Part shown: positions 1 through 64,000 of the stretch, one piece after another
Layout of the letters: each line of letters starts with the position of its first letter
Position numbering within the stretch: position 1 is the first letter of the stretch
IMG/VR virus record: IMGVR_UViG_3300028833_000073
Span: 94,306-158,305 of that record
Reading direction: 5' to 3' (one strand)
Length of the DNA: 64,000 nucleotides
DNA from: a virus
Lineage: Duplodnaviria > Caudoviricetes
Program-made: the position numbers and the translations under genes
Notes under the pieces: model-generated
What the model was told of the DNA's origin: nothing
The model's database searches: none
The model's input: the letters and a program-made list of their open reading frames with translations, nothing else

Positions 1-64
1 TTTGGGTACCTTAATGGTACCCTTTTTCTTTTTCTTAAAATAGCCTAGTCAGAACATACTGGTA

Positions 65-880
65 ATGATTAAGAAGGGAGCGATACATATGTCGAGAGAT
101 GTCTTGACAATGAATCATGTCGACCCGATAGATTTCAATGTAATAAGAATTCCATCGCTTCCTGTGTATGATAGAGAAGACTACGACTTCTATGATGATA
201 AAGACATAGATAAGTATATAAAGGATGTAGAAAGAGTAGCGAGGAATTCATTTGAGTATCATCGGTTCATTAAGTTCTTACGTACTCGTCTAGATATGAA
301 TAAGTGTTCATTCTACGAGAATGTATCTAATAGATTTGGTGATACAGATTGTTTTAAGATAAAGATACATATTCATCATGATCCTTTCACTCTATATGAG
401 ATTGCTAAGATAGTATATCTCAAGAGAGCAAAGAGACATGAGAATCTAGATGAACAGTTGACTGCATGTGAAGTGATGCTACTACATTATAACCTTTTAG
501 TAGGACTCATTCCACTAGCAGAGACTGTACATGAGCTAGTACATAATCAATATCTTTTTGTTCCAACTACTTCAGTTTTTGGCTTCTATAGAGACTTCAT
601 GGAAATGTATGATGAGTACATAGATCAAGAACTGAAAGATAAGATTGAAAGATTAGAAGAGTTTAGTGCTTTATATGAGGGTGAAGATAAATTCATCTTA
701 GATAAGCATTTCCTTTATACTGATCTTTCAGGAACTTATAAACTTCCTAAGTATGAAGATGTTAAAGCTTTTCTTAATGAGCGTATATCTGAGATTGATA
801 ATGGATTACCATCTCCACACGTGGAACCTAAACCAGTAAAGAAGTTAGTAGATCCACCGTGGAAGATAGTGATAGATTAA
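65..880 (+). CDS. Phage protein with degenerate HNH-like (beta-beta-alpha-Me) signature; paralog of 13775..14566
   Basis: NKCSFY...IHIHHDPF...LIPLAETVHELVH pattern; late-type promoter AACA-tactgg-TA at 53-64; ends in KKLVDPPWKIVID; start may be ATG 89. Confidence 0.6.
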   Translation: MIKKGAIHMSRDVLTMNHVDPIDFNVIRIPSLPVYDREDYDFYDDKDIDKYIKDVERVARNSFEYHRFIKFLRTRLDMNKCSFYENVSNRFGDTDCFKIKIHIHHDPFTLYEIAKIVYLKRAKRHENLDEQLTACEVMLLHYNLLVGLIPLAETVHELVHNQYLFVPTTSVFGFYRDFMEMYDEYIDQELKDKIERLEEFSALYEGEDKFILDKHFLYTDLSGTYKLPKYEDVKAFLNERISEIDNGLPSPHVEPKPVKKLVDPPWKIVID

Positions 881-916
881 GATTAAAATGACATAAATAG
901 ATAGGAGGAAGTAATC

Positions 917-1279
917 ATGCAGATTTGTTCTGTTCTTAAGCAGAAGTATGTTGACGGCACTCCAGCCGGTAAGAATTATCTAGTTGCATATTTCCCTCGT
1001 ACTAAGGACGAGGTTATTGCAATGATCATGAGGGATAACAAGACTTCTGTATCTAATGTCGTTGCTGTTGATGACGGTAAGGTATGGACGGCTGATATGA
1101 CTAAGGAGTCTGGTGAGAAGTGGAAGCTTACCTTTATTTATCATGAACTCAAGGAGCTTGAAGCCTTCTCCGAGATCAAGAAGCAGATCAAGGGTCAGAT
1201 TATCAAGCAGGCTCAGTTCATTGTCAAAACTCCAGTTGAATTCGATGAGATCAATTGGGTAACCAAGTGCTATTTTTGA
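917..1279 (+). CDS. Hypothetical protein
   Basis: AGGAGG RBS, strongly biased codons, terminator hairpin at 1294-1320. Confidence 0.8.
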   Translation: MQICSVLKQKYVDGTPAGKNYLVAYFPRTKDEVIAMIMRDNKTSVSNVVAVDDGKVWTADMTKESGEKWKLTFIYHELKELEAFSEIKKQIKGQIIKQAQFIVKTPVEFDEINWVTKCYF

Positions 1280-1329
1280 TACATGGTGATACGAGGGACT
1301 ACCTTAGGGTAGTCCCTTTTAAATAAGGA

Positions 1330-1668
1330 GTGATAATGATGCTTAATGTTAGAATTAGTTCTACATTGAATATATTAATCAGACATTTTGATCAATGTAT
1401 TAATACTTTGCTATGTAATGTGAATGAAAAGGATAGGAAAACTATCAGAGAGAGTATTGAATTATCTCCATTCTATTCTGTTATGACTGAATTAGAGAAA
1501 GATGGTACTGCTACTGGTATGCTATATGAGTTCAATAATGACATTAAGAAGAAGTATACTAAAGAGATTGAGTTATTTAAGAAGCAGCTTACTATGTATC
1601 CTAACTATTGGGATAAGATCTATGCTTTAGAAGCAGATGATGATTCTTTGCTTATATCTCTTGTCTAA
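1330..1668 (+). CDS. Hypothetical protein
   Basis: AAGGAG RBS, 112 aa ORF, followed by hairpin 1681-1700. Confidence 0.7.
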   Translation: MIMMLNVRISSTLNILIRHFDQCINTLLCNVNEKDRKTIRESIELSPFYSVMTELEKDGTATGMLYEFNNDIKKKYTKEIELFKKQLTMYPNYWDKIYALEADDDSLLISLV

Positions 1669-1731
1669 TTACTATAAACGGGGGTACCTAATGGTACCCT
1701 CAAAAAGTGTGAAAAGTTCATTTTTCAGAGA

Positions 1732-1739
1732 TATATTAT
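1732..1739 (+). promoter_or_regulatory. Early-type phage promoter TATATTAT (drives putative ~50-nt sRNA)
   Basis: Same motif and A/T-rich upstream context as ~15 other sites; resembles AR9/phiKZ early promoters. Confidence 0.65.
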
Positions 1740-1743
1740 TGGT

Positions 1744-1792
1744 AGAATACCAATACCACCATGCATTCGGATAGAATGCAATTCCCTTTTTT
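1744..1792 (+). ncRNA. Putative small antisense RNA complementary to the shared GUGGUGGUAUUGGGUA leader
   Basis: Promoter 1732-1739, AGAATACCAATACCACCA, hairpin TGCATTC-ggata-GAATGCA (1762-1780), T-tract; no ORF or RBS. Confidence 0.55.
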
Positions 1793-1800
1793 AATTTTTC

Positions 1801-1830
1801 TGACCAAACCCGAAAATAGGTATATATTAT
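1801..1830 (+). promoter_or_regulatory. Early-type promoter (TGACCAAA...TATATTAT)
   Basis: tgaccaaacccgaaaataggtaTATATTAT; same architecture at 2183, 5149, 42217, 54665, 63881 (+) and near 28165 and 30653 (-). Confidence 0.75.
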
Positions 1831-1834
1831 ATAT

Positions 1835-2170
1835 GTGAGTCTAGAGTGATAATTGTTTAAAATAAACAAAACAATCATATAACTAATTCGTGATAGCCTA
1901 AGGTTGGAGTATTCCTGTGAAAGGATCGGGGCGCTATACTGAGATAGAATCAAAGGGCGCTTATACTAATGCATGGATCTAAGTAATAGGGAGTGTAGCT
2001 ATGGTGATTCATGGGCGTGTCTTCAGCGGAGATAGTATCAATGTTACGCCTAATACCGAGATAACATCAAGGGGCGCAAAGTCTTTTAGGGCATAATAGG
2101 CAGCAGGAAACCAAGCGGCGCCAAATCAATACATGATTAGAGTACCTTTATTGGTACTCTATATTCTTTT
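1835..2170 (+). ncRNA. Putative ~330-nt non-coding RNA with repeated GGGCGY and GAGATAnnATCAA motifs
   Basis: Bounded by early promoter and terminator (2138-2170); no + strand ORF in the track; GC-enriched relative to flanks. Confidence 0.5.
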
Positions 2171-2230
2171 TTATTTTTCCTCTGACCAAAAGTAAAAATA
2201 GCGATATATTATAGACATGACTAAAGGAGG

Positions 2231-2767
2231 ATGATTCAAATGACATTGATTGAACATGACTTGAATGAACTTGCTGAACAACTGTATCTTATGGATAAGG
2301 AGGTTAGGAACTGTTGTACAATATTGCTTCGTCCTAAGGAGTTTTACTATGATACTGAGAACGATTGCAATTACTTGGAGGATTTTGTATATTCTATCTT
2401 ATCGAGAGGTTTCAAATATAAATTCATCAAGTTTGAGACTGATGATGATAATGAATTTATGGAACTTTTCGTATATAAATATGATCATCAATTTGAGATG
2501 TATAAGGCAACTGAAATTTTTAAAGCTTCTAATAGTACTAATATGTGCCGTATTGGTCAGTATATCCTTGGTAAGCTCTTAGGATATAGTGACAGGAATA
2601 TGGAAGAATTTCTCAATACTCCTCATGGTAATAAGGAAGTAAAGATAGAGCTTGAGGACAATTGGTTTGAGAAGAATTATATTGATAGTTTTGATATCAA
2701 TGAGGTTTTGGGGGAACGTAATGATGATGGAGAAAATGAAATTGTTCAGGAGAGCGATAAAGACTGA
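2231..2767 (+). CDS. Hypothetical early protein
   Basis: TATATTAT promoter, AAAGGAGG RBS; YILGKLLGYS motif. Confidence 0.8.
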   Translation: MIQMTLIEHDLNELAEQLYLMDKEVRNCCTILLRPKEFYYDTENDCNYLEDFVYSILSRGFKYKFIKFETDDDNEFMELFVYKYDHQFEMYKATEIFKASNSTNMCRIGQYILGKLLGYSDRNMEEFLNTPHGNKEVKIELEDNWFEKNYIDSFDINEVLGERNDDGENEIVQESDKD

Positions 2768-2915
2768 TATTCTTGATGTGGTATTCTACTCTAGGTATCC
2801 TTTGACTGATAACTTTGCTGAGGATATCACGATGGAGTTCATAAGGAATAAAGAATCGTTTATTTACGAAGTACAGAATAAAGGAACTAAAGCACAATAT
2901 GTAGTATATTTATAA
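2736..2915 (+). CDS. Small hypothetical protein (start uncertain)
   Basis: Fills gap between co-directional genes; GGAG before ATG. Confidence 0.4.
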   Translation: MKLFRRAIKTDILDVVFYSRYPLTDNFAEDITMEFIRNKESFIYEVQNKGTKAQYVVYL

Positions 2916-2928
2916 GAGGTGATAAAGA

Positions 2929-4266
2929 ATGAAGGATATAAGATTAGAATGTGATCCTAAGTGGTACAGTAATGTGGACTTTGAAAATCCATTTATTGTG
3001 GACAAAATTTATCCTGATGAGTTGGAAATATATACCTCATTGGATAGGACATATGATAGGATTTGGAATGGATGGAATCGTAGCTTTGGTGGTCCTCTTG
3101 AAAATGCATGTATTATCCGTGATGGTAATGAGGCATCCAAGGCAAAACTAAATAAAATGAAGAAAGGAATTCTTTATAGTAAATTGATTGATTCCGAACC
3201 ATATTTCTATATCTCTGAAAAAAGGGGTATTAAGTACAAATCAAAACAATCATTCATTAACCATAATAAGACGGAATATAGGAGGTGTGTCTTATATTAC
3301 AGAAAACGATATCAAGAATTGGTTAATGATGTCATCTCTCTTGGAAATAGGGTGGATAAGAATCTGTTCCATTATAAATATATTTTAAATCATGTTGTTG
3401 AAGAATATGATCATAAAGATTTGTTTGACATCGAGTTATTTGAGGATTTCTTAGACAAACTCAAAGCTCGTTGTAGGAACAATGCATACTTCTTCTTTAA
3501 CAATATGAACTACGACGATATCAATAAACTTGAGAATGCTAAAAAGTTATATGATCTTGTCATAAGTGATTATGATGGTTATCATGTAACTAGCTTTGAC
3601 GACTATTTAAAACTTAGGCTTGGTAGGATTACCATGAATATGTACTTACCAGCACCATTTAAAGACTATGTTCTTGATAACTCTGAGAACATACTGATTT
3701 CTATTGATGGAAATGGGCAAGTGATAAAAATAGTATACTCTCCTGTGTATAAAATAGGTGATGATGATTATGTTGTCAAGTACAATAAGTATATGCTGCT
3801 TCAGTTATATCCAGGATGTTTTGTATCAAGATGTGATGAACTCTATACTACTGAACAAGTAACATTCATGGATTCCTCTCCGGATGCATATATCTTTGAA
3901 GAACTCTGTGGTCTTGGGTTTCATCCTAAGAGAGGATTTACTAGGAATAACTTGGTTAGTAGGGAGGAAGTAAACTTCAGACTTAAGAAGGTTATTAGTG
4001 AATTTGAGATTGAAAACAAGGGGGTATTAGATTACGTTAAAAACATATGTCAAAAAATGGCATCCAAAGGAACTGAAAGATTCACTATTCAGATTACACA
4101 CACTACAGAAAGAGAAATATCAGCTCTTATCTCGTGTCTGTATATGCTTAGAAGGAGTCTTTACTTCTATTCAGTGATTAATAATCAGGTATTCAAATAC
4201 CTTGATGAAGAGAGGAGTATTGATAGCATATTGACATTTGAAGTTAAGGGTAAATGGATAATCTAA
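2929..4266 (+). CDS. Hypothetical protein
   Basis: 445 aa ORF, GAGGTG RBS, terminator at 4274-4300. Confidence 0.8.
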   Translation: MKDIRLECDPKWYSNVDFENPFIVDKIYPDELEIYTSLDRTYDRIWNGWNRSFGGPLENACIIRDGNEASKAKLNKMKKGILYSKLIDSEPYFYISEKRGIKYKSKQSFINHNKTEYRRCVLYYRKRYQELVNDVISLGNRVDKNLFHYKYILNHVVEEYDHKDLFDIELFEDFLDKLKARCRNNAYFFFNNMNYDDINKLENAKKLYDLVISDYDGYHVTSFDDYLKLRLGRITMNMYLPAPFKDYVLDNSENILISIDGNGQVIKIVYSPVYKIGDDDYVVKYNKYMLLQLYPGCFVSRCDELYTTEQVTFMDSSPDAYIFEELCGLGFHPKRGFTRNNLVSREEVNFRLKKVISEFEIENKGVLDYVKNICQKMASKGTERFTIQITHTTEREISALISCLYMLRRSLYFYSVINNQVFKYLDEERSIDSILTFEVKGKWII

Positions 4267-4360
4267 AACTTATGGGTGCTCTCACCAAGCACCCTTTTTC
4301 TTTTTATTAATCCACCATACAACTCAATGGTAAATGACGTAATCAAAGGAGGCTATAATA

Positions 4361-4951
4361 ATGTCTTTGATGGAAACGATAAAGAGATTTGGTAATACAG
4401 AAACATTTGTTACTGAGAGTATGGAGGTTGAGCTAGGACTAGAGGATGCTATCAATGAGTATTCAGGTCTAGCTGTTACTCCTACTAGGGTTGCATTCCC
4501 TGCTAGTCAGGTTCCTGTAGCAGAATTTGCTGATCCTAGTCTACCATGTAAATATGGTGTTTCGGCGGATATTTTTTCAATCTTTATGGAGCGTAATGGT
4601 CTAAAAGATATTCAAGAGGCTATGTCTACTATCGCTATGTCTAATGGTATTTCTTCTAAGGACATTATGCTTGTAATGGATAGTGATGATGTCATTAGGA
4701 GAACTATTGACGAAGCTAAGGTAGATCCTAATACTATCACTCGTAAAGAGAAGCTTACTAATATCGCTAAGGTTGGTAAGCTAATACAACATAGTAGAGA
4801 AACTGGAGTCTTTGTGGCTAAAGAGCCTAATGTAGAGAACCCTCCAGTATATCAAGTTCAATGGAATGACAATCCTAACATTGTCAACATTGAAAGAGAT
4901 ACTTGTGATCTTGGTCTATTTTCTGATGAGCGTCAGCTCACCTTCAAGTAA
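4361..4951 (+). CDS. Hypothetical late protein, possibly virion-associated
   Basis: AACT-caatgg-TA late-type promoter at 4321, AAAGGAGG RBS. Confidence 0.75.
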   Translation: MSLMETIKRFGNTETFVTESMEVELGLEDAINEYSGLAVTPTRVAFPASQVPVAEFADPSLPCKYGVSADIFSIFMERNGLKDIQEAMSTIAMSNGISSKDIMLVMDSDDVIRRTIDEAKVDPNTITRKEKLTNIAKVGKLIQHSRETGVFVAKEPNVENPPVYQVQWNDNPNIVNIERDTCDLGLFSDERQLTFK

Positions 4952-4954
4952 GCA

Positions 4955-5136
4955 ACAAACAATCTCCTACCAATACGGTAGGAGATTTATTTGCTAAGTT
5001 ATTATGTGAGAATTATATGAAAGGAGGTAATGCACATGAAAAACCATATGCGTAATGTGAGATAATGTTAGTTACGCAAACAAGTGTAACCGAAGTGTAC
5101 CCAAAGGAAAAGCTGAATTGCCCACAAGCTTACCTT
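4955..5136 (-). ncRNA. Putative sRNA, ACACUUGUUUGCGU-hairpin family (long form with anti-SD/AUG segment)
   Basis: Minus-strand AACA-aaataa-TA at 5147-5136; core 14-mer at 5074-5087; ends at hairpin 4961-4987. Confidence 0.6.
4961..4987. terminator. Bidirectional intrinsic terminator hairpin
   Basis: AATCTCCTACC-aatac-GGTAGGAGATT with T-rich tails on both strands. Confidence 0.75.
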
Positions 5137-5170
5137 ATTATTTTGTTATGACCAAAAAAATATATAGACA

Positions 5171-5198
5171 CATATTATATATGTGGTGGTATTGGGTA
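5171..5198 (+). promoter_or_regulatory. Early promoter plus conserved 16-nt leader GTGGTGGTATTGGGTA (copy 1 of 5)
   Basis: CATATTAT-atat-GTGGTGGTATTGGGTA; same leader at 33785-33770(-), 39201, 40471, 42251. Confidence 0.8.
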
Positions 5199-5226
5199 AA
5201 ATTCTAATAGAAAGGAAGGAATAACA

Positions 5227-5961
5227 ATGGCCACGTATACAAGACTTGATATGCAATCACAGATATTTGAAGAAGGAGTTTTGAATATATTTACAGATGC
5301 CAGTATCAATCCCTTGGGAAATAATAAATGGGATGGATGTGCTGGTGCAATACCTGTAACTTATGATCATAAGATTAATAATCTTACGGAATATATACCG
5401 ATGATAAGAGTGTTTAGAGATTGCACTAATAATATTGCAGAACTTTCAGCCATAGAGATGGCATGTGAGTTTGCAGTAAGCAATCAATCTAAGTATGTCA
5501 GAATCAATCTCTTTAGTGATTCTGAGTATAGTATTAAGACGTTGAAAGAATGGATTTTTAATTGGGCCAAAGTATCATGCCGTGATGGTATTGAAGGCTT
5601 TAGAAATCTTAGAAAGAGTGATGGTAACTTAGTAAAAAATCATACCATCATCATAAATATTATCAACAAGATTTTGTCAATAGATCCTAGACAGTGTGGC
5701 TTTAATGTGTACCATGTAAAGGCTCACACTAACGGGGACAGTAAGAAAGTACAAGAGCAGTTTAAGAAAGCTAATAAGATATCTATTAATATCTTAGATG
5801 CTGATATCTTAGCTTACTACAATGACAAAGTAGATAATCTTACAAGAGATATCTTACTTAGCAATGAAAGTAGTTATTATGAGTGTGAGGTAGTACCATA
5901 TGCAATACTTCCTTATGCTTTTAATAAATATAAGAGAATTATAGGTTCAAGGAGGTTCTAG
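5227..5961 (+). CDS. rnhA: Ribonuclease HI
   Basis: IFTDAS, TNNIAELSAI, FSDSEY, HVKAH, NDKVDNL catalytic motifs. Confidence 0.92.
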   Translation: MATYTRLDMQSQIFEEGVLNIFTDASINPLGNNKWDGCAGAIPVTYDHKINNLTEYIPMIRVFRDCTNNIAELSAIEMACEFAVSNQSKYVRINLFSDSEYSIKTLKEWIFNWAKVSCRDGIEGFRNLRKSDGNLVKNHTIIINIINKILSIDPRQCGFNVYHVKAHTNGDSKKVQEQFKKANKISINILDADILAYYNDKVDNLTRDILLSNESSYYECEVVPYAILPYAFNKYKRIIGSRRF

Positions 5962-5963
5962 TT

Positions 5964-6293
5964 ATGTATGCTAACTATGAGTGTCTCGTTTTTACCAAAA
6001 GGATTAAAGCGATCGCTGACCAACAGATGAGAGATAAGCTCTTAGGCTATTGTATTAGGCTTATCTTCAAACACCACTTTGGTGAAGGTGCTAAGGGACT
6101 TGACTTTATTGAGGACTTTGTAGTGGATGCTTCACTTGCTTACTACTACTCAAGAGAACTCAATCTGTTAAACTTCATGAAGCAGTATATCAAGGACTAT
6201 ACTCTCATGGAAGATCAGAGTCTTGTAGGTAAGATCAGTGTCAATATCAACAACTTTGGTAGTGATATTGATGCATTGTTCAAGGATATCTAG
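5964..6293 (+). CDS. Hypothetical protein
   Basis: AAGGAGG RBS, coupled to RNase H gene. Confidence 0.75.
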   Translation: MYANYECLVFTKRIKAIADQQMRDKLLGYCIRLIFKHHFGEGAKGLDFIEDFVVDASLAYYYSRELNLLNFMKQYIKDYTLMEDQSLVGKISVNINNFGSDIDALFKDI

Positions 6294-6353
6294 AATAGGT
6301 TTCTAATCTATCTAGAATATATAAGTATAGGTAATTTAATTGTTTATGAAAGG

Positions 6354-7499
6354 ATGTATGGTACAATGGCAAGAAAAGTTATTAAGCTTACTCCGGAGCA
6401 GGTTAAAGCTCTTGAGGAACAGATCAAGAAGATTGAAGGATTCGATGTAAAAGTCGAAGAGAAGAATGAGAAACCTGATGAGTTTATCAATGTTTCTGAT
6501 GTTACAATGGATACTTGTAGGTCTATCAAAGTACCTGGTTGTAACGATAGCGCTCTTAGGAATGATATCTATGCAAACGCATTTGATATTGATAAGCACA
6601 ATTATGACTTTATCCATACTTTGCGTGATAAGTCTGATTATATGAATAAGGCAATGAAGTATTTTGAGAATGAGTATGAAACTACTATCAATGATTCTGG
6701 TATTGGTAGTTGTGATGTTACTGTGGAGGATAAGTTTAACTCTTATCCCAGTGGATGTATGCTTGGAGCTGTAATTCCTGGTATCAATAGTGCTATTAGG
6801 TTTGTCGAGGCCAATAACTATTTCACTAGGGATATCTCTCCTGATGAGAAGCAGTCTATTATCAATTCTCATAATCTGAACTTCAATACCACAGCAAATA
6901 GTATTATTCGTACTATGGTAGATGATATTCAGAATGCTTTCTCTGGGCTTATCGTCAAACATGCTCTTACACAGGAGGAGATGGATAATCTTCTTAAGAC
7001 TAAACAAAGGCTGAATACGCTTCTTAAGCAAGATGAAGTTGTTAATTTTACGCCGTCTGATATTTCTAGCTATTCTGGTTGGACTATGCCTACTAATAGT
7101 ACGGAGCTCTTCACCTTGTTTACCACTCTTAGGAACTTCCATAGTGTTACTAACTATAATGACGAGGATCAGATCATTATTAGTGGTAATACTTTGAACT
7201 ACTATGTCGAGTGTATCTACAATTATGCAACGACATCGTTCTTCCAATTCCTTCGTTACAGGTTTGCTGATAATGAGTATAAGGAAGACATTATGTCTCG
7301 TATCTCTCTTGAGTTTGAGACGAACTTTGGATTTGAGATGCGTCGTTATATTGCAGCTACTCTTAAGGAGATTGCAAGGATTGCGACTATCTATCTCATG
7401 AATCTCAAAGTCCTTAATAGTTATCCGAAGACGTGTGAAAAGTATGAAGAGAGTAATCGTTTGATCAATCCTCCTTTCCATTATAGGCCTGGATTCTGA
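6354..7499 (+). CDS. Hypothetical protein (C-terminal RLINPPF motif)
   Basis: 381 aa ORF, GAAAGGA RBS, phage codon usage. Confidence 0.8.
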   Translation: MYGTMARKVIKLTPEQVKALEEQIKKIEGFDVKVEEKNEKPDEFINVSDVTMDTCRSIKVPGCNDSALRNDIYANAFDIDKHNYDFIHTLRDKSDYMNKAMKYFENEYETTINDSGIGSCDVTVEDKFNSYPSGCMLGAVIPGINSAIRFVEANNYFTRDISPDEKQSIINSHNLNFNTTANSIIRTMVDDIQNAFSGLIVKHALTQEEMDNLLKTKQRLNTLLKQDEVVNFTPSDISSYSGWTMPTNSTELFTLFTTLRNFHSVTNYNDEDQIIISGNTLNYYVECIYNYATTSFFQFLRYRFADNEYKEDIMSRISLEFETNFGFEMRRYIAATLKEIARIATIYLMNLKVLNSYPKTCEKYEESNRLINPPFHYRPGF

Positions 7500-7551
7500 G
7501 CAAACAAAATCTTAGAGATATATTATAACTAGGAGAAAGGAGGAAAGTGTA

Positions 7552-8271
7552 TTGGTTTTCTACAATAATAACCAAGGTAACTTTCCTGCTTCTCCTATAG
7601 GTAATCAGGCAATGGCATCACAGCCATTGCCTATGATTCCTGTGGGACAGCAGCAGGGTTATTCAACGTACAATGGGTACTTTAACCCATGGGAAATACA
7701 AAGGAGGCAAGATGAACAACTAAAGAATTATAATAACAATATCAATATGCAGATTGATATATATAAGAGACTATATATCAATTCATGTAAGAACCTGGGC
7801 ATATATGTGGATGAACAAGCAGTAGATGAGTACTATAATCAGTTTAGACCATCGACTACTAGTACATATGATATGCTCAAGAAACAAAAGGAAATAGCCG
7901 AGGAACAAAAGATAGCAGAAGCTGTACAGAGGGCCAATGGTCAAGGGTCTATGTTAGCTAATGCCCAGATGAAGATCTGGTATGATCAAGAAGAAAAGAA
8001 TCAAAAAATATATGAAGGTAAGTCATTGCAAGAACAGTATGAAGCATTGACAGTGGCTGCCTTCGATATGAGAATGGATGAGGCTAAGAGACAGAATAAG
8101 AATATGAAAAATAGCTATAACAATAGTGCATATCAGAAGCTTATAGCATCTAATGGTCAAGGACTATTCTCTACCAATATAGATGACATGGAAGTTACCT
8201 TACCCAATAACTTGTCTGGTACTTATCAGTCTAGAAGGGCTAGGTTCCTTGCAGCAGTCTTAGGGAAGTGA
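7552..8271 (+). CDS. Gln/Asn-rich hypothetical early protein
   Basis: TATATTAT promoter near 7520, AAAGGAGG RBS, TTG start. Confidence 0.75.
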   Translation: MVFYNNNQGNFPASPIGNQAMASQPLPMIPVGQQQGYSTYNGYFNPWEIQRRQDEQLKNYNNNINMQIDIYKRLYINSCKNLGIYVDEQAVDEYYNQFRPSTTSTYDMLKKQKEIAEEQKIAEAVQRANGQGSMLANAQMKIWYDQEEKNQKIYEGKSLQEQYEALTVAAFDMRMDEAKRQNKNMKNSYNNSAYQKLIASNGQGLFSTNIDDMEVTLPNNLSGTYQSRRARFLAAVLGK

Positions 8272-10037
8272 TGTCTATGAAGTTTGATCCATTAGAGTTA
8301 TTCTATGCTAAGCAAAAGACGAATGCATTGAATTTCGACTTTGAAGGATTAATGGGTCCTATTATTCCCAATCTACTTCCACCAAGTATAGATTCATATC
8401 TATATAGCTTAGCTACCCATCCAAAGTATTCATCTAAAATAAAGATGAAGTTTGATTTGATAGACAGAGCTGTAAATGATTATGGATTCGTATTGATGGG
8501 AAGAGGGACCAATCGTTGCATCTACAAACATCAGATTGATGGTAGGATAATGCTTAAGATAGGGTTTGATAGAGCAGGTATTACAGATGCTTATAAAGAA
8601 CTCTATAACATGAACTATCTTAAGCCATTTGTTACAAAGTGTTTCGATGTAAGTCCCACTGGTACTATAGGTTTATTCGAGAGAGTCATTCCGATAACCT
8701 ATAAGGATGAGTTTATATCTGTAGCTGGGGATATATTCGATGTGATAACCAAGTGTTTCATCGGTAAGTATATCCTTGCAGATATAGGTACTAAGTTTTA
8801 TATGAACTGGGGGATAAGAAAGGGATTTGGTCCAGTTCTTCTGGACTATCCTTTTATGTATCTTCTAGATGGAAGAAAGTTACATTGTATCAATCAAGTT
8901 CCGTCACCAATTGGCATGGTAATGTGTAATGGCTTAATAGATTATGATGAGGGTTTCAATCACTTGAAGTGTACTAAGTGTGGCAAGACCTACTTTGCAT
9001 CTGATCTAGCCAAAGAAAACAAAGAAGGCCAATTGGAAATATATGGTGCAAGATTAGGAGGAAAGATGAAAATGTCTACAGGAGAGTATTACATCAATGG
9101 AAAGAAAGTAAGTGAGGAAGAGGTAATGGCTCGTTATTTCGGAGATAAGTCCAATAACAATTATCCGGATAACAATAGGGTATTTGAAGCTGCACCACCT
9201 CCAGTTCCGCCCAGTTATGAAAGGAAGAGGGCAGAAGCTGAGAGGAAGATGAGACAGCAGCAGAACAATACTCCTCGTCAGAGCCAGCCTCATAATAACA
9301 ATAATAGGAATGATCGTCCTAAGGAAACAAGAGTAGAGTATATGTATCGTTACGCTAAGTATACTCTTAAGCGTATGATAAAGGCATCTCGTAATGAACT
9401 CGATCTTGGTAATATCGCATATGCTCTTGTTGATCTTATCATGAACACGAATAATAGTAGTGGTCAGAAAATTGAGAGGAAGGAAGTAATAGCAAAAGCT
9501 CAAGAGCTTGCTCAGGAAGCATTGAATGAGTTTGTTGAGGATTGTAAGAGGTTGAATAATAATCCTACACCTCCTAATAATCCTCGTCCTCAGCCGAATC
9601 CTGCACAAGCAAAGATGCAGGAGAATGTAAAGAAGACAGTAGTAGAACCTACACAGACAGCAACATTATCTCCGGCTCAATCTGTCGCTATTGTACCTGA
9701 GATTGTTGAAGCCGAAGTAGTAGATGATTCTCCTACTGAAGAGGATGATGCAGAGATTCTGAGTGAAGTAGAACAGCTTCATGCAAATGATGCTGATCAG
9801 GTAAATGATATCGTTGATGCTATTGATAATCTTAGTACCGCTGTAGAAGAAGGTAAGAAGATTGCTGAAGCAAACAATGGTATCTCTCCTACTACTCAGG
9901 AAGGATTGAATAGGATTAAGCAGATCAATGACATGGGTAATAATGCACCCCATGTAAAGAAGGAAGAAGCAAAGCCGGCACCTAAACCAAATCCTCCTCA
10001 GAAGATTCCTGGAACAGGTATGGCTTTCACTTTCTAA
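8268..10037 (+). CDS. Protein-kinase-like N-terminal domain, Cys zinc ribbon and low-complexity C-terminus
   Basis: GRGTNRCIYK...MLKIG, ADIG..FYMNWG, PVLLDYP; CTKCG; Pro/Asn/Gln-rich and acidic tail. Confidence 0.6.
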   Translation: MMSMKFDPLELFYAKQKTNALNFDFEGLMGPIIPNLLPPSIDSYLYSLATHPKYSSKIKMKFDLIDRAVNDYGFVLMGRGTNRCIYKHQIDGRIMLKIGFDRAGITDAYKELYNMNYLKPFVTKCFDVSPTGTIGLFERVIPITYKDEFISVAGDIFDVITKCFIGKYILADIGTKFYMNWGIRKGFGPVLLDYPFMYLLDGRKLHCINQVPSPIGMVMCNGLIDYDEGFNHLKCTKCGKTYFASDLAKENKEGQLEIYGARLGGKMKMSTGEYYINGKKVSEEEVMARYFGDKSNNNYPDNNRVFEAAPPPVPPSYERKRAEAERKMRQQQNNTPRQSQPHNNNNRNDRPKETRVEYMYRYAKYTLKRMIKASRNELDLGNIAYALVDLIMNTNNSSGQKIERKEVIAKAQELAQEALNEFVEDCKRLNNNPTPPNNPRPQPNPAQAKMQENVKKTVVEPTQTATLSPAQSVAIVPEIVEAEVVDDSPTEEDDAEILSEVEQLHANDADQVNDIVDAIDNLSTAVEEGKKIAEANNGISPTTQEGLNRIKQINDMGNNAPHVKKEEAKPAPKPNPPQKIPGTGMAFTF

Positions 10038-10103
10038 TGAGACTATAACCAGTATATAAGCCCTATCATATGATAGGGCTTGTCTGGTTTGAAATGAGGT
10101 GTA

Positions 10104-10784
10104 ATGATGTTTAAAGGGGATATCTTTATAACGGATGATTTCCAACTTGCAACTACTCTTAGCTATGATAGTAGATATAGAGTTTTTGCATTGATGGATA
10201 ACTATGAACTAGAGTTTGGTAAGAATAGTAATGTTATTGGTATGCCGTTCTTACTTCCTCCATACAATGCATTAGAGGAAGAGAATATTGGTAATCTTCA
10301 AAATTTTTATAATATTTACTATCAGCACCTGGCTAGCGCTGAAGCAGATAATTATATCACTACATTACTTACAGGGCTCTATAGAGGTTTCAATATCCTT
10401 TTCTATGTTCCTAAGGATGAAGCCCAACTAGAGTTCAGTAAAGCACTGTTGAGATATATCCATGATGTATTTGGAGTCACTATTGGTAGCAAGGATAACA
10501 ACCAATGTGGTTTCAATGTAGCCTTTGAAGACACAGTAAGAATCAAGATGTACTTCTATGGTAATATTCCTGCTATGGATCTAGTGCAGAACATAAAGAG
10601 CAAGATCATGGATCCATTTATCTGTGATCGTATGTGTAATGATCTCGGTATTAGTCCTGGTAATAATTCTGTAGAAGCTATAGATCAATATATTAGAAAC
10701 TATAGGAATAGCCAGAATGTAGTACAAGTACCAGCTCCTAGGAAACTTATAGATCCTCCATTTAAGATAAGAGGATTTGAGTGA
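10104..10784 (+). CDS. Hypothetical protein (C-terminal RKLIDPPF motif)
   Basis: GAGGTG RBS; possibly a distant paralog of the next gene (LxPP...Y..YL...A, NIxxx pattern). Confidence 0.8.
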   Translation: MMFKGDIFITDDFQLATTLSYDSRYRVFALMDNYELEFGKNSNVIGMPFLLPPYNALEEENIGNLQNFYNIYYQHLASAEADNYITTLLTGLYRGFNILFYVPKDEAQLEFSKALLRYIHDVFGVTIGSKDNNQCGFNVAFEDTVRIKMYFYGNIPAMDLVQNIKSKIMDPFICDRMCNDLGISPGNNSVEAIDQYIRNYRNSQNVVQVPAPRKLIDPPFKIRGFE

Positions 10785-10793
10785 GGTGCAATC

Positions 10794-11333
10794 ATGATCT
10801 TAGTAATGAATAGTGAATTCTTCATTCAGAATATAAAGAATGATATGAAGATTATGGATAATTCATTTGTTCTTAGCTGGGATTCTCAGTTAACTCCAGA
10901 GGCAGCAGGATGTCCTATTTGGAGTAGTAGGCATCTTGTTCCTCCAGAGGGAATTAGTAATGACTATGATTATACTAATTACTTATACTTCAATGATAAG
11001 GCTATGGAGTTAATAGCTATCATTGGGTATATGATTAAGACGAATAACATAGTTATCATTCTCTCTAATGGTAATTATGCTGAAGACTTCCTATACATGT
11101 TCTTGAAGTTTATCCAGAACAGATATGGAATAGTGTATAGAGATGTGAAGTGTCTTGAAGATATTCCTGAAGTTCCAGGAGATACAGATAGCTTTAGCAT
11201 TCAAGGACTCTATAACTTCAATGCCTATGACAATAATAGAGTTGTTAGGTATATAGAGTCACTTAAGATATCTGATCCTGACTTTAGGATGTTCTTTGAA
11301 CAGAATCTGAATGAGAAAGCAGCAGAGCTATGA
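10794..11333 (+). CDS. Hypothetical protein
   Basis: GAGGTG RBS, operonic. Confidence 0.75.
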   Translation: MILVMNSEFFIQNIKNDMKIMDNSFVLSWDSQLTPEAAGCPIWSSRHLVPPEGISNDYDYTNYLYFNDKAMELIAIIGYMIKTNNIVIILSNGNYAEDFLYMFLKFIQNRYGIVYRDVKCLEDIPEVPGDTDSFSIQGLYNFNAYDNNRVVRYIESLKISDPDFRMFFEQNLNEKAAEL

Positions 11334-12121
11334 AGCTATATGAGAAGGTGAATTATACTCAAGATATAGCGCTCTTAAAGAATGCTAATATCTACGAGTA
11401 TGATATTGCTAAGGCTAATATATCTGTCCTCTTAAATAGGGGACAGATATCATCTTCTCTATATGACTTTCTTTTTAATCAAGACAATATGGTTAGAAAG
11501 ATCATGGTAGGTAATATGGAGAAGACTAATAAGAATCTTATTAAAGAGAAACAACAAGGTATCATTGATGCTAAGAAGTATCTCTTTGAAGCTAATCATA
11601 TAGATGATAACGAAGTTCTCTCGATAAAGAATGATGCTGTATTCGTTACAAGGGAACTAGATAAACTTGAGTATGGTAATGCTAGATTCACACTAAGGAA
11701 TAGATATAATCTCTTTATTAGAATCCTAAGATTACAATTCTTCTATCTTCTAGATCAAGTGAATGATATAGAGGTATTAGATATAAAGGGTATAAGAGAT
11801 GAGGTTATAGAGAAGCAAGAGGAGTATATGATTGACTTCATTAAGACTCTATTGTTTACCTTTAAGACAGAAGGATCTGATAAGACATTGCTCTTATTAA
11901 GAACATTCAATCATAATTATATGAATAAGAAGTTAGATATCAACTACTATAGGGACTTATACACAGGTAAGTTCCCATTGAATACAGATAGTGTAGTCTT
12001 TTCATATAATGCAGATGCTCTTAGTCAAGACCTTGTAGATTCTGTCGATATAGTAAACAATGGATCATTCCTTAGAGCTATATCGAAAGTATTCTATACT
12101 GAGTATCTTAGGCAGAAATGA
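11330..12121 (+). CDS. Small family-B DNA polymerase palm-like protein
   Basis: IYEYDIAKANISVL resembles motif A; LSIKNDAVF resembles motif C; only 263 aa. Confidence 0.5.
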   Translation: MKLYEKVNYTQDIALLKNANIYEYDIAKANISVLLNRGQISSSLYDFLFNQDNMVRKIMVGNMEKTNKNLIKEKQQGIIDAKKYLFEANHIDDNEVLSIKNDAVFVTRELDKLEYGNARFTLRNRYNLFIRILRLQFFYLLDQVNDIEVLDIKGIRDEVIEKQEEYMIDFIKTLLFTFKTEGSDKTLLLLRTFNHNYMNKKLDINYYRDLYTGKFPLNTDSVVFSYNADALSQDLVDSVDIVNNGSFLRAISKVFYTEYLRQK

Positions 12122-12122
12122 G

Positions 12123-12154
12123 TCCTCACCATAACGGTGAGGATTTTATTTTTT
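12123..12154 (+). terminator. Intrinsic terminator
   Basis: TCCTCACC-ataac-GGTGAGGA plus T-tract. Confidence 0.8.
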
Positions 12155-12156
12155 GC

Positions 12157-12258
12157 ACTAAATACCTCCCATCCGAAGATGGGAATAGTATCTAGCTCAA
12201 CGCAAACAAGTGTTGATTACTTTAGAAAGGATCGCTTACAGAAAAATACGTGCTGGCT
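12157..12258 (-). ncRNA. Putative sRNA, hairpin family, array unit 1
   Basis: AACA-taaaag-TA at 12269-12258; core 12200-12213; C(UUCG)G-capped 3' hairpin. Confidence 0.65.
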
Positions 12259-12284
12259 ACTTTTATGTTAGTACTATATCAAAG

Positions 12285-12383
12285 ACTAAATACCTCCCAT
12301 CCGAAGATGGGAGTAGTATCTAGCTCAACGCAAACAAGTGTTGATTACTTGAACATATTCCTGCCGAAAAAAATTCTTTGCAT
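12285..12383 (-). ncRNA. Putative sRNA, hairpin family, array unit 2
   Basis: AACA-taaaaa-TA at 12394-12383; core 12328-12341; C(UUCG)G-capped 3' hairpin. Confidence 0.65.
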
Positions 12384-12409
12384 ATTTTTATGTTAGCACT
12401 ATATTAAAG

Positions 12410-12513
12410 ACTAAATATCTCCCATCCAAAGATGGGAGTATATCTAGTTCTAACGCAAACAAGTGTTAGATGAACGAACCAAAGTTATGATTTCTCACCC
12501 ATGAGTAATCCCC
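12410..12513 (-). ncRNA. Putative sRNA, hairpin family, array unit 3
   Basis: AACA-atataa-TG at 12524-12513; core 12453-12466 with changed but paired stem; C(UUUG)G-capped 3' hairpin. Confidence 0.65.
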
Positions 12514-12526
12514 ATTATATTGTTAT

Positions 12527-12637
12527 AAAGAAATTAAAAGTTACAGGACCTCCATCCTGCAACTTTTAATTTTTGGTGTATCAGCAATGACTAAAATAAC
12601 CACAGAGAAGAACTATCATTTTCTGCTCTATAGCTAT
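12527..12637 (-). ncRNA. Putative ~110-nt sRNA without the family core
   Basis: AACA-ctatag-TA at 12648-12637; long hairpin at 12531-12572. Confidence 0.4.
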
Positions 12638-12646
12638 ACTATAGTG

Positions 12647-13138
12647 TTACCAATCTGTATCTATATCAACTTCTTTTTCTTTTTTAGCCTTTGGTTTAAA
12701 GTCCTTATGAGTAACATTCTTCTCTGAGTTAAAGTTGGCTACATATACAGTTACTAAGTAGAAGATCTTCTCTGCTAGTAATTCAGTAAAGTACTCTTCT
12801 GAATAGCATAGATATATCTTCTTCTTAAGGGTAGTTGATAGTCTATTTGATACAATATTGGTTATATCCTTACGAATAGTATCTTCTCTTTCTTTATTGA
12901 TGAAATCAAGTCCTGTATCAGGAACTATATTATACATCACATAGTCATTAAGACAGTCATCAAGAAACTCATTTATGAAATTATTCACATCTTCCTTTGA
13001 GTCTTTATATCTAAAATCAGATATAGCTCTAAACTCATCGGTCTTTGTTGCACTATCTAGAACGTCTATATATCTCTTAAGTAGATACAATGCAACTATA
13101 GCTAGAATTACATAGATATATTCAAGCAACTTACTCAC
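12647..13138 (-). CDS. Membrane-anchored hypothetical protein
   Basis: N-terminal hydrophobic helix YIYVILAIVALYLL. Confidence 0.75.
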   Translation of the reverse strand: MSKLLEYIYVILAIVALYLLKRYIDVLDSATKTDEFRAISDFRYKDSKEDVNNFINEFLDDCLNDYVMYNIVPDTGLDFINKEREDTIRKDITNIVSNRLSTTLKKKIYLCYSEEYFTELLAEKIFYLVTVYVANFNSEKNVTHKDFKPKAKKEKEVDIDTDW

Positions 13139-13338
13139 CCCTTAATGGAGAGTAAATGTTCTTTTGCATTTTCATAATCACCATCGAATCGAGATAGAGC
13201 AGCTTTACAAGCATCTAGATCAACACCAGTCTCTTCATTTAACTGTAGAGCTAGTACAGGATCAGCCTGTTTAGCATTAGCTCTTCCATAAGCAGCCTTT
13301 AAATTCTCTGCTTGTTGTCTTTTGAAGTCTTCAAACAC
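13135..13338 (-). CDS. Stand-alone EF-Ts N-terminal (UBA-like) domain protein
   Basis: LQLNEETGVDLDACKAALSRFDGDYENAKEHL matches the EF-Ts pattern VKELRExTGAGMMDCKKALxExxGDxExAxExL; AAAGGAG RBS. Confidence 0.7.
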   Translation of the reverse strand: MFEDFKRQQAENLKAAYGRANAKQADPVLALQLNEETGVDLDACKAALSRFDGDYENAKEHLLSIKG

Positions 13339-13373
13339 AATAATCTCTCCTTTGATTATTAGAAGGTGAACTT

Positions 13374-13778
13374 ATGACAAAGAAAGACTTTAGATACTTT
13401 GCCATAGCTAAAGAGGTATCTAAGAAATCTACTTACAATAGAGTCCATATAGGGGCTATTGTAGTAGGTAAGAATAAGATACTTGGTGAAGGAACAAACA
13501 TGGTTAAATCTCATCCTCTACAAATGAAATATAACAGACTCAATCCAGATATGAAGGAGAACTATGCACATGCAATTCATGCCGAAGTATCTGCTATAGT
13601 TCATACAGGTACAACTAATCTAGAAGGATGTATCATATATATCTATAGAGAAGATAGAAATGGAAAGATTGCTATGTGTCGTCCTTGTATTGGTTGTATG
13701 CAGCTAATAAGAGCTGTTGGTATTAAGATTATCTATTACACTACCAATGATGGTTTCTGTAAAGAAGTTATAGGTTAG
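13374..13778 (+). CDS. Cytidine/deoxycytidylate deaminase family protein
   Basis: HAE and PCIGC zinc-binding motifs. Confidence 0.88.
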   Translation: MTKKDFRYFAIAKEVSKKSTYNRVHIGAIVVGKNKILGEGTNMVKSHPLQMKYNRLNPDMKENYAHAIHAEVSAIVHTGTTNLEGCIIYIYREDRNGKIAMCRPCIGCMQLIRAVGIKIIYYTTNDGFCKEVIG

Positions 13779-14566
13779 AATGCATTACCTTGAAACATAA
13801 AAGCATCATACATACTCACTAGGTTAGGATCATATGGTTGAGCATCTGGTAATGATACTAGTCTATCATTATACTCAGACCAATCATAGATCTCTTGTCT
13901 TATATTGAGTATATCATAGTTTAGACCAAAGTCATTCTCTTCAAACTCCTTAAGATAGAATAGTATCTTATAGGCTATATCCTTACTAATTCCATATCTA
14001 TATTCCTTCAAGAAGCTATACCAATCACCAAAGCACATCTCAGGAGGAATAGATAGTTGGTCAGTATTATGATATAACTGATGAGGAGTAAGTGATAACA
14101 TTACTAGTTGGACCTTATGCTCCTTATGCACTTTCTTTAACAGATAGCATAGTTGCATAGAAGTTAGTCCTTCATTAGATGTATTAGTAATATGACTAGT
14201 GATGATATAAGCAATATCAAAGATGTTTAGCATGTTGTGATGCATCTCTAATGTAGCCATCTCACTAGTTATATTACCATGTACTTGGCATCTATTTAGT
14301 CCTAGCTCCATAAGAAAAGCTTTATAGTTCTTATACGTTCTTGTCTTTCTGAAGTTGCTTATAGCATTCTCCAGAAACTGTCTATAGTCGTCTACGTTAA
14401 GTAGGCTCTCTTTTGTTTGCTTAAACTGTAAAACCATAGGATCATTAGCACAAGAGATAAGAGGATTGTTTCCTGGTACGAAGTAGATATTTGGCATACC
14501 CGTATTACTCTGACCAAGTGCCTCTAATTGTTGTAGTTTTGCTAATGAACTATCGTATTCATTCAT
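13775..14566 (-). CDS. HNH-like phage protein, paralog of 65..880
   Basis: NRCQVH...LEMHHN...LVMLSLTPHQLYH; late-type promoter GACT-tgttaa-TA upstream. Confidence 0.6.
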   Translation of the reverse strand: MNEYDSSLAKLQQLEALGQSNTGMPNIYFVPGNNPLISCANDPMVLQFKQTKESLLNVDDYRQFLENAISNFRKTRTYKNYKAFLMELGLNRCQVHGNITSEMATLEMHHNMLNIFDIAYIITSHITNTSNEGLTSMQLCYLLKKVHKEHKVQLVMLSLTPHQLYHNTDQLSIPPEMCFGDWYSFLKEYRYGISKDIAYKILFYLKEFEENDFGLNYDILNIRQEIYDWSEYNDRLVSLPDAQPYDPNLVSMYDAFMFQGNAF

Positions 14567-14643
14567 ATCTACTCACCTCACAGTATTATTAACAAGTCAA
14601 AAGTTAGACACCATAGTAATGTTGGTAAGAGGAGGGATAATCA

Positions 14644-17600
14644 GTGGCTTATCAACTTAAGAAGATATTTAGTAATAATCCTTTCTTAGATCATATAGTA
14701 TATCAGTCTAAATATATTGCACTTAACTGTGTATGCAAGGATATCAATAAAGCAAATAAGTATGAAACAGCAGAGACAGCTAGAAACTTCGATATCTATC
14801 TAGCTTGTACTCGTAATCCAGATTGGTTTCTATTTGATAGTATTCCGTATGAAGTTATTAAGAAAGCTATAGGTCATAAGTATAGTGATAGACAGATAAG
14901 ACGGATATATGTTCCCTATAAGGATAATATCCCTGAAGAAGATAGACCAGCAGTATTAGCTGAAATGGCTAAATACTATATAGAGCATTTTGAAGAGAAG
15001 AATGATTACTATAGAGAGGTAATGGGATATAGACCATCATATAGTAAAGAGAGAATCTTATTAGAAGATTATGGATTTGAGAATGATCTAGTAGCTCAGC
15101 AAGGTAAGTTATATACATATCTAGATGAACTACCAGATTCTATTCTATATAATCTTATAACCAATGGTACCATTCAGAAGATTATCAATGATTATCCTGA
15201 TGAGAAATGGGTAGCTCATATCCCTATGAGAATAGACACTAGTGAAGATGGTACTGATACATTATCTCTCTACATGGTAAGACATGCAGAAGAGTTCGAT
15301 TTACTATATATGCCATCAGATGCAGATGAGATCATAAGAGAACAGTTTGCAGAGAGATATGAGTTAAACCAAGACTATATTCTAGGTAATGTATACTCGG
15401 AAGCAATGAAGATAGGATCTGAAGATTACTATGATAACTTCATACAGATCCTTATCATAACCTGTACTATGTTAGATATGTTTGATACAGTACAAGATCA
15501 TATAGTGAGAAGAGATATCTTCGATGCTAGGTGTATTGAATATATCTTTGAGCAGTACAATGTACCTTACTATAGTGAAATTCCTATTAGATACCAACAA
15601 GCTATGCTTAAGAATCTAAATACTCTAGTGAAGTTTAAGTCAACGGCTAGATGTATGATAGATCTTTGTTCATTATTTGGCTTTGAATCATCTCAGATCT
15701 TCCAATTCTATATACTTAGAAAGAGAAAGATGAATGAGAATGGAGACTATATCTTTAATTATAAGACTATTATAGTTCCTAATGATGTAGAGGAAGTAGT
15801 AAAGCAATCAAGTGTCTATACTATCTCCAATACTACTAAAATATTCATCACTATCAATCCTCCTATAGTGAATTTCTATGAAGATGTCAATCATAAGATT
15901 CTAGTATTCCTTAATGGAGAGCTAGTAGATCCTAGTCTATATGATGTAGATGAAGAGAATAATAGAATTATCTTCCATAATAGCAATGATATCAATGAAG
16001 AAGATATTACTTTAGAATACGTTTATACTAATCCAGATGGTACAGATATAAAACAAGATACTCAAGAGATACTAGTATCAGATTTAGATATAGACGGAGG
16101 TGCTAATCCGGTATATATCAGAATAGAGTTTCCTATTGGATATAATGATGCAGAAATTAAAGGAATATCAGTGTTTATAGATGGAGTTGAGCTAGATGAT
16201 ACATATTGGACTACAGTTGGTGGATTGCTAATGATAGTACGTGGTAATCTCATACATGACACCTATAAGATAACGATTAATTTTACATGGAGAGATCCAG
16301 ATTATATAGATTTAATTAGACAGAAAGAAGGAGCAGAGTCTCAGAGCACTACTAATCATGTTATAGCTATTGAATATCCTATAGATCACTTTGGAGATGA
16401 TGAATCAGATAAGATTATAGTTACTACAGAGAATGGTAAAGTATCTCCAAATGACTATATTATCTCAGGTAATAAGATATTCTTCATAGGAGAAGATATC
16501 TTAAGAAACAATGATAAGATTATACTTATATTCCAGCACGGTACTGACCCGATACAAGAATACACTATACAATACTATACTAGAAATATCCTTAAGACTT
16601 ATGTCATTCTTAATTACCCAGTAGAGAACTACTTCTCTAGTGGTAATAAGGTTGAGGTATGGATTAATGGACAGCTACTACCAGAGCAATATTACTCAGT
16701 CTATGATGATAAGCTCTATATAGAAGATGAGAATATACTAAAGAATTATGAAGACATAGAAGTCAAGTATTTATACAATAACAGTGAAGAGGAGATAAAT
16801 ATTCCAGATCATTCTATCATCATGAGTGATGAGTCTATGATATATACATCATCTCAGAGCATATATACTCTTCATCCTCCTGTAGAGAATTACTTTGATC
16901 TTGGCGGATATATCTTTGTCATACTAGGTACCTTATTACTACATGAAGACTGTTATGATATTCTACCTGAGTCTAATCAGATCTTTATCCATGCCGATGT
17001 ACTAAATCATTATAAATTTACTAAAGATATGAAGATACTATATATGTACTCGGAGGCAATAGATCTTAAGAAGAAAGATGTAGATGTAATATCAACTCAG
17101 AAGGGACAAACATCCTTTATTATACCAGAACCATTTGAAGGTTACTATGAAGCAGGAGGAAGATTCTTCTTATCTACTGGTGGAGGATATATACATGAGT
17201 CTAGATACCATGTAGAAGGAAATACTCTTATCTTCAATAGTCCTAATGATGGTCTTCCAGAAGGTAAGACATTAACCTTCCATTTCATCTATAACTTGTT
17301 TAGCAATGTAGGTATAAGATATGAGAATGTAATTCTTACAGCTACTAGTAATCATCAGACTACATTTACTATACCTTTACCTTATGAGAATTATATAGCA
17401 GATGGTAATCCTATATTTGTAAAGATTCGGGGATCATATCTTGATCCTCAGTTCTACGAGATTCTTAAGAATCAAATAGTCCTTCATAATAACTACAGTC
17501 TATATCCAGGAGCAATACTAGAACTAGAGTTTGTATATGGAACTATTAAAGAGATTAAACATACTATGGTTGCTGTAAAGGCTACTATTACAGTACAACA

Positions 17601-20600
17601 AGATTTCAATATACCTTTCCCTTATGATGGTTTCTTAGTAAGAGGTAATAAGCTTAGAGTTAGATATAAAGGAATAGAGTATAGAGAAGGTGTTGATTAC
17701 ATAATCAAGGGTAATATGTTAGAGATCTTCTCTGTAGCTAAAGCTATTCCTAAGGATGGAATATTAGAGTTCCACTTCTATACCAATGTGAATAACGAGA
17801 ACCATGTAACAGTAAGTGAAGCACAAGTAAAGATGTATACTAATGACCAAACAAGATTCAGTATTCCAGTACCATTCTATAATTACTTCAATACAGGTAA
17901 TAGAATGATTGTTACTCTAGGAGGATTATTTGTTTCTTCAGATACATACCAGCTAGTAGATAATAGACTAGAGTTCACTGATCCATCAGTCATAGGACTC
18001 ATCAAAGATAGAGAACTTAACTTCACCTTTATCTATCATACTATCTATCTCCAGTATAACAAGCAAGTCACTATAGACTACGACACCTATAGTGTCGCAG
18101 AAGAAAAAGGAAGAGAAGATGGATCTTTGAAGATAAAGATACCATTCCCATTTGAAAATTACTTAGAGCTAGGTAATACATTTGAGATGAGAGTAGATGG
18201 TATTACATTGATACCAGAGGAAGCATATGATGTAATTGATAATGAATACGCTATTATCTTTAAACCAGATATCTATGTATATCCCTATGGTGACACAATA
18301 CAGTTTGTCTTCACATATTCTTCTAATGGTTATGAAGAGAAAGTAGTAGAAGACTTAGAGAAGGATGTGGAACTTAAGTTCGTTAAAGTACCTATACTAG
18401 AGAATCCAGATAATTACCTTAAAGATGAATCTAACTATGTAGACTATGACACTATAACTAATGCTGATCCCTCATGGGATGGTGATTACTTACATGAAGA
18501 AGTTAAAGAGACTCTAATAGATAGTGAATTCTCTTATAATAGAACTAAGTACTTTGGTCTTACTAGCCTTATGTCCATGGGTAAGTTAGCATATCAGTTA
18601 CCATACTTCATGAATATCATCTTTGATAAGTTTAAGACTGAAGAGAGGCTTAAGTTAAGATTACCATACATCAATACTGGTCATCAGTTTAGATTCAATG
18701 ATGTATTGACCTATATGATGGCTCTATCACATAGGTTCATTGGAGTAGAGGATGATATTCCTACTATACAGAAGTCTCTATATGTACATGGTTTTAACTT
18801 TGAAACAGATCTAGCTACTATATCAGCTCATATCCAAGATAAGCTAGGTAATGATGGTGGACTAAACAACTATAAGATCTCAGATAAGTATAAGCAGTTT
18901 AAGAAATATGAACATCAGATTCCTACATACAAGGAGCTAATAGATCTATATACAACCAATACTGATATCTATAACCATGTAGTAGATGAGATGATTAATG
19001 CGGAGAATAAGATAATCTATGATATCTATAAGAAGATATATGACTCTCTTATGATCATTAAGTATTCTAAGCAATACTTTTCAATCAATAGAGAAGTACA
19101 ACCAACTCTTACAGCTTGGCTTAGATATAGAGATGAGTTCTTATATGATTCCCTCTTACAAGTAGATGCTATAACGGAAGAAGAAGAGAGAAAGAAGACT
19201 ATATCTACTTACTTAGAAGACTGTGTATATCAGCTAAAGGAATACTTAGATTCTGAAGACTTTAGATATATACTTGGATCTTTCCATGGTGTTGATAAGG
19301 ATGCTATACTGAAGTATCTAGTTACAGTAATAGACTTCTTCAAATCATATAAGATCCAGATATATGATACAGCTATTAAATACGTATTTGATGATAAGCT
19401 AGAGAATACACTTAGACCTATAGACTTAGCTATCTACTACTCTACATTCGATGTAGAAGCAGATGGTCATACTATCTTCGATATTATAACAGATATGTGG
19501 TCTAGATGGACTCATAAAGAAAAGATTACAGATGATATCCTTAAAGAACAGATTAAGCTAATCATTAAACAATACTTGAAGATTGATATTAATGAGAGAA
19601 TCAATATTATAGATTACATTAAGAGAGCACTAATAACTATGATGCTCAAAGATACCGTAGATATAGAGGAACTAGTCAAACTCTTAATTCAGTTCTCTAT
19701 TAGAGATAACTATGATAGTTGTATTGATTTAATCAAGAGTCTAACTTTTATGGCTCCTGAAGATAAAGTAGAAGTAATAGAGAAGATATCTACAGTGATT
19801 AAGCAGTATACTCAATTAAAGAAAGATGATATGTATACGCTACATGAGGAGATATCTAAACTCTTTGCGAATATTGATCTAAAAGATAAGTTAGATGTAG
19901 TAGAAGAGTTGTATAAGAAGGTATCACTAATTCTTAATGATATTCATGCTGACCCAGAGGATAGAGTCTTTACAACACTATCCACTATGACATTCTATGA
20001 CTTTGATGAGACTAAAGATAATGTTAAGATACTAGCTACTATATATAAGCAAGATAAATACAAAGATAAGTATGAGATTCTTTCGGATCTAGCTAAGTTA
20101 CTATCTAAGACATCTCCTAAGGATAGATATGATATATTAGACGGTATTATAACTACAACCCTATTAAATCTAAGAGATAATAATAAAATTATCATGGATT
20201 CCATGGGAGAATACTACTCTTACTCTGACGCTAAAGATTCATTCGAGCTAAAGGAAAATATAAAGAAACTCATCTTCGAGTATATTAATACTCCAGTAGA
20301 AGATAGACTAGATATCAATTCTTATATAGGATCACTAAGAAGTAAGATAATTACTTCTGATAAGCTAGATATCCTACTCAAAGCAATAGTCAAAACTACC
20401 TTAGAGATATATGATAGTGCTATACGTAACTATGATAGATTAGTATGTAATGTCTCATTTACTACAGAGGACAGAAACAATATTAGAGAAAAGCTAAGTG
20501 TGCTATGTAATACTACTATATGTAAACAATACATGGATAGAATAGCAACAGAGAATGAAATAGTATCTATCTTAAACTCTTATAAGATAATTGAGAAGAT

Positions 20601-20817
20601 AGCATCTATAAAAGAACAGATAAGACTTGCTACTATATTAGATCCCAAGGAGAAGATATCTATTCCTGAGATATTTAGCATGTTCATCTCTAGTTCTTTT
20701 AGAGATAACATCACTGTATTAGATATACCGAATATCTTTAAGAAAGTATTTGATACTAAGGAAGTATCAGATTCTATAAATATCCGTGATAATGCGATTG
20801 TGAAAACATTTGGATAA
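14644..20817 (+). CDS. Large virion structural protein (baseplate/tail-associated) with internal ~80-aa beta-rich repeats
   Basis: 2057 aa; late promoter GACA-ccatag-TA at 14607; repeats of IPxP(F/V)xNYxxxGN...G...Y.I..N.L.F. Confidence 0.7.
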   Translation: MAYQLKKIFSNNPFLDHIVYQSKYIALNCVCKDINKANKYETAETARNFDIYLACTRNPDWFLFDSIPYEVIKKAIGHKYSDRQIRRIYVPYKDNIPEEDRPAVLAEMAKYYIEHFEEKNDYYREVMGYRPSYSKERILLEDYGFENDLVAQQGKLYTYLDELPDSILYNLITNGTIQKIINDYPDEKWVAHIPMRIDTSEDGTDTLSLYMVRHAEEFDLLYMPSDADEIIREQFAERYELNQDYILGNVYSEAMKIGSEDYYDNFIQILIITCTMLDMFDTVQDHIVRRDIFDARCIEYIFEQYNVPYYSEIPIRYQQAMLKNLNTLVKFKSTARCMIDLCSLFGFESSQIFQFYILRKRKMNENGDYIFNYKTIIVPNDVEEVVKQSSVYTISNTTKIFITINPPIVNFYEDVNHKILVFLNGELVDPSLYDVDEENNRIIFHNSNDINEEDITLEYVYTNPDGTDIKQDTQEILVSDLDIDGGANPVYIRIEFPIGYNDAEIKGISVFIDGVELDDTYWTTVGGLLMIVRGNLIHDTYKITINFTWRDPDYIDLIRQKEGAESQSTTNHVIAIEYPIDHFGDDESDKIIVTTENGKVSPNDYIISGNKIFFIGEDILRNNDKIILIFQHGTDPIQEYTIQYYTRNILKTYVILNYPVENYFSSGNKVEVWINGQLLPEQYYSVYDDKLYIEDENILKNYEDIEVKYLYNNSEEEINIPDHSIIMSDESMIYTSSQSIYTLHPPVENYFDLGGYIFVILGTLLLHEDCYDILPESNQIFIHADVLNHYKFTKDMKILYMYSEAIDLKKKDVDVISTQKGQTSFIIPEPFEGYYEAGGRFFLSTGGGYIHESRYHVEGNTLIFNSPNDGLPEGKTLTFHFIYNLFSNVGIRYENVILTATSNHQTTFTIPLPYENYIADGNPIFVKIRGSYLDPQFYEILKNQIVLHNNYSLYPGAILELEFVYGTIKEIKHTMVAVKATITVQQDFNIPFPYDGFLVRGNKLRVRYKGIEYREGVDYIIKGNMLEIFSVAKAIPKDGILEFHFYTNVNNENHVTVSEAQVKMYTNDQTRFSIPVPFYNYFNTGNRMIVTLGGLFVSSDTYQLVDNRLEFTDPSVIGLIKDRELNFTFIYHTIYLQYNKQVTIDYDTYSVAEEKGREDGSLKIKIPFPFENYLELGNTFEMRVDGITLIPEEAYDVIDNEYAIIFKPDIYVYPYGDTIQFVFTYSSNGYEEKVVEDLEKDVELKFVKVPILENPDNYLKDESNYVDYDTITNADPSWDGDYLHEEVKETLIDSEFSYNRTKYFGLTSLMSMGKLAYQLPYFMNIIFDKFKTEERLKLRLPYINTGHQFRFNDVLTYMMALSHRFIGVEDDIPTIQKSLYVHGFNFETDLATISAHIQDKLGNDGGLNNYKISDKYKQFKKYEHQIPTYKELIDLYTTNTDIYNHVVDEMINAENKIIYDIYKKIYDSLMIIKYSKQYFSINREVQPTLTAWLRYRDEFLYDSLLQVDAITEEEERKKTISTYLEDCVYQLKEYLDSEDFRYILGSFHGVDKDAILKYLVTVIDFFKSYKIQIYDTAIKYVFDDKLENTLRPIDLAIYYSTFDVEADGHTIFDIITDMWSRWTHKEKITDDILKEQIKLIIKQYLKIDINERINIIDYIKRALITMMLKDTVDIEELVKLLIQFSIRDNYDSCIDLIKSLTFMAPEDKVEVIEKISTVIKQYTQLKKDDMYTLHEEISKLFANIDLKDKLDVVEELYKKVSLILNDIHADPEDRVFTTLSTMTFYDFDETKDNVKILATIYKQDKYKDKYEILSDLAKLLSKTSPKDRYDILDGIITTTLLNLRDNNKIIMDSMGEYYSYSDAKDSFELKENIKKLIFEYINTPVEDRLDINSYIGSLRSKIITSDKLDILLKAIVKTTLEIYDSAIRNYDRLVCNVSFTTEDRNNIREKLSVLCNTTICKQYMDRIATENEIVSILNSYKIIEKIASIKEQIRLATILDPKEKISIPEIFSMFISSSFRDNITVLDIPNIFKKVFDTKEVSDSINIRDNAIVKTFG

Positions 20818-20879
20818 TGTATAGGAATCTTGTATGGAGGAGAATCCTCCTTAATAATACACGAGGAGGCAGTAATACA

Positions 20880-21689
20880 ATGAGTAAACAAAGATATTAT
20901 AAGAAGATAAATGCATTTGATCAGGGTAAACTTGATCGTGATTATGCCAATATTACAAAGACTTCTATCCTTATTAAAGTCCCTGGAACGGATATTGTTC
21001 TATTCAAGGGCCATAATAAGGTAATTCTTCCTGGTGCTGGATTTACTGCTAGAGCACACTTTGATATTCCTAGAGATGAAATCACCCCATCCTATAATCA
21101 AGCCTTATCACTAGAGAATACAGTCAATGAAGTTCCTAGCAGTAAAGAAAAGGTATATTTATTCTGTGTAGGTAATGATGGATGTGGTAAAGAGAACTCA
21201 GATGTATACAAAGTCAACTACGGAAAATGGATTTTCCCAGAATCATTGATTCCCTTTAGATATCCATTGCTTGCAGAAGATTTGACTGGAGCTATGAGAG
21301 ACGTATACTTTGGACGTAAGGTAGATGGAGATCGAGTTGCTTACTATTTTAAGGCCTTTGAATCTGTTCCTACCTTTTCACAGAAGTATACTGACGGAAC
21401 AGTCATTGATGAGAATGTATATGAATCTGAGAAGACCGATGAAATTGAATCCTTTATCTCTGTTGGCCTTAAGGTAGAGCCTGAAGATTGTAGAGAATGG
21501 TATAAGAATACTACTGGTATTAATGATGCCAAAGTAAATACATTCTCATTATGTACTGCATGGGCAAAGACTATTGATGGTCAAATCTACTATCAAGACA
21601 TTCGTCCATTAACTAAGTACAACATACCTAATGAATCTCTCATTGAGATCTCAAAAGGAATTCAGATCGAATATCACCTCTATTATTGA
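20880..21689 (+). CDS. Putative virion structural protein
   Basis: GAGGAGG RBS favours ATG 20880 over 20817; follows large structural gene; beta-rich. Confidence 0.6.
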   Translation: MSKQRYYKKINAFDQGKLDRDYANITKTSILIKVPGTDIVLFKGHNKVILPGAGFTARAHFDIPRDEITPSYNQALSLENTVNEVPSSKEKVYLFCVGNDGCGKENSDVYKVNYGKWIFPESLIPFRYPLLAEDLTGAMRDVYFGRKVDGDRVAYYFKAFESVPTFSQKYTDGTVIDENVYESEKTDEIESFISVGLKVEPEDCREWYKNTTGINDAKVNTFSLCTAWAKTIDGQIYYQDIRPLTKYNIPNESLIEISKGIQIEYHLYY

Positions 21690-21743
21690 TACAGGTTTGG
21701 GTACTATTACGAACATGAAATCAAAAGGGTATACTACTTTTGC

Positions 21744-21850
21744 AAGAAAAGAGAGAGAGCAATATGCTCTCTCCGTCTTTTCTTTAAGTGTGTTGCGTAT
21801 GTCGTCTGTAGATGTGCCGAGAGGAACAACTAACCCTAGAAGTCGTCCTT
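21744..21850 (-). ncRNA. Putative ~105-nt sRNA
   Basis: TACT-ataaaa-TA at 21861-21850; GC-enriched body; ends at bidirectional hairpin 21753-21773. Confidence 0.35.
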
Positions 21851-21914
21851 ATTTTATAGTAAGGTATGAATTAATAAAAGATACTTCTTAGTAAATAAGA
21901 AAAGAGGTGCTATA

Positions 21915-23255
21915 ATGGCTAAGCGTAAATCTAATCATATTACTAATAAAGATGATATAGACTATATCCTTAGTCTTACTGAGGATGACTTAAATAGATT
22001 ATCAGTTATTCTAGGAATGTTCGGTACCTTTAATGGTAAGAGAAGGTTTAATACTTATGATACAATAAATATTCCTCCTGGTAGTTATGGTAAGGGGGAT
22101 AAGAAAAATAAGAATACCTTCACTACAACTATAGGAAGATATGTATATAATAAGATCTTTATTGAACAGGATCTCTTTGAGATAAAGGGATATATAAATC
22201 AGACTATCAATAAGAAGATGTTTAAGAAGCTTAATAAGACTCTAGCCCAAGGAATACTAGAAGAGAAGATTCCACTTGATGTATTGAAGAGATATCTAAT
22301 GAAGACACAAAAGCTTATGCCTGTAGTGACAGTATTGATGGAGAATGAATCGGATGCTATGTATATGCTAGCAGATAAGATAGCTCCTAAGAAAAAACAG
22401 CTTCTAGCAAAGTATAAGAAAGAGATAGATGATGGGCATGATGATGTAATTCCTAAGATTGAGAAGGAATTGATTGATTATGCTAAATCTTTACTACAAG
22501 ATGATGGTTCTCTTGATGTCTTTGATAATGGTGAGTCCGCTGACTACTCTAATAACTTCAAAAACATGTTTATCATGAAGGGTCTAGTAAAGAGAAATGG
22601 TGCTGATGGATACAATGTTATTACCTCTGACTATATGAGAGGAATCAGTAAAGATGAGTATGTAATGTTTGCAGACTCACTAGCAGCAGGACCATATTCT
22701 AGAGCTAGAAAGACAGCTACTGGTGGACACTGGGAGAAGTTATTTAGAATATTTGAGCATGTAGTACTAGATGAACCTGGTACTGATTGTAAGACAAAGA
22801 GAACTATTGAGGTTAAGCTAGATGATACTATGATTGGATATCTGATGTATAGCTACGTAGTGGATGGTAATAAGCTAGTTGAGCTTACATCGGATACAGT
22901 AGATAAATATAGAGATAAGACAGTGAAGTTAAGATTCTCTTCTTTATGTGAATCTAAGAATGGTAAGATATGTAGTAAGTGTGCTGGTAATAAATTCTAT
23001 AGATTAGGAATAAAGAATATTGGATCCGCTGTACCTCAAGTAGGATCTAAGATAAAGAATATCAACATGAAGGCATTCCATGATAGTCAGGTAGTATTCC
23101 AAGATATGGATGTAATGAAAGCATTCTTTCCATTTGGAGCAAAAGGTAAAGTAACTATCAATGAAGATGTAAATGACTATGGAATTAAAGTAGAGACAAT
23201 AGAAGAACAGATGACTCATGCAAATAACTTAGAACTAAATGTCTTTAATGAGTAG
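21915..23255 (+). CDS. Multisubunit RNA polymerase beta' C-terminal subunit (probably virion RNAP)
   Basis: Bridge-helix-like ARKTATGGHWEK, DCKT, RFSSLC...ICSKCAG zinc site, trigger-loop-like INMKAFH; late-type promoter TACT-tcttag-TA. Confidence 0.85.
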   Translation: MAKRKSNHITNKDDIDYILSLTEDDLNRLSVILGMFGTFNGKRRFNTYDTINIPPGSYGKGDKKNKNTFTTTIGRYVYNKIFIEQDLFEIKGYINQTINKKMFKKLNKTLAQGILEEKIPLDVLKRYLMKTQKLMPVVTVLMENESDAMYMLADKIAPKKKQLLAKYKKEIDDGHDDVIPKIEKELIDYAKSLLQDDGSLDVFDNGESADYSNNFKNMFIMKGLVKRNGADGYNVITSDYMRGISKDEYVMFADSLAAGPYSRARKTATGGHWEKLFRIFEHVVLDEPGTDCKTKRTIEVKLDDTMIGYLMYSYVVDGNKLVELTSDTVDKYRDKTVKLRFSSLCESKNGKICSKCAGNKFYRLGIKNIGSAVPQVGSKIKNINMKAFHDSQVVFQDMDVMKAFFPFGAKGKVTINEDVNDYGIKVETIEEQMTHANNLELNVFNE

Positions 23256-23319
23256 AAAACGAGGGTGCATAGCACCCTCAACTTCTTATTAATGTAGGTT
23301 TAGAAAGAAGGTTTAAAAT

Positions 23320-24117
23320 ATGAATGAAACAGAGGCGATCAATGGTGTAGCTAGCATATCCAAACTTATCTATGAATATGGTCCTGCTGTAACTATGATG
23401 TCAGTAATCCTTATACTCTTCATAGTTATTCTATTCTATTTTCTTAGATCTCAACAGAAAGCAAATGAAAATATAATGAATGAGCATAAGCTTCTGATTG
23501 AGAATATGCTTGCACAACAGAAAGAAAGAGAAAAGTTTATGATGGAGTATAAGAAGGAGAGCGAAGTACCAAGCAATAAAGAGCTTATGGATAACTATAT
23601 GAAGATTAATAATGATATTAGATCTCATGTAGCCGTAAATATCTTAAGTCTTAATGCTTGTAGAATGTGCATCTTCCTATTCCATAATGGAACTAAGTCT
23701 CTTGGTAATTTTCCTTTCTTTAAGTTCTCATGTATATGTGAGCAGACAACAAACGTGAAGTATGTTAGAATAAACAAGCAACATGATTACCCAGTTAATC
23801 TTATGAGTGACTTCATTGCTAATTTATATGATCATAGTGAAATCTCTTACTATAACCAAGAGAGTCATAAGGTTATAGAAGAGGATCCTATGCTAGAGAA
23901 GATACTATCGAATCATCATGATAAGTTTATAATCAGAGGAATCTTTGACTCTTCTTCCTCCTTGCTAGGATTCGTTCTAGTAGAGTTTAAAGATGAGAAT
24001 ATTAATGATGATAATTATCCTGAGAAAGCAAAGATAATAAAGAGACTCATAAATGAGTTAGCTCCTATCTTTGAATACTCTAATCTTAATCAAGTATATC
24101 AGGAGGCGAATAGATAA
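23320..24117 (+). CDS. Putative holin-like membrane protein (N-terminal TM plus GAF-like domain)
   Basis: TM VILILFIVILFYFL; IFLFHNG...FFKFSCICE; late promoter AACT-tcttat-TA. Confidence 0.5.
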   Translation: MNETEAINGVASISKLIYEYGPAVTMMSVILILFIVILFYFLRSQQKANENIMNEHKLLIENMLAQQKEREKFMMEYKKESEVPSNKELMDNYMKINNDIRSHVAVNILSLNACRMCIFLFHNGTKSLGNFPFFKFSCICEQTTNVKYVRINKQHDYPVNLMSDFIANLYDHSEISYYNQESHKVIEEDPMLEKILSNHHDKFIIRGIFDSSSSLLGFVLVEFKDENINDDNYPEKAKIIKRLINELAPIFEYSNLNQVYQEANR

Positions 24118-25499
24118 TGAAACCAAAGATTCTTGAGGATAGAATTTTTGCTTCACATAATGTTAGTGTTGGTAACCTAGTAGAGTTTAATAACTCTACT
24201 GGTACTGAGTTAAAAGATTCTAGTATCAAATCAAATGATGTGCTAAAACTAGTATCTATGATTAATAATCTTGTACAGCATCTAGCTAATGATACTAACC
24301 ATGTTTCTGATGAAGATAGAGCTAGATGGGATAAGAGAGAAGCAGTAACTGATCACATGGCAGATAAGTCTATCCATGTATCATCTCAAGATAGAGAATA
24401 TTGGAATGAGAAGGAGTCAGTAGCTGGTGCTCAAGCTAAAGCTGATGCTGTTATGAGTCAAGCTAATAAGCATATCTATGACTCTAATGTACATATTACT
24501 CTTGCAGATAAGAATAAGTTAAATAATGTATACTCTAAGGAAGAGATTGAAGCTCTAATCTCTACACTACAGACAAATAACCAATGGAAAGAAGCAGTCA
24601 ATACATATGAAGATTTATATACTACTTACCCAGATCCACTAGATGGTTGGACAGTCAATATCCTTGAATCTGATCTTACTTATAGATGGACTGGTGATGA
24701 ATGGATTGCAATTTCAGCTAACTTTATTCCAGTAGCTACTCAAGAAGTAGATGGTAAACTATCTAAGTATGATAAGAGAAAACTAGATGGAATTGAAGAT
24801 GGAGCTAATAGATATGTACATCCATCTGATCAGTATACTCGACATGTAACTGATAACCAGATTGCTATATGGAGTGGTAAGGCTGATAATAAACTAGCAG
24901 ATTATCTTAATGATGGTCTACTTACCAAGGAAGATAAAGTAAAGCTAGATAACATCGAGGAATTTGCTAATCATTATGAACACCCAGGTACTCATAGTGC
25001 TCGTATGATTGAAACAACAGAAGACTTAGCATTCATCTCTGAGGAAGAGAGAACCTATTGGAATGCTAAGGCTGATAGTAATAGGGCTACTATCTTCAAA
25101 GATGGTATTATGTCTAATGAAGATAAGAAGAAGTTAGATGGTATTGCAGAAAAAGCTAATCTATATACACATCCAGCTACTCATAACCCAGATATTATAG
25201 CGGAGAATGCAGATAAACAATTTGTATCATCTCAGGATAAAACAGTATGGAATGCAAAGTTTGGTAGAGGAAACTTCATTAGAGGTTCTGCTGTACTTAA
25301 TGGTACTGCTGGAACTAAGATTGTACATTCACTATTTGATATGACAAATTCATATAGTGTAATGATTACATTAACCTCAGCAGTAACACCAGATAGAACT
25401 GGTCAAATCTATGTAGTCAAAGATCCTAATGCTATCTTTGTATATTCTACTGGAGGTAATATCACAGACTCATTTGACTACTTGATCATTGAGAAGTAA
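24117..25499 (+). CDS. Fibre-like virion protein with HV(S/T)xxDRxxWNxK and DGxMSxEDKxKLDGI repeats
   Basis: Repeats visible in translation; related to the genes at 51386-54633. Confidence 0.7.
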   Translation: MKPKILEDRIFASHNVSVGNLVEFNNSTGTELKDSSIKSNDVLKLVSMINNLVQHLANDTNHVSDEDRARWDKREAVTDHMADKSIHVSSQDREYWNEKESVAGAQAKADAVMSQANKHIYDSNVHITLADKNKLNNVYSKEEIEALISTLQTNNQWKEAVNTYEDLYTTYPDPLDGWTVNILESDLTYRWTGDEWIAISANFIPVATQEVDGKLSKYDKRKLDGIEDGANRYVHPSDQYTRHVTDNQIAIWSGKADNKLADYLNDGLLTKEDKVKLDNIEEFANHYEHPGTHSARMIETTEDLAFISEEERTYWNAKADSNRATIFKDGIMSNEDKKKLDGIAEKANLYTHPATHNPDIIAENADKQFVSSQDKTVWNAKFGRGNFIRGSAVLNGTAGTKIVHSLFDMTNSYSVMITLTSAVTPDRTGQIYVVKDPNAIFVYSTGGNITDSFDYLIIEK

Positions 25500-25518
25500 G
25501 AGGTGAGATGTTACTACG

Positions 25519-25878
25519 ATGAATATTATCAATAAGCTTAAAAGCTTCTTCGTTAGAGAATATGATGAAGAACCATTAAAAGAGGATCCTATAGACAAAT
25601 TTAAGAAACAATTAGAAGAAGCACATCATCATGCAGTTGTCTTTGGATATAATGATCTTATGTGTATTTTTAAACCTTACTACGATGCAATAGATAGAGC
25701 CTTTGATGAACATGATCCTAGAAGAAGTGAACGTCAAAAGATAATAACTTCTATGCTAAACTGTTATATGGATGAGTGTATGAGTGCTATATCTGAGAGA
25801 GAAGTGTATCTAATTAAAGAGACAGTGCTTAGAATGTCATATATCATAATGAATAGTATAATCAAGGAGAAAAAATAA
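25519..25878 (+). CDS. Hypothetical protein
   Basis: GAGGTG RBS; followed by hairpin 25881-25902. Confidence 0.65.
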   Translation: MNIINKLKSFFVREYDEEPLKEDPIDKFKKQLEEAHHHAVVFGYNDLMCIFKPYYDAIDRAFDEHDPRRSERQKIITSMLNCYMDECMSAISEREVYLIKETVLRMSYIIMNSIIKEKK

Positions 25879-25902
25879 AAGAGGGGACCTAATGGTCCTC
25901 TC

Positions 25903-27234
25903 TTAAAATATTCTATTTCTATTGTGACCATGGACTTCAATCATAGCATTATGAACAAAGGGTAAATCACAATAGACTACGATATTAGACTTTAGCTTTA
26001 TAGGTACTGCTCTAGTATTAAGAGTCATATTATTCCAATCTATAAAGGATTGCATCTCTTTCATATTGTTAAATACCTTGATCTCCATAAAGACATCAGG
26101 TGAAACTCCTCGTACTCTACAGTACTCTATTGTATCTAGTATATCATTCTGAGTTACATCTCCACCGGTAGTAAACATATCATTCAAGTTTATTCTAATT
26201 GGCTCATTAGGATTATCCGACTCATATTCTCCATCTACATATATATGCCATCCATTAGCATTCTTAGATGGAATAGGAGTGAAGACAAGAGCAGAAACAA
26301 CTACATCTCCTTCACTACTATCTCTATACATCACATGGTTAGTCTCATACTCAGACCAATATACATAGTACTTAGGATATGGCATATATGCAGTACATGT
26401 CATCTCAAGTCCATAGTTAGTATGAGTCATTCCTTCATTCTCACCATCATCTATATCTAGATTGATATCTCTTATATGAACTATAATCTCAGTTACTCTC
26501 ATATAGAACTCATATCTATGATTCACACCACGAATCTTATACATGAATGGTAATACTGAGTATGTATTCATGTAATTAAGAAAGGCAGTATAATCTACTG
26601 GCATTCCCTTATCATCTATCTCAAAGTGTAAGTCTTTAGCCAATCTAGATATCAATCTACTAGGAACTAAGAAGTCTATATTAGCATGAAGTGACATAGT
26701 TTTTCCTACTCTACACTTCATTAGAATCTCATCATATAGATCATATTGCTTAGCCCTAGTATCTACTTGGATTCTATAAGTGAAGTCCACCTTATTGAGT
26801 CTAGATATAAGTCCTAGCTGGACGTTATTATCTTTATCTCTGAAGAAGGTGTTCTTATCTTGGGTTCTATTGATGTAACCCATAATGGAATTATAATCAT
26901 CATCTATGAATTCTCTATTGTATTGAATATCTGGCTTAGGTATAATAGACAACTTAGGTCTCTGTCTCTTTACCCAGTCTCTTATAGTCCAATGCATCAT
27001 ATCATGAAATGGATCATGACCATCTAGATTGATTGCATTGAATATAGGTTTCTCTGTTCTAGCATCTATAAACTTATTCACGAACCAGTTATACATATAC
27101 TCTACGCACATAGATATTCCATCTACTCTACCTGGAAGATATAGAGCAGAATTCAATCTCTTATATACAATATTACACATCTCTTCTATCTTAACTGGCA
27201 CCATATTGTGCGGTGTTCCTCTAGGTGGAATCAT
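25903..27234 (-). CDS. Hypothetical protein, possibly structural
   Basis: 443 aa ORF, GAGGTG RBS. Confidence 0.7.
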   Translation of the reverse strand: MIPPRGTPHNMVPVKIEEMCNIVYKRLNSALYLPGRVDGISMCVEYMYNWFVNKFIDARTEKPIFNAINLDGHDPFHDMMHWTIRDWVKRQRPKLSIIPKPDIQYNREFIDDDYNSIMGYINRTQDKNTFFRDKDNNVQLGLISRLNKVDFTYRIQVDTRAKQYDLYDEILMKCRVGKTMSLHANIDFLVPSRLISRLAKDLHFEIDDKGMPVDYTAFLNYMNTYSVLPFMYKIRGVNHRYEFYMRVTEIIVHIRDINLDIDDGENEGMTHTNYGLEMTCTAYMPYPKYYVYWSEYETNHVMYRDSSEGDVVVSALVFTPIPSKNANGWHIYVDGEYESDNPNEPIRINLNDMFTTGGDVTQNDILDTIEYCRVRGVSPDVFMEIKVFNNMKEMQSFIDWNNMTLNTRAVPIKLKSNIVVYCDLPFVHNAMIEVHGHNRNRIF

Positions 27235-27247
27235 TAGCTATCACCTC

Positions 27248-27547
27248 TTACTTAGAGGTTTTAGGTATATTTGTGTCATCTATGTAAGCCCATGCAGATA
27301 CTTCATTAGCATAGTATATACTAGAATCTCCTATCCACCTATATGGCTTAGTATCAAACTCAGTCATTTCTGATATAGGTATAACATCTCTACAGGCTAT
27401 ATATATTTTCACTGGTATTCCATTTATTTTAGTCGTTCTTTTGGGAACATATATCAATACCATCTCACCAGGTATAGGTGTTTTATCTTCAGGATCAAAC
27501 CATTTCATATAAGATAATGTGTCAAGATTAATATCCAGTACTGACAT
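27248..27547 (-). CDS. DUF551-like small protein
   Basis: W.DPEDKTP...VLIYVP...VSAWAYI pattern. Confidence 0.6.
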   Translation of the reverse strand: MSVLDINLDTLSYMKWFDPEDKTPIPGEMVLIYVPKRTTKINGIPVKIYIACRDVIPISEMTEFDTKPYRWIGDSSIYYANEVSAWAYIDDTNIPKTSK

Positions 27548-27582
27548 GATATATCATCTCCTTACTATACAAGTATTACATC

Positions 27583-27629
27583 AAAAAATAAAAGATTTGA
27601 CAAAACAGAAAAGCCCTCCGAAGAGGGCC
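27583..27629. repeat. 47-bp exact direct repeat containing minus-strand terminator (copy 1)
   Basis: aaaaaataaaagatttgacaaaacagaaaagccctccgaagagggcc; UUCG loop on minus strand. Confidence 0.9.
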
Positions 27630-27638
27630 GGTGTTTAT

Positions 27639-28088
27639 TTACTTTGTTTCATTTACATATACTTCTTCAAGGATACTATCCAAGTATTCAAGATACTCTT
27701 TGTCCTTCTGGCTAAGATTATCAATCTTACCAGTTCTTATATAGAAATGCTTTAATGTCTCGAACTCACATGGATAATCCATTTCTTCAGGTTTATCAAT
27801 ATCTGCCCAGGCTACAACAGATTGTCCAAAATATTTTGTAGAACAAGTGCTATGCCATTCATATTCTCTTAAGTTATTTCCCATGAACCTGTTCTCAATG
27901 CATGATTTAGGCATCATTTCACGATACACAATATCATAACACGCATGTTTACCATCAATATATACTGGTCTAAATGGAACATACCCTAAAACTAGCTTTC
28001 CAAGAGGCGGAAGTTCATCCAAGCAATTATGCCAATGAAGATTAGATAGTAACTTTCCGTTTTGATCCAATGTAATAATGTCTTTCAT
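27639..28088 (-). CDS. DUF551-like protein, paralog of 27248..27547
   Basis: WHNCLDELP...VLGYVP...VVAWADI; AGGAGG RBS favours start 28088; own early promoter. Confidence 0.65.
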   Translation of the reverse strand: MKDIITLDQNGKLLSNLHWHNCLDELPPLGKLVLGYVPFRPVYIDGKHACYDIVYREMMPKSCIENRFMGNNLREYEWHSTCSTKYFGQSVVAWADIDKPEEMDYPCEFETLKHFYIRTGKIDNLSQKDKEYLEYLDSILEEVYVNETK

Positions 28089-28167
28089 TATTAATTTCCT
28101 CCTTTTAAACACATCATATTCATTTCGGCACATCTATAATATATGCCTATTTTTGAATTTGGTTAGG

Positions 28168-28214
28168 AAAAAATAAAAGATTTGACAAAACAGAAAAGCC
28201 CTCCGAAGAGGGCC
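28168..28214. repeat. 47-bp exact direct repeat / terminator (copy 2)
   Basis: Identical to 27583-27629. Confidence 0.9.
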
Positions 28215-28230
28215 CTGTTTTGTCTGTCAA

Positions 28231-28620
28231 CTACTTTGCTACATGAGAAGCATAGTAGTTAACGTAAGCCTTCGAGAAAATGGCGATTTCATCCGCCATA
28301 AACTCAAAGTCCTTAAATTTTTTCGGGAGAATACCGCATGCCGCAAGTGCCCATCCTTGTACATTTCCATCGAACTTAGCATTGAATGCTAAGTCCCATG
28401 CGAGGAAGGACATACATGCTCTTGCATACTTCGCTTTAAACTCTTGCGTAGGCGAAGTATACTCTACCATTCTAGCCTGCATTTCCATGAATTCCTTTAA
28501 CGTGCTGAGGTTTTGGCTTTGAGCCATTTCCTCAATACGATTGGTATCTGCCTTCCCCTCGATCACGATACCAGAAGCAATGAACTCACGGTTGTTGATA
28601 GCGTTTAACATGGTACTCAC
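28231..28620 (-). CDS. Hypothetical early protein
   Basis: GAAAGGG RBS, TATATTAT promoter near 28713; higher GC than neighbours. Confidence 0.7.
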   Translation of the reverse strand: MSTMLNAINNREFIASGIVIEGKADTNRIEEMAQSQNLSTLKEFMEMQARMVEYTSPTQEFKAKYARACMSFLAWDLAFNAKFDGNVQGWALAACGILPKKFKDFEFMADEIAIFSKAYVNYYASHVAK

Positions 28621-28742
28621 CTGTACCCTTTCTGCTGTAGTATCATAGTTATCTACAGCTAGATATTATCACTCGTACTAAACATTTCTATCTAGTACTC
28701 GCAATAATAATATATCTTTGAAATTTGAACAATTCACACTTT

Positions 28743-29207
28743 TCACTTTTTGGGTCTATTTGTTTTTTCAAGAATAACCAATACCTTTTCAAGAAGATCG
28801 CAAATGTCACTCATTTTTTTCTTTTCACGAGCTCCTCTTACCTGTTGCCAGTTAAAACTATAGCTTCCATCATCAAGCTCTCCAGAAAGAATACCATTAC
28901 ATATTACTTCAACAGGATTATCGGAGTCTTTCTTCAAAGCATTGGTGATATTATAGAAATCCTTAAGCATATCGCCTTTATCATAATAGGTCAAGGTATG
29001 ACATATTCCAGAAGAGTGATATACTTTGAGATTACGTCTGAGGTTATAATCTTCAAAATCACACTCTTCAATATCAATATAGGGAACCTCAACTACTCCT
29101 ACAATATCAGTGAAGAGGAACATGTTATCACATAATTCCCTTCTATAGGTTATCTCATCATTGGTAACACATACATTATTGAGACTTCCATGATAAATAG
29201 TAATCAT
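28743..29207 (-). CDS. Hypothetical protein
   Basis: GGAGG RBS before ATG 29207. Confidence 0.7.
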   Translation of the reverse strand: MITIYHGSLNNVCVTNDEITYRRELCDNMFLFTDIVGVVEVPYIDIEECDFEDYNLRRNLKVYHSSGICHTLTYYDKGDMLKDFYNITNALKKDSDNPVEVICNGILSGELDDGSYSFNWQQVRGAREKKKMSDICDLLEKVLVILEKTNRPKK

Positions 29208-29227
29208 TGTTATTTCCTCCATTATAA

Positions 29228-29518
29228 TTAATCAATCCTTTTTGCTACAAAGATATCCGGAAGCAATTCAACATCATTTTCCTTTTTATTCGCTATGCAA
29301 TTAATCATTGCATCATAATCATTAATACATCTTTTCTTACCATTAGTCTCATTAACATTCACTGATACTATATAGCCAAACGAAAACCACTCCTTTGTTC
29401 CTGTTTGTACTACAATCCAACAAATATCCTTTTTATCAAGAATATAGAAGTTTTGTATATTTGTGAGATAACAGTATATAAGATTATCTTCTTTACCGTT
29501 ATATACCCATGCATCCAT
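29228..29518 (-). CDS. Hypothetical protein
   Basis: AAGGAGG RBS. Confidence 0.7.
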   Translation of the reverse strand: MDAWVYNGKEDNLIYCYLTNIQNFYILDKKDICWIVVQTGTKEWFSFGYIVSVNVNETNGKKRCINDYDAMINCIANKKENDVELLPDIFVAKRID

Positions 29519-29573
29519 AATATTCCTCCTTAAGAATAAAAACTAACCCTACCCATATAGGGTAGGGTTCTTA

Positions 29574-29756
29574 TTATGCATACCACATAGAAACACTCTC
29601 ATAGATGTCGCATCCCTTGTCATAGCCAAGAGATCTCAAAGTTTCTACCAAAATGGCATCCATATCCATATGTCCTTCCTCACCTGCATTACCATCTTCC
29701 ATATGATATTTATCATATACTTCTTTCATCTTCTTTTCAAACTCTTCAGGTGTCAT
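29574..29756 (-). CDS. Small phage hypothetical protein
   Basis: AAGGAGG RBS; coupled to upstream gene; terminator at 29545-29569. Confidence 0.75.
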   Translation of the reverse strand: MTPEEFEKKMKEVYDKYHMEDGNAGEEGHMDMDAILVETLRSLGYDKGCDIYESVSMWYA

Positions 29757-30064
29757 TATTCTTCCTCCTTTCTAACCCATGCTATACCATCATTATCTAT
29801 AGTAATATCTTGAGTAGAGTTATCATACTCAATCCAATCACTACCGAATTCTCTTAGAATATCCATATACATCTCATTCAGCTCTTTATTACCTTTACCA
29901 TTGAATATTTTCATATTGACTCTAACGCGATTAAGATAATCTTTAGACTCGAATAGATATCCTCGTCCTATTAACTTATCTTGTTGCTTTTTAGTAGTCT
30001 TATATTCAAGAATAAAAATAATATTCGCTATCATCTTCTCTTTATTACTTAGCTTAGTAACCAT
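29756..30064 (-). CDS. Hypothetical protein
   Basis: GAGGTG RBS. Confidence 0.7.
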   Translation of the reverse strand: MVTKLSNKEKMIANIIFILEYKTTKKQQDKLIGRGYLFESKDYLNRVRVNMKIFNGKGNKELNEMYMDILREFGSDWIEYDNSTQDITIDNDGIAWVRKEEE

Positions 30065-30148
30065 TTATCAACACCTCACCGCATCAGTATACTAATCATT
30101 ACTAATATATTGATGCGGCAAGATATTGAATCAATAGTTACTTGTTAT

Positions 30149-30496
30149 TTACTGAGCAATATGTTTGAGATAGCGAAGAGCTTTTGTATAAAATGCCCAA
30201 TGAAGAGGTTGGCCTTCAGGAGTAACAATCACATTTGCTTCTCCTTGATGTTTGCCCATAATAATCCCGTTCATTGTTACATATCCAACAGTGCTTCTTG
30301 TAACTGTTCCTTCAGTATTGTTCCTACAAGCAACAGTACATGTAAACTCTTCAGGCCACCCTCGTACACTATCTGTATCAAGGTACCAATCACAGTCACC
30401 CTTGGTACTAACATATACATCTTCAGCAGATGCAAAGTTGTTACCTCCAACAAGAATCATCAAACCCAGTACCATAGAAACAAACAGCTTTTTCAT
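30149..30496 (-). CDS. Secreted small protein with Sec signal peptide
   Basis: MKK-hydrophobic-ASA|EDVYV signal peptide; GAAAGGG RBS. Confidence 0.75.
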   Translation of the reverse strand: MKKLFVSMVLGLMILVGGNNFASAEDVYVSTKGDCDWYLDTDSVRGWPEEFTCTVACRNNTEGTVTRSTVGYVTMNGIIMGKHQGEANVIVTPEGQPLHWAFYTKALRYLKHIAQ

Positions 30497-30634
30497 TTTA
30501 CTTACCCCTTTCTAAATACCAATACAATTCTATTCTTACATACTATCCTCCTTTATATTAGATTCAGATAAAGAGTATAAGAGTACCAAAAACGGTACTC
30601 TTATATCCTTAATTATCTCATCTATAATATATCT

Positions 30635-30886
30635 CTATTTTTTGATTTGGTCTTTCCAATTACGACACATATCAAACAAATCATATTCTTCTTTAGTATA
30701 CCCTTTTGTAGTATTTATTAATGCATTAGTAAGAATCATAGTATCTTTTTTGTGATTGAAGAAGGGCTCCATTAATCCATCATTCCTACTAATATGCATT
30801 GCATTTCTAGGATTGAAGACAGCGTTAGATGCTCTCTTTATTTCATTATTAATTAACAGCAGAATATTCAATGTATCACCATCAAA
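30635..30886 (-). CDS. RNAP beta' N-terminal subunit, exon 3 (starts FDGD)
   Basis: TTT GAT GGT GAT follows the terminal intron G at 30887 and completes NADFDGD. Confidence 0.92.
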   Translation of the reverse strand, partial: FDGDTLNILLLINNEIKRASNAVFNPRNAMHISRNDGLMEPFFNHKKDTMILTNALINTTKGYTKEEYDLFDMCRNWKDQIKK

Positions 30887-31862
30887 CGATTTCTTCACTC
30901 GCTTAGTTTATCACGAGCAGTTCTCTTATGAACTTCTCTAGGATTTCCCTAGAAGTCGAGACTATATCTTCACCATGAGAATTATATAATTCTTTTAGGT
31001 GCTCTGCATTTCGATTTAAGGGACTCTCACCCGCCTACTTAGGCCCTACTCCTGTTGCACTTGTTAAGGGTGCCAAAGGGATAGTCGTTGAATTTTCAGA
31101 ATTTATAGTCTTTTGATATACTGGTCCAGTTTCTCCTTTCTTTTATTTTAGCAAATTGATTTTTACTAACTTCAAATCCTACCACTTCACTTATATTACC
31201 TGAGGTAATACCAGGAACTGATTCAAGAGCTTCACATATTTTGTGAACTTGGTCATTAGATAATTTTGCTTGACTATTAAGTTCACCATTATGATCTCCT
31301 TTTCCTGCTAACCCAGTTTTAACTGAATGGATTATGTTATTCTGTCTAGTTACCCATTCAAGATTAATATCTCGATTATTACTTTTATTTCCATCAATAT
31401 GATTTATATCCATATTGATGTTTCTTGTTTCAGGAGAAAACTCCCATCCAACAAGACGATGTATTGCAAAGTGATGAGGATTATATTCAAAAGAATTATC
31501 ATCTAATCTTACATACCAATATCCATTACGGGATTGATATGATTGCATATATCTCTGTTTTACTGTATCATATACCAGACCATCATTACTTATTAAATAT
31601 TTTCCTGTTGTTACATTAGGAAAAGTACATACTCTGAATTCTCTAATGTAAAACGGTGGATTGATCATATAAATTCCTCCAATGCTGATCACCCATTTAT
31701 CGGCGATGAAAAACTTACTATTATTTTTCATCACATCTCAAAACTTATTTCTGCTTACGCTCCTATATAATTTTTATATAGGCATTTGAGCTTTAGGGCT
31801 TTCCAGCTTTTAACAGAGTGTTTTTGCGCTAACTTTTTCAAGCTAGGTGGACGTTGATGTTC
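30887..31862 (-). mobile_element. Group I intron (976 nt) with HNH homing endonuclease, inserted in NAD|FDGD
   Basis: P1 GGAU/GUCC with U.G at the 5' splice site; P AAGCUGGAAA, Q GAUCAGCA, R UUCAACGACUA, S AAGAUAUAGUCU; terminal G. Confidence 0.92.
31096..31668 (-). CDS. Intron-encoded HNH homing endonuclease (NUMOD4/I-HmuI-like)
   Basis: YLISNDG, IHRLV, INHIDGNKSNN...NLEWVT...N; GGAGG RBS before ATG 31668; lies between intron Q and R. Confidence 0.92.
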   Translation of the reverse strand: MINPPFYIREFRVCTFPNVTTGKYLISNDGLVYDTVKQRYMQSYQSRNGYWYVRLDDNSFEYNPHHFAIHRLVGWEFSPETRNINMDINHIDGNKSNNRDINLEWVTRQNNIIHSVKTGLAGKGDHNGELNSQAKLSNDQVHKICEALESVPGITSGNISEVVGFEVSKNQFAKIKERRNWTSISKDYKF

Positions 31863-31976
31863 ATCCGCATTTAATCCAGGCAAGATGAGCAAAGGAATTT
31901 CCATAGTGTAATTATTGGGCTCATCTCCACTTATTCCAACACAAAACATCTGTAAAATGGATCCATAATTAAGCGT
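31863..31976 (-). CDS. RNAP beta' N-terminal subunit, exon 2 (TLNYGSI...GLNAD, 38 codons)
   Basis: Continues NRNP|TL and ends at NAD. Confidence 0.92.
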
Positions 31977-32248
31977 CATGTTTGTTCACGTAAGATGGTT
32001 AAACTTACGCCGTCTTAATGTAAAGACTGCTATATGTCACCATATAGATCAGACTATATCACATACTCATATGAGTATCTTAGTATTTCGAGTCACCAAT
32101 TGACCCTACGTCTTTCGACTAGTCGTTGAACCTTCACATCCTTTCTAGGATTAGCTCGGCTGCTGATTGTCTTATCATATGATAAGAGTTTCCAGCAATT
32201 AACTAAGTTTTTCCATATAGAGTCACCTCTATAGGCCCCGCGCAGTTC
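31977..32248 (-). mobile_element. Group I intron (272 nt, ORF-less) inserted in NRNP|TL
   Basis: P1 CCCU/GGGG; P AAUUGCUGGAAA, Q AAUCAGCAG, R GUUCAACGACUA, S GAUAUAGUCU; terminal G at 31977. Confidence 0.92.
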
Positions 32249-33700
32249 AGGGTTACGATTAATTATGAATGGGATCCCGTTTTCGTTTGCTTTGATAATG
32301 TAGTTAACGATCTTCCATACACGATCATCATAATCCGTATAGGCTTTATCAAAGACTGCTTTAGCAGTATGCATAGCCATACCATAAGTATTATGGAGGA
32401 TATTGATAATCGCATGTTCAAGAAGCTTAACCAATGCCTTAAACGGCAACTTGATCTGATCAGTTCTAAGAGTCCAGTTAGGTACAATAACAGCTCTGCA
32501 ACTGAAATTATACCGGCCACCATACAGTGACCTAATAATACCTTTCTTAGAACTCATGATCTTGATTACTTCATCATAAATCTCCATGAGATTAAACTGA
32601 AGATCATAGAGTAATTGATTGCGGGTCTTCTTAGACCTGCGTCCTTTTATTGATTCTTTATGATTGATGATAGCTCCGAGCATAGCCATGATATTAAAGT
32701 ACTTATTCGTATCCTGGAATGCAAACTTATCACCATTAAGATGATATGGACGCAAGAGAGTAGTAAACACAGGAATACTATGAGTGAATACTTTTTCTCT
32801 ATCGTGCATGATATCATCATATACATCTTTCTTATTTGGATTCATCTTAAGATAATAGTCCATGATCTCATCGAAGTTCTCATAGAACCCCAACATTCCA
32901 TAATCATAGTACTTATCTAAATCTCCTCTTTCTACTTGGATAGAAAATCCATTCTCATCCTTTTCATCCTTTGGATCAAGAATACCTGTGAGTGCTGCCT
33001 TACCAATAAAGAACTCAATAGACTTATACAATCCTGGATGTATCACATAGTCATCATCCAGAATAATCCATCCAGTAATCTTGAAATCATCATTCTTCTT
33101 CACTACCTTCTTACCACAGATAGGACAGATAGTTCCTTCATTCTGTTGGTTCTTAGTAGCTCCACACGGACAAGTATATCTAGTTCCATAAGAACTAGCA
33201 TCATCAAATGTAGGACCAAACAAAGGAGAATAGATTGAGTTAGGTTCTTTGATATCCTTCTTAACTCCTTGAGGTTTCTCGATACGGATTCCTTTACCTT
33301 TACCAAAGTCTTCCATCCGTTCTTCATCAAGATTGATTCTTTCAATCCATGTTCTATATTCATATTTATTACTGTGAGGATACGATGAGTCTTTATCATC
33401 CACTGGAATGGGAGCTTTAGCTACTATTGCTTTTACTACTTCATATGGATTTGCAAGAGATTCTGCTAATCCAGTTCTAAGAAGATTATTAACTTCTTCT
33501 TTCCTTTTATTGAAGTTGCTTATTCCCCTCCATTTATCCTCAACTTTGAAATTCTTATAGTTGGATCCTTCAGTGGGAACAACCATAGAAAAGTGTCTTT
33601 CCTTTGGATAGTCCTTTAGCATTGATTCTCTTTGCTCTCCATGGAAATACTCTATTTTGCTTCCAACTGTAGGTACCACCTTAGAAAACTTCTTTTCCAT
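32249..33700 (-). CDS. RNAP beta' N-terminal subunit, exon 1 (spliced product 605 aa; probably non-virion RNAP)
   Basis: CPCG...CPICG zinc finger, KKGIIRSLYGGRYNFSCRAVIVP, INRNP; early promoter. Confidence 0.92.
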
Positions 33701-33769
33701 TTGTAGTCCTCCTTTTCAACATGTTACTTTAACATACCATAATAAATAGTTTGGTGTATATTAGAATAC

Positions 33770-33797
33770 TACCCAATACCACCACATATATAATATA
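33770..33797 (-). promoter_or_regulatory. Early promoter plus conserved leader (copy 2 of 5)
   Basis: Minus strand TATATTAT-atat-GTGGTGGTATTGGGTA. Confidence 0.8.
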
Positions 33798-33879
33798 TCG
33801 ACAAATAAGATTTTACTTAGAAAGAACGACATTTTGGTAAGAGGGTCATATTAATAAGATACAAAGAAAGGAGGCAAAG

Positions 33880-34974
33880 GTGATGCCTCTTAGTATAATT
33901 CAAAAATTAGAAGGATTACCTAAATTGTATTTGTGTAATCAGAAGACTTATAACAACTTAGAGTCTATTGATCCTAAGGGCATATACTATATATATGACA
34001 CTAGGTCTATTATGACTAAAGGATCTTGTTATAATAGAGCTGTAGTAATGTATGATAATGGAGCTAGACCCATAGTAGGATCTGTAGATAAGCTATATAT
34101 CAATTCAACTACACTAGAAGGATATGTGTTTAGTAAAGACACTTGGACTAAGGTGTTAGATGGACTTACCAATGCTGAGGTAGCTACCTATGATTCTTCT
34201 ATAGCGTCTAAGAAAGTAAATGGTATCGAAGCTAAGATAATCACTGAACAGCTATTATCAGAGATAAAAAGAAAGACCATTAGTACAATGACATTTGATA
34301 ATGAGACTAATAGGCTTATATATAGAGTAGGAACAGTAGGTCATTATGCTAAAATAGATGGATTTATTTCTAGCTTTACTTTTAATCCTAGTACTAGGAT
34401 TATATCTCTATATAATGATGAGGGAATTAAGCTAGGAGACACTAAGATTATGGATAACCATATCATTAGTGGATCTTATGATGATGAACGTAAAGCTATA
34501 ATCTTTCAGATGAGAGATGGAACTGAGTGTAGACTTAAAGCTCAATCTATACTTCAGATATATAAAGGACTAGAGACAGATAGTGCTAAGATAACTATAG
34601 AGAACTATATAGATGCTAAGAATGTAATCAGAGGAGCTATCAAAGTAAGTAGTGCTGAGCATAACCAGCTTACTATTAATGAAGACGGATTGTATTCACT
34701 TTCTCCTAAGACTACACAAGCTGATATGAATGAAGGAGACATGTATATAGTGAAGGGCGAGTATGTAGTTCCTTCTACTACTAATATATCTTCATTTGCT
34801 ACTGAAGCTTATGTAGCTCAGATGAAGCAGGATATACTAGACTATCTAGCTAGTTGTAGTACTACTCATCTTAAGAAAGTTAATGTTGTGAATGAAGTAT
34901 CAGAAACTCCTAGTGTTAACAAGGTACTATCAGCTAAAGGTGTTAATAATACCTTTGGTCTGAAGAGACTTTAA
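33880..34974 (+). CDS. Putative virion protein, paralog 1 of 3
   Basis: Late promoter GACA-ttttgg-TA; GIYYIYDT, LYINSTTLEGY, GSYD..RKAIIFQM shared with next two genes. Confidence 0.7.
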   Translation: MMPLSIIQKLEGLPKLYLCNQKTYNNLESIDPKGIYYIYDTRSIMTKGSCYNRAVVMYDNGARPIVGSVDKLYINSTTLEGYVFSKDTWTKVLDGLTNAEVATYDSSIASKKVNGIEAKIITEQLLSEIKRKTISTMTFDNETNRLIYRVGTVGHYAKIDGFISSFTFNPSTRIISLYNDEGIKLGDTKIMDNHIISGSYDDERKAIIFQMRDGTECRLKAQSILQIYKGLETDSAKITIENYIDAKNVIRGAIKVSSAEHNQLTINEDGLYSLSPKTTQADMNEGDMYIVKGEYVVPSTTNISSFATEAYVAQMKQDILDYLASCSTTHLKKVNVVNEVSETPSVNKVLSAKGVNNTFGLKRL

Positions 34975-34986
34975 GGAGGTAGCCAT

Positions 34987-36063
34987 ATGAAGTTATTCAA
35001 TGACGACCTCATGAGATGGTATGTATGTAAGAGTAGAGTATATCATAACCTTCCAGAAGAGAAGAGAGACAGCAACGGATGTTACTTCCTTCTAGATACT
35101 AGAGAAGTTATCCTAGAGGATACTAGCTACTCTGGTATTTTACTTAGTTATTCTGGATCGAAACCTACTCATCCATCGCAACGCAGGTTGTATCTAAATA
35201 TGGATGATTTATCTGTATCTATCTGGGATGGTACTAGATGGATACTTATATATTCAAATGCTAATGCTCAACTCATATCTGCTAATCCGGCAGAAGAAGA
35301 ATATGAGAGAGTAGTTAGTGGTAAGGTAGTAGTTGATTATGCTAAGAGAATGATTATAGATACTATAAAGGACTATGCTAAATTCTATAAATTAGCTTAT
35401 AATAAAGATACACATAAGATAGAATTCCATATAGGAGATATAGAAGGAGAAGAGACAGTAGTAGGAATCAGTAATAAACTGCTTCTTAACTCAGAGACTA
35501 ATAGAATGTATCTGTTAGACTCAGAGGCAAATGTATTATCATCCTTCGTACTATTCCCTAAGAATTTAGTAGCAGGTAGGGTGGATTATGAAACACTAGA
35601 GATTGTATTTGATATGAGTGATGGTAACCCTATAAGGATTCCATGTGCTCAAATGTTTAATCTACTTAAGACTGAAAGTACAGCTACTATGAATGTAAGT
35701 ACTCTTGATAAGAAGAGACTTACAATGGATGTCATTAGATCTCAGGAAGAAGACAATCAGCTAATTAAACTAGCTGATGGTGTATTCTATACTCTAGTTT
35801 CTAAGATAGATAAGATTCAACCAGGGTTTGAAGGAGCTGTCTTAGGAATAGATAACAGTGGTGGTCTAAAGATTCTAAAGAGAAGAATCATTACTTCTAG
35901 ATTAGAAGGGAGTAATGCTGATGCTGACTCTTTAGTTACAGAGGAGCTAGTATATAACACTTTATCTTCGGCTATGAATAGCTTTGCAAAATATACCGAT
36001 GTGTGGCATTCTAGCCATGCTAAGCTTGATATAGCCAAAGCTATGAAGGTTAGTCAGCTCTAA
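34987..36063 (+). CDS. Putative virion protein, paralog 2 of 3
   Basis: GCYFLLDT, LYLN, IVFDMSDG. Confidence 0.7.
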   Translation: MKLFNDDLMRWYVCKSRVYHNLPEEKRDSNGCYFLLDTREVILEDTSYSGILLSYSGSKPTHPSQRRLYLNMDDLSVSIWDGTRWILIYSNANAQLISANPAEEEYERVVSGKVVVDYAKRMIIDTIKDYAKFYKLAYNKDTHKIEFHIGDIEGEETVVGISNKLLLNSETNRMYLLDSEANVLSSFVLFPKNLVAGRVDYETLEIVFDMSDGNPIRIPCAQMFNLLKTESTATMNVSTLDKKRLTMDVIRSQEEDNQLIKLADGVFYTLVSKIDKIQPGFEGAVLGIDNSGGLKILKRRIITSRLEGSNADADSLVTEELVYNTLSSAMNSFAKYTDVWHSSHAKLDIAKAMKVSQL

Positions 36064-36121
36064 CAATTAAATAAATCAGATGATGATTAAACTACTCTAA
36101 AATAGAATGGAGGAAAAATAA

Positions 36122-37279
36122 ATGATTCAGAAGTTTTATTTCTCAACAAAGTCTGTATATACGAATGTAAGGAAGGCTGGCAACCTCTATGAGGAAGGCA
36201 TTTATTTCATCACTGATACTGCTGAAGTGTATTATCATGACCAGCAGTATATGGGATTTGTTTTGCCGTATACGGGTGATCTCCCTGCCACCGGCATGAC
36301 TACTGATCATCTGTACTTCAATACAACTACCCTTACTGGCTATCGTTATAATGGAACTGGTTGGGATGTTATTGTACAGCCTGCTGCTGTTGGTATCCTT
36401 GATCAGGATGATAATGGTGTTACTACTTGGGTATCTGGTCAGGCAGTAAAGGCTTACGTTGAGTCTGTCTTTGCTGGTACTTCTAGCCTTGGTAGCAACG
36501 TCATTAGCATTACTTGGGATCCTACGGTTGATGCTACTACTGGTAATGTAACTGGTACTAAGATCAACTTCAAGAGGTTCTCTGATCCTACTTCTAATGT
36601 TCCTCCTGGGCTTACAGTGAATCAGTTTGCTACTCAGATTGTTCGTGATACTACCAATGGTGACATCAAGATCCTTGCATCTGATGGTACTACGGTTCTA
36701 TCTACTATCAATATTCCTCTTGATAACTATGTTACTGATGGTACTTATGACAATACACAGAAGGCCATCGTTCTTACCATGTCCAATGGTAATAATGTTC
36801 TCATCTATGCTCGTGACATTGTGAACCTTTACAATCAGCTTGATACTAATAGTATTGATATTAACTTCAGTACTGTTGATGGTATCAACTTCATCAGCAT
36901 GGACGTTAAGCTTTCTGCTGTTGCTGGCAATGAGCTTGAGATTATCACTCCTGGACAGGAAGACGATCCGACAGTAGCTGGTCTCTATATCAATCGTAGT
37001 CATCTAATGGATAAGGTTACTGCGGCTGATGTAGGTAAGGTCATTGCCCTTGATGCTGAAGGTAACTCTGTAGCTCTCAATAAGACGATTGGTGCTGCTG
37101 CTATTCCTGCTGCTGCTACTAATCATGCTACTACGATTGTTACTGAGCAGGCTCTTGATTCCAAGAAGACTGACATTGAGAATGGTCTTGCTGCTACTTA
37201 TACAACCAAGACCTCAATGGCAAACCAGTATAGTACTTTTGCTGCTGCTATGAAGACGACCGTTGTTTCTAATAGCTAA
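36122..37279 (+). CDS. Putative abundant virion protein, paralog 3 of 3
   Basis: Own late promoter AACA-attaaa-TA at 36062; GIYFITDT, LYFNTTTLTGY, GTYD..QKAIVLTM; strong codon bias. Confidence 0.7.
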   Translation: MIQKFYFSTKSVYTNVRKAGNLYEEGIYFITDTAEVYYHDQQYMGFVLPYTGDLPATGMTTDHLYFNTTTLTGYRYNGTGWDVIVQPAAVGILDQDDNGVTTWVSGQAVKAYVESVFAGTSSLGSNVISITWDPTVDATTGNVTGTKINFKRFSDPTSNVPPGLTVNQFATQIVRDTTNGDIKILASDGTTVLSTINIPLDNYVTDGTYDNTQKAIVLTMSNGNNVLIYARDIVNLYNQLDTNSIDINFSTVDGINFISMDVKLSAVAGNELEIITPGQEDDPTVAGLYINRSHLMDKVTAADVGKVIALDAEGNSVALNKTIGAAAIPAAATNHATTIVTEQALDSKKTDIENGLAATYTTKTSMANQYSTFAAAMKTTVVSNS

Positions 37280-37370
37280 GTGAAAGATATATACTTGGTA
37301 TAACATATATAGTGGGTACTTCGGTACCCACTATTTAATTTCTAATCGCTCTAATACATCAGGTTAAGGG

Positions 37371-38576
37371 GTGATTAGCATGGAAATAATCCCAAGTAAG
37401 AATCAAGAAGAGATAGCACAAGAAGCTGTCAACTGGTATTTCAATAGTTCTGAAACTACTTTCCAGATATCTGGTAATCCAGGTACTGGTAAATCTTTTT
37501 TGCTCCATTATATTGTATCTAAGTTAGGCGTATCCAAGGTAGCTCCAATGGCATTTACTGGAGCCGCTGCAATTGTGATGAGAACTAAAGGATTCTATGA
37601 TGCAAAGACTATCCATTCTACTATATTAGAGCCAATAGAAGACTTTATGATGGATAAGAATGGAAATAAGATAATGAATGATTACTTTGGTATCCCAGAG
37701 TCTAAGATTAGATTCGTACCAAAGAGAATAACTCCATATGACATAGAGTTATTTGTAATAGATGAAGGAATGATGGTACCTAAACCATTAAGAGATATTA
37801 TAGAAGGTTATGGTATTAAGTGTCTTGTTGCTGGAGATGTAGACCAGCTACCACCAGTCAAATATGAACCAGGATACTTCACTACTGGTAAGATACACTA
37901 TCTTACAGAAATATTTAGACAAAAGAAGAATTCTGGGATTATATACCTTTCTCAAAGACTTAAGAGAGGTATGTCAATACATCAAGGATTTTATGGTGAC
38001 TGTACAGTAATATATGATGACGAGGTTACGACTCCTATGATGGTCAATGCAGATGTAGTTATATGTGCAAAGAATGATACTCGTCAGATGCTTACCAATA
38101 TGATGAGGCAAGATATCTTTGGTATTGATAGTATGCTACCACTACATGGAGAACGATTAGTATGTCGTAGTAATAACTGGCAATTAGAGATAGATGGTAT
38201 TAATCTTGCTAATGGATTAGTTGGGACAGTAGCTAACTACCCTGATGTAACTAAGCTACAGAAAAATAAATTCTTAGTTGATTTCAAACCATTACTACTT
38301 AATAATGCTTTCAAAGATGTAGAGGTTGACTATAACTACTTCAAAGCTCCATTCAAAGAGAAGCAAAAGTTGAAGTTTGATAAGTGGAATAAGGCAGAGA
38401 AGTTAGAGTATGGTTATGTACTAACAACACACATAGCACAGGGTTCTGAATATGGTAATGTAGTATATTTTCAAGAATACCTTAACCCTAATATAAACAA
38501 CCAATTATGGTATACCGGAATCACAAGAGCATCTAACCATTGCTATTTTGTAAAACATCGTAGGAGGTCTTATTAA
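37371..38576 (+). CDS. Dda/RecD-like SF1B DNA helicase
   Basis: GNPGTGKS, IDEGMM, GDVDQLPPV, LTEIFRQ, TTHIAQGSEY, YTGITRA. Confidence 0.92.
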   Translation: MISMEIIPSKNQEEIAQEAVNWYFNSSETTFQISGNPGTGKSFLLHYIVSKLGVSKVAPMAFTGAAAIVMRTKGFYDAKTIHSTILEPIEDFMMDKNGNKIMNDYFGIPESKIRFVPKRITPYDIELFVIDEGMMVPKPLRDIIEGYGIKCLVAGDVDQLPPVKYEPGYFTTGKIHYLTEIFRQKKNSGIIYLSQRLKRGMSIHQGFYGDCTVIYDDEVTTPMMVNADVVICAKNDTRQMLTNMMRQDIFGIDSMLPLHGERLVCRSNNWQLEIDGINLANGLVGTVANYPDVTKLQKNKFLVDFKPLLLNNAFKDVEVDYNYFKAPFKEKQKLKFDKWNKAEKLEYGYVLTTHIAQGSEYGNVVYFQEYLNPNINNQLWYTGITRASNHCYFVKHRRRSY

Positions 38577-39134
38577 ATGGATCGAAGAGTAAAAGGAATG
38601 GGTTTTCATAAAGTAGAGTTTAAAGTGTTTGAAGCTGCTTTCATAGATTGTTGTAAGAATCATGGTTTAGGAATGGCTATACAATACAAGGACAGTAATC
38701 CTACTAAAGTATATGAAGAATTACAATTACCTAGAAGAGCAACTAAGGGATCTGCAGGATATGATTTAATGTACCCAATTGATTTGATTATACCTGAAGG
38801 ACGCTCACTAACTTTGCCAACTGGACTATCGTGGACTTCAGGAGGTGAAGAGAATGGATTTTATCTTAGTATATATCCTCGTTCTTCTCTCGGGATCGAA
38901 TTTTCCCTTAGAGAACCAAACCTTGTATCTATTATCGACGAAGACTACTATGGATGTGAATCTAATGGCGGCCATATTATGCTTCATCTTAAGAATGAGG
39001 GAAATGGTGGCTCCTGCTTCATTATTGCTAATACTGCCTATTCTCAGGCAATTGTTTCTAGGTACTATATTTCTGAAGATGATAACGTCACTAATATTAG
39101 AAAAGGCGGAATCGGATCAACAACAAAAGAATGA
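38577..39134 (+). CDS. dut: Trimeric dUTPase
   Basis: PRRATKGSAGYDL, PRSSLG, IIDEDYYG, RKGGIGST. Confidence 0.92.
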   Translation: MDRRVKGMGFHKVEFKVFEAAFIDCCKNHGLGMAIQYKDSNPTKVYEELQLPRRATKGSAGYDLMYPIDLIIPEGRSLTLPTGLSWTSGGEENGFYLSIYPRSSLGIEFSLREPNLVSIIDEDYYGCESNGGHIMLHLKNEGNGGSCFIIANTAYSQAIVSRYYISEDDNVTNIRKGGIGSTTKE

Positions 39135-39171
39135 CTAAATAAATATAACACTCCTAGGGTTTCCTAGGAGT

Positions 39172-39225
39172 AAACTTTTTCTTAGCGACATATTATATAT
39201 GTGGTGGTATTGGGTAAATGTTTAA
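39172..39225 (+). repeat. 54-bp exact direct repeat: early promoter plus leader (copy 3 of 5)
   Basis: Identical to 40442-40495. Confidence 0.9.
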
Positions 39226-39242
39226 TAGAAAGGATGTTTTAA

Positions 39243-40412
39243 ATGAGTGTATTTAACAACAACGAAGCAAAAAAGAACTATGATGAGAATGGTAACTGGT
39301 GTACTGATTATGAGAATATGGAGGTATCATTTGACAAGTTACGTATTCCGGAAAATGAAAAAGATTTTATGAGATTTCATAAAAGATTTATGAAAGAATG
39401 TGGAGCATTTGTAGAAGGAATGACAAGGATTCCTAATAAGGTAATTTGGAGTCAGCCTTCTATGGAAGAAGAATATGAAAAAGGACCTATTCTTGAAGGT
39501 TATGAAGAATGGTCCAAAGAAGGTGATGAAGAAGAAGAAGATGATGATGAGACAGAGTATTATCAGATTATCTTTGGTAAGTATCCAACAATGAATGACA
39601 AAGTACTTTATTATGATAGACCAATACTTATAGCAACATTTCCTATTCCTTCATTACCTGATAAACATGCTGCAATGATGATCACCAGCATTGGTAATAA
39701 GAAGGTGGACAGATATGATGCTATTCTGAAAGATTGGAAAGAAGAAGGACTTAAAAAGAAATCTGCTGCAAAGTGTGACTCAATAAGATCTTTGGATATG
39801 ATAAAGGTAAGAAGGCATGTAGGTTTTCTTACTATGAGAGATGTTGTTACTGTAACTAATAAGATTTTTCTGTTTCAGAAAGAAGCATTTAATAATCCAT
39901 GGAACTTCCTTAACTGGTGTATCATGGTCAATGTTACTAATAGTGTAGGTGAGGGTAAAAACAATATTCAGAAGATCAAGTCTTTGGAAGATATTTCAAA
40001 TAATCATGATGCAAACTGTGTTGATATTGCAATAGCGGTTTATCAGATCTGTAAGTCTGCAAAAATTGACGCAACAATCGGATGGGTTAAGTTTATTTAT
40101 AATGAACACAAGACAAGAGGTCATCTTTTCTGTGTCTTTAAACATAAAGGAGCGATCTATAGTTTCCAATATATTCCTGATATTCCTTTGTGCCGTATTG
40201 AAAAATATGATGATAAGGAATATATCGAGGTAATTAAGAAAGAAGGAGATATTATTCATTCTTATATTGATAAACATGAAAAGGCTGAATCTGATGTAAG
40301 ATATTATGAGTTTGATAAGAGTGATCTTAAGAAGTGTACTGATACTGTATATCTTAAGACACATAACCAGAGACAGTTTCTTGATAGTGTTTGGCCAGAT
40401 ACTGTAGTCTGA
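39243..40412 (+). CDS. PemK/MazF-like domain fused to transglutaminase-like (Cys-His) domain, with acidic N-terminal region
   Basis: RPILI...ITS...DWKEEGLKKKSAAKCDSIRSLD...VGFL; ANCVDIA...GHLFCVF. Confidence 0.62.
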   Translation: MSVFNNNEAKKNYDENGNWCTDYENMEVSFDKLRIPENEKDFMRFHKRFMKECGAFVEGMTRIPNKVIWSQPSMEEEYEKGPILEGYEEWSKEGDEEEEDDDETEYYQIIFGKYPTMNDKVLYYDRPILIATFPIPSLPDKHAAMMITSIGNKKVDRYDAILKDWKEEGLKKKSAAKCDSIRSLDMIKVRRHVGFLTMRDVVTVTNKIFLFQKEAFNNPWNFLNWCIMVNVTNSVGEGKNNIQKIKSLEDISNNHDANCVDIAIAVYQICKSAKIDATIGWVKFIYNEHKTRGHLFCVFKHKGAIYSFQYIPDIPLCRIEKYDDKEYIEVIKKEGDIIHSYIDKHEKAESDVRYYEFDKSDLKKCTDTVYLKTHNQRQFLDSVWPDTVV

Positions 40413-40441
40413 TTATAAAGGGAGAGGATTATTCCTCTCCC

Positions 40442-40495
40442 AAACTTTTTCTTAGCGACATATTATATATGTGGTGGTATTGGGTAAATGTTTAA
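40442..40495 (+). repeat. 54-bp exact direct repeat: early promoter plus leader (copy 4 of 5)
   Basis: Identical to 39172-39225. Confidence 0.9.
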
Positions 40496-40563
40496 AGAAG
40501 GTGATAAATAATTAACTATGATACAACTAAAGTATTAATGTATAATAAGAAAGGAGTTTAACA

Positions 40564-41070
40564 ATGAGTGAAGTAAAGTATAATTCAAAGGGACAGAGAT
40601 TGGTAGATCCACCGTTTAGAATTGTTACGGCGGATGATGCACAGAAAGTAATGGTAGCACAGGCTAATAAAGCCAGAGAAGATGATCCAAAACAGCATAG
40701 AATGTACTTGATTATGTGGGTGTATAATGATGGTAGTGGTGATAAGGGATTTGAGTTTGTACAAGGTCAAGCAAATGCAAGACAGCTTATCAAGAATCTC
40801 ATTGATCAGATTGATATCAAACAGTCATTCATAATCAATGAGGTTACACCATTTGGAGAAGATGGAGGGAAACCTTCCATCTATACTTTCATGAAAGCTC
40901 TTGAGCCATACTATAATGATGGATTCTTAATTGATGAGTATCTTGAAGCAGATACAATTGATAAAGAATTCGAGAGAATGCAAAATATGACGATTGGAGA
41001 TTTGCCAGAGATCAATACTGAACAACAGATTCAGAATACTCTGGCTCATTATGAATCGGAGGGCAATTAA
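40564..41070 (+). CDS. Hypothetical protein (N-terminal RLVDPPF motif)
   Basis: AGAAAGGAG RBS. Confidence 0.8.
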   Translation: MSEVKYNSKGQRLVDPPFRIVTADDAQKVMVAQANKAREDDPKQHRMYLIMWVYNDGSGDKGFEFVQGQANARQLIKNLIDQIDIKQSFIINEVTPFGEDGGKPSIYTFMKALEPYYNDGFLIDEYLEADTIDKEFERMQNMTIGDLPEINTEQQIQNTLAHYESEGN

Positions 41071-41745
41071 ATGAATGAGCGTAATAACAACAATAGAGGA
41101 AATGGAGATAAAGGAAAGAAGAAAGATCAAAGAAGTTATTACAATAGACCTGTAATGGGTATGAGTGAACAAGAAAAGAGAAAAGAGTTAAAACCATTCA
41201 TGGATCAGAAACATCTGTTAGCCAAATTAAAGGCTAAGTATGGTGAGAATTTCCCAAATATAGCAGATGTGATGAATGAGTTTAATAGTGATGTCCAGAT
41301 AGATATCCTTATTAGACAGATATATACAGGTAAATTCAACTTCCACGAGTATGGTAAGTATTTATTGCATCCGGTGATTCTTGGTAAGATTGAGGACAGA
41401 GTTGCTAGACGTGCAATCAATGCAACCATACATGTATTCTCTTTCGATGCTATAAATGCAATGAATCCTCAAGTGGTATTCAATTGGGGTATTACTCCGA
41501 AAGAGTTATTCGACTCATATAATCATGACACAGCCATTAAGATTGCTTTAGATATTGTCCTTGACTCATTAAGACAAACAAGGATGATAAAGCAACAGAT
41601 GGATCAAGCTTATATGATGCAGTATGGACAGTTACCAGACTATAATCAAGTATTTGGACAGATTATAGCTCCTATCCAAACAGCATCTTATAGGATTACT
41701 AATGAAAGGACTCAGGATAACCTTAGACTGAAAGATCATTTATAA
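41071..41745 (+). CDS. Hypothetical protein
   Basis: GGAGGG RBS, coupled to upstream gene. Confidence 0.75.
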   Translation: MNERNNNNRGNGDKGKKKDQRSYYNRPVMGMSEQEKRKELKPFMDQKHLLAKLKAKYGENFPNIADVMNEFNSDVQIDILIRQIYTGKFNFHEYGKYLLHPVILGKIEDRVARRAINATIHVFSFDAINAMNPQVVFNWGITPKELFDSYNHDTAIKIALDIVLDSLRQTRMIKQQMDQAYMMQYGQLPDYNQVFGQIIAPIQTASYRITNERTQDNLRLKDHL

Positions 41746-41792
41746 GCTCCTAGACATCTAGGTAATCTACAAAATAAATGGAGGTTACCTAG

Positions 41793-42188
41793 ATGACTAA
41801 AGAAAATGTGAATTTCATCAAGAATGCAGTCACTAAGATCTTTCCTAATAAAGCTATTAGGGTAAGACTTGATAATGACTTCTCGATGAATGAAAGAACT
41901 GAATATATACACTGGGATGATAATAAGGAGCTTATCACTCAGGTATATAGAAACGATGAAGCAACTACTCAACGTGATCGTCCATTCAGAATTGTATGGG
42001 CAGATTATGATCAGATTCAACATATTGAAGTAGATGCTTCAATGGATGATTTCCCTTCTATCGCAAAAGACTGTGGATTCACTGATGATCAGATTAATCT
42101 TATGATGAGAGGACTTATCTTCAGTATCGAAGATTATTCTGATTCTATCGGTAATCATGTTAAGGGTCGTCGCGATGTAGTGACCTAA
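41793..42188 (+). CDS. Hypothetical protein
   Basis: GGAGG RBS; GACA-tctagg-TA promoter. Confidence 0.75.
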   Translation: MTKENVNFIKNAVTKIFPNKAIRVRLDNDFSMNERTEYIHWDDNKELITQVYRNDEATTQRDRPFRIVWADYDQIQHIEVDASMDDFPSIAKDCGFTDDQINLMMRGLIFSIEDYSDSIGNHVKGRRDVVT

Positions 42189-42238
42189 TCAGGTTATAAT
42201 GTGTCGTAAAAAATCAAGACCAAAAAAGATTTCAACGA

Positions 42239-42266
42239 CATATTATATATGTGGTGGTATTGGGTA
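42239..42266 (+). promoter_or_regulatory. Early promoter plus conserved leader (copy 5 of 5)
   Basis: CATATTAT-atat-GTGGTGGTATTGGGTA. Confidence 0.8.
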
Positions 42267-42309
42267 AATATCGCCAAAATAACACAATCTATTTAAGGAG
42301 GAAGATCTT

Positions 42310-43281
42310 ATGTATTACCAAAATCCTAATGTTTATGGTGGTTATCCTGCACAGCCTTATGTTGTGAATCCTGGGGTACCGACTTATGTACCGCCAGCTC
42401 CTGTGGCTGTAAGCAGGAAGGAGAACCCCATTGGGAAGGAAGGTTACGAATTGTTAAGGAGGAAAGGAGGAAGTAAGTTAGATTTCTTCGCATCTCGTGA
42501 AGAGGTAACTCGGACTATGTGTGATCATACTTACGGTGGCCAGTTCCAGTTTGATACCGAAGATTATGATCGTGGTATTTATCGTTGCCGTATTTGTGGT
42601 TCTGTAATAAATCTTGGTGTTAACTATAGTCCCGATGTGATTAGGAATATTCTTGATTACACTGAGAACGCATGGGATAACATGAAGGTTAGGAACAATG
42701 GTGTTATTTCTAATGACATCATTCAGGATATGGCAAAAGCTCTTGTTCTCTTGAAGAGGCTTCCGGCTGCTATGGAAGCAGTTGATAAGAACTTCTCTAG
42801 GAATGAGGCAGCTCAGCAGAATCTTGGTTATCGTGGTTTTAACACAGCTCAGACCGCATTGAATATGATTAATGGTAATGGAGGGTATTCGTATACTCCT
42901 TCATTCAATCCTATGCCGAGTGGACCTATGGGCGGATTCATGGGTAATCCGTTTATGGGACCTAATCCGAATATGCCTGTAGGACCTGTACCGATGGCTC
43001 CTCAGGCACCAGCTCCTGGTCCGATGTACATGGCACCTCAGGCTCAACAGGCAATGTATCCTGTAGCGACTGGTCAGCAGATGTATGTCGATCCTTACAA
43101 TGGCGTAACTTATCCGATGCCGCAGGGACAGCCTGCGCCTCAGCCTCAGGTACCTCAGTATGCAGCTCCTCCTCAGGCAGCAGGAACTGTAGTACCGGAA
43201 CCTCAGACTCAGGCAACACCTCAGGCTCCGACTGTAACACCGGCTTCCAAACATGAGATCCGTAAGGGTTATACCCATTGA
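42310..43281 (+). CDS. Zinc-finger protein (CxH...CxxC) with Pro/Gln/Tyr/Met-rich disordered ends
   Basis: MCDH...CRICG; long PQ-rich C-terminus; AAGGAGG RBS. Confidence 0.75.
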   Translation: MYYQNPNVYGGYPAQPYVVNPGVPTYVPPAPVAVSRKENPIGKEGYELLRRKGGSKLDFFASREEVTRTMCDHTYGGQFQFDTEDYDRGIYRCRICGSVINLGVNYSPDVIRNILDYTENAWDNMKVRNNGVISNDIIQDMAKALVLLKRLPAAMEAVDKNFSRNEAAQQNLGYRGFNTAQTALNMINGNGGYSYTPSFNPMPSGPMGGFMGNPFMGPNPNMPVGPVPMAPQAPAPGPMYMAPQAQQAMYPVATGQQMYVDPYNGVTYPMPQGQPAPQPQVPQYAAPPQAAGTVVPEPQTQATPQAPTVTPASKHEIRKGYTH

Positions 43282-43393
43282 TCTCTTAAAGTAGACAATA
43301 ATAGACTTGAGGAGAGCATTAGGCTCTCCTCTTGTCTTAACATATATTTTTTTATATTAGTACATACGACATGATAATGAAGGAGTTGATTAG

Positions 43394-45715
43394 ATGAGGT
43401 CATATACTGATGCTGAACGAAAGAAAGCAGAAGAATATTCAAAAGAAATAGTAACTATTGATAATTTTATGGAGGCAGTAAGAAAGACCCTAGGTCAGTA
43501 TATATCATATACTGGTACTAAGGGATGGATTAATGCCTGTAGAGAAGTTATTCAGAATATATTAGATGAGATGAATGATATTAACTCATTTTGTGATATG
43601 GGTTGGGTCTACTTTGATGAGAGAACTCAACAGATTGTATGTAGAGATAATGGTAGAGGTATTCCTCTTAAGGATATTGAAAGAGTATATGCTAGTCAGC
43701 ATACATCGAAGAACTATGAGAAAGCTAAAGGTAATTATACCAGTGGTTCTCATGGTGTTGGTGCTAAGGTAACTAATGCAGTATCATCTGAGTTTGTTGT
43801 AGAGTCTCATGTCTTTGGAGAAACTAGAAAGGTAGTATTCCATAATGGAGAAATCTATAAAGATTCAGGAATAAAGAAGGATAAGGAGAATATTCAGGGT
43901 ACTATAGTCTCTGCTATACCTCATCCTTGTATGGAGAATCCTCAAGTCAAATGTGAGGATTTGTTAAACCTCTTAGAGAGTATTGTTCCTTTATACAAGA
44001 TAGGTACTAAGATCTATTTTGAAGGAACTAGACTGGATGGCACTGTAGTAAAACGCAACATAGTAAATCAGGATGGTTTACTTACATACTTGATTAGACA
44101 GACTACTAATCCACTCATCACACCTATAGTAATGAGTGGTGATACAGGGGATGTTAAGGCTGAGATTGCATTGACTTATGATGCTACAGACTTATCTGGA
44201 TTACCTGTAATAGAATCATATGCTAACTATTGTCCTACCTTGATGGGCACTCATGTGGATGGTTTTGTAAATGGTTTATGTAACTTCTTTAGAAACTACA
44301 TGAACAAGATTTACTTAGGCTCTGCTGATAAGGATAAGAAGAAGAAAAAGGTAGTAATAGTTAATGCGGATATCAAGTGTGGTCTTAAGTCAGTAGTACA
44401 TGGATTGTGTTTGTATCCGACCTTCATGGGACAGGCTAAAGAAGGTATCTCTAATAAGGAGATCAAAGAATATCTTGAGAAGCAAGTACCGATATGGTTG
44501 GAGGAATGGTCTAAGAAGGCTCCTAAAGATTTCCTCACTCTCTGCAAGTATTTCAAACAGCAAGCAGAGATAAGAATGAATCAAGATAAAGAGAGAGCTA
44601 AGATAGTAGAGACCTATAAGAAGAATAGATTGACAGATATGCCAGAGAAGTTCCTGGATAACAATGATCATAATTCTCCTGAACAAGAGTTAATCATTGT
44701 AGAAGGGGATTCAGCATTTGGTTCTTACAAGAATACAAGGGATCCTAATACTCAGGCTCTATATCCTGTTAGAGGTAAGTTTATCAATGTCTTTAGTAAC
44801 TCTGAATCTAAGATCTATGCTAATCAGGAATTCCAAGAATTAGATAAGATTATTGGAGGAGGATTAGGTGCTAAGTTTGATATAACCAAGGTAAGATGGA
44901 AAAGGATTATGTTCGGAGTTGATGCTGATATAGATGGATATCATATCAGAACTCTCTTAGCTAAGTACATAATCAAGTATAAGCCAGGACTCATGGAGTC
45001 TGGCAGGGTGTATATCACTGTACCTCCTCTCTATGGAGTGAAGCAGTCTAATGGTAAGATGAAATACTTTATTGATAAGCTAGATTTCATCAGATGGGTA
45101 GAGAAGGACTTCATTAAGAAGGTACCTGTATACAGATTTGATGGTAGCTCTATCAATCAAAGTGATCTTATCAAGATTCTATATGATAATGAGGAATATG
45201 CTAAAGAGATGGATAAGATTGCATATGCAACTAATCCTCACTTCTTAGAGTATGTCCTTAGAATCAGGAATAGGCCAGTAGAAGATCTTTCAAGACTTAT
45301 TAAGAAGAGATATCCGTTCTTGGAATATATAAGGATGGAAGGTAATACTCTTGTGATAAGATGCCTTGTAGAACAGAAAATCAATACAGTCTTCTTGAAT
45401 GAAAGATTCATAGCTCAGTGTAGTAAGATCATTCCTTATATTGATAAGAACTACACTAGATTTGTAATCAATGACAAGGTTACAGGACTGTATGGTCTTA
45501 TGAAGACCTTTGATAACTTTAGTCCAGTTGTAGTAAGATATAAAGGGTTAGGTGAAATGAATGAAGAACAACTAGCAGAATCAACCCTATATCCTACACC
45601 AAACAGAATGCTCATCAGATACACCATCAATAACTTTGAAGCAGATCTTAATCAGATCAAGTATCTTGAATCTAATAAGCAAGAGCTGCTTAGTAGTTTT
45701 GAGTCTGATGACTAA
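43394..45715 (+). CDS. gyrB: Type IIA topoisomerase subunit B (GyrB/ParE-like)
   Basis: EVIQNILDE, DNGRGIP, GSHGVG, VEGDSA, PVRGK, DADIDGYHI, RYKGLGEM. Confidence 0.93.
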   Translation: MRSYTDAERKKAEEYSKEIVTIDNFMEAVRKTLGQYISYTGTKGWINACREVIQNILDEMNDINSFCDMGWVYFDERTQQIVCRDNGRGIPLKDIERVYASQHTSKNYEKAKGNYTSGSHGVGAKVTNAVSSEFVVESHVFGETRKVVFHNGEIYKDSGIKKDKENIQGTIVSAIPHPCMENPQVKCEDLLNLLESIVPLYKIGTKIYFEGTRLDGTVVKRNIVNQDGLLTYLIRQTTNPLITPIVMSGDTGDVKAEIALTYDATDLSGLPVIESYANYCPTLMGTHVDGFVNGLCNFFRNYMNKIYLGSADKDKKKKKVVIVNADIKCGLKSVVHGLCLYPTFMGQAKEGISNKEIKEYLEKQVPIWLEEWSKKAPKDFLTLCKYFKQQAEIRMNQDKERAKIVETYKKNRLTDMPEKFLDNNDHNSPEQELIIVEGDSAFGSYKNTRDPNTQALYPVRGKFINVFSNSESKIYANQEFQELDKIIGGGLGAKFDITKVRWKRIMFGVDADIDGYHIRTLLAKYIIKYKPGLMESGRVYITVPPLYGVKQSNGKMKYFIDKLDFIRWVEKDFIKKVPVYRFDGSSINQSDLIKILYDNEEYAKEMDKIAYATNPHFLEYVLRIRNRPVEDLSRLIKKRYPFLEYIRMEGNTLVIRCLVEQKINTVFLNERFIAQCSKIIPYIDKNYTRFVINDKVTGLYGLMKTFDNFSPVVVRYKGLGEMNEEQLAESTLYPTPNRMLIRYTINNFEADLNQIKYLESNKQELLSSFESDD

Positions 45716-45767
45716 TAAGTAAACAGGAGAGGGCACTGTTCAGTGCCCTTTTATTTTTGTTAATGAG

Positions 45768-47375
45768 GTGATATGTATGCCAGTGGTATTAGATAGAATC
45801 TTTGCTGGTAATAGCACATTTTTTATCAGTAAGAATAATGAAGTTTATACTTGTGGTTGTAATAAGTATGGTCAGCTAGGGTTAGGTCATAATAAAGATG
45901 TACTAGAGGCAGTTAAGACTGACTTCATGCATGTAGATAAGGTCTATTGTGGAGAGCATCATAATATCTTTGTTACTACAGTGAAGACTGGATATGGTGC
46001 TGGTAATAATCAGTATGGTCAGCTAGGTATCGGTACAATATCTGACTATGAAAATGTACCTAAACCATTGTTTATAAGAGATATTGAAGGTGTAGGATTC
46101 TGTGGTCTATATACTATCTTTATACAGACTAACAATATCATTTCTATAAGTGGAGCCGCACCTAGTGAGAATATAGTAAGAAGTAGTCCAGTATATGAAT
46201 CTGACTTAGGGTCTATTATTGTAGCAGATGGTAGTTCATTAGTAGTAGATACCATGAGAGATAGACCACATGTCTTAGGCAAGAATCAATATGGATGTCT
46301 TGGTAACTTCACTATCAATAGTATTCCAGAAGAGAAAGAGATATCAACCTTTACTGGAATCAGTAAGATAGATAAGATATTATGTGGTGGAGAGCATGTT
46401 GTTATCCTTAGCAATGAATCAGTATATACTATGGGTAACAATGAGAAACATCAACTAGGGTATGATAGTCCAGAGACATACATGTCCACTCCAGGTATCA
46501 TTAATATCAATGACATTGCTGATATAGCTGTAGGATATGAGCACACTCTATTACTTACTAAAGATGGTAAAGTATATGGCTTTGGTAGTAATCAGTATGG
46601 ACAGCTAGGACTAGCATCAAGACCATCAATAGTAAAGACTCCTACCCTATTGATGGAAGATGCAATGAAGATCTATTGTGGTGAATATAACTCCTTTATA
46701 GTAAAGAAGTCAGGATCTATATTCATGAGTGGATACAATAGAGATGGTCAGCTAGGTATTGGACATAAGATAGATATACCCACATGGATAGTACATCCAT
46801 TCTTTACTTTTGATACTGATGTAGAGAACTTACCTCTTCCAGAAAATATAGAAGAAGAATTTATCTGTGGTAATATCAAGCACAATATAATCATAGAGTA
46901 TAGTAGTGATGGTAAAGATATGATGTATACCAAGTGCTATATATCTACTCCATCTATGAATAAGGTAGCACAGAATGGACCTACATTCTCTAATAGATAC
47001 AATACTAATACTATACACTTTATAGGAGAACATGCTAAGTATAATGCTGAGACTCTACTAGCAGAAGCTAAGTCATATATTAAGAATCATACAGTATTCC
47101 ATAGAGAAGCAGTATATAAGACAGTAACCACTATCACATTCAATAATGGAACTACTATAAAGAGAGATGGAGATCTATCTGAAGAAGAGTGCATGGCTAT
47201 AGCTAAAGAATACATAGAGAACAAGTATAAGATCCTTAAAGGCAGGGTCAAATACTATCAGTCTCATGAGTTCTATCATAACTATGTACTAGGTGATCCA
47301 TTATGGAAACCTAAGTATGGATCCGAAATATATGCTCTATCAGAACTAGATCCTAACGAATACAATACTTATTAA
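45768..47375 (+). CDS. RCC1/BLIP-II repeat beta-propeller protein
   Basis: Repeated GxNxYGQLGxG and xGxxH motifs. Confidence 0.88.
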   Translation: MICMPVVLDRIFAGNSTFFISKNNEVYTCGCNKYGQLGLGHNKDVLEAVKTDFMHVDKVYCGEHHNIFVTTVKTGYGAGNNQYGQLGIGTISDYENVPKPLFIRDIEGVGFCGLYTIFIQTNNIISISGAAPSENIVRSSPVYESDLGSIIVADGSSLVVDTMRDRPHVLGKNQYGCLGNFTINSIPEEKEISTFTGISKIDKILCGGEHVVILSNESVYTMGNNEKHQLGYDSPETYMSTPGIININDIADIAVGYEHTLLLTKDGKVYGFGSNQYGQLGLASRPSIVKTPTLLMEDAMKIYCGEYNSFIVKKSGSIFMSGYNRDGQLGIGHKIDIPTWIVHPFFTFDTDVENLPLPENIEEEFICGNIKHNIIIEYSSDGKDMMYTKCYISTPSMNKVAQNGPTFSNRYNTNTIHFIGEHAKYNAETLLAEAKSYIKNHTVFHREAVYKTVTTITFNNGTTIKRDGDLSEEECMAIAKEYIENKYKILKGRVKYYQSHEFYHNYVLGDPLWKPKYGSEIYALSELDPNEYNTY

Positions 47376-47464
47376 TCTCAAGCTCCTGGAGAAATCCAGG
47401 AGCAAATTTATTTTCGTAAATATATTATAACTGGGATATAAGGAATAATGCTATTTAGAGGTGA

Positions 47465-48145
47465 TTGATAATGAAATACACTAAAAGAAACTTATACTAT
47501 ATTCCTGGTACAGATATTAGAGATTTCTCTAAAGAAAACTTAATGGCTCATAATGATAAGATGTATGATATCTTTTATGATGGTGAAGTAGTTTCTATGA
47601 ATAATAAGTGGTCTGGAAAGACAATATCATTCACTAAGATAGAACCAGGTAATCTTATCATAATCAAGGTTCATGATAATAGAGCACCTGAAATAGAGTT
47701 GTTTACTCCACCATCCACTATCAATCCAAGATATCCATTATGGGCCTATCTTACTTGGCCTAGGACAAGAATTACAGACAATGAGAAGAAGTATGAAGAG
47801 GTATTTGCACTTAAGAGAAAGGAGGCTCCTGTATATGAGATAAGAGAAGACAAAGTTAAACTATTCTATCTTGTTAGCTATGATGATAACTATAACTTAG
47901 ATTCTAATAAAATACTCAAAGGTTATTGTTATCTTAGTCCAGAAGCAACCAATATAGATACAGCAGAAGTAGTCATGACTCTCTTGTCTAAAGGAATCAA
48001 AGGACATGAGTGGATTATCAGTGTCTTAGGATATCCTGATAAGAGATATGACTTGATAGCTAATGAGATTAAGCCTTATGATGATTGCATTACTATTGAA
48101 GATAAGATGCAATGGCTCAAGGAATATATCTTGAAATACAAGTGA
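47465..48145 (+). CDS. Hypothetical early protein
   Basis: TATATTAT promoter near 47421, GAGGTG RBS. Confidence 0.75.
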   Translation: MIMKYTKRNLYYIPGTDIRDFSKENLMAHNDKMYDIFYDGEVVSMNNKWSGKTISFTKIEPGNLIIIKVHDNRAPEIELFTPPSTINPRYPLWAYLTWPRTRITDNEKKYEEVFALKRKEAPVYEIREDKVKLFYLVSYDDNYNLDSNKILKGYCYLSPEATNIDTAEVVMTLLSKGIKGHEWIISVLGYPDKRYDLIANEIKPYDDCITIEDKMQWLKEYILKYK

Positions 48146-48154
48146 CTATTTAAT

Positions 48155-48317
48155 AAGGGAGATTTGATACTGCGAGCATCACTTCTCCTATTATCATCAT
48201 TAAGGTGATGACGGATTTCTACTAGTCTGGGATTTATAGTAGACGATGCTAGTTGTGATAGGAAGGTGGTATTACCCTAGGTACCATCTTCTCTATTACG
48301 ACTAAATTATTTTTTTT
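48155..48317 (+). ncRNA. Putative structured ~160-nt RNA (four consecutive hairpins)
   Basis: GACT-atttaa-TA at 48144-48155; successive inverted repeats; T-tract end. Confidence 0.5.
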
Positions 48318-48385
48318 CTCGTTATTTACATTTATATAATCAGTGCCGTTAGTTTTTAATTGTTTTCAAAGGAGTATTGTGAGCT

Positions 48386-48853
48386 ATGTATAACAACAAC
48401 GAAAGACTTCAAAATTCTACTATCACTGTTGGTATGATTGATCTTGACAAGTATCAGAAGAGGTATGAAGTTAAGGAGATTGTACGTACACTGGAGGAGG
48501 TTCCTTGGGAGCTTATCACATTCCCGCTTACCTGTCCTAGGAATTCGATTACTAATAATCCTGAGGATCGTGGTTATGTTACCATCGGTTTTGTCAGTGG
48601 TTATGATCGTGAAGCAAAAGAATTCCTGATCACTGTATTCGGTCGGTTTGTTGATCAGGTTGCTGACTTTACAGATACCGTTGTATGCCCAATGGTTATG
48701 AGGGCTACAGAGGGTAGTGGTAATGAGGGTCGTCTCATTATCAATAAGATTGTCTATGGTCCTGAGAAGGATTTTGAGTATATGACTCGTCCTCGTGAGG
48801 ATCGTCGTACAGATACTCGTCGTTTCAACAGCCGTAGGAACGATAACCGGTAA
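48386..48853 (+). CDS. Hypothetical protein with Arg-rich C-terminal tail
   Basis: AAAGGAG RBS, strong codon bias, terminator at 48861-48886. Confidence 0.8.
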   Translation: MYNNNERLQNSTITVGMIDLDKYQKRYEVKEIVRTLEEVPWELITFPLTCPRNSITNNPEDRGYVTIGFVSGYDREAKEFLITVFGRFVDQVADFTDTVVCPMVMRATEGSGNEGRLIINKIVYGPEKDFEYMTRPREDRRTDTRRFNSRRNDNR

Positions 48854-48941
48854 ATTGCTAGGGGAGACCTTAGGGTCTCTCCTTTTAAACTTAATCTTGG
48901 GCATATATTATAATAGTGGCCATATGAAAGGAGTTGTTTAA

Positions 48942-51326
48942 ATGGTAAAGAAAGAAGTAAATAAATTGGTTCTAAGAGATCCAATAGAAGTTAATATTGT
49001 GGACCAAATAAGAAAGGATATGGAAGCATATGCAGAAGAAGTAGTATCTAATCGAGCGGTTGTATCTATATATGGCTTTAAACCAGTTCATATGCTACTG
49101 CTCTATTGTGCTTATGCTACTACTGGATTGACTCAAAGGACAAAGAAATGTGCTAGGTTGATTGGTGATATGTTAGGTATTTATCATCCTCATGGTGATG
49201 TATCTACATATGATGCCATATTGACTTTAGTAAATTGGTATGATTGTTATATGCCATTGTTTAAGAAGCAGGGTAACTTTGGGAACTATCAAGGTGATGG
49301 TCCTGCTTCGTATAGGTATACAGAAACCATGTTGACACCTTTTGCAATGGATTGTGTAATTGGTGATTTGACTAAGACTGATCAGGTTGTAGACTGGATT
49401 AAGAACTATGATGAATCCGCTAAGCAGCCTGTATTCTTACCACTCAAAGTTCCTCTTCTCTTGATTAATGGTACTGATGGAATTGCAGTAGGGATGAAGG
49501 CGGATATACCTAGCCATAACATTACTGAGGTTCTTGATGCTACTATCAATCTTATTGATGATCCTAACTATCAGGTTGTATTAATACCTGATCATTGTAT
49601 GCCTTGTGAGATAGTAGATACTAACTGGAAAGCTATCTCTAATAAAGGTGATGGTAAATATATAGTGAGAGGAGTAATAGAACAAGGAACATATCAAGGA
49701 TATCCAGCTTTGTTTGTGAAGTCCCTTCCGAATAAGACTAGATGGAATCCTATTCAAAAGGCTATAGAGGAACTGAAGTTTACACAGCTTCCTCAGATTC
49801 TATCTATTCATGAAGACTGCAAACCTGATAAGATCAATTGCATAATTAAGTTTAGGAGAGGTACAGATCTTAACTATGCTCAACAGATGATCTATAAGAA
49901 GACTAATCTTCAGAAATCTTTTAGGGTTAACTTTGAGATCTATAATCCTATAACTCATAGCATTGATCAGTTCTCATATAAGTCTTATCTGCAATTCTTC
50001 ATTGAGTTCAGAAAGACTACTCTTTTTAGACTCTATACTAGTCTCTATCAGAATAAGACTACTAAGATACATGCTCTTGGGATGTATATAGATCTCTCTC
50101 ATAACCAGAACCTTCACAATATCATCCTAGACTTAGAGAAGAATAAGAATAGAGATGATAATGAGATGGTAGATTATCTGGTGAAGAAGTATAAGCTTAC
50201 AGACCTACAAGCATCCTTTGCAATCCATAATGACTTGACTAAGATTTCTCCATATCATATCAAGAAGATGGAAGCTGAATTAGCTATTCTTGTTAAAGAA
50301 TCTGATGAGTTATATCGTAAGATTGTTGATGAGAATGAATTAGTTAAGGATCTTAGAGCAGATCTTGTTAGGATTAGGGAGAAGTATAAGCAACCTAGAA
50401 GATGTAAGATAATCAAAGAGTCAGTAGTGACTGGTATTCCTGAGGGAATGTTTAAGATTATCATTACTGAGAATAACTTTATCTGTAAGATTGATGCTAA
50501 GAGAGAAAATCTTCCTAAGTTTAGGAATGATAAACCTAAGTATATCTTGAAGGCAGATAATACAGATAAGTTAGTCATCTTTGATAGTGCTGGTAAGTCA
50601 TATAAACTACCAGTAAACTCAGTCACTCTTCATGATAATCGTAGTAATGGATTGGATATAAGGATTCTCGTAAAGGATCTTACATCATCTATTGTATCTA
50701 TGATATCAGAAGAGAGATTGAAAGCATTTGCTAAGAAGATCAATCCTAACTACTTCTTAACTTGTATATCAAGAGCAGGATTGATTAAGAAGATGGATTT
50801 GAATGATATCGTAACTGCATCTGCTAAGTCATCTACTTATATGAAATTAGATGATGGAGATGTAGTACAGGATATTATGATTATCCCAGATACATCAGAC
50901 ATTATAGTCTATAGTAAGAATAAAGCTCTTAGGTTTGGTATGGATCAAGTACCACTCTTTAGGAAACAAGCTAAGGGTAATATCTCTATGAATACAGACT
51001 ATATTGATGGTGTATCTATCATCACTAGAAATACTACAGACATTGTGATCATTACTGACAAGGGATATGTTAATAGATTCAATGAACTTGGATTTACAAA
51101 GACAGATAGAGCTAAAGCAGGATCTAAGGTTATTAAGCTTCATAAGGATGACTTTATTAAATTTATCTATGGAGTCAATATCAGAGATTCTCTTAGAGTG
51201 ATATCTAACTCTATAGACAAAACCTTCCCAGTAATAGATATTCCTGAGGGTAGTAGTGTATCTCCAGGTACTAAGCTGATTCCTACTAGGGAAATTGTCT
51301 TAAGATGTAGTGTAGTAAAGAACTAA
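48942..51326 (+). CDS. gyrA: Type IIA topoisomerase subunit A (GyrA/ParC-like)
   Basis: GFKPVH, YHPHGD, QGNFG, ASYRYTE (catalytic Tyr), LLINGTDGIAVGM; C-terminal pinwheel-like repeats. Confidence 0.93.
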   Translation: MVKKEVNKLVLRDPIEVNIVDQIRKDMEAYAEEVVSNRAVVSIYGFKPVHMLLLYCAYATTGLTQRTKKCARLIGDMLGIYHPHGDVSTYDAILTLVNWYDCYMPLFKKQGNFGNYQGDGPASYRYTETMLTPFAMDCVIGDLTKTDQVVDWIKNYDESAKQPVFLPLKVPLLLINGTDGIAVGMKADIPSHNITEVLDATINLIDDPNYQVVLIPDHCMPCEIVDTNWKAISNKGDGKYIVRGVIEQGTYQGYPALFVKSLPNKTRWNPIQKAIEELKFTQLPQILSIHEDCKPDKINCIIKFRRGTDLNYAQQMIYKKTNLQKSFRVNFEIYNPITHSIDQFSYKSYLQFFIEFRKTTLFRLYTSLYQNKTTKIHALGMYIDLSHNQNLHNIILDLEKNKNRDDNEMVDYLVKKYKLTDLQASFAIHNDLTKISPYHIKKMEAELAILVKESDELYRKIVDENELVKDLRADLVRIREKYKQPRRCKIIKESVVTGIPEGMFKIIITENNFICKIDAKRENLPKFRNDKPKYILKADNTDKLVIFDSAGKSYKLPVNSVTLHDNRSNGLDIRILVKDLTSSIVSMISEERLKAFAKKINPNYFLTCISRAGLIKKMDLNDIVTASAKSSTYMKLDDGDVVQDIMIIPDTSDIIVYSKNKALRFGMDQVPLFRKQAKGNISMNTDYIDGVSIITRNTTDIVIITDKGYVNRFNELGFTKTDRAKAGSKVIKLHKDDFIKFIYGVNIRDSLRVISNSIDKTFPVIDIPEGSSVSPGTKLIPTREIVLRCSVVKN

Positions 51327-51385
51327 ACATAAGGGTAGCTTTTGCTACCCTCTTTTCTTTTTGGACTAGTAAGTAAGTAAAACCC

Positions 51386-52207
51386 GTGAAAGGGGATGTT
51401 ATAATGGCCTGGAATCCAGATAGTGATGGAATCTCCTTTAGCCAACTTGATAAAGAGTTAAGAGACATTATCAATTCTAAAGTTGGCTCTGATGATTATA
51501 GATCTTTTGCAGATTCATTTAGTAGACATCAATCTGATCATACTATTCATCTTTCAAGTACAGATAGAGAGCATTTTCAATATGCCTATGATAAGATAGT
51601 TCAAATAATAGATACTGAGATATCAGAAGCCATTACTGATATCACTAGCTTCAATGCTAGATTTTCCAATCATGTCAATGATAGTACAGTACACTTCACA
51701 GATATTGAAAGAAATAGATGGAATAATAACTTCACTACTATGGCTAATAATATTACTATTCTAAGTAATAGTATTAATAACATAGTGAGCATGTTTGATG
51801 GTTATACAGATGCTACCCAGTTTAATGAACAGGTAACATCATTAGCTAACCATCTTATAGATAGAAATGTCCATATAACTACATCAGAAAGAGCATCATG
51901 GAATGGTACTGAAGCTAGAGCTAATAACTACTCTGACAATAAACTAGCCAAACATGCCACTGATGATTCATTACATCTTAAAGCAAATGAAAGATTTAAT
52001 TGGAATCAGCACAAGGATAATAGTAAGATTCATTTAAATGACAGTTTTAGGGAACAGATTAATACCCACTTAGCTAATGCAATGGTACATGTTACATCGG
52101 CAGATAAGACTAAGTGGAATGGTATATTAAACGAATTGGCTACAATATCCTCTGATATAGCTACACTTAAAGCTCAAGTGTTAGCTTTGCAAAATAAAGT
52201 AAAATGA
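51386..52207 (+). CDS. Fibre-like virion protein with H(I/V)TxxERxxWN repeats
   Basis: Repeats in translation; late promoter GACT-agtaag-TA; start may be ATG 51404. Confidence 0.7.
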   Translation: MKGDVIMAWNPDSDGISFSQLDKELRDIINSKVGSDDYRSFADSFSRHQSDHTIHLSSTDREHFQYAYDKIVQIIDTEISEAITDITSFNARFSNHVNDSTVHFTDIERNRWNNNFTTMANNITILSNSINNIVSMFDGYTDATQFNEQVTSLANHLIDRNVHITTSERASWNGTEARANNYSDNKLAKHATDDSLHLKANERFNWNQHKDNSKIHLNDSFREQINTHLANAMVHVTSADKTKWNGILNELATISSDIATLKAQVLALQNKVK

Positions 52208-52220
52208 GGAGGTATATATA

Positions 52221-54026
52221 ATGAGACATTTTGATGAAAACTTGGATCTTATCTCATTGCGAGAAATAAATAAACCTCTAGCTGAAGAGCTAGAAAAGGT
52301 TATAGCACATATTAAGAAAGATTCATTCCATGTTACCCCAGAAGATAGAATTAGATGGGATAATAAGCTAGACTCTACTTCAGGAGATCCAGCTACACAT
52401 GAAACAAATGGATTAATGTCAGCTCAAGATAAACTTAAGCTAGATGGAATCCAGTATAATGCTAATTTCTATGAGCATCCTAAGGTAGAAGTAGAACCAG
52501 GTACATACAATACAGTTACAGTAGATAGATATGGTCATGTTATAGATGCATCTACTGTTGATGAAGTAGAGAATTCTAGAAAATTAGGTGGTAAGCTAGC
52601 AGCAGAGTATGCTCTACTTACTAGCCCAATATTTAAAGGAACTCCTACATTAGCAAATACTCCTACTAAAGATGATACTAATGCTATTGCTAATGTAAGA
52701 TTTGTTAAAGAGTATGTGAATGAGATTACTCTTAATGACTATGGATTTACTGCTGAAGATATCAATAGATGGAATAATAAGTGGGATAGTACTAATGCTC
52801 CACTAGCTACTACATCTTCAAATGGTATCATGTCTAAAGCTGATAAGAATAAGCTAGATCAGCTATATACCAATCTAAATTCTGTTAATAAAGATGATAT
52901 TGATAAGTGGAACTCATATGAATCATTTAATATTGATGATATCCCTTTGGCTACAGCAATGAATAATGGTTTAATGTCAAAGGAAGATAAGGATAAGTTA
53001 AATGGTCTTAGTAACCCTGGATATATTGTTAATCAAGATGATGTAGATAGATGGAATAATAAGTGGGATGCAACTAATGCTCCTGTTGCTACTGAAGGAC
53101 AGAATGGTATTATTACCATTGAAGATAGATTATTCCTAAACAAACTAGTTCCAGCATCTAGTATTACAGAGATTGATATTAGATCTTGGAATAATAAGCT
53201 AGATGATATAGCCAATGCTACACAAGAGACAGATGGTCTAATGTCTGCTAACGATAAGAAGAAGTTAGACCAACTATCAGAGTCTTATGTAGAAATCACA
53301 GAGGAAGATATTAATAGGTGGAATAATAAGCAAAGTGCTCTTAGTCTAGTTAGTCAAGAACATGATGGAATAATGTCATCTGTAGATAAGACTAGACTAG
53401 ATAACATGTATACTAACTATGATATTACTGTACAGAAAGTAACTAAAGCAGAACAAGATCTTAAGACTCTTAGTGAAACACTAGCTAGTAGTGAGAAGAA
53501 TGGTCTTATGTCATCTGAAGATAAGACTAATCTTGATTCACTATATAACAAGTATAGTACAGGTGTATCTGTTAGTCAAACAGATGTAAATAGATGGAAT
53601 GAAGCTGTCCCTCCTGAAACAGTTCTTAATGCTATTCTTAGAATTCAAGATCTTTCCTCTAGGGTATTCAAGGCTGAAGACTATCTAAGATGGAAAGAAT
53701 ATACTGATGAAAGTGGTACTACAATTCAGACTCCAGAAGAGTTTGAAGAAGTTCCATTGACAGCAGATGATTTTAGAAACATTGAGGAATTGCTTAATTC
53801 ATTAGAATCAAGAGTAGATACTATTGAAGAGCACATTGAGTGGGATAAAATGATTGATAATGACGGTAATCCTATTGAAGACACTACTGAACCTACAACA
53901 GATCCTACAGAACCTACTACCGACCCATCAGATAATCCAACTACTGATCCAGTAGATAACCCAGATGATGATGACGAACATAAGTCTTTATTTGATGGCG
54001 ATGACACAATAGATGATGATATTTAA
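52221..54026 (+). CDS. Fibre-like virion protein with repeated D(I)NRWNNK...AT...NG(L/I)MSxxDKxKLD units
   Basis: About 7 repeat units; acidic TTDP-repeat tail. Confidence 0.72.
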   Translation: MRHFDENLDLISLREINKPLAEELEKVIAHIKKDSFHVTPEDRIRWDNKLDSTSGDPATHETNGLMSAQDKLKLDGIQYNANFYEHPKVEVEPGTYNTVTVDRYGHVIDASTVDEVENSRKLGGKLAAEYALLTSPIFKGTPTLANTPTKDDTNAIANVRFVKEYVNEITLNDYGFTAEDINRWNNKWDSTNAPLATTSSNGIMSKADKNKLDQLYTNLNSVNKDDIDKWNSYESFNIDDIPLATAMNNGLMSKEDKDKLNGLSNPGYIVNQDDVDRWNNKWDATNAPVATEGQNGIITIEDRLFLNKLVPASSITEIDIRSWNNKLDDIANATQETDGLMSANDKKKLDQLSESYVEITEEDINRWNNKQSALSLVSQEHDGIMSSVDKTRLDNMYTNYDITVQKVTKAEQDLKTLSETLASSEKNGLMSSEDKTNLDSLYNKYSTGVSVSQTDVNRWNEAVPPETVLNAILRIQDLSSRVFKAEDYLRWKEYTDESGTTIQTPEEFEEVPLTADDFRNIEELLNSLESRVDTIEEHIEWDKMIDNDGNPIEDTTEPTTDPTEPTTDPSDNPTTDPVDNPDDDDEHKSLFDGDDTIDDDI

Positions 54027-54039
54027 GAGGTGATATACC

Positions 54040-54633
54040 ATGGCATTCGATAGGAATAACCTCCCAGGTGTATCAGGACAATCTACTAGATTAAATAATC
54101 AAGATGAATCTAGGGCTAATAGATCTGAACTAAGCTCTCATGTAGAGAATGATAGCAGACATGTATCTATTCAAGATAGAGTATATTGGAACTCATTAGA
54201 GAAGATACTGAAAGATTACGTTGATTATAGATTCAGATCAATCATTGGTATATTTGACTTCGGTGAACTAGAGATAGATAATAAGCTATCTCTTGCAGAT
54301 ATAGTTCTTAAGACCAATAAAGATAGAATCAGTGATATCAACTCTCTTAGAGCTGAATTCATATCAGCATTAGAAACTAATGTGAATAATCTTATATCAT
54401 CAGATGAAGATGAAAGAACAGCTAGAATCTCTGGTTTAGAAGAGATGAGAGAACGCATACAAGATCTCTTAGGTAAAATAGAGCAAGAGATAGAAGATAG
54501 AAAAACAGATGTTATCAATGAGGGTACTGCTAGAGCTACAGCAGATACTGAAGAGTATAATGCTCGTATTAATGCAGAGAAGGAGCTTAGAGATAGAATT
54601 GAAGCTCTTGAACATCCCAATCCTGATCTATAA
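54040..54633 (+). CDS. Coiled-coil virion-type protein
   Basis: HVSIQDRVYWN and ExxAR heptad repeats. Confidence 0.65.
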   Translation: MAFDRNNLPGVSGQSTRLNNQDESRANRSELSSHVENDSRHVSIQDRVYWNSLEKILKDYVDYRFRSIIGIFDFGELEIDNKLSLADIVLKTNKDRISDINSLRAEFISALETNVNNLISSDEDERTARISGLEEMRERIQDLLGKIEQEIEDRKTDVINEGTARATADTEEYNARINAEKELRDRIEALEHPNPDL

Positions 54634-54757
54634 TTATAGAGGTACCTATTGGTACCTCTTTTTGCTGACCAAATTTTAAAATAAAGACATATTATATATA
54701 AGATCATTAGTTATAATGATCTTAACTATGTTGTTAAGAAAGAAAGGATGTGTTATA

Positions 54758-55237
54758 ATGAAAGGTGTTGCAAATCTCGCTATATTTGTTCTTAGAAAGA
54801 ATGATATTCATAAATTTCCATTTTGCCCATATACACCAATATTTTTAGCGTATAGTAGCACTAACATTTTGATTAAATCTGTAAATGACATTATTCGCAC
54901 TTTATTAAATGGTGGATATAATGTATCACAAGGTCAAAGAATGATATATGATGGTATGATATCAAACTGTATTGAACTTACTCATCCTGGTAATAATACT
55001 AGTAGACCAGGGTTTATCTTGAGTGTGATTCCTATGGTATTAAATCCTAATACTGATCAGATAATATCTCTTAGTGATGATGGAATACCGACTATTGGTA
55101 TCCCAGATCCAGGATCTATTATGTATATGGATGATCAACATATTGAAGAAAATGATGTAGATTTGGGTCCAATGACTCCAGATAGATTAGAAAACTTAGA
55201 TAATTTATTAGGAGGGTTTTTGAATGACGAAGACTGA
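54758..55237 (+). CDS. Hypothetical early protein
   Basis: CATATTAT promoter at 54688; AGAAAGGA RBS favours ATG 54758. Confidence 0.7.
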   Translation: MKGVANLAIFVLRKNDIHKFPFCPYTPIFLAYSSTNILIKSVNDIIRTLLNGGYNVSQGQRMIYDGMISNCIELTHPGNNTSRPGFILSVIPMVLNPNTDQIISLSDDGIPTIGIPDPGSIMYMDDQHIEENDVDLGPMTPDRLENLDNLLGGFLNDED

Positions 55238-55706
55238 ACATGGAAGAATTTTCGTTGTAACGATTATGTTATTCCCCTATAGGAAAACAGATGATGATGT
55301 TGTATTGGGGTCTCCAATGAGTTCTACACCATTATTCTATGATACTTATGATGCAGCAGATCTTACATTTGATGAATTGAGAAGAGTACATGAAGCATCT
55401 GGATATAAGTCGGAAAATATCAAGAATACAATGGATAGTAAGTCAATTAGAATGATAAATTCTGATAATTCTTTGCTTCCTTGTATTGTTATCAATATGA
55501 CTAAGTATGTAACCAATCTTTCTATGGCTGAAATAGCAGGAGAGATGGAGAGGTTATATGGTGATGAAACAGCTAGGACTGAGATAAAAATTGATCCTTC
55601 AGTGAATAAAGAAGCTGAAGAGAAGATTGGGGAATACTTATCTAGGAAAGAAGCTGGATTAACCAATATCGAAGACTTTAAGCTGAAGAAGCTTAAAGAA
55701 AAATAA
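55224..55706 (+). CDS. Hypothetical protein
   Basis: AGGAGG RBS; terminator at 55715-55738. Confidence 0.7.
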   Translation: MTKTEHGRIFVVTIMLFPYRKTDDDVVLGSPMSSTPLFYDTYDAADLTFDELRRVHEASGYKSENIKNTMDSKSIRMINSDNSLLPCIVINMTKYVTNLSMAEIAGEMERLYGDETARTEIKIDPSVNKEAEEKIGEYLSRKEAGLTNIEDFKLKKLKEK

Positions 55707-55777
55707 AAGATACTGACTACCTTCGGGTAGTCTTTTTTCTTTTGCCTTGACTTCTTATTAAAGAATGAGGTGAGAAT

Positions 55778-56950
55778 ATGAGTAAGGCTACTAAAGCAAT
55801 ACTTACTATGATATATCCAAAAGTAATTAAGCAATTCAATCAAAAAGGATATAATCAATACTTATCTAAATTCATTGAAGATAGACATAATGAGTTGTAT
55901 GATATAGCTCCATGTGATCGTATCTTCTTTAGAGACTCTGACTATACTGGATACTTTGAGAAGACTAATATAAATGAGGATGATGTTAAGGCTGGTATTA
56001 AGGAAACCTTCTATTGGCCTATAAGCGCATTCAATCCTAGAGCAGCTAAAGATCCTTTAACTATAGCTCAGTTATGTTATCTAAGACATCTAATCATAAA
56101 GAATGCAAAAGAGAAAGATATAGAACTAGCTGCTATCTTCTTAGCATTCTCTGGTAAGTTCTATCCATCTATTCATTATGCATCATATCCTAGGACTCCT
56201 CCTAATCAGTATCGACATGTAATGGAGTATGTAGTTAACCATATGCTTACAGAGAAATATGAGTTAAAGAAACAAGGTACTGTCATAGGATGTATAAGAC
56301 TATCAGTATGGAATTGGATGAATGCATATAAGGGTAGATTTAAGTCATTCGGTGATGATGATGCTGTATACATGATACAGCAGCTACATAACCGAGTTAA
56401 ATCATTTATGAAAGGTATCGCGACTCTTTATTATGATGCATATCAGCACAAGGATCAATATATGGCATACAACCAAGAGTCACTAAAAGAAGATGACTAT
56501 AGGATGTCAGATAATGATTCTTTACTAGCTGAACGCATAGTACAACGGACGATGGAGAGAATCAATACTAAGGGAGTAGATTATAAAGCTTGTCTCTCTT
56601 GTAGTGATTACAATGTAAGGGTTAATGAGATTAAGAGTATAGTGGAAACGATAATCACTAACCCAGATGAACAAGTTACAATTAGGGAGTTACTAGCTAT
56701 CATAGTAACTAACTATTTCACATACGTCAATAAGGATATCAATTCGCTTGAATTCATATCTTATTCTACTACTCCAAAGTCAAATAGTAAAGATGTTAAT
56801 TACCTTAGAGGTAAAGAAATAGTAGAGACTTGGTTGAATGAGAAATCACCTGCTTATCGTAAGAGGAATAAGAGACCGGAAACTAAAGCTTCTTATGAGA
56901 GAGCTATTCATTCATACTTCTGTCTCCAAATATACTATGCAAATAAATGA
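55778..56950 (+). CDS. Hypothetical late protein
   Basis: GACT-tcttat-TA promoter, GAGGTG RBS, 390 aa. Confidence 0.8.
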   Translation: MSKATKAILTMIYPKVIKQFNQKGYNQYLSKFIEDRHNELYDIAPCDRIFFRDSDYTGYFEKTNINEDDVKAGIKETFYWPISAFNPRAAKDPLTIAQLCYLRHLIIKNAKEKDIELAAIFLAFSGKFYPSIHYASYPRTPPNQYRHVMEYVVNHMLTEKYELKKQGTVIGCIRLSVWNWMNAYKGRFKSFGDDDAVYMIQQLHNRVKSFMKGIATLYYDAYQHKDQYMAYNQESLKEDDYRMSDNDSLLAERIVQRTMERINTKGVDYKACLSCSDYNVRVNEIKSIVETIITNPDEQVTIRELLAIIVTNYFTYVNKDINSLEFISYSTTPKSNSKDVNYLRGKEIVETWLNEKSPAYRKRNKRPETKASYERAIHSYFCLQIYYANK

Positions 56951-56961
56951 GGTGATAAGTT

Positions 56962-57171
56962 ATGCCGCTATTAGCAGTTGAATTTACAGATGTAGAAAGA
57001 AAACTATATCAAGAGACTGGCTGTTCTATCTATGAGATCAAGAAAGCATTACAAAAGACTGAAGGTAATGTACAAGAAGCTATGAAAATTCTTGCTGAAA
57101 GATATCATGCAGGAGCAGCACTTAAAGCAAAACAGCCGAAGCAACCACAAAGATATAGAATAGAGGCATAA
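56962..57171 (+). CDS. Stand-alone EF-Ts N-terminal (UBA-like) domain protein
   Basis: RKLYQETGCSIYEIKKALQKTEGNVQEAMKILAERYHAGAALKA aligns with the EF-Ts N-terminus including the ..AAKKA helix. Confidence 0.72.
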   Translation: MPLLAVEFTDVERKLYQETGCSIYEIKKALQKTEGNVQEAMKILAERYHAGAALKAKQPKQPQRYRIEA

Positions 57172-57173
57172 TC

Positions 57174-57524
57174 ATGGATGAGTTTATTAGCATATCAGTC
57201 GTTACATCAATAACATATTCACTAGAAGAATTAGGTGGTGATAAGAGTATTGATAAGTATGATAGTGTTATCCCATTATATACAGAGATTCACAAAGAAG
57301 CTAGTAAAATCATCAATGCCTACAAAGTAATTAAAACATTCAGATTCGATAATGATTATGTTAAGTCATCTACTCTGTTGATAGTATCAGCTATAGTAGA
57401 TGGAATCCCTATGAATATTCATAGGGTTATCTTACATAAGTTAGTTGACAAATGTTGTAAATTCGGTAGTTGGGGTTATAGCTATATCTATGGCTCTACT
57501 AAAAAGAAATTCCTAGAAAAATGA
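57174..57524 (+). CDS. Hypothetical protein
   Basis: GAGG RBS, operonic. Confidence 0.65.
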   Translation: MDEFISISVVTSITYSLEELGGDKSIDKYDSVIPLYTEIHKEASKIINAYKVIKTFRFDNDYVKSSTLLIVSAIVDGIPMNIHRVILHKLVDKCCKFGSWGYSYIYGSTKKKFLEK

Positions 57525-57599
57525 GTAGAAGGAGCCCTTACCCATTTGGGTAAGGGCTGAAGCATTGTTGGTGGAGATGGAATGACAAAAACCATTCCT
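57525..57599 (-). ncRNA. Putative ~75-nt sRNA (hairpin-linker-terminator)
   Basis: AACA-tatatg-TA at 57610-57599; 5' hairpin GGAAUG..CAUUCC; terminator 57533-57558. Confidence 0.45.
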
Positions 57600-57665
57600 A
57601 CATATATGTTATAATTCATTATATTTTAAAAGATGCTATAACTAGGTTATAAGAGGTGATAGATA

Positions 57666-57941
57666 ATGAAATTAGAGAAATTATCAATAGAGTTAGGAGA
57701 ACCTACTCCTAGTGAAGAAGATCCTACTATCAAGATTGTAAAACAGAAGAAAGATTATATAAAGATCAAAGGAAAGATGAGTGTATGTGTAGAAACAGAT
57801 TTCTACCGAGTAGTCAAGTTTAAGGTTACAATATATGACTACTATGACAATGAATCATCAGTATCTAACTCTATTACAAACGGAAAGATCAAAGCAATTA
57901 TTAGTATGATTGCCGGTATTATGCATAACAATAAGGAGTAG
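57666..57941 (+). CDS. Hypothetical protein
   Basis: GAGGTG RBS. Confidence 0.7.
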   Translation: MKLEKLSIELGEPTPSEEDPTIKIVKQKKDYIKIKGKMSVCVETDFYRVVKFKVTIYDYYDNESSVSNSITNGKIKAIISMIAGIMHNNKE

Positions 57942-57947
57942 TTAATC

Positions 57948-58880
57948 ATGGACATTAGAAAATGGATTACTGAAGTAGAGAAGTTTTTATTAGAGCCTTA
58001 TGATAACACATTCATCAACAGAATCAAAAGAAAGATAAAGAGAAAACTCTTACTTAGTATGAATATTACTTATACTAAGAAGGATGAAAGTAGATTAATT
58101 GATTGGTTATATTATATCATCAATACATATCATTCATATAACTCTTACTTCTTACTATTCTTAACTAAGAAGTATCCTCATATGATTAGATTCAGTACAA
58201 AGACAGCTAAGATAGAGAGTGAATCACCTATACTATCATCGTCTATGAATATATTCTCTATAACTATGCAAGTACCTGGACAGAAGATGATCAATTTTCA
58301 GTGGAATAGTATAGATAAAGAAGTAGAGATTAAAGAAGATGTATACAATATGGGAGTGGTCAATAAGGATACTATTGACCAGAAAGTGAATACTCTAATT
58401 TTCCCTAGACTAGTAGTATTCTTTAAGGAACTACTCAAAGACTTCTCTTTTACTGAGAAGAATCTATCTGATATATATGTGGATGATATCAGATGTTTTT
58501 CTTTTCTTATCCAGACTACAGGAGATAGTGAGTACTGGATAAAGATGGATACACCTCTTATGAATAGTCATGTAAAACATGCAACAGAACCCAATACATA
58601 TACAGATGTGTTTAAGATAGAAGCTAATCTTCCTATTGAAATTGATGGCAATGATTATTACTTCAATGCTAAGATAGGACTAACCATCACTTATACAAAT
58701 ACTAAAGGAAACAAGGATGATTCATCTAACCCCTATGCCATAAACATCGTAAGAAAGATGGTCGATGAATATGAGACTAAACATTCTGGGTATATATATG
58801 GACTAGTTATGAATAGTGCTATAGACCTTATAAATGTGAAGAACGTAAAAAGAAAAGGGTCGGTGGTAGTACATGAGTAG
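57948..58880 (+). CDS. Hypothetical protein
   Basis: AAGGAG RBS, 310 aa. Confidence 0.75.
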   Translation: MDIRKWITEVEKFLLEPYDNTFINRIKRKIKRKLLLSMNITYTKKDESRLIDWLYYIINTYHSYNSYFLLFLTKKYPHMIRFSTKTAKIESESPILSSSMNIFSITMQVPGQKMINFQWNSIDKEVEIKEDVYNMGVVNKDTIDQKVNTLIFPRLVVFFKELLKDFSFTEKNLSDIYVDDIRCFSFLIQTTGDSEYWIKMDTPLMNSHVKHATEPNTYTDVFKIEANLPIEIDGNDYYFNAKIGLTITYTNTKGNKDDSSNPYAINIVRKMVDEYETKHSGYIYGLVMNSAIDLINVKNVKRKGSVVVHE

Positions 58881-59526
58881 ATACTTTGATATGGTGAAGA
58901 GTGCTAGGAATGATAAAGAAGGATGGCTTAAGTCTAATGAACTTAAGGCAAAATACTCTGCTCTAAAACACTATTGGGATTATAATTCTCCTTCATATGA
59001 CGATATACTAGAGATAATAGACTTTGTAAGAATGCTAAAGAGTGCTTACTTCTATCCTAATAGATTTGGAGATAGTTATGCAGTTATTGATGATAAGAAC
59101 TATAGGTGTCCACTAGTAATAGATATTAGTGAAAACACTTATAGTGTAGAGTTTAAGGCTGGATATATTTTCGGTGTATATAACTCTAGATACATCATTA
59201 AGATAACATTAACAACTGTAAAAGATATTAAGTGGATGGAGATATCTATAAGAGAAACAGAAGGCAAGAAAGTAATATCTAAGATCAAATTTGAAGATGG
59301 TAAGTATAGAATGAAGGGAGAAGAGTTTGAAGAAGAGCTATTCATTACAGTAATAAGTAATCTATATGAAAGTACTAGAGAACTTGTTGATGTATATAGT
59401 GGAAGAATACAATGTAAAGATAGTCTAGATATTAGAGATTATTTATTACCAAATAATGAACATAAAGATGATGAGAAGGGACTTATTCAGAGGAGTTTTT
59501 CCTTCCTCAAAAACTTATTACCCTGA
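58873..59526 (+). CDS. Hypothetical protein
   Basis: Overlapping operonic ORF. Confidence 0.72.
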   Translation: MSRYFDMVKSARNDKEGWLKSNELKAKYSALKHYWDYNSPSYDDILEIIDFVRMLKSAYFYPNRFGDSYAVIDDKNYRCPLVIDISENTYSVEFKAGYIFGVYNSRYIIKITLTTVKDIKWMEISIRETEGKKVISKIKFEDGKYRMKGEEFEEELFITVISNLYESTRELVDVYSGRIQCKDSLDIRDYLLPNNEHKDDEKGLIQRSFSFLKNLLP

Positions 59527-59659
59527 CGTAGAGGTAGGGGTAATATAGCTTGATATTCGCCACTAGTAGTCTGATTTGCATTCGATTCAAAGACTACTGA
59601 TAATTAGAGAAGATGGTTGGTGGCCATCTTCCTTTTTATCACTTTTGTAACACTTTAGT

Positions 59660-59815
59660 AAGAGAATGCGAATTCATTCTCCTTCTTCTGGACTTAGGTA
59701 CACTTGTTTGCGTGCCTAGCTAATTTTGGGATTTTTTCATTGTTGATCTTCCTTTCTTAACATTATAATCAATTACCTCTTCCTTATACCCTACCGTAAG
59801 GTAGGGTATCTTTTT
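59660..59815 (+). ncRNA. Putative sRNA, ACACUUGUUUGCGU-hairpin family (long form with anti-SD/AUG segment)
   Basis: AACA-ctttag-TA at 59649-59660; 5' hairpin GAGAAUG..CAUUCUC; core 59700-59713; terminator 59786-59815. Confidence 0.65.
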
Positions 59816-59854
59816 CTAATTCTATCGAAACTTGATGATATGGGGTGATACATA

Positions 59855-60955
59855 ATGAGAGGTACGTTTGTTGAAGCTCATATAGCAGATATACACTTTG
59901 GAGCATTAGATCCTAGTGTACAGTATAAATTATTACACGAGCAATTTATTAGTAAGATTATAGATATACCATTGGATATAATCTCCATTAATGGAGATTT
60001 GTTTGATAAGAAGTTTATGGCAAACTCAGATGTCATAACTTATGCAACTAAGTTCATAGCTGACTTAGTAGAGATATGTAAGATGAAAGGATCTACTCTG
60101 ATTCTTATAGAAGGAACAGAGAGTCATGATGCACATCAATTGAATAGCTTCTATCATTACAATGGATTAGATGCTGATGTAAGAATAATAGAGAGTGCAA
60201 ATTTCATAAATGTAAGAGGGAAAGAGATACTATGTTTACCTGAAGAGTATGGTAAGGGATATGAGTATTATAGATCTCTATTTGCTAATAGAGAGTATGA
60301 TGCTTGTTATCTCCATGGTACTATTGTAGGTAGTATCTTTGGAAAGTCTGTACCGAATCTTAATAGTGATAGAGAACCTATATTCTCTATAGAGAATTTC
60401 TGGAGATGTAAAGGTCCTATCATATGTGGTCATGTACATGTGGCTGGTTGTTATAATAGTCACATCTACTATAGTGGAAGCCCATTAAGATGGAGATTTG
60501 GAGAAGAACAAGAGAAAGGATTCTTCTTACTCTGTCATAATTTGGATACTCAAGAATACTATATGCATTTCAATCCAGTGGTATCATTTAGATATGATAC
60601 ATTGGATTTAGATGAGATACTTCTTAGTGATCCTAAGGATATAATCAACTACCTAGACAATCTCAAAGCTAATGGAGTTGATCATATCAAGTTAAAGGTA
60701 AGGAAGTACACTGATGTACTACCGATACTTAGAGATTATTACAGTACTAAGAAATGGATGGTGATAGAAGATAAGAGTAGATTAGAGAAGGTTATGGAAG
60801 AAAATGATAATAACCTTAAACAGTATGAAGGATTATCATTCTTGAATGATCCTAGTATAGATGAATATACTAAATTCGTGATGTATGTAAACCATTACGA
60901 AGGAGAAGGATTCATTACTATAGAGAAGCTTAAGGAGTTGATTACTAATGTCTGA
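59855..60955 (+). CDS. SbcD/Mre11-like metallophosphoesterase nuclease
   Basis: ADIH, GDLFD, GTESHD, HG, GHVH, YSGSP motifs. Confidence 0.88.
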   Translation: MRGTFVEAHIADIHFGALDPSVQYKLLHEQFISKIIDIPLDIISINGDLFDKKFMANSDVITYATKFIADLVEICKMKGSTLILIEGTESHDAHQLNSFYHYNGLDADVRIIESANFINVRGKEILCLPEEYGKGYEYYRSLFANREYDACYLHGTIVGSIFGKSVPNLNSDREPIFSIENFWRCKGPIICGHVHVAGCYNSHIYYSGSPLRWRFGEEQEKGFFLLCHNLDTQEYYMHFNPVVSFRYDTLDLDEILLSDPKDIINYLDNLKANGVDHIKLKVRKYTDVLPILRDYYSTKKWMVIEDKSRLEKVMEENDNNLKQYEGLSFLNDPSIDEYTKFVMYVNHYEGEGFITIEKLKELITNV

Positions 60956-61445
60956 AGAAAGAGGAGATAAACAATACTTAGTTCATACAGTATGGCATGG
61001 AGGTAATCCTAGAAATAATTGGTATTTAATTAGAGCTAATTATAAAGCCGAGGCTATGAAGAAGTTATATTTATTTCTTGATAAGCACCATATTGCAAAC
61101 AGACATTCATACTTTTTTGAATTATGCTATTGCTTAGATATTACTGATGGATGGCCATGTGGCGAAGGAGGATTTCAGCTAGATTGGTGTGGAGATTATA
61201 GTCTTGGTGATATAGTTGTTGCAATATATAATGTCGATGATGAAAAGGTTAAAAAGTTATTAGAACAACAAGGTCCTGGTTTTACTCAGACTAATGAGTA
61301 TGATGAATACAATTGTCCTGATATACCAGAAAATCACTATGAGACAGAAATAGAATTTTTATTAGATCTATATAATATAGATGGGCTTAAGAAGATTATT
61401 AGTAAGCTTGATAAAATATTTAAGGGGGAAAAGAAAAATGCTTAA
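60948..61445 (+). CDS. Hypothetical protein
   Basis: AAGGAG RBS. Confidence 0.7.
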   Translation: MSEERGDKQYLVHTVWHGGNPRNNWYLIRANYKAEAMKKLYLFLDKHHIANRHSYFFELCYCLDITDGWPCGEGGFQLDWCGDYSLGDIVVAIYNVDDEKVKKLLEQQGPGFTQTNEYDEYNCPDIPENHYETEIEFLLDLYNIDGLKKIISKLDKIFKGEKKNA

Positions 61446-62106
61446 TAAGATTCATGTGGACCTGAAGAATCTCAAAGTGGTAGATAATGAGATAGCTAAT
61501 GCTAAACCAAGGATTCATACTATTGAGATTACGGATACTGAATATGCTACAGATGATAAGACAGATAATGTTATTAAGAAGATTGATAAACCATTAGGTG
61601 GAGGAAGATATTGGTATGTAACATTGTCAATGACATATATTGGAATGGTATATCATTTCAATATCTGTTTCTTGTTAGAAGAAAGCTATAATGGGTTTGA
61701 GAAATTCTTAAGAGAGGACTTTGAGTCTAAGTCAAGCATTATTAAGAATCATCTCATCAAGTATATCAAACTCATCAGTGAGTTTAGATATGAACCTAGG
61801 TATATTGTTAGCCAAGAGGGTAAGAATACTATCTGGGAAACGGTATATGGTGAGGATAAGATGGATGCATGTAATCCTTGTTATCTTGATAGAATCAAGT
61901 TGCTGCTTGATAGATATGCCACTTACAAGTATAAGAATTGTAATGTCATTACTGATTCTGATAAGAATAGTGTTACCTTTGGTAATATCAGAACTGGAGA
62001 AGAGAGAAAGTATTTCATTAGAAGGTATGATGAGAATAAAGAGAATGGAGCAAAATATAGACCTAAAGTAGAACCCATGGAGGCGAGTGATGATGAGTCC
62101 GATTGA
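61438..62106 (+). CDS. Hypothetical protein
   Basis: AAGGGGG RBS favours ATG 61438. Confidence 0.7.
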   Translation: MLNKIHVDLKNLKVVDNEIANAKPRIHTIEITDTEYATDDKTDNVIKKIDKPLGGGRYWYVTLSMTYIGMVYHFNICFLLEESYNGFEKFLREDFESKSSIIKNHLIKYIKLISEFRYEPRYIVSQEGKNTIWETVYGEDKMDACNPCYLDRIKLLLDRYATYKYKNCNVITDSDKNSVTFGNIRTGEERKYFIRRYDENKENGAKYRPKVEPMEASDDESD

Positions 62107-62368
62107 ATACGTAGTCATGCAAGACTATACAAGAGAATTACTTAGAACCGATGATCATGATAAAGCTGTAAAATATTTAGAAGATGCAGCTAAAGAATAT
62201 GAAGATAGGTTCCGAGTAAGACTCAATAAGTCTGATGAAACTCTTACATTCCAAGACTTTGATACAGGAAAGATAATATCCACTATAAGAATCAAGGTCT
62301 ATGATAACAGAGTTACGAATGGAGGTCTTTTTAATGGCTTTAATATTGCCAACTTACTACGGACTTGA
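62087..62368 (+). CDS. Hypothetical protein
   Basis: GGAGG RBS. Confidence 0.7.
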   Translation: MMMSPIEYVVMQDYTRELLRTDDHDKAVKYLEDAAKEYEDRFRVRLNKSDETLTFQDFDTGKIISTIRIKVYDNRVTNGGLFNGFNIANLLRT

Positions 62369-62702
62369 TAAGAATCCAGATCCAGGTCCATGGTATGTAG
62401 TAAGATCTGAATCAGATACTATCGGTACATTAGAGGTAGCTGAACATGTAGTACCAGTATTCAGGGCAAATACTCTTCTTGAAGCTGAAGCTTATATTAA
62501 GAGAAAAGCTATTGAGGAACTATATCCATTGGGGTACGAGTTCTGGGATACTAAAGATAAGAATATGAAGATACTCAAACTAAAGACAGATAGAGCAACA
62601 CCTGCTATTCTATCTGCCAATGTAAAGAAGCAATATATAATCTTTGGCCTCTTCTCTAAGAAAGAGGCCAATGCAATGACGTTCGTTGGATGGAGTGAAT
62701 AA
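62334..62702 (+). CDS. Hypothetical protein
   Basis: GGAGG RBS favours ATG 62334. Confidence 0.7.
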   Translation: MALILPTYYGLDKNPDPGPWYVVRSESDTIGTLEVAEHVVPVFRANTLLEAEAYIKRKAIEELYPLGYEFWDTKDKNMKILKLKTDRATPAILSANVKKQYIIFGLFSKKEANAMTFVGWSE

Positions 62703-62753
62703 TTAAAACTCCTACCATATAATTGTAATCTTATTTTCTAAGGAGGAAATATA

Positions 62754-63068
62754 ATGGAAAGAGCATATGAGTACATTCTCTATAAGAAGTCTACTGAGAG
62801 TTATGGTGATATCGTTACACCTATTCTTAAGACGTATAAGAAAGAAGTCGCTATTGAGCGGATGAAGAATGAAGCTCTTTGGCTTATGACCAATGAAGAT
62901 TATCAGAATATCAAAGATCATGAGCCAGAGGATAAGCTTACTATTATTAAGACTGGTTCTAGACTACAGTTCTATATTGAGGCTACTGAGATTGACTTCA
63001 CTGGAGCCCCATGGATTGTTGATACGAAAGAATCTAACGAAGAGGAGAATAAAGAAAATGAAGAATGA
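62754..63068 (+). CDS. Hypothetical protein
   Basis: AAGGAGG RBS. Confidence 0.75.
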   Translation: MERAYEYILYKKSTESYGDIVTPILKTYKKEVAIERMKNEALWLMTNEDYQNIKDHEPEDKLTIIKTGSRLQFYIEATEIDFTGAPWIVDTKESNEEENKENEE

Positions 63069-63873
63069 AATCAAACCATTTAATTTCATTGGGATGGAAA
63101 AAGATGGATTAGGTAAGAATGAACCTGACCTTACTTATATTGAGATCGAAGGAGCTAATTGTGTAACTGTACTTACCCATACTCCTAATCCTGATCTTGT
63201 TGTTGCAGTAGCAGCTAGTACTTGCTACTCACATGATGATCCTATTACTCTCTATGAAAAACTAGAAGCTGATCCAGAGAGAATGAAGAGGGTTATTACA
63301 AAATGTGTCAATAGTGGACATTTGTCCGTTCTTGAACATGCTTCTATCACCTTTGCTATCTCTAAAGTATCTAGGTCATTCTTAGCTCAGATTAGTAGGC
63401 ATAGAATTGGCTTCTCAATATCTGTTCAGAGTCAACGCTATGTGAATCTAGCTGAGCTTAAGGGTGATGATTTTATCTATCCTCCTATCAATGGTAGTGA
63501 ACCTGATGTGATGCACAACTACTTCAAGGACAAGTATAAGGAGTCTGTAGATTGGTATAGATTCCTACAGAATGAAGGTATTCCTAATGAGGATGCTAGG
63601 TATGTACTACCAGAAGGTACACCCACTAATATGGTAGTAACTATGAATCTTCGAGAGATTCTTCATTTCTGTGGTCTTCGTTGTTGTTCTCGTGCTCAGT
63701 ATGAGATTCGTAAGGTAGCTAGTATCATTGCTAGGTATGCTAAGCATATTGCTCCTATCTCTTTGGCTAAGTGTGGTCCTAAGTGTGAACAGCTAGGATA
63801 CTGTAATGAAGATAAGAGCTGTGGTAGGAAACCAATTCTTGGTGAGCTTATGGAAGCCTACTATAATAGCTAA
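63058..63873 (+). CDS. thyX: Flavin-dependent thymidylate synthase
   Basis: GHLSVLEH, SRSFLAQISRHR...SVQSQRYV, EDARYVLP, NLRE..HF..LR; GAGGAG RBS favours ATG 63058. Confidence 0.93.
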   Translation: MKNEIKPFNFIGMEKDGLGKNEPDLTYIEIEGANCVTVLTHTPNPDLVVAVAASTCYSHDDPITLYEKLEADPERMKRVITKCVNSGHLSVLEHASITFAISKVSRSFLAQISRHRIGFSISVQSQRYVNLAELKGDDFIYPPINGSEPDVMHNYFKDKYKESVDWYRFLQNEGIPNEDARYVLPEGTPTNMVVTMNLREILHFCGLRCCSRAQYEIRKVASIIARYAKHIAPISLAKCGPKCEQLGYCNEDKSCGRKPILGELMEAYYNS

Positions 63874-63939
63874 TTATTTCCGACCAAAAATACTTTCAGC
63901 GATATATTATAGATGGGAGAAAGGAGGTGAAAGTATTTA

Positions 63940-64000
63940 TGATTAAGAAGTTTTTACTCAGTGTGGCATTGATCTTGTCCGCATTGGTATCTGTTGGAAT
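63940..64000 (+). CDS. Partial gene beginning with a signal peptide
   Basis: Early promoter near 63903, AAAGGAGG RBS, MIKKFLLSVALILSALV; truncated by window end. Confidence 0.65.

What the first reader, a model, noticed from the sequence alone, without database searches (positions are those of the whole stretch)
1732..1792. A ~50-nt early RNA antisense to a leader shared by five early transcripts (candidate sRNA regulon)
Seen: an early promoter (TATATTAT, 1732-1739) is followed only by AGAATACCAATACCACCA, a 7-bp hairpin and a T-tract, with no gene. CCAATACCACCA (1750-1761) is the exact 12-nt complement of the leader GTGGTGGTATTGGGTA found 4 nt after the promoter at five loci. For the RNAP gene leader (33762-33784) the match extends to TAGAATAC with a 4-nt bulge. 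Inference: one trans-acting sRNA pairs with the extreme 5' ends of the mRNAs for RNase H, RNAP beta'N, the PemK fusion, 40564 and the zinc-finger protein, and could time, stabilise or destroy them together. The +1 position is inferred by analogy with phiKZ/AR9 early promoter spacing. Alternative: an orientation-independent DNA operator; 1737-1755 is also a DNA inverted repeat.
Basis: partly seen in the sequence, partly recalled or inferred. Interest (0 to 1): 0.85.

Follow-up and report, generated by a model that had tools for sequence, protein, structure and literature searches.

The report
Candidate anti-leader small RNA in phage
A gene-less promoter-plus-hairpin unit in a giant phage carries a conserved 10-13-base stretch exactly complementary to the first bases of eight early phage mRNAs (including two phage RNA polymerase subunits), so it probably makes a small antisense RNA that pairs with their 5' ends, but no transcript has been seen.

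Summary
The box GGTGGTATTGG sits right at the predicted start of eight early transcripts: five in the window, two elsewhere in the 158-kb record and one on the adjoining contig. Its only other occurrence is the reverse complement at 1750-1760, 11 nt after a promoter-like ATATTAT.

Of 41 such promoters, only this one and its neighbour at 1824 lack a gene. Three metagenomic variants keep the unit. The anti-box CAATACCACCAT and the hairpin are conserved, with a compensatory pair, while the spacers around them diverge by 60-80%.

Four target leaders pair the same box in cis as a 5'-terminal hairpin, which points to RNA-level pairing.

Best reading (about 0.5): a small antisense RNA, or a 3'-UTR element, that forms a duplex with the extreme 5' end of box-bearing mRNAs. 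The likely effect is on their stability or translation.

- **Not shown:** any transcript, the start sites, the direction of the effect, or seed/target covariation (both are invariant).
- **Unexplained:** a covarying palindrome over the predicted start, whose left arm should not be transcribed from this promoter.
- **Not excluded:** a DNA operator, or an empty promoter-terminator cassette.

The parts
1682..1699 (+). Hairpin GGGTACC-taat-GGTACCC just after the stop codon of the upstream gene (1339-1668). No T-run follows it on the + strand.
   Evidence: Sequence. Predicted by RNAalifold on five variants.
1707..1739 (+). Promoter-like element P1: upstream element GTGTGAA (1707-1713), 19-nt spacer, core ATATTAT (1733-1739). 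It belongs to the second promoter class.
   Evidence: The same (A/G)TGTGA(A/T)-N19-ATATTAT layout occurs at 7 other promoters of this phage, read from the listings. The core and the -3..-1 positions stay within the promoter consensus in all variants. P1 scores low (-2.8) on a weight matrix dominated by the first class.
1737..1755 (.). Inverted repeat TATTGGTA-gaa-TACCAATA centred on the predicted start site. The right arm is the 5' half of the anti-box.
   Evidence: 100% paired in 5 sequences, with two pairs changed on both sides (G-C to U-A, U-A to C-G). Stem and loop lengths vary: 8+3, 7+3 and 7+2.
1744..1746 (+). Predicted transcription start: A1746 by the AR9 rule (7th nt after ATATTAT), or A1744 by sigma-70-like spacing.
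   Evidence: Inference only. PMC5312081. The 7th nt is G at 35 of the 37 best promoters.
1750..1762 (+). Anti-box CCAATACCACCAT. It is complementary to leader nt +1..+11, or to -2..+11 with one G.U pair. The core CAATACCACCAT (1751-1762) is invariant in all variants.
   Evidence: Window versus L049 differs at 1 of 13 positions here, against 7 of 11 and 4 of 6 in the two flanking spacers.
1762..1780 (+). 7-bp hairpin TGCATTC-ggata-GAATGCA. The loop and inner stem are invariant.
   Evidence: -8.9 kcal/mol, z -2.8. One compensatory pair, C-G to U-A, in L049 and L056.
1787..1799 (+). T-rich run (TTTTTTAATTTTT), 6 nt after the hairpin. It is also the usual T-rich stretch upstream of the next promoter (CTGACC at 1800, ATATTAT at 1824).
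   Evidence: A T-run is present in all variants, 6-7 nt after the hairpin.
5185..5195 (+). Box GGTGGTATTGG at the predicted +1 of the RNase H mRNA (gene 5227-5961).
   Evidence: PF00075, 1.7e-13. The leader is identical in L049/L065.
33773..33783 (-). Box at +1 of the RNA polymerase beta' N-terminal part mRNA (gene 33700-32093).
   Evidence: Predicted 5' hairpin with the box as its 5' arm, z -2.7.
39203..39213 (+). Box at +1 of the mRNA for a 389-aa protein with a MazF/PemK-like domain (39243-40412).
   Evidence: phrog_1936, 1e-6.
40473..40483 (+). Box at +1 of the mRNA for a 168-aa protein of unknown function (40564-41070).
42253..42263 (+). Box at +1 of the mRNA for a 323-aa protein (42310-43281), with a weak zinc-ribbon hit only.
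   Evidence: 5'-terminal hairpin with z -4.0, kept in L057 and L061 by a G-C/G.U swap.

Best explanation
The unit at about 1733-1799 encodes a short non-coding RNA element. Its single-stranded segment CAAUACCACC(AU) base-pairs in trans with the extreme 5' end (GGUGGUAUUGG) of eight early phage mRNAs. These include the mRNAs for RNA polymerase beta' (N-terminal part) and beta, RNase H and a MazF-like fusion protein.

The RNA is most simply made from its own early-type promoter. It would start at 1744-1746, run about 45-55 nt, carry the seed at its 5' end, and end with a stability hairpin and a U-run. The same element would also be present, partly masked by the upstream palindrome, in read-through transcripts of the upstream operon.

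Pairing gives each target a blunt 5'-terminal duplex of 11-13 bp. Four of the targets already form the equivalent duplex in cis. The most likely consequence is therefore a change in 5'-end-dependent mRNA decay, either protection or, with a double-strand nuclease, destruction. In the RNase H mRNA, pairing could also release a start codon that the box can sequester.

Shown: the sequences, their complementarity, their conservation and the structural covariation. Inferred: that the RNA is made, where it starts and ends, that pairing happens in vivo, and the direction of the effect.
For: 1. **Specificity.** GGTGGTATTGG occurs 8 times as a leader and once in antisense in 216 kb, with none expected by chance in the window.
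   - Seed-only duplexes are -21.0 kcal/mol for all eight leaders, against -11.0 for the next best of 40 leaders.
   - Shuffled seeds give a best energy averaging -11.6.
   - Elsewhere in the window nothing is better than -17.7.
2. **Orphan status.** Of 41 promoters, only P1 and its neighbour P2 lack an SD-preceded ORF within 300 nt; 37 of the others have one within 121 nt.
3. **Constraint on the box.** Positions +1 to +11 are invariant in all eight copies and in six copies from relatives (L049, L057 x3, L061, L062/64). Position 12 onward and the DNA upstream of the promoter core vary. The complement covers exactly this invariant part.
4. **Conservation of the unit.** Against L049 and L056, the anti-box differs at 1 of 13 positions (an inserted T at its edge). 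The hairpin differs at 2 of 18, which is one compensatory pair. The 5' spacer differs at 7-9 of 11 and the 3' spacer at 4-5 of 6.
5. **Co-occurrence.** Box and anti-box lie together on L049/L065.
6. **RNA-level use of the box.**
   - Four leaders fold into 5'-terminal hairpins with the box as 5' arm: z -6.5, -2.7, -4.0 and -3.2.
   - The RNAP beta leader carries its own CAAUACC partner.
   - The hairpin of the 42310 leader survives in L057/L061 through a G-C/G.U swap.
   - Two of the three changes in the L057 RNAP leader keep pairing, G.U to A-U and G-C to G.U.
   - Summed over the eight leaders, the box is more paired than with shuffled downstream sequence; about 1.5% of shuffles reach the observed value.
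7. **Accessibility.** The seed is unpaired in the predicted fold of the short RNA.
Against:
- P1 departs from the main promoter consensus. It has T instead of A after ATATTAT and A instead of G at the predicted start, and scores -2.8 on the class-1-dominated matrix.
- The hairpin is 6-7 nt away from the T-run, unlike the phage's ordinary terminators, where the T-run follows the stem directly. Termination there is uncertain, and the T-run may simply belong to the next promoter.
- The palindrome 1737-1755 covaries, yet its left arm lies upstream of any start this promoter could give. Some constraint therefore acts on DNA or on a longer RNA.
- Seed and box never vary, so there is no seed/target covariation. 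All structural covariation rests on two haplotype groups, possibly a single evolutionary branch.
- The box is absent from more distant relatives (RNAP 71% identical, RNase H 48% identical). The system is therefore young and could be a by-product of cassette shuffling.
Confidence: 0.5

Rival explanations
1. Structural 3' end or empty cassette. The region is the structured 3' untranslated end of the upstream operon (three or four hairpins and a T-run), combined with a gene-less promoter-terminator cassette left by module shuffling. The complement to the box descends from an inverted piece of a promoter-leader cassette. It is retained only because half of it forms the right arm of the palindrome. 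It has no trans-acting role.
For: - RNAalifold folds the whole stretch into hairpins.
- The first hairpin lacks a T-run, so upstream transcripts probably read through to 1787-1799.
- CAATA of the anti-box is the right arm of a covarying stem.
- The locus is a shuffling hot spot. The unit at 1824-2180 is absent from L049, a real small gene takes its place in L056, and L052/L053 have a different upstream module. The breakpoints lie at promoter cassettes.
- This resembles the PeSL promoter-terminator cassettes of T4-type phages (PMC2839356, PMC4122927).
Against: - The unpaired part CCACCAT is as invariant as the paired part, while adjacent unpaired spacers diverge by 60-80%.
- The complement matches precisely the invariant 11 nt of the box and stops where the box stops.
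- No trace of the promoter half of an inverted cassette remains next to it, by my comparison.
- Chance placement of a perfect 11-mer complement within about 15 nt of one of about 40 promoters is of the order of 1e-4. This is my estimate, not a tool result.
Confidence: 0.2
2. DNA operator. The box is the binding site of a phage or host DNA-binding protein that sits on the start site of a subset of early promoters, for shut-off or activation. The copy at 1750-1760 is the same site in the other orientation on P1.
For: - The box always overlaps the start site of a promoter, including at P1.
- It is invariant as double-stranded sequence.
- Nothing in the sequence alone separates RNA from DNA recognition of the 11-mer.
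- The palindrome over the P1 start shows that some constraint acts outside an RNA begun at P1.
Against: - An operator gives no reason for a promoter and hairpin without a gene.
- The distance from ATATTAT to the box differs between P1 variants (11, 9 and 8 nt), and its orientation is opposite to the eight leaders.
- The spacing of the palindrome half-sites varies (9, 7 and 6 nt), which argues against a dimeric protein site.
- Four leaders carry cis RNA partners for the box, maintained through G.U-compatible changes that mean nothing in DNA.
Confidence: 0.12
3. Upstream promoter with attenuator. P1 is a second, upstream promoter for whatever gene follows. The hairpin and T-run form a leader attenuator, and the anti-box is part of a long 5' leader rather than of a stand-alone small RNA.
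For: - In L049/L065 the unit is followed directly by the promoter and gene homologous to 2231-2767.
- The hairpin plus distant T-run is a weak terminator, so read-through is plausible.
Against: - The unit stays linked to the upstream gene while the downstream neighbour differs in all four lineages: a non-coding unit, a small gene, the 178-aa gene, or another promoter.
- Every downstream unit has its own strong promoter.
- This reading also leaves the anti-box unexplained unless it pairs with the box.
Confidence: 0.1

Closest known systems
Small RNAs that pair with the extreme 5' end of an mRNA and alter 5'-end-dependent decay: RoxS-yflS in Bacillus subtilis (PMC5419742) and FasX-ska in group A Streptococcus (PMC12675982)
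   Same: A short trans-encoded RNA with a C-rich single-stranded seed pairs with the very first nucleotides of its target and creates a 5'-terminal duplex. In those systems the duplex blocks 5'-3' exonucleolytic decay.
   Different: - Here the regulator and all eight targets belong to a lytic giant phage.
- The targets share one identical 11-nt box fused to their promoter, rather than unrelated imperfect sites.
- Several targets make the same duplex in cis.
- Expression, the host nucleases and the direction of the effect are all unknown.
AR9/phiKZ-type early promoters of giant phages with multisubunit RNA polymerases (AAATATATATTAT-N6-G+1; PMC5312081)
   Same: The core ATATTAT is followed 6 nt later by a G at about 35 sites. 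The phage encodes split beta and beta' subunits distantly related to those of phiR1-37 and AR9 (about 30% identity).
   Different: - This phage's promoters also carry a fixed TGA(C/A) element 19 nt upstream of the core. That gives a sigma-70-like -35/-10 geometry which the AR9 consensus lacks.
- No shared 5' leader box or antisense partner is reported for AR9. For phiKZ, one predicted 75-nt sRNA could not be detected (PMC8244752).
PeSL composite promoter-terminator cassettes of T4-type phages (PMC2839356, PMC4122927)
   Same: Repeated terminator-hairpin, T-run and early-promoter modules flank small variable genes and mark the breakpoints of module gain and loss between close relatives, as seen around 1669-2230.
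   Different: PeSLs act as recombination substrates and ordinary expression signals. They are not described as carrying a shared transcribed box with a trans-encoded complement.
5'-terminal stem-loops and SD-like 5' stabilisers of Gram-positive mRNAs (own knowledge: ermC and aprE leaders, the cryIIIA STAB-SD, the SP82 early-RNA stabiliser)
   Same: A structure or bound factor within a few nucleotides of the 5' end prolongs mRNA life. Four box leaders have such hairpins starting at nt 1-4.
   Different: In the remaining leaders the second strand would be supplied in trans by a separate RNA. The box resembles an SD only weakly (GGUGGU versus GGAGGU or GGUGAU).

Membership tests
Trans-encoded base-pairing small RNA | Own promoter | tested here: inconclusive
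   The core ATATTAT and the class-2 upstream element GTGTGAA-N19 match seven other promoters, most of them followed by a gene, and stay within consensus in the variants. But T replaces A after the core, A replaces G at +1, and activity is untested.
Trans-encoded base-pairing small RNA | No protein-coding potential | tested here: met
   There is no SD-preceded ORF. The ATG at 1761 is ATT in L049/L056, and indels shift every frame.
Trans-encoded base-pairing small RNA | Accessible seed complementary to several targets | tested here: met
   11-13 nt of perfect pairing with eight leaders at -21 to -22.5 kcal/mol, clearly separated from all other leaders. The seed is unpaired in the predicted fold.
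Trans-encoded base-pairing small RNA | Seed conserved more than the rest; structure kept by compensatory change | tested here: met
   Only two haplotype groups are available.
Trans-encoded base-pairing small RNA | Seed and target covary | tested here: inconclusive
   Both are invariant in every lineage that has them. More distant relatives have neither in the stretches available.
Trans-encoded base-pairing small RNA | A discrete transcript exists | not testable with these tools
Rho-independent (intrinsic) terminator | U-run directly after a G+C-rich stem | tested here: not met
   The stem has 3 G-C pairs out of 7, and the T-run starts 6-7 nt after it in all variants. Ordinary terminators of this phage have the T-run within 0-2 nt.
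AR9-type early promoter (virion RNA polymerase) | ATATTAT followed by 6 nt and a G start | tested here: inconclusive
   The core is present, but the 7th nt is A in the window, L054/L055 and L049, and G in L056. Which polymerase reads these promoters is unknown, and a -35-like TGAC at 17-bp spacing is also present.
5'-end-protecting sRNA (RoxS/FasX type) | Pairing includes the first nucleotides of the target mRNA | tested here: inconclusive
   True if target starts follow either promoter rule. The starts themselves are not mapped.
5'-end-protecting sRNA (RoxS/FasX type) | Target is stabilised against a 5'-dependent nuclease | not testable with these tools
   The host is unknown and no expression or decay data exist.

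The most novel reading that the evidence does not exclude
A giant phage times a whole block of early genes, including the beta and beta' subunits of a phage-encoded RNA polymerase, with one tiny RNA. That RNA supplies in trans the missing strand of a 5'-terminal duplex. A promoter-fused 11-nt box marks the mRNAs. Some carry their own partner strand and are autonomous, while the others depend on the trans RNA. The palindrome over the small RNA's start keeps the seed masked in read-through transcripts. This would be a phage-internal sRNA regulon acting on mRNA 5' ends.
Probability: 0.25. Interest if true: 0.85.

Novelty: new variant of a known kind. Interest (0 to 1): 0.62.

Why it matters
Regulatory small RNAs of strictly lytic phages are almost unknown. 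In the phiKZ transcriptome study, one predicted 75-nt sRNA could not be detected and the authors call the field open (PMC8244752).

Here the sequence alone yields a complete, testable circuit:
- one candidate regulator;
- eight targets defined by an identical promoter-fused box;
- natural cis-paired controls among those targets;
- two subunits of a phage-encoded multisubunit RNA polymerase among the targets.

If confirmed, it would show post-transcriptional co-regulation of an early gene block in a giant phage. It would also provide a compact 11-nt tag and anti-tag pair for controlling mRNA fate from the 5' end. If refuted, the locus still documents how promoter-leader cassettes and their fragments are shuffled in these genomes.

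Tried and rejected
**Searches for relatives that gave nothing**
- Megablast of 1-6000 against cultured phages: no match.
- The search for related loci with both flanking proteins in viral contigs: none.
- Pattern ATATTAT-N6-box in viral contigs: 32 stretches. Apart from L009, which is G001, all were chance matches inside coding sequence.
- Metagenome scan with the conserved P1 upstream anchor: 0 hits.
- Scans for anti-box plus hairpin in viral and genome contigs: 0 hits.
- Longer contigs for the L054 and L056 lineages: none on record.
- The 296,790-bp contig that carries an identical copy of the product of 2231-2767 has no retrievable DNA.

**Ideas considered and dropped**
- A tRNA-like end (ACCACCA): ARAGORN finds no tRNA in the window.
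- A known RNA family: nothing relevant in Rfam, even at E up to 5.
- Minus-strand transcription of the locus: no early-type promoter on the minus strand nearby. The late-type motif AACA-N6-TR is not enriched, with 75 found against 94 expected, and is absent on the minus strand between 1760 and 3357.
- The neighbouring 330-nt non-coding RNA as a sponge for the small RNA: best duplex only -9.7 kcal/mol.
- A motif shared between the hairpin and that RNA (GATAGAAT): the 8-mer occurs 33 times in the two records, so it is not meaningful.
- Analogous antisense units for the other leader families: none found downstream of a promoter (output partly cut).
- The box as an SD-like ribosome site: only weak resemblance, and it does not explain the perfect complement.

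Full report
**What is there**

The window is the last 64 kb of a 158,305-bp IMG/VR virus record, estimated 64% complete. A second record, G001 (57,820 bp), overlaps its end at 99% identity over 129 bp and so continues the same or a near-identical genome. The phage encodes split RNA polymerase subunits. Their nearest cultured relatives are Yersinia phage phiR1-37 (30.7% identity) and Bacillus phage AR9/PBS1 (28%). It is a distant member of the giant phages with their own multisubunit polymerases. It has no close cultured relative.

- TATATTAT at 1732-1739;
- AGAATACCAATACCACCA at 1744-1761;
- a 7-bp hairpin at 1762-1780 (-8.9 kcal/mol, z -2.8);
- two T-runs at 1787-1792 and 1795-1799;
- no conserved reading frame.

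**The promoter family and the start site**

ATATTAT marks about 40 intergenic sites in the two records. In the 37 best, the seventh base after the core is G in 35 and A in 2. This matches the experimentally defined AR9 early promoter, AAATATATATTAT-N6-G+1 (PMC5312081).

Unlike the AR9 consensus, these promoters also have a fixed TGA(C/A) element 19 nt before the core. That gives a sigma-70-like -35/-10 geometry with a 17-bp spacer. A host-type polymerase starting two bases earlier is therefore equally possible.

Two classes differ in the upstream element:
- TGACCAAA in most promoters;
- (A/G)TGTGA(A/T) in eight, including P1 at 1733.

Most other members of P1's class are followed by genes, so the class looks functional. 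P1 nevertheless departs from the norm, with T after the core and A at the predicted start (1746, or 1744 on the host-type rule).

Of 41 promoters, 39 are followed by an SD-preceded ORF or were false negatives of my filter: 37 have one within 121 nt, and for two (G000 44923 and 158209) the filter found none. Only P1 and its neighbour P2 (1824) lack one.

**The box**

GGTGGTATTGG starts at the predicted +1 of eight transcripts. Their products are:
- RNase H (PF00075, 1.7e-13);
- the N-terminal part of RNA polymerase beta';
- RNA polymerase beta (phrog_3295, 4e-81);
- a 389-aa protein with a MazF/PemK-like domain;
- four proteins without informative matches.

The eleven bases are invariant in all eight copies. 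They are also invariant in six copies from relatives whose proteins or DNA are 79-85% identical (L049, L057 x3, L061, L062/64). In contrast, the sequence varies from position 12 onward and upstream of the promoter core. The copies are therefore not recent duplicates, and the box itself is under constraint.

The box is absent from the stretches available for more distant relatives (RNAP 71% identical, L058; RNase H 48% identical, L068). The system is therefore confined to a narrow clade.

**The anti-box unit is conserved**

Homologues of the two flanking proteins led to four further versions of the locus:
- L054 and L055 have the same core as the window.
- L049 (also L050, L051 and L065-67) and L056 differ from it.

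Against the latter two, the differences distribute as follows:

| Segment | Positions differing from the window |
|---|---|
| Stop codon to end of promoter core | 1-2 of 71 |
| Spacer after the promoter | 7-9 of 11 |
| Anti-box | 1 of 13 (an inserted T at its edge) |
| Hairpin | 2 of 18 (one compensatory C-G to U-A pair) |
| Spacer after the hairpin | 4-5 of 6 |

Constraint thus falls on CAATACCACCAT and on the hairpin, including its loop. This is the pattern expected of a seed plus a structural stem. L049/L065 carries the unit and a box-bearing RNase H leader on one contig.

The downstream neighbour of the unit differs in every lineage, but the upstream gene is constant.

**Pairing**

- The first 17 nt of the predicted RNA pair with all eight leaders at -21.0 kcal/mol.
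- The next best of 40 leaders is -11.0.
- Shuffled seeds give a best value averaging -11.6.
- If the leaders start two bases earlier, the duplex is 13 bp and -22.5 kcal/mol. Nothing else in the window is better than -17.7.

**The box is also paired in cis**

Four of the eight leaders fold into a 5'-terminal hairpin whose 5' arm is the box:
- RNAP beta: -21.2 kcal/mol, z -6.5, with its own CAAUACC partner;
- RNAP beta': z -2.7;
- the 42310 gene: z -4.0;
- RNase H: z -3.2, where the partner includes the start codon.

In relatives the 42310 hairpin is kept by swapping a G-C and a G.U pair. In the L057 RNAP leader, two of three substitutions fall on paired positions and keep pairing. Summed over all eight leaders, the box is more paired than with shuffled downstream sequence; about 1.5% of shuffles reach the observed value.

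These are small samples. They nevertheless point to the box acting as one strand of an RNA duplex at the 5' end, and G.U-compatible changes mean nothing for a DNA site.

**What does not fit**

- The inverted repeat 1737-1755, centred on the predicted start, is 100% paired in all variants and has two pairs changed on both sides. Its stem and loop lengths differ between variants. This argues for a nucleic-acid hairpin rather than a dimeric protein site. Its left arm overlaps the promoter core, however, and cannot be in an RNA that starts at P1.
- The simplest reconciliation involves transcripts of the upstream operon. I take that operon to start at a late-type AACA-N6-TA at 53-64, but this is weakly supported because the motif is not enriched. 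These transcripts would read through the first hairpin, which has no T-run, and so carry the anti-box half-masked. P1-initiated RNA would carry it free. This is conjecture.
- The hairpin at 1762-1780 is 6-7 nt from the T-run in all variants, unlike the phage's ordinary terminators. The 3' end of the RNA is therefore uncertain.
- All structural covariation rests on two haplotype groups.

**Mechanism and rivals**

I judge an antisense RNA element pairing with the 5' box the best explanation, with confidence about 0.5. Its most likely effect is on 5'-end-dependent decay or, for RNase H, on start-codon access. The direction of the effect is unknown.

The rivals are:
- a structured 3' end or an empty promoter-terminator cassette with no trans role (0.2);
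- a DNA operator (0.12);
- an upstream promoter with an attenuator for the downstream gene (0.1).

The nearest known systems are RoxS-yflS and FasX-ska, where a small RNA pairs with the first bases of an mRNA and blocks 5' decay (PMC5419742, PMC12675982). The modular genome context resembles the PeSL cassettes of T4-type phages (PMC2839356, PMC4122927).

A phage-internal regulon defined by a promoter-fused box, with cis-paired and trans-dependent members, has not to my knowledge been described. For phiKZ, one predicted sRNA could not be detected (PMC8244752).

**Limits**

No RNA data could be reached. Searches of viral, metagenome and genome contig collections found no further copies of the unit. 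The 296,790-bp contig that carries an identical copy of the product of 2231-2767 has no retrievable DNA.

Noticed in passing
window 1824-2180: A strong class-1 promoter (ATATTAT at 1824) is followed by about 330 nt without an ORF, ending in a canonical terminator at 2138-2161. The unit is absent from L049. In L056 the same promoter and first 30 nt of leader drive a real small gene. Rfam finds nothing. It is not complementary to the small RNA (best duplex -9.7 kcal/mol).
   Followed up: partly
G000 85941-86205 (8.1-8.4 kb before the window start): A class-2 promoter drives a transcript of about 250 nt. Its first 16 nt (AGTAATAGGGTACCTT) are exactly complementary to its last 16 nt, which are followed by TTTTT. 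The transcript would therefore form a panhandle that doubles as a terminator. It contains only a 35-codon ORF. This is another case of 5'-end pairing in this phage.
   Followed up: partly
window 32030-32258 (-): A group I intron (RF00028, 73 bits, E 1e-16) lies at the 3' end of the RNA polymerase beta' N-terminal ORF (33700-32093). The polymerase gene therefore appears to be interrupted by an intron.
   Followed up: no
G001 6-134 versus G000 158177-158305: The IMG/VR record IMGVR_UViG_3300028833_000179 overlaps the end of the window's record at 99% identity, so the two are adjoining pieces of one phage genome or of near-identical strains. A 296,790-bp ENA contig carries a protein identical to the product of 2231-2767 and is probably a complete genome.
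   Followed up: partly
whole genome; e.g. window 1800-1830, 2182-2212, 5150-5178: The early-type promoters combine the AR9-like core ATATTAT-N6-G with a -35-like TGACC or TGTGAA at a fixed 17-bp spacing from (T/C)ATATT. Each promoter subclass comes with its own leader family, for example GCCGTATAGATAATGATGT in about nine copies. Which polymerase reads them is open.
   Followed up: partly
L065 5572-6669 (relative of window 1280-1330): In the L049/L065 lineage, a TnpB/IS605 OrfB gene (365 aa; PF01385, PF07282) is inserted between the homologues of window genes 917-1279 and 1339-1668. The window has only a terminator hairpin there.
   Followed up: no
window 28663-28713: Two ATATTAT cores face each other 44 nt apart on opposite strands, at 28663(+) and 28713(-). 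The minus-strand one has the class-2 upstream element and leads to the gene 28620-28231. The plus-strand one scores poorly as a promoter.
   Followed up: no

Follow-up and report, generated by a model that had tools for sequence, protein, structure and literature searches.

A candidate late small RNA gene combining a shared hairpin with a mirror of a translation initiation region in a giant phage related to AR9

In a 64,000-nucleotide stretch of DNA from an uncultured giant phage related to Bacillus phage AR9 (hereafter the window, bases 94306-158305 of a 158,305-bp IMG/VR record whose completeness is put at 64% and whose G+C content is about 34%), we describe a locus, c4, that most likely specifies a non-coding RNA of about 180 nt. 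As predicted, this RNA would carry a short hairpin with an invariant loop, which we call the handle and which belongs to a family of eight copies in two phage records, followed by a segment that mirrors a strong translation initiation region and by an intrinsic terminator. We consider it probable that the RNA exists as drawn here. The complete mechanism that we propose, in which a late, terminator-bounded small RNA masks ribosome-binding sites, has in our judgement about an even chance of being correct.

Results

The coordinates of c4, of its parts and of the related units in the window are collected in Table 1. The c4 locus lies in a 275-nt gap, with the gene 4361..4951 on one side and an RNase H gene (5227..5961) on the other. 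Near and distant DNA searches with the c4 locus and with the array of units c1-c3 found no near relative among deposited phages, and protein-seeded searches of IMG/VR with two genes neighbouring c4 returned no relatives. The protein encoded at 11330..12121 is 27-32% identical to proteins of AR9/PBS1, BpSp, the Staphylococcus S6 group and Listeria LPJP1, all of them uracil-DNA jumbo phages. AR9 has two phage RNA polymerases; its early promoters are long AT-rich boxes containing TATATTAT, and its late promoters, according to Table S3 of Lavysh et al. (2017; PMC5312081), read AACA-N6-T(A/G) with the final base as the start. The late polymerase of AR9 reads its motif on the template strand, single-stranded and uracil-containing. 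In the present genome, the early promoter consensus is CTGACCAAA, 14 nt and then TATATTATA, with about 25 very clear copies. The RNase H gene at 5227 has its promoter at 5149-5178, a copy that departs from this consensus by one mismatch. Annotating presumed late genes with PHROG gave no result. Two other features of the window were recorded in passing. A group I intron lies at 32030-32258 on the minus strand (Rfam RF00028, 73 bits, E = 1e-16) and overlaps the 3' end of a long minus-strand ORF (32093..33700). A 389-aa protein encoded at 39243-40412 on the plus strand has a MazF-like domain (PHROG 1936, E = 1e-6) and is a candidate RNA-cleaving enzyme in a phage rich in small RNA units.

Table 1. 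Features of the c4 locus and of related units in the window
Feature	Position	Strand	Remarks
Predicted non-coding RNA, family member c4, about 180 nt	4950..5136	-	promoter box, fold, terminator
Bidirectional intrinsic terminator	4961..4987	.	called on both strands
Initiation-region mirror	5019..5045	-	anti-AAAAA, anti-AUG, 8-nt spacer, 10-nt CU-rich stretch
Local 8-bp hairpin around anti-AUG triplet	5032..5051	-	in minimum-energy and centroid structures (predicted)
9-codon frame MKNHMRNVR	5036..5065	+	most likely a by-product of the antisense module
Handle hairpin, loop ACUUGUUUGC	5070..5091	-	GUUAC/GUAAC stem plus one G.U pair
AR9-type late promoter box AACAAAATAATA	5136..5147	-	AACA-N6-TA; predicted start A5136
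Early promoter and conserved leader of RNase H gene 5227..5961	5149..5197	+	one-mismatch variant of TATATTAT box; divergent from c4
c1-c3, three tandem units	12157..12524	-	each with promoter box, variable 5' segment, handle, terminator
c5	59649..59820	+	promoter box, 5' hairpin, handle with U.G wobbles, SD + AUG-AAAAAA mirror, second CU-rich stretch, terminator

The initial annotation had drawn c4 as a minus-strand unit of about 180 nt behind an AACA-N6-TA box, and this outline is supported. The box is present at 5147-5136; as in AR9-type late units, the motif stands on the non-template strand with its last base as the start. Downstream of it the unit is gene-free and contains the handle hairpin and a terminator, and its RNA strand has no ORF of 20 aa or longer. 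The predicted RNA, which would contain the handle, the local hairpin around the anti-AUG triplet and the terminator, folds at -48.5 kcal/mol (z = -4.6 relative to shuffled sequences). Searches of Rfam gave no match to c4, either at the gathering threshold or at E <= 5. Hence c4 has the features of a stand-alone small RNA gene, namely its own predicted promoter, no ORF, an intrinsic terminator and a stable fold. The terminator is bidirectional and is predicted to serve two convergent units, ending the gene 4361..4951 in the plus direction and the c4 RNA in the minus direction. The genome has just two copies of its core, CCUACCGUA, one in the c4 and the other in the c5 terminator; a further copy is found in unit B of the phage contig L088 described below, and all three are in the orientation of the handle.

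As described initially, the exact 14-mer shared by the handle copies is found at 5074-5087 (plus strand), enclosed by a GUUAC/GUAAC stem. The c4 handle (5071-5090) has 5-bp arms and a 10-nt loop, and an extra G.U pair (5091/5070) forms in the minus-strand RNA. Five exact copies of the 14-mer fall within the window, where 0.11 would be expected with up to two mismatches allowed, and the remainder of the 158-kb record holds no further exact copy. A sixth copy, c6 at genome position 86087, has the same 12-nt core on a perfect but different 6-bp stem. Two more copies, 240 nt apart and with stems of 13 and 8 pairs, are present in L088 (IMGVR_UViG_3300028833_000179), a 57.8-kb metagenomic phage contig. 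The family therefore totals eight copies, six in this record and two in L088. The 12-nt core is invariant in all of them, with the closing C-G pair and the loop unchanged in 8/8, and the stems come in six different sequences: c1 and c2 have the same stem, while c4 and L088-A share the inner five pairs. In the stem alignment 84% of the cells are paired, seven of eight pairs vary on both sides, and none of 500 shuffles reaches the observed covariation score; at the inner five positions every cell is paired (40/40 over the eight copies). We defined the family by a 5-13 bp stem of free sequence that closes on C-G and carries the loop ACUUGUUUGC, a description that includes c4. A covariance model recovered exactly the 6+2 copies (E <= 2.5e-7), with no further match up to E = 10, and gave c4 a score of 39.6 bits (E = 1.5e-7).

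The reading frame of the 14-mer differs between copies, so the conservation acts at the nucleotide level, and a coding function of the 14-mer was rejected. A pseudoknot between the conserved loop and the 3' tail was dropped, none being seen by eye, as was a CRISPR repeat or an RNA anti-CRISPR repeat mimic, for here the stems vary freely and each unit comes with a promoter box and a terminator of its own. The loop finds no complementary sequence anywhere in the phage (158 kb available), so that its partner is more likely a protein or an RNA of the host. We regard the invariant loop as most likely a docking site for a conserved protein that is common to the family.

The family was followed into other genomes. 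When IMG/VR was scanned for the 14-mer and for two 16-mers, about 120 matches proved to be chance and L088 was the one true relative; an 18-mer scan of metagenome contigs returned the L088 contig alone. The early-promoter pattern, searched in IMG/VR, brought up five more small contigs of the clade besides L088; the handle is absent from four of these (whole records, by exact pattern and model) and from the fifth by pattern only. The early-promoter pattern gave scattered chance matches and no host clue in GTDB genomes. In AR9 and BpSp, the covariance model found no handle, and no array lies behind the homologue of gene 11330..12121. The comparative power of the family is small because it is known from two phage records only.

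Four independent lines of sequence evidence point to the orientation with the ACUUGUUUGC loop, which is the minus strand for c4, as the transcribed one. A late box AACA-N6-T(A/G) stands 42-51 nt upstream of the loop in all five window copies (c1-c5). With 169 such boxes in 316 kb, or about one per 1.9 kb per strand, this is not a matter of chance, and both L088 units have a late box with one mismatch. The sixth copy, c6, sits in handle orientation within a predicted early transcript. The terminators of the array (c1-c3) are called on the minus strand only and that of c5 on the plus strand only, again in handle orientation in both cases. Finally, c5 and L088-A form unbroken helices (of 8 and 13 pairs, respectively) only when read in handle orientation; on the other strand their wobble pairs turn into A.C mismatches. 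As for the late box itself, the motif carries little information. Of 92 sites with a purine at -2, 35 fall outside coding DNA or within the 3' ends of genes; permuted controls gave 9-23 of 77-111. In windows upstream of genes we counted 24 boxes in sense and 12 in antisense orientation (controls 8-18), a modest enrichment. A general promoter of the form TAACA-N6-TA was dropped, as it is not enriched. Sigma-70-type promoters on the plus strand inside the array occur at chance-level counts and are not expected for a phage with its own polymerases; they were also set aside.

The other members of the family show how the handle is deployed elsewhere. At the head of the array there is a fourth late-box unit (window 12530-12648, minus strand; AACACTATAGTA at 12648), which lacks a handle and ends at a bidirectional terminator (12535-12575). 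The predicted transcript of c6 (genome 85915-86200), located 8.2 kb before the window, starts from an early promoter with the high-information consensus. Its 5' and 3' ends form a perfect 14-bp stem that is followed by a U-tract in handle orientation, and it encloses a strong ribosome-binding site and a 34-aa ORF whose stop codon lies inside the handle hairpin, about 130 nt into the transcript. It also has a stretch able to pair in cis with its own ribosome-binding site. L088 uses the same early promoter as the present phage, with leaders that agree exactly over tens of bases, and the early promoter-leader cassettes of the two are nearly identical over at least 60 nt (L088 6996-7027 and 9471-9502), while the proteins sampled from the two phages have almost no similarity. 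From these sequences, it seems that regulatory cassettes are much more strongly conserved than genes, or move more readily.

Beyond the handle, the initial annotation had noted in c4 the complement of an initiation region at 5019-5045, and this segment is indeed present: the plus strand reads as a strong Shine-Dalgarno sequence, an 8-nt spacer and ATG AAA AAC C. The 10-nt stretch of the mirror matches the 3' tail of the 16S rRNA of low-GC Gram-positive bacteria. We asked how often a strict form of the pattern (Shine-Dalgarno hexamer, 4-10 nt, ATGAAA) occurs. Both strands of the 158 kb yield 14 matches, ten of which are real gene starts and two of which are c4 and c5; in 14 kb of L088 the pattern is found in the two handle units and nowhere else. 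The mirror thus recurs in all four dispersed late units (c4, c5 and both L088 units), which have in common a U-run, CAU, 6-8 nt and a CCUCC-like stretch. In c5, the mirror strand reads Shine-Dalgarno, 7 nt, ATG AAA AAA and, five codons further on, a stop, and in L088 the mirror lies 3' of the hairpin in one unit and 5' of it in the other. The peptides that the mirrors would encode are unrelated and have 9 (c4), 5 (c5), and 20 and 9 (L088) codons. On the sequence, the linkage of the handle with a ribosome-binding-site mirror is a property of the family, because the mirror recurs in the dispersed units and is otherwise rare.

Structure prediction places the CU-rich core in the open. In c4, the last 6-7 bases of the core are unpaired with a predicted probability of about 0.9, and the core is predicted to be unpaired in all four units. 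Like the seed of an anti-Shine-Dalgarno small RNA, it is predicted to be unpaired, is rich in C/U and is complementary to a Shine-Dalgarno sequence. In c4, the minimum-energy fold pairs the first bases of the CU-rich stretch with the 5' end of the same RNA, a pairing that the centroid structure lacks. The 8-mer AUUACCUC (RNA sense) is common to c4, c5 and c6 (window 5024-5031, window 59772-59779 and genome 86107-86114, respectively); its complement occurs 15 times in 158 kb, and these units supply three of the occurrences. Just one clear gene start, that of a 211-aa gene at genome position 44226, has the complement of AUUACCUC. The proposal that this segment is an antisense module was borne out in part: it recurs in other units and its CU-rich core is predicted to be open, whereas the anti-AUG triplet is predicted to lie within a hairpin and no target was found in the 158 kb.

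For c4, targets were sought by short-word BLAST, by duplex energies against called gene starts, by wobble-aware local alignment and by N-terminal peptide matching. Among the initiation regions of the phage (158 kb, 64% of the genome) there was no convincing target and no energy outlier. The energy rankings are weak because duplex folds allow very long loops and because the gene list was crude; it missed, for example, an 88-aa gene at genome position 76884. The search for gene starts matching 5019-5045, which had been suggested as a check, yielded none in the 158 kb and stayed at chance level in 401 sampled Bacillota genomes, with three scattered matches of 3 mismatches each. Neither the phage starts nor these 401 genomes thus offered c4 a target with extended or conserved complementarity. 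The best match of c4 is a perfect 12-nt stretch in the leader of a topoisomerase gene at 48942, and its CU-rich core pairs with generic ribosome-binding sites of the phage. A 15/16 match at genome position 78978 was rejected as a target, being internal to a gene.

For c5, the mirror strand (window 59720-59790, minus strand) aligns with small gaps to the leaders and starts of three phage genes (genome 76847-76888, genome 12695-12730 and window 60919-60975), one of which lies 1.2 kb downstream in the SbcD-like operon. The match to the early 88-aa gene at 76884 is perfect over 15 nt (E = 0.02) and continues over the start region with wobbles and a small bulge. As a sequence match, it is suggestive but not significant, because the initiation regions of the phage resemble one another.

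Discussion

The model that we infer from sequence anatomy, covariation, recurrence and strand logic is as follows. The c4 RNA would be made late in infection by the non-virion RNA polymerase of the phage, starting at A5136 directly behind the AACA-N6-TA box. From 5' to 3', it would consist of a 45-nt unique segment, the handle, an anti-AAAAA/anti-AUG segment at ribosomal spacing, the CU-rich stretch and the terminator. The exposed CU-rich stretch would pair with the Shine-Dalgarno sequences of messages that have strong initiation sites, and with well-matched targets the pairing would reach the start codon too. Such messages might be early phage messages or those of the host. Pairing would exclude 30S subunits, and the duplex may become exposed to RNases.

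Several other readings of the locus have to be weighed against this small-RNA model. The plus strand carries the 9-codon frame MKNHMRNVR at 5036-5065, followed by a stop, which the initial annotation had offered as a possible micropeptide with no evident phage promoter. Both remarks agree with what we found: upstream there is neither an early promoter consensus nor a clean late box, the sole plus-strand AACA-N6-TA (4958-4969) being inside the terminator stem. If the plus strand were the functional one, the strong mini-ORF would be translated as a micropeptide or leader, or would load ribosomes that stabilise or regulate a plus transcript. The near-ideal Shine-Dalgarno sequence, spacing and AAA second codon of all four units fit real ribosome loading, the stop of the 9-codon frame overlaps (TAATG) the start of a 28-codon frame that runs through the hairpin (5065..5151), and the mirror strand is co-directional with the flanking genes in c4, in c1-c3 and in both L088 units. 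Yet the 28-codon frame has no counterpart in the other units, the peptides are unrelated and span 5-20 codons, and the mini-frame of L088-B lies behind the hairpin rather than ahead of it. Moreover, the unit is flanked by a terminator on one side and, on the other, by the promoter that the next gene has for itself, which leaves no gene to be regulated; in c5, the mirror strand lacks both an upstream promoter and any downstream gene. On the mirror strand, furthermore, the helices of c5 and L088-A are broken and the array terminators have no U-tract. We regard a functional plus strand as quite unlikely, and a real 9-aa micropeptide is unlikely as well. A type I toxin-antitoxin pair, which would place a hydrophobic toxin of about 20-60 aa opposite the RNA, was rejected in view of the hydrophilic, unrelated mirror frames of 9, 5, 20 and 9 codons. 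A leader-peptide attenuator was rejected too: an early promoter that belongs to the RNase H gene lies between that gene and the hairpin, and no gene follows the c5 mirror. The mirror could also be an evolutionary footprint, the captured and inverted 5' end of a gene that does no pairing now, in a unit that serves as a terminator/insulator cassette or as a carrier of the hairpin. This would suit the alignment of the c5 mirror strand with the leaders and starts of several phage genes with small gaps, the near-identity of the cassettes in two phages whose sampled proteins are not alike, as though regulatory cassettes move, and the lack of a target found for c4. Against it, the mirror of Shine-Dalgarno sequence and AUG-AAA is undecayed in 4/4 dispersed units, although just ten gene starts in 158 kb match the pattern, the CU-rich core is predicted to be unpaired in all four units, and AUUACCUC is retained in three units of the family; we consider a footprint without function improbable.

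Two further readings move the function away from the released RNA. As a cis signal on nascent RNA, the hairpin would act on the phage polymerase much as nut or put sites do, affecting pausing, termination or anti-termination, and read-through of the terminator would yield long antisense RNAs over the upstream early genes (c4 and the array) or a late SbcD-like message (c5). Its fixed distance from the start (42-51 nt) and its place before a terminator, seen in every late unit of this genome, would agree with such a role, as would the existence of late antisense transcripts in AR9, the location of c5 just upstream of a same-strand gene (SbcD-like), and an identical core in two phages that share a promoter, which would suit a conserved transcription machinery. 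We nevertheless hold this reading to be distinctly improbable: the terminators are strong, the hairpin of c6, 130 nt downstream of an early start and at the close of a small ORF, does not suit a promoter-proximal signal, and the recurring mirror of an initiation region would be left unexplained. Finally, the conserved element might work as DNA, for instance by forming a cruciform or a hairpin promoter or by binding a protein. In its favour, AACA occurs in the loop on the mirror strand and in L088-B happens to complete an AACA-N6-TA box, and the AR9 polymerase reads single-stranded template DNA. However, such a box is completed in just one of the eight copies, the wobble-paired stems favour RNA, and all copies in this genome lie inside units bounded by promoter and terminator and on one consistent strand, which makes action at the DNA level highly improbable.

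Returning to the small-RNA model, the handle and the variable antisense segment could together form a programmable silencing system of the phage, with a conserved protein on the loop, the mirror as the guide and late shut-off as the outcome; this extension we consider fairly unlikely. More speculatively still, the loop shows 5'-UGUU-3', which is the template element of the AR9-type late polymerase, so these RNAs could bind and tune that polymerase. Such binding and tuning would resemble 6S RNA, which binds and tunes bacterial RNA polymerase. If the small-RNA model is true, the phage would have, in late small RNAs mirroring ribosome-binding sites, an RNA equivalent of the RegA and RegB proteins of phage T4, and the shared hairpin suggests an RNA-binding partner. 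The combination of a fixed handle with an exchangeable antisense segment would also be of interest for the design of translational silencers.

Comparison with known systems

AR9 makes late antisense transcripts, and the start at 75478(-) has a step height of 3757, the highest among the late promoters examined, and the class 'antisense' in Table S3 of the published data (PMC5312081). In the AR9 sequence (KU878088.1), the region of about 75400-75478 (-) contains no gene, has UCCUCC near the 5' end of the RNA and has a terminator about 70 nt downstream of the start. A second start, 115851(+), would give an RNA of about 85 nt (115851-115940) with CCCCUC and a terminator. Neither is annotated as an RNA gene in the KU878088.1 record, and Lavysh et al. 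(2017; PMC5312081) term both RNAs antisense transcripts without discussing what they do. Judged by these published data, AR9-type phages do make abundant late gene-free RNAs with anti-Shine-Dalgarno stretches, and the present analysis would offer a functional reading for AR9's most abundant late 'antisense' start. Like c4, the two AR9 RNAs are gene-free, driven by AACA-N6-T(A/G) and encoded by a uracil-DNA jumbo phage with its own RNA polymerases; like c4, they are short, with a C-rich anti-Shine-Dalgarno stretch and an intrinsic terminator, and lie between genes, opposite to their neighbours. Unlike c4, they measure about 75-85 nt, have neither the handle hairpin nor an anti-AUG segment, and show no sequence similarity to it.

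A second likeness is found in bacteria. In low-GC Gram-positives, small RNAs such as RoxS/RsaE and, in Listeria, LhrC1-5 use unpaired C/U-rich motifs that pair with Shine-Dalgarno regions and block initiation. These families are multi-copy and include tandem genes with their own promoter and terminator, LhrC1-5 among them with a tandem array, and the RNAs are modular, built of a seed and a structured scaffold. The c4 family shares with them the C/U-rich seed, the tandem multi-copy units and the build of seed plus scaffold. It is not homologous to them (no Rfam match at E <= 5), and differs in being phage-encoded, in having a putative promoter for a phage polymerase and in a mirror that runs through the start codon and the second codon. 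Its signature, moreover, is an invariant 10-nt loop on free stems and not a conserved C-rich loop. Taken together, these comparisons lead us to conclude that c4 probably acts in the way of the late AR9 RNAs and of the Gram-positive C-rich small RNAs with anti-Shine-Dalgarno seeds, and that by sequence it belongs to no described family.

For the handle itself, the closest parallels in form are the T4 gp43 operator and the coat-protein hairpin of MS2/R17, in which a free stem and a fixed loop stand for sequence-specific recognition by a protein. The handle likewise has a short stem of free sequence and a fixed loop. Those operators act in cis on the message that they regulate and overlap its ribosome-binding site, whereas the handle is carried on separate RNAs and is in cis only in c6. 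What c4 adds to the class of late anti-Shine-Dalgarno RNAs is the handle hairpin together with a full mirror that extends through the start codon.

Follow-up and report, generated by a model that had tools for sequence, protein, structure and literature searches.

Tandem candidate genes for late small RNAs that share an invariant-loop hairpin in a distant relative of the AR9 jumbo phages

The 64,000-nt window analyzed here (94306-158305 in an IMG/VR virus record of 158,305 bp, whose completeness is estimated at 64%) contains, at positions 12157-12524 on the minus strand, a tandem array of three units, each composed of an AR9-type late promoter, a nonconserved 5' segment of 38-43 nt, a core hairpin, and a terminator-like hairpin. 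Two convergent genes, one on the plus strand (11330-12121) and one on the minus strand (12647-13138), flank the array directly, and each has its own terminator. A two-way terminator identified by a terminator scan ends the plus-strand gene and bounds the array (12120-12146), and a minus-strand hairpin recognized from the sequence (12531-12570) ends the upstream minus-strand gene and separates it from the array. One of the flanking proteins is a membrane protein and the other resembles, by eye, the N-terminal (UBA-like) domain of elongation factor Ts; an RNA-binding role is obvious for neither of them. The 263-residue protein adjoining the array shares approximately 25-32% identity with hypothetical proteins of Bacillus phages AR9, PBS1, and BpSp, of Staphylococcus jumbo phages, and of Yersinia phiR1-37. 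The genes of the window include those for split RNA polymerase beta-like subunits, a topoisomerase II, and a dCMP deaminase, and the stretch is present in public runs from sheep, goat, and other gut metagenomes belonging to ten studies. Based on these protein matches, encoded genes, and gut runs, we conclude that the source is an uncultured phage of the ruminant gut that is distantly related to the jumbo phages of the AR9 group; the match of the array-adjacent protein thus agrees with the AR9 kinship implied by a preliminary description of this DNA, as a distant AR9/PBS1 relationship. Some jumbo phages of the AR9 group have uracil-containing DNA, and we rate dU in the DNA of the present phage as probable.

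Relatives were found with the 263-residue neighboring protein as query, and their contigs were then compared at the same junction. L128 is a relative in which the neighboring protein is 86% identical, and L137 and L138 are close strains (neighboring gene 96.5% identical in nucleotide and 99% in protein sequence). Single-protein searches of IMG/VR with the array-adjacent protein and with the topoisomerase returned no close relatives. A 14-mer scan of IMG/VR gave mostly chance matches, with genuine hairpins only in IMG/VR contig 3300028833_000179 (G001), which shares only promoter-region DNA with the present genome and may be a missing part of it.

Read in the predicted direction of transcription, unit 3 is composed of a late promoter (AACAATATAATG, 12513-12524) with a predicted +1 of G at 12513, a nonconserved 5' segment (12471-12512), a core hairpin with the stem UCUAAC/GUUAGA (12449-12470), and a long terminator-like hairpin followed by a short U tail (12403-12448, with a G+C core at 12419-12438). 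Unit 2 has its promoter (AACATAAAAATA) at 12383-12394 with a predicted +1 of A at 12383, its 5' segment at 12345-12382, its core hairpin with the stem UCAAC/GUUGA at 12325-12344, and its terminator-like hairpin at 12278-12324 (core 12294-12313). The corresponding features of unit 1 are the promoter AACATAAAAGTA (12258-12269; predicted +1, A at 12258), the 5' segment (12217-12257), a core hairpin with the same UCAAC/GUUGA stem (12197-12216), and the terminator-like hairpin (12152-12196, core 12166-12185). The loop of the core hairpin is ACUUGUUUGC, closed by a C-G pair. Tandem Repeats Finder reports a 125-nt period in 2.5 copies (12157-12467). The core ACACTTGTTTGCGT lies at 12200-12213, 12328-12341, and 12453-12466, with five exact copies in the whole window, and the second hairpin sequence CCCATCTTYGGATGGGAG lies at 12166-12183, 12294-12311, and 12419-12436, against a chance expectation of 0.03. 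The preliminary description had proposed three self-contained minus-strand genes, each with a late promoter, a 5' segment, a core hairpin, and a second hairpin; this anatomy holds at the positions given here, and the units do appear to be cassettes that run from promoter to terminator.

In the AR9 transcription-profiling paper (PMC5312081), the late promoter is AACA-(6N)-TA/G, in which the last base is the start site, and the early promoter is AAATATATATTAT-(6N)-G. The array promoters end in TA in units 1 and 2 and in TG in unit 3, all of which fit the late consensus, so that each unit resembles the late transcription units of AR9/PBS1 in carrying a predicted promoter for the non-virion polymerase. 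The present genome strongly repeats an early motif, GAYATATTATA, in upstream regions, where it is often followed by ATATGTGGTGGTATTGGGTA, and AAACATAGAGATAA-type motifs are found upstream of three consecutive genes that lack the early-promoter motif. With both strands of the 158 kb counted (2 x 158 kb), there are only 99 instances of the late motif AACA-N6-TA. Of 15 late-type units, 13 have an exact AACA-N6-T(A/G) at 35-54 nt upstream of their hairpin, and all of the units end in a terminator-like hairpin. The published consensus, the rarity and placement of the motif, and its presence before the three genes without an early motif bear out the earlier call of late promoters. A term search of the profiling paper returned no mention of noncoding or small RNAs, and no described small-RNA family for AR9-like jumbo phages surfaced in a literature search.

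The terminator scan identified six terminator-like sites in a 900-nt region, compared with 0.2 in shuffled sequences, and these include the minus-strand second hairpin of each unit. This hairpin is approximately 16-17 bp long and contains a bulge; because it is longer than first described, the U tail is short (UCUUU), and the earlier reading of a second hairpin with a U-rich tail therefore stands as to the terminator-like hairpin and is revised as to its length. The loop of the second hairpin varies, with UUUG found in unit 3 and UUCU in a strain of 96% identity. The minus-strand orientation had been argued from a UUCG loop, which, not being conserved, is weak evidence for the strand. The G-U pairs of the core stems are better evidence: eight cells in these stems are G-U or U-G and would be A-C mismatches on the opposite strand, which indicates that the folded strand is the one bearing ACUUGUUUGC. 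The minus-strand assignment is thus kept on other grounds than those first given.

The core hairpin belongs to a family of 17 intact copies and one decaying copy in the present phage and in relatives from ruminant-gut metagenomes. The 12-mer CACTTGTTTGCG is present in six copies in the 158 kb, each between different self-complementary flanks, and further hairpins are found in G001 (two), L128 (eight), and L164 (one, with a variant loop). An alignment of 16 copies (15 distinct) reveals five inner pairs that are almost fully paired and that use all four Watson-Crick pair types. In this alignment the covariation score is 0.865 versus 0.186 for shuffled controls, none of 500 of which reach 0.865, and sliding the pairing partners by 1-3 columns gives scores of at most 0.20. 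The earlier observation that the stem flanking the core changes sequence yet remains paired, made from the contrast between units 1-2 and unit 3, is therefore extended by covariation to the family. The loop 12-mer is identical in 15 of the 17 intact copies; the variants are ACUAGUUUGC in unit c of L128 (U to A) and ACUUGCUUGC in L164 (U to C), the latter of which preserves the YUUG-YUUG pattern. Only CACUUGUUUGCG is shared among the copies, and the stems differ in nearly every copy. The constant element of the family is the 12-nt core alone; the two-hairpin scaffold, described at first as constant, is so only among the three units of the window, because these are recent duplicates, and the terminators differ in the seven-unit array of L128.

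Based on these data, the hairpin is a genuine structured module. In the single-copy RNAs, whose fold z-scores range from -3.5 to -6.4, both the minimum-energy and the centroid folds contain it; among its carriers is a 255-nt RNA with an early promoter (fold z-score of -6.35). The hairpin sits at helix tips in unrelated RNAs, namely the three array RNAs, S5074, S59700, the two G001 RNAs, and the 255-nt early-promoter RNA, and this spread fits a recognition handle or a common interaction loop. Taken alone the core hairpin is weak; the minimum-energy folds of units 1 and 3 replace it with other pairings, including a terminator stem that is extended into part of the 3' arm of the core hairpin.

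Searches against Rfam 15 gave no match on the array at E values up to 10, and nothing on it reaches a gathering threshold. For the whole window, G001, and the noncoding RNA island, the same database returned only a tRNA and a group I intron and holds no family for the hairpin. The covariance model proposed in the preliminary description was built from the hairpin copies (model R1) and retrieved no copies beyond those already known in 258 kb of related DNA. In AR9, BpSp, and SA1 there is no copy of the loop motif within one mismatch. Matches to a two-core pattern in IMG/VR and JGI metagenomes (25 loci) were discarded, as all are unrelated tandem repeats without stems, mostly on contigs of higher GC content. 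We propose that these hairpins constitute what appears, from sequence comparison, to be a well-supported phage noncoding RNA family outside Rfam, whose covariance model is ready for use in the annotation of ruminant-gut jumbo phages.

Two members of the family occur as single copies in the window. S5074 (approximately 180 nt; 4955-5147, minus strand) has the promoter AACAAAATAATA at 5147-5136, a core hairpin at 5070-5091, an unpaired ACCUCCUUUC that is complementary to the ribosome-binding site, and a terminator, and it is antisense to both flanking genes. S59700 (approximately 155 nt; 59649-59817, plus strand) lies upstream of an SbcD-like gene and has the promoter AACACTTTAGTA at 59649-59660, a core hairpin at 59694-59719 that includes two G-U pairs, an unpaired C/U-rich stretch, and a terminator. 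The most enriched upstream words in the present genome are GAAAGG and GGAGG, and the longer single-copy members contain an unpaired stretch complementary to this genome's consensus ribosome-binding site; for the C/U-rich part of S59700, pairing with start regions exceeds that of shuffled sequences (z = -3.2). It is plausible that this stretch would be the regulatory part of the longer members. The array units have no clear equivalent of it. An island in the 3' half of S5074, ACCUCCUUU, is kept between the window and L128. More distant orthologs of S5074 in L131 and L130 keep a promoter-like AACT-N6-TA, a CUCCUUU motif, and the terminator and lack the hairpin; the S5074 RNA is therefore older than the hairpin, and a single lineage gained the latter. 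Opposite S5074 and S59700 are mini-ORFs with strong ribosome-binding sites; we rejected them as genes, given that L128 does not keep the start codon, while ACCUCCUUU on the RNA strand is kept.

The composition of the array varies among relatives. L128 (86% identity in the neighboring protein) has seven units in approximately 950 nt, each with a AAACATATAAGTAG-type promoter, an unrelated 5' segment of 35-54 nt, a core hairpin whose stem is new, and a terminator; one terminator type is common to three of these units. L137 and L138 have two units and lack unit 2, and their homolog of unit 1, in which the promoter AACA has become AACC and the closing G of the hairpin an A, is probably decaying. 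Four other runs, which come from four studies, have contigs that cross the array and lack exactly one 125-nt period, and the unique part of unit 2 is in no contig; assembly collapse might still explain this absence, but L137 and L138 agree with it. L129 (68%) and L131 (58%) have one late-promoter unit each without the core hairpin, L130 and L135 have no unit, and AR9, BpSp, and SA1 have only approximately 40 nt and no array at the equivalent junction. Given these unit counts, we view the junction as a site of gain and loss of late small-RNA genes, at which array copy number appears to change fast.

The location of the array exactly between two convergent genes, the short junctions of AR9, BpSp, and SA1, and the visible decay of one unit in other strains would also be expected if the units were cis-acting or functionless cassettes, that is, promoter-terminator pairs that insulate the convergent genes or decaying remnants with no action in trans. 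We consider this distinctly unlikely, given that single copies of the hairpin are located at nonconvergent sites and that the 12-nt loop has remained nearly invariant despite full turnover of stems and flanks among phages with 69-82% coding identity, which requires strong selection on the loop sequence.

The hairpin might also form in single-stranded dU-DNA and serve replication priming, recombination, or transposition, as do IS200/IS605 ends and repeated extragenic palindromes, with the promoters and terminators being incidental. The copies are intergenic and often at convergent junctions, dU-DNA could also form G-U pairs, and an IS605-type TnpB is encoded approximately 10 kb away in a close strain. 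However, TnpB is absent from the 158-kb record of the present genome, transposon ends and palindromic repeats conserve the stem and not the loop, the reverse of what is found here, and the orientation of the hairpin tracks the local promoter and not the direction of replication or of genes. The late-promoter motif, moreover, is on the loop strand at its fixed distance of 35-54 nt in 13 of the 15 units, and all of them have a terminator downstream. We therefore judge a DNA-level element very unlikely as the explanation of the array; because the phage DNA probably contains dU, which allows G-U pairs in DNA, some role of the hairpin in single-stranded DNA can still be envisaged.

The 5' segments raise the question of whether the units are programmable. 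Units always keep 35-54 nt before the hairpin in the arrays, near-identical 3' parts of paralogs carry unrelated 5' segments, and the array content is fully turned over between two phages whose neighboring protein is 86% identical. These features are those expected of a guide or antisense system in which the hairpin is the handle of an effector and each 5' segment is aimed at a different target in the host or a rival phage. The comparison between strains suggests otherwise. Between the window and L137, coding flanks are 96.1-96.5% identical and noncoding spacer 85-89%; in unit 3 the promoter is 100% identical, the scaffold 96.2%, and the 5' segment 88.4%, and the 5' segment of unit 1 is 89.7% identical. 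The 5' segments thus behave like neutral spacer (88-90% versus 85-89%, from small counts). Between the S5074 orthologs of the window and L128, the hairpin (91%) and the terminator (92%) are conserved above the coding genes (69-82%), whereas the 5' segments are 39% identical, which is the level of random sequence. In the L164 ortholog of S59700 the 5' segment is nearly absent, as the hairpin starts approximately 17 nt after the promoter and only approximately 11 nt precede the stem.

Nor did candidate targets emerge for the 5' segments, that of unit 3 included. Pairing with 132 translation start regions is no better than for shuffled segments (z of -1.3 to +0.5), short-word BLAST against the 158-kb phage genome yields only chance matches of 10-12 nt, and the BLAST search for targets that had been suggested at the outset, run with blastn and with both arrays as queries on 50,697 phage records, returned only chance-level matches with E of 1 or more. 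No Cas1, Cas12/TnpB (TNB domain), or Piwi/Argonaute protein is encoded in the 158 kb of the record, which is 64% complete; to this extent the earlier statement that no cas gene is visible holds. Given segments that drift like neutral spacer, are unalignable between orthologs, are reduced to approximately 11 nt in one of them, and have no detectable target in the phage sequences searched, and given no Cas, TnpB, or Argonaute protein in the 158 kb, the guide-RNA reading is not supported, nor is the earlier proposal of interchangeable specificity segments.

One contrast leads us to keep a guide or antisense system as a quite improbable reading: 5' segments of paralogs are much less alike than their 3' parts. 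Within arrays, paralogs with 80-87% identical 3' parts have 5' segments that are 31-58% identical (shuffled baseline mean of 31, maximum of 53); for units 1 and 2, the values are 84% and 48%. Simple drift does not predict this pattern, which implies that the 3' parts underwent gene conversion or else that the 5' parts were actively diversified or replaced. A programmable RNA system that is carried by the phage and independent of Cas, in which the hairpin is the handle of an unrecognized effector and the 5' segments are swapped or diversified against fast-evolving targets in hosts or rival phages, would explain both this contrast and the complete turnover of the array between close phages, and we regard that specific form as very improbable.

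The array can be compared with several known kinds of repeated RNA. Like CRISPR mini-arrays, RNA anti-CRISPRs, and viral crRNA-like RNAs (PMC10651486; bioRxiv 10.1101/2024.10.29.618823), it is a phage-borne series of repeated hairpins that alternate with unique segments; in contrast to them, only 12 nt are invariant, the stems differ, and each unit has its own promoter and terminator. The near-identical repeats of 24-48 nt, stem included, that define CRISPR arrays, mini-arrays, and RNA anti-CRISPRs are absent, a single leader promoter with a processed precursor is seemingly lacking, and neither cas genes nor a known repeat family is found in the 158 kb of the record (64% complete). The preliminary description had already argued from separate promoters and terminators that this is not a CRISPR array, and we concur, given also that no Rfam CRISPR-repeat family matches and that Cas1 is absent. 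ToxI is likewise a tandem noncoding RNA repeat in mobile DNA, composed of identical 36-nt repeats that share one promoter and are cleaved by ToxN, the nuclease encoded next to them. The present array is similar in being such a repeat; in contrast to ToxI, its units are 125 nt long and mutually different, there is no adjacent nuclease gene, and the flanking proteins have no ToxN/AbiQ domain. Ends of IS200/IS605 elements and REP elements do not match either, as the stems vary, the loop is fixed, and the 158-kb record encodes no TnpB. The array fails the defining tests of each of these identities (CRISPR array, RNA anti-CRISPR, ToxI, and transposon end), and they were discarded.

Mimicry of such a system is a separate matter. 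The hairpins might be decoys against a host RNA-targeting defense, resembling a CRISPR repeat, an antitoxin RNA, or else a loop in tRNA or rRNA at which a defense nuclease cuts, in which case many late copies would soak up a host factor. An invariant loop with all else free to vary, dosage amplified in arrays, and rapid gain and loss of units would be in keeping with a decoy, for which phage RNA anti-CRISPRs provide a precedent (PMC10651486). However, a mimic of a repeat is expected to keep the whole repeat including its stem, the hairpin matches no CRISPR-repeat family in Rfam, its 10-nt loop is unlike an anticodon loop in shape, and late timing is odd for counter-defense; we therefore consider a defense decoy unlikely.

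The nearest known kind is, in our view, a multicopy family of sibling small RNAs such as LhrC1-5 of Listeria, in which lhrC1-4 are reportedly arranged in tandem. The resemblance to LhrC1-5 (PMC5880928) consists of homologous genes of approximately 100 nt placed head to tail, each with its own promoter and terminator, and of a short invariant loop motif within diverged flanks. In contrast to LhrC1-5, the present units are phage-encoded and have the promoter of a noncanonical phage polymerase, their motif is one U/G-rich 10-nt loop in place of C-rich UCCC loops, and close strains have anywhere from 2 to 7 of them. The units thus appear to have the hallmarks of sibling small RNAs, namely several homologous genes each with a predicted promoter and terminator and an invariant motif in what is predicted to be an accessible loop. 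A fixed loop that is repeated on varying stems, as in CsrB/RsmX-Z, iron-responsive elements, and lambda boxB, indicates one common binding partner. The present hairpins share with these the fixed loop on variable stems; unlike them, they have no GGA, CAGUGN, or GNRA-like motif, and each RNA has one hairpin.

Based on the structure, distribution, and conservation pattern of the array, we infer that its units would be transcribed and act in trans as late sibling small RNAs, that through the invariant loop they would bind a single putative partner common to all, and that the array would set their dosage; we assign this reading a probability of roughly 0.55. Accepting it, the locus would be composed of three paralogous, independently transcribed late small-RNA genes of approximately 105-110 nt each, presumably transcribed by the non-virion RNA polymerase of the phage and belonging to a lineage-specific sibling small-RNA family of AR9-like ruminant-gut jumbo phages. 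Their sole common functional element would be a modular hairpin at a helix tip, with a free-to-vary stem of at least 5 bp, a C-G closing pair, and the loop ACUUGYUUGC, which contains two YUUG motifs and may offer a fixed sequence to the partner. The 5' segments would be an unconstrained leader and not programmable specificity elements, and tandem duplication and loss at the convergent gene junction would tune dosage (2, 3, or 7 units).

The putative partner would most likely be an RNA-binding protein that the hairpin recruits or titrates; the alternative is a conserved RNA that pairs with the loop. We consider a protein somewhat more likely, given that all ten bases of the loop are fixed and that the search for a complementary RNA site was negative: no stretch of 8 nt or more complementary to the loop is conserved between mRNAs of the present phage and of L128. 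CsrA, Hfq, and cold-shock-domain proteins are absent from the 216 kb searched. Pairing of the loop with helix 24 of 16S rRNA (GCAAACAGG) was entertained and was dropped because, by a rough estimate, several such 9-bp sites with G-U pairs are expected by chance in rRNA.

A partner closer to hand would be the late RNA polymerase of the phage itself, which the RNAs might bind through its sigma-like subunit, feeding back on late transcription in the manner of 6S RNA. The non-virion polymerase of AR9 is established to recognize 3'-UUGU-5' on the dU-containing template strand (PMC9209446), and the loop contains UUGU/UGUUU. In the 5' segments UUUGUU is overrepresented (5 of 15 units versus 0.24 expected), and the RNAs are themselves predicted late transcripts. 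Nevertheless, a match of 4 nt carries little weight when the loop is rich in U, RNA binding is hypothetical for a polymerase that reads DNA, the hairpin lacks the expected UA element 6 nt away, and the loop positions beyond UUGU are equally invariant; we judge a polymerase decoy exceedingly unlikely. For late sibling small RNAs with a common partner, which we prefer, finding what binds the loop would yield either a new phage RNA-binding regulator or a new counter-defense decoy. The lineage appears to be rich in noncoding RNA, as suggested by the unusually clean covariation of the hairpin, by a conserved small RNA complementary to the ribosome-binding site, and by no fewer than eight RNA genes in the 158 kb that have a late promoter and no open reading frame.

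The family-defining core hairpin is also carried by an RNA gene upstream of the window, in an ORF-poor "RNA island" that lies immediately behind a large RNA polymerase gene (L124:505-1406, corresponding to G000:C1:85304-86205 in the virus record from which the window is taken). The island contains three late-promoter units, with promoters AACATATTAGTA, TACATTATAGTA, and AACATAAAAATA, whose predicted RNAs are 145-242 nt long, richer in G+C, and strongly folded; the core hairpin occurs in a further RNA of the island, a predicted 255-nt transcript of an early promoter (fold z = -6.35). The island (L124:505-1406) gave no match to Rfam. The SbcD-like gene of L165 (a 63% relative) is preceded not by the hairpin RNA but by a different G+C-rich, predicted structured RNA behind TACATATTTATA (L165:1-246); intergenic RNA slots of this kind seem to be filled differently from lineage to lineage.

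A candidate small RNA is encoded antisense to and upstream of the RNase H gene (window 4955-5147, minus strand), with counterparts in two relatives (L131:4040-4240 and L130:1460-1660). Its unpaired (A)CCUCCUUU / CUCCUUU motif is kept across phages at only 58-86% protein identity, is conserved also in phages without the core hairpin, and is complementary to the ribosome-binding site, having the same sequence as the 16S rRNA 3' tail. We regard this RNA as a candidate translational repressor.

In the close strain represented by contig L137, a TnpB of the IS605 type (L137:1-584), with matches to OrfB_IS605 and a Cas12f1-like TNB domain, is encoded some 10 kb away from the small-RNA array, whose flanking genes are 96% identical in nucleotide sequence to those of this genome. 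Unlike L137, this genome has no TNB-domain match. The 67-residue protein encoded at window 13135-13338 (minus strand) had no match in PHROG; by eye, its C-terminal half (TGVDLDACKAALSRFDGDYENAKEHL) resembles the N-terminus of elongation factor Ts, a UBA-like domain. The gene for an RNA polymerase beta-like protein (window 32093-33700) apparently contains or adjoins a group I intron, which matches Rfam RF00028 at window 32030-32258 on the minus strand (73 bits, E = 2e-16).

Many terminators genome-wide (e.g., in the window 917-1330 and 54716 regions) have a common GGTACC-loop-GGTACC or CCTACC-GTAA-GGTAGG design, and terminator sequences are therefore stereotyped in this phage. At seven genes, a leader of 20 nt that hardly varies, ATATGTGGTGGTATTGGGTA, comes after the early promoter GAYATATTATA; the loci are window 5165-5200 (plus strand) and six others in the genome, including those upstream of window 33700, 39243, 40564, and 42310.

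Follow-up and report, generated by a model that had tools for sequence, protein, structure and literature searches.

A predicted small-RNA gene upstream of SbcD and its capped-hairpin family in an uncultured giant AR9-like phage

The window analyzed here, a stretch of 64,000 nucleotides at the end of a viral contig of 158 kb (G000), contains a short unit, termed c5, that begins with a promoter motif, ends with a terminator, and shares a 14-nt sequence with other places in the window. The question raised by this locus is what such a unit produces, on which of its strands it is active, and what its repeated and variable parts might do. The c5 unit is bounded by the terminator of the upstream gene (59609-59631) and by an SbcD-like gene that starts at 59855. 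The sole plus-strand open reading frame at the locus (59613-59723) begins ahead of the predicted RNA start, and c5 is an ORF-less unit that extends from promoter to intrinsic terminator. On the basis of its sequence, c5 is most likely a protein-less gene for a predicted RNA of ~155 nt in an uncultured giant AR9-like phage.

Layout of the c5 unit and its promoter class

The elements that an earlier note on this DNA had read from the letters of c5 are all present (Table 1). They comprise the AACA-ctttag-TA motif, a 5' hairpin of 7 bp, an exact complement of an RBS and AUG, and a terminator composed of a stem and a T-run. Downstream of the core, both long forms in the window contain UUUUUCAU, a spacer, and CCUUUC, as had been proposed, with a spacer of N10/11, and AUCCUUUCU is found in array unit 1. 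In the centroid fold of c5, firm pairing is confined to the 5' hairpin, the family hairpin, and the terminator, and the anti-RBS tract is mostly unpaired. Read on the opposite strand, this tract is an orphan RBS followed by a six-codon frame, MKKSQN-stop.

Table 1. Features of the c5 unit, its siblings in the window, and repeats and an intron region mentioned in the text (window coordinates)
Feature	Position	Strand	Basis or remark
c5 unit	59649..59815	+	most likely a protein-less gene for a predicted RNA
c5 late-type promoter motif AACA-ctttag-TA	59649..59660	+	sequence; match to AR9 late consensus; predicted RNA start A59660
c5 5' hairpin, 7 bp, 6-nt loop	59662..59681	+	c5-specific; MFE and centroid fold, hairpin scan
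c5 family hairpin, variable stem UAGGU/GCCUA (one U.G pair)	59695..59718	+	17-copy alignment, fold, covariation
c5 14-mer	59700..59713	+	inside c5 family hairpin
c5 invariant tip	59701..59712	+	inside c5 family hairpin
c5 anti-RBS module, pyrimidine-rich, single-stranded tract	59729..59757	+	exact complement of SD, spacer, AUG, and A-run
c5 second pyrimidine tract UUACCUCUUCCUUA, directly before terminator	59773..59786	+	sequence; unpaired in fold; function only putative
c5 intrinsic terminator, 10-bp stem, 4-nt loop, T-run	59786..59815 (stem 59786-59809)	+	fold, terminator scan
Sibling c1	4955..5147	-	
c1 promoter	5136-5147	-	
c1 tip hairpin	~5074-5087	-	
c1 anti-RBS tract	~5017-5047	-	
c1 terminator	~4960-4990	-	
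Array of three short siblings	12152..12524	-	terminator hairpin ends each unit
Array promoters	12258-12269, 12383-12394, 12513-12524	-	AACA-N6-T(A/G) motif
Array 14-mers	12200-12213, 12328-12341, 12453-12466	-	exact matches
TGACCAAA-N14-ATATATTATA repeats	1795-1857, 2177-2216, 5143-5207, 7494-7553, 39172-39225, 40442-40495, 42222-42275, 47396-47455, 54660-54699, 63878-63937		
Group I intron and adjoining β'-like polymerase match	32030-32258, 32384-32521	-	intron: Rfam, 73.3 bits

The promoter motif of c5 matches that of phage AR9, in which dRNA-seq defined a late promoter, AACA-(6N)-TA/G, whose last base is the transcription start, and an early promoter with an AT-rich TATATTAT-type box (PMC5312081). 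In this phage, AACA-N6-T(A/G) is ~2-fold enriched 10-120 nt upstream of gene starts relative to five control motifs, and the best named-phage matches of the SbcD-like neighbor are AR9, PBS1, and the Staphylococcus, Listeria, and Yersinia jumbo phages of the AR9 group. Because of both the motif match and this kinship with AR9, the promoter of the earlier note can be assigned to the AR9-group late type, with a predicted start at A59660, and AACA-N6-TA at c5 would thus belong to the late promoter class. The β-like and β'-like RNA polymerase Pfam matches in the genome are weak and fall below cut-offs. A homologue of the AR9 promoter-specificity subunit (gp226) was not found in the 64%-complete contig, and the matches in a relative, G001 (E 1e-4), and in a second contig of this phage, G002 (see below), are weak. 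The only gathering-level Rfam match in the window is a group I intron, which is located outside the family units and adjoins the β'-like polymerase match; a polymerase gene of the phage therefore seems to be interrupted by an intron.

Other repeated or structured stretches are also observed in this genome. The early-type promoter motif recurs in repeat families D3, D4, and D9, and the repeat families based on TGACCAAA-N14-ATATATTATA, several of which have a leader in common, fit the AR9 early-promoter type. At G000 10830-11080, an early-promoter leader contains a strong RBS, and an arginine-rich mini-ORF of 13 codons and a structured, GC-rich stretch precede the next gene. Three tandem ORF-less late-promoter units are located at L006:720-1330 (G000 ~85300-85900, 8 kb before the window), directly behind a 2113-aa β-like polymerase ORF; these units are GC-richer and strongly structured and have no Rfam match. 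Within the window, an exact 47-nt repeat containing a GC-rich hairpin is found at 27583-27629 and 28168-28214, and 84 nt beside it at 28091-28174 are 96% identical to G002:53034-53117 and form part of a genome-dispersed repeat. Numerous short diverged direct repeats in two long ORF regions (24288-25259 and 52100-54198) resemble the repeated peptide motifs of fiber-like proteins.

Sibling copies and the capped hairpin

The 14-mer inside the c5 family hairpin is found in five exact copies in the window, where 0.13 are expected and none of 100 shuffles reaches five. In addition to c5, these copies belong to a second long form, c1, and to an array of three short siblings, the units of which are 125-128 nt long and each contain a promoter and a terminator. 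In all five copies, the 14-mer starts at +41 to +50 from the A/G of AACA-N6-T(A/G) on the same strand. The array is headed by a fourth late-promoter unit (window 12540-12649, minus strand), which starts with AACA-ctatag-TA directly after the stop codon of a 163-aa gene and has its own terminator and no capped hairpin.

Further copies are observed outside the window. A sixth is located on the same contig, 8 kb before the window (L006:1501-1514), and has U-A instead of A-U as its outermost pair. It sits at ~+130 in an early-promoter unit (L006:1357-1620), at the 3' end of a 35-codon ORF. This ORF has a strong RBS, and its stop codon lies within the 3' arm of the hairpin stem. Two more copies are located on viral contig G002 (57.8 kb), which is a separate IMG/VR virus entry. 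Since G002:6-134 overlaps G000:158177-158305 (window 63872-64000) at 99% identity, G002 is the continuation of the same genome, which rules it out as an independent phage; together, the two contigs span ~216 kb. The genome-wide count called for in the earlier note thus extends from five copies in the window to a sixth on the contig and two on G002, and this phage has at least eight predicted siblings, six on its contig and two on the continuing contig. The same note had proposed a single polarity of the core with a promoter 40-50 nt upstream and had named random orientation of further copies as the outcome that would favor a DNA site. All copies are sense to promoter and terminator, and the polarity holds; the spacing, which is 41-50 nt in five of five window copies, is not universal, because the sixth copy sits at ~+130 in a unit with an early promoter.

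Searches for the family elsewhere were less productive. A scan of viral contigs with the 14-mer alone gave mostly unrelated single matches and one real locus, L088; a tandem 12-mer scan matched only unrelated high-GC coding repeats; and scans for promoter plus 14-mer in viral and metagenome contigs returned chance matches and one conserved coding site without a stem. A blastn search against cultured phages gave no match for the c5 or array regions, and model R1 found nothing significant in G001, AR9, Listeria LPJP1, Staphylococcus S6, or Bacillus BpSp. Nine copies are contributed by relatives that were obtained by protein searches with neighboring genes: a counterpart of c5, a counterpart of c1, and a seven-unit array. 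An SbcD protein identical to that of this phage is also encoded on a contig of 296,790 bp.

The resulting alignment, A4, comprises 17 hairpins, 8 from this phage and 9 from relatives. Each hairpin is capped by a 12-nt tip, CACUUGUUUGCG, in which 10 of 12 positions are invariant; at each of the remaining two, a single copy deviates. The internal A.C mismatch of the tip, described beforehand as a fixed part of a constant hairpin, is present in 17 of 17 copies. The stem below the tip is free to vary, with all four Watson-Crick pair types observed at several positions, and 87.5% of the cells in the stem alignment are paired. The covariation score is 0.758, compared with 0.157 for shuffles (0 of 500 reach the observed score) and 0.07-0.18 for slid controls, and the family hairpin is found in the MFE structure of 13 of 16 units. 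This alignment gives no evidence of pairing inside the tip, which stays constant even where two C-G pairs are presumed.

The alignment also distinguishes between the two strands. Across the 17 copies, the variable stem contains 73 Watson-Crick pairs, 7 G.U pairs, and no A.C pairs. Since a G.U pair turns into A.C on the other strand, the ratio of seven to zero indicates that the promoter-sense strand is the one that folds. A U.G pair in the c5 stem had been put forward as fixing the strand; this pair is present, but the argument is weak on one copy, because the invariant A.C is itself a G.U pair on the opposite strand, and the strand assignment holds with 17 copies. That the element would act at the RNA level, on the promoter-sense strand, is well supported by the covariation and the G.U count.

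The same data bear on whether the hairpin could function as DNA, either as a single-stranded DNA hairpin or as a promoter-like site for the phage polymerase. The tip and its preceding base read (A/T)ACA-N6-TG in several copies: the three window array copies, with AACA-CTTGTT-TG, match the late promoter exactly, and TACA is found in six others. However, 8 of the 17 copies fit neither form, and a promoter requires neither a fixed N6 nor a covarying flanking stem. With every copy sense to promoter and terminator and the G.U count favoring one folded, transcribed strand, a DNA-level element is very improbable. A peptide-coding reading of the tip was also considered and rejected, as the frames across the tip differ between copies; array unit 3, in addition, differs from units 1 and 2 by a 1-nt indel, which argues against coding.

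Positional counterparts and the anti-RBS tracts

Among the relatives, L225 (SbcD 71% identical in amino acid sequence) has a c5 counterpart in the same place upstream of SbcD, with one change in the tip loop. Comparison of the two loci shows that GAUCCUUCC-type tracts are kept in L225, that CAU is absent, and that the 5' hairpin of c5 is not present. In L233, whose neighboring protein is 86% identical, a c1 counterpart is found together with a seven-unit array where this phage has three units. Three islands are kept in the c1 counterpart, namely the tip, CCUCCUUU, and the terminator; the rest has diverged, and CAU is lost. Each unit of the L233 array (9900-10711, minus strand) is composed of a late promoter, an unrelated 5' segment of 30-49 nt, the hairpin, and a terminator, and 5' segments turn over completely between these phages with an 86% identical neighboring protein. 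One unit of this array has the loop UAGUUU, and in one the outermost pair of the tip is C-G.

In more distant relatives (L229, L231, L232, L235, and G001), the corresponding positions are occupied by ORF-less late units that have similar pyrimidine tracts and lack the capped hairpin. The anti-SD tract is kept in the positional counterparts in L225, L229, L231, L232, G001, and L235, as is the c1 tract in L233, and CAU-N8/9 is kept ahead of the tract in three distant units, two in L235 and one in G001. Because the anti-SD tract is kept even in relatives that lack the hairpin, it is the older feature of these positional counterparts. The capped hairpin was gained in the lineage of this phage, L233, and L225.

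In this phage, four of four long forms contain the complement of a strong SD, spacer, ATG, and A-run. There is some variability in the placement of this module: in one long form, the anti-RBS tract is located before the hairpin rather than after it. The short forms differ, in that the anti-SD tract is absent in two of the three window array units, and most array units are without one. Of the orphan strong RBS motifs, two of three on this contig and two of two on G002 are the antisense of family members. Alternatively, the functional strand could be the opposite one, with strong RBSs and mini-ORFs (leader peptides or decayed gene starts) beside the hairpin. Perfect SD-spacer-ATG-AAA motifs in all four long forms would fit such a reading, as would the G.U pair that the invariant A.C forms there. 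The mini-ORFs, however, range from 6 to 20 codons (6, 9, 9, and 20) and are unrelated to each other, one copy has RBS and hairpin in the reverse order, and the ATG is lost in the closest counterparts, L225 and L233. Moreover, no promoter motif is found upstream on that strand, the terminator T-runs fit the other strand, and the seven stem G.U pairs would turn into mismatches, all of which makes a function of the opposite strand barely credible.

If the tracts of the promoter-sense RNA pair with RBSs, particular targets might stand out, and the duplex energies do not single any out. For the four anti-RBS tracts against all predicted RBSs in 216 kb, the energies are no better than those of generic anti-RBS controls, in which perfect antisense sequences of RBSs were paired with off-targets, with the fraction of controls doing at least as well as the tract being 0.16 for c5, 0.70 for c1, and 0.93 and 0.33 for the G002 copies. 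The c5 tract pairs better with RBSs behind early promoters (-18.0 versus -14.0 kcal/mol, p=8e-4). This early-gene bias is not consistent family-wide, two other units having a nominal p of ~0.02 and the remainder showing none. The c5 tract resembles the complement of the phage consensus RBS, AGAAAGGA..AAUAAUG, and not that of one particular gene. The 5' variable segments of the array (30-49 nt) have no match on either strand in 216 kb of phage DNA. A search of bacterial genomes with a 22-nt RBS pattern gave one match, in a Saprospiraceae MAG of 54% GC, which is taken as chance because the match ends exactly at the pattern edges.

The proposal that the family silences translation initiation is therefore upheld in part. 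Retention of the anti-SD tract in the counterparts speaks for it, whereas the anti-AUG is lost in L225 and L233 and the best RBS partners are at control level. Silencing of translation is plausible and fits the conserved anti-SD tracts, and the c5 RNA, given a tract that mirrors RBSs, would probably dampen translation.

Known systems compared and a proposed role

Among the known systems compared, the closest analogues of the family are the streptococcal csRNAs. Each streptococcal genome contains two to six CiaR-dependent sibling csRNA genes, which encode terminator-ended RNAs of 51-202 nt (PMC3091779). Similar to the units described here, the csRNAs are sibling genes behind one type of promoter, end in a terminator, and have poor overall similarity; they also share anti-SD and anti-AUG (CAU) sequences that are unpaired, together with a single short stretch of conservation, which in csRNAs is located beside the first stem-loop. 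The main differences are that csRNAs are bacterial and CiaR-dependent, that their conserved stretch is an unpaired nonamer rather than a capped hairpin with a fixed A.C, and that they lack tandem arrays of units whose 5' segments are unrelated.

A second comparison is provided by AR9 itself. The AR9 late start 75478(-) is experimentally mapped; the other Table S3 rows compared all have lower read counts, and in the entries of that study considered here it is classed only as antisense to g090 and is not treated as an sRNA (Lavysh et al. 2017, PMC5312081). Like c5, it has an AACA-N6-TA late promoter, and its short RNA has an anti-SD CCUCC close to the 5' end, with a strong hairpin downstream. 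Unlike c5, it has no capped hairpin (model R1 gives nothing significant), sibling family, or array. By analogy, this start is the only experimental support for a late class of anti-SD RNAs. Other AR9 loci with orphan RBSs and antisense late motifs do not resemble the family units.

The LhrC1-5 genes of Listeria monocytogenes are tandem sRNA genes, each with its own promoter and terminator, whose RNAs pair with RBSs through pyrimidine-rich motifs. The family shares with LhrC the tandem genes, the individual promoters and terminators, and the pyrimidine-rich motifs. In LhrC, however, the copies are alike over their full length, whereas here only the hairpin of ~24 nt is common, even between close phages. 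In Rfam 15, which includes csRNA, LhrC, RsaE, and CRISPR repeats, the family hairpin has no match at the gathering threshold, and matches at E<=10 are at chance level only.

The hairpin can also be compared with protein operators. The coat-protein operators of MS2 and PP7 and the boxB element of lambda are small stem-loops with a fixed loop, a fixed stem irregularity, and a free stem sequence, and small hairpins with a fixed mismatch are typical of such operators. The family hairpin has the same fixed loop, fixed irregularity, and freely varying stem; it differs in that no sequence or model match is found, the weak MS2 matches lying on the other strand over terminator hairpins. Given this likeness, the RNAs could be decoys or sponges in which the hairpin copies the ligand of an RNA-binding protein or nuclease (a host defense, an RNase, or a regulator) and the late arrays titrate it. 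The multi-copy arrays with a promoter for each unit, the change in unit number from three to seven between relatives, and the restriction of the common part to a small structured motif that has a fixed mismatch are in agreement with titration. Against this stand the lack of a similar hairpin in Rfam, the failure of any candidate protein to emerge, and the conserved anti-SD tracts, which decoys leave unexplained, and we consider titration unlikely.

CRISPR and solitary-repeat guide arrays join a variable segment to a constant structured handle and change rapidly in unit number. The arrays described here resemble them in both respects and differ in having a promoter and terminator for each ~125-nt unit and no fixed spacer length, the variable segments being 30-49 nt. 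No cas genes are seen, no repeat model matches the hairpin, and the arrays do not classify as CRISPR-like. That the family is a programmable RNA system, with guides of 30-50 nt and a fixed handle bound by one phage effector protein, is quite improbable; if true, the phage could silence chosen messages of its host or of rival phages without CRISPR-Cas.

Sibling sRNA families offer another explanation of the invariant tip, since their invariant part is usually the seed. The tip could then pair with one conserved host or phage RNA (5'-CGCAAACAAGUG-3' or part of it), with the many copies raising the dose and the anti-SD tracts being secondary. Consistent with a seed, the tip is invariant even at its two presumed C-G pairs, the 5' segments are wholly replaced between close phages, and the YUNR U-turn motif, a feature of fast-pairing antisense loops, is matched by CUUG on the 5' side of the loop. 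The complement of the tip, however, is found nowhere else in 216 kb of phage DNA, and its 8-nt core is found only twice in the G000 contig, which is below chance. Pairing of the tip with a single RNA is thus a possible explanation, held with low confidence.

The reading that we prefer, to which we assign about an even chance, is that the family encodes late trans-acting base-pairing RNAs that cover RBSs and that all contact one partner through the fixed tip. From the sequence comparisons we infer transcription, RBS pairing, and a tip partner as follows. The phage's own late (non-virion) RNA polymerase would start the RNA at A59660 from AACA-N6-TA, and the intrinsic terminator would end it at ~155 nt. 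The open pyrimidine tract would bind the ribosome-binding sites of mRNAs and lower translation initiation, a mode of action that has been proposed for streptococcal csRNAs. The fixed tip, CACUUGUUUGCG, would be the common contact for one partner, protein or RNA, that is used by all siblings. The earlier note had suggested recruitment of a protein by the hairpin; the invariant tip could just as well be a seed for RNA pairing or a decoy.

Sibling anti-RBS sRNAs are of an already known kind, and the new part is the capped-hairpin family with its variable arrays. To our knowledge, the small RNAs of virulent jumbo phages are almost unstudied. With 17 covarying hairpins, a strand test, positional conservation, and arrays that vary from three to seven units, the family provides an unusually clean comparative case for a phage sRNA family. 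RNA tools might also use the tip as a compact tag. A single partner of the fixed tip, if there is one, would provide a new handle on RNA control in these phages. Should the RNAs shut RBSs late in infection, they would do at the RNA level what repressor proteins such as T4 RegA do.
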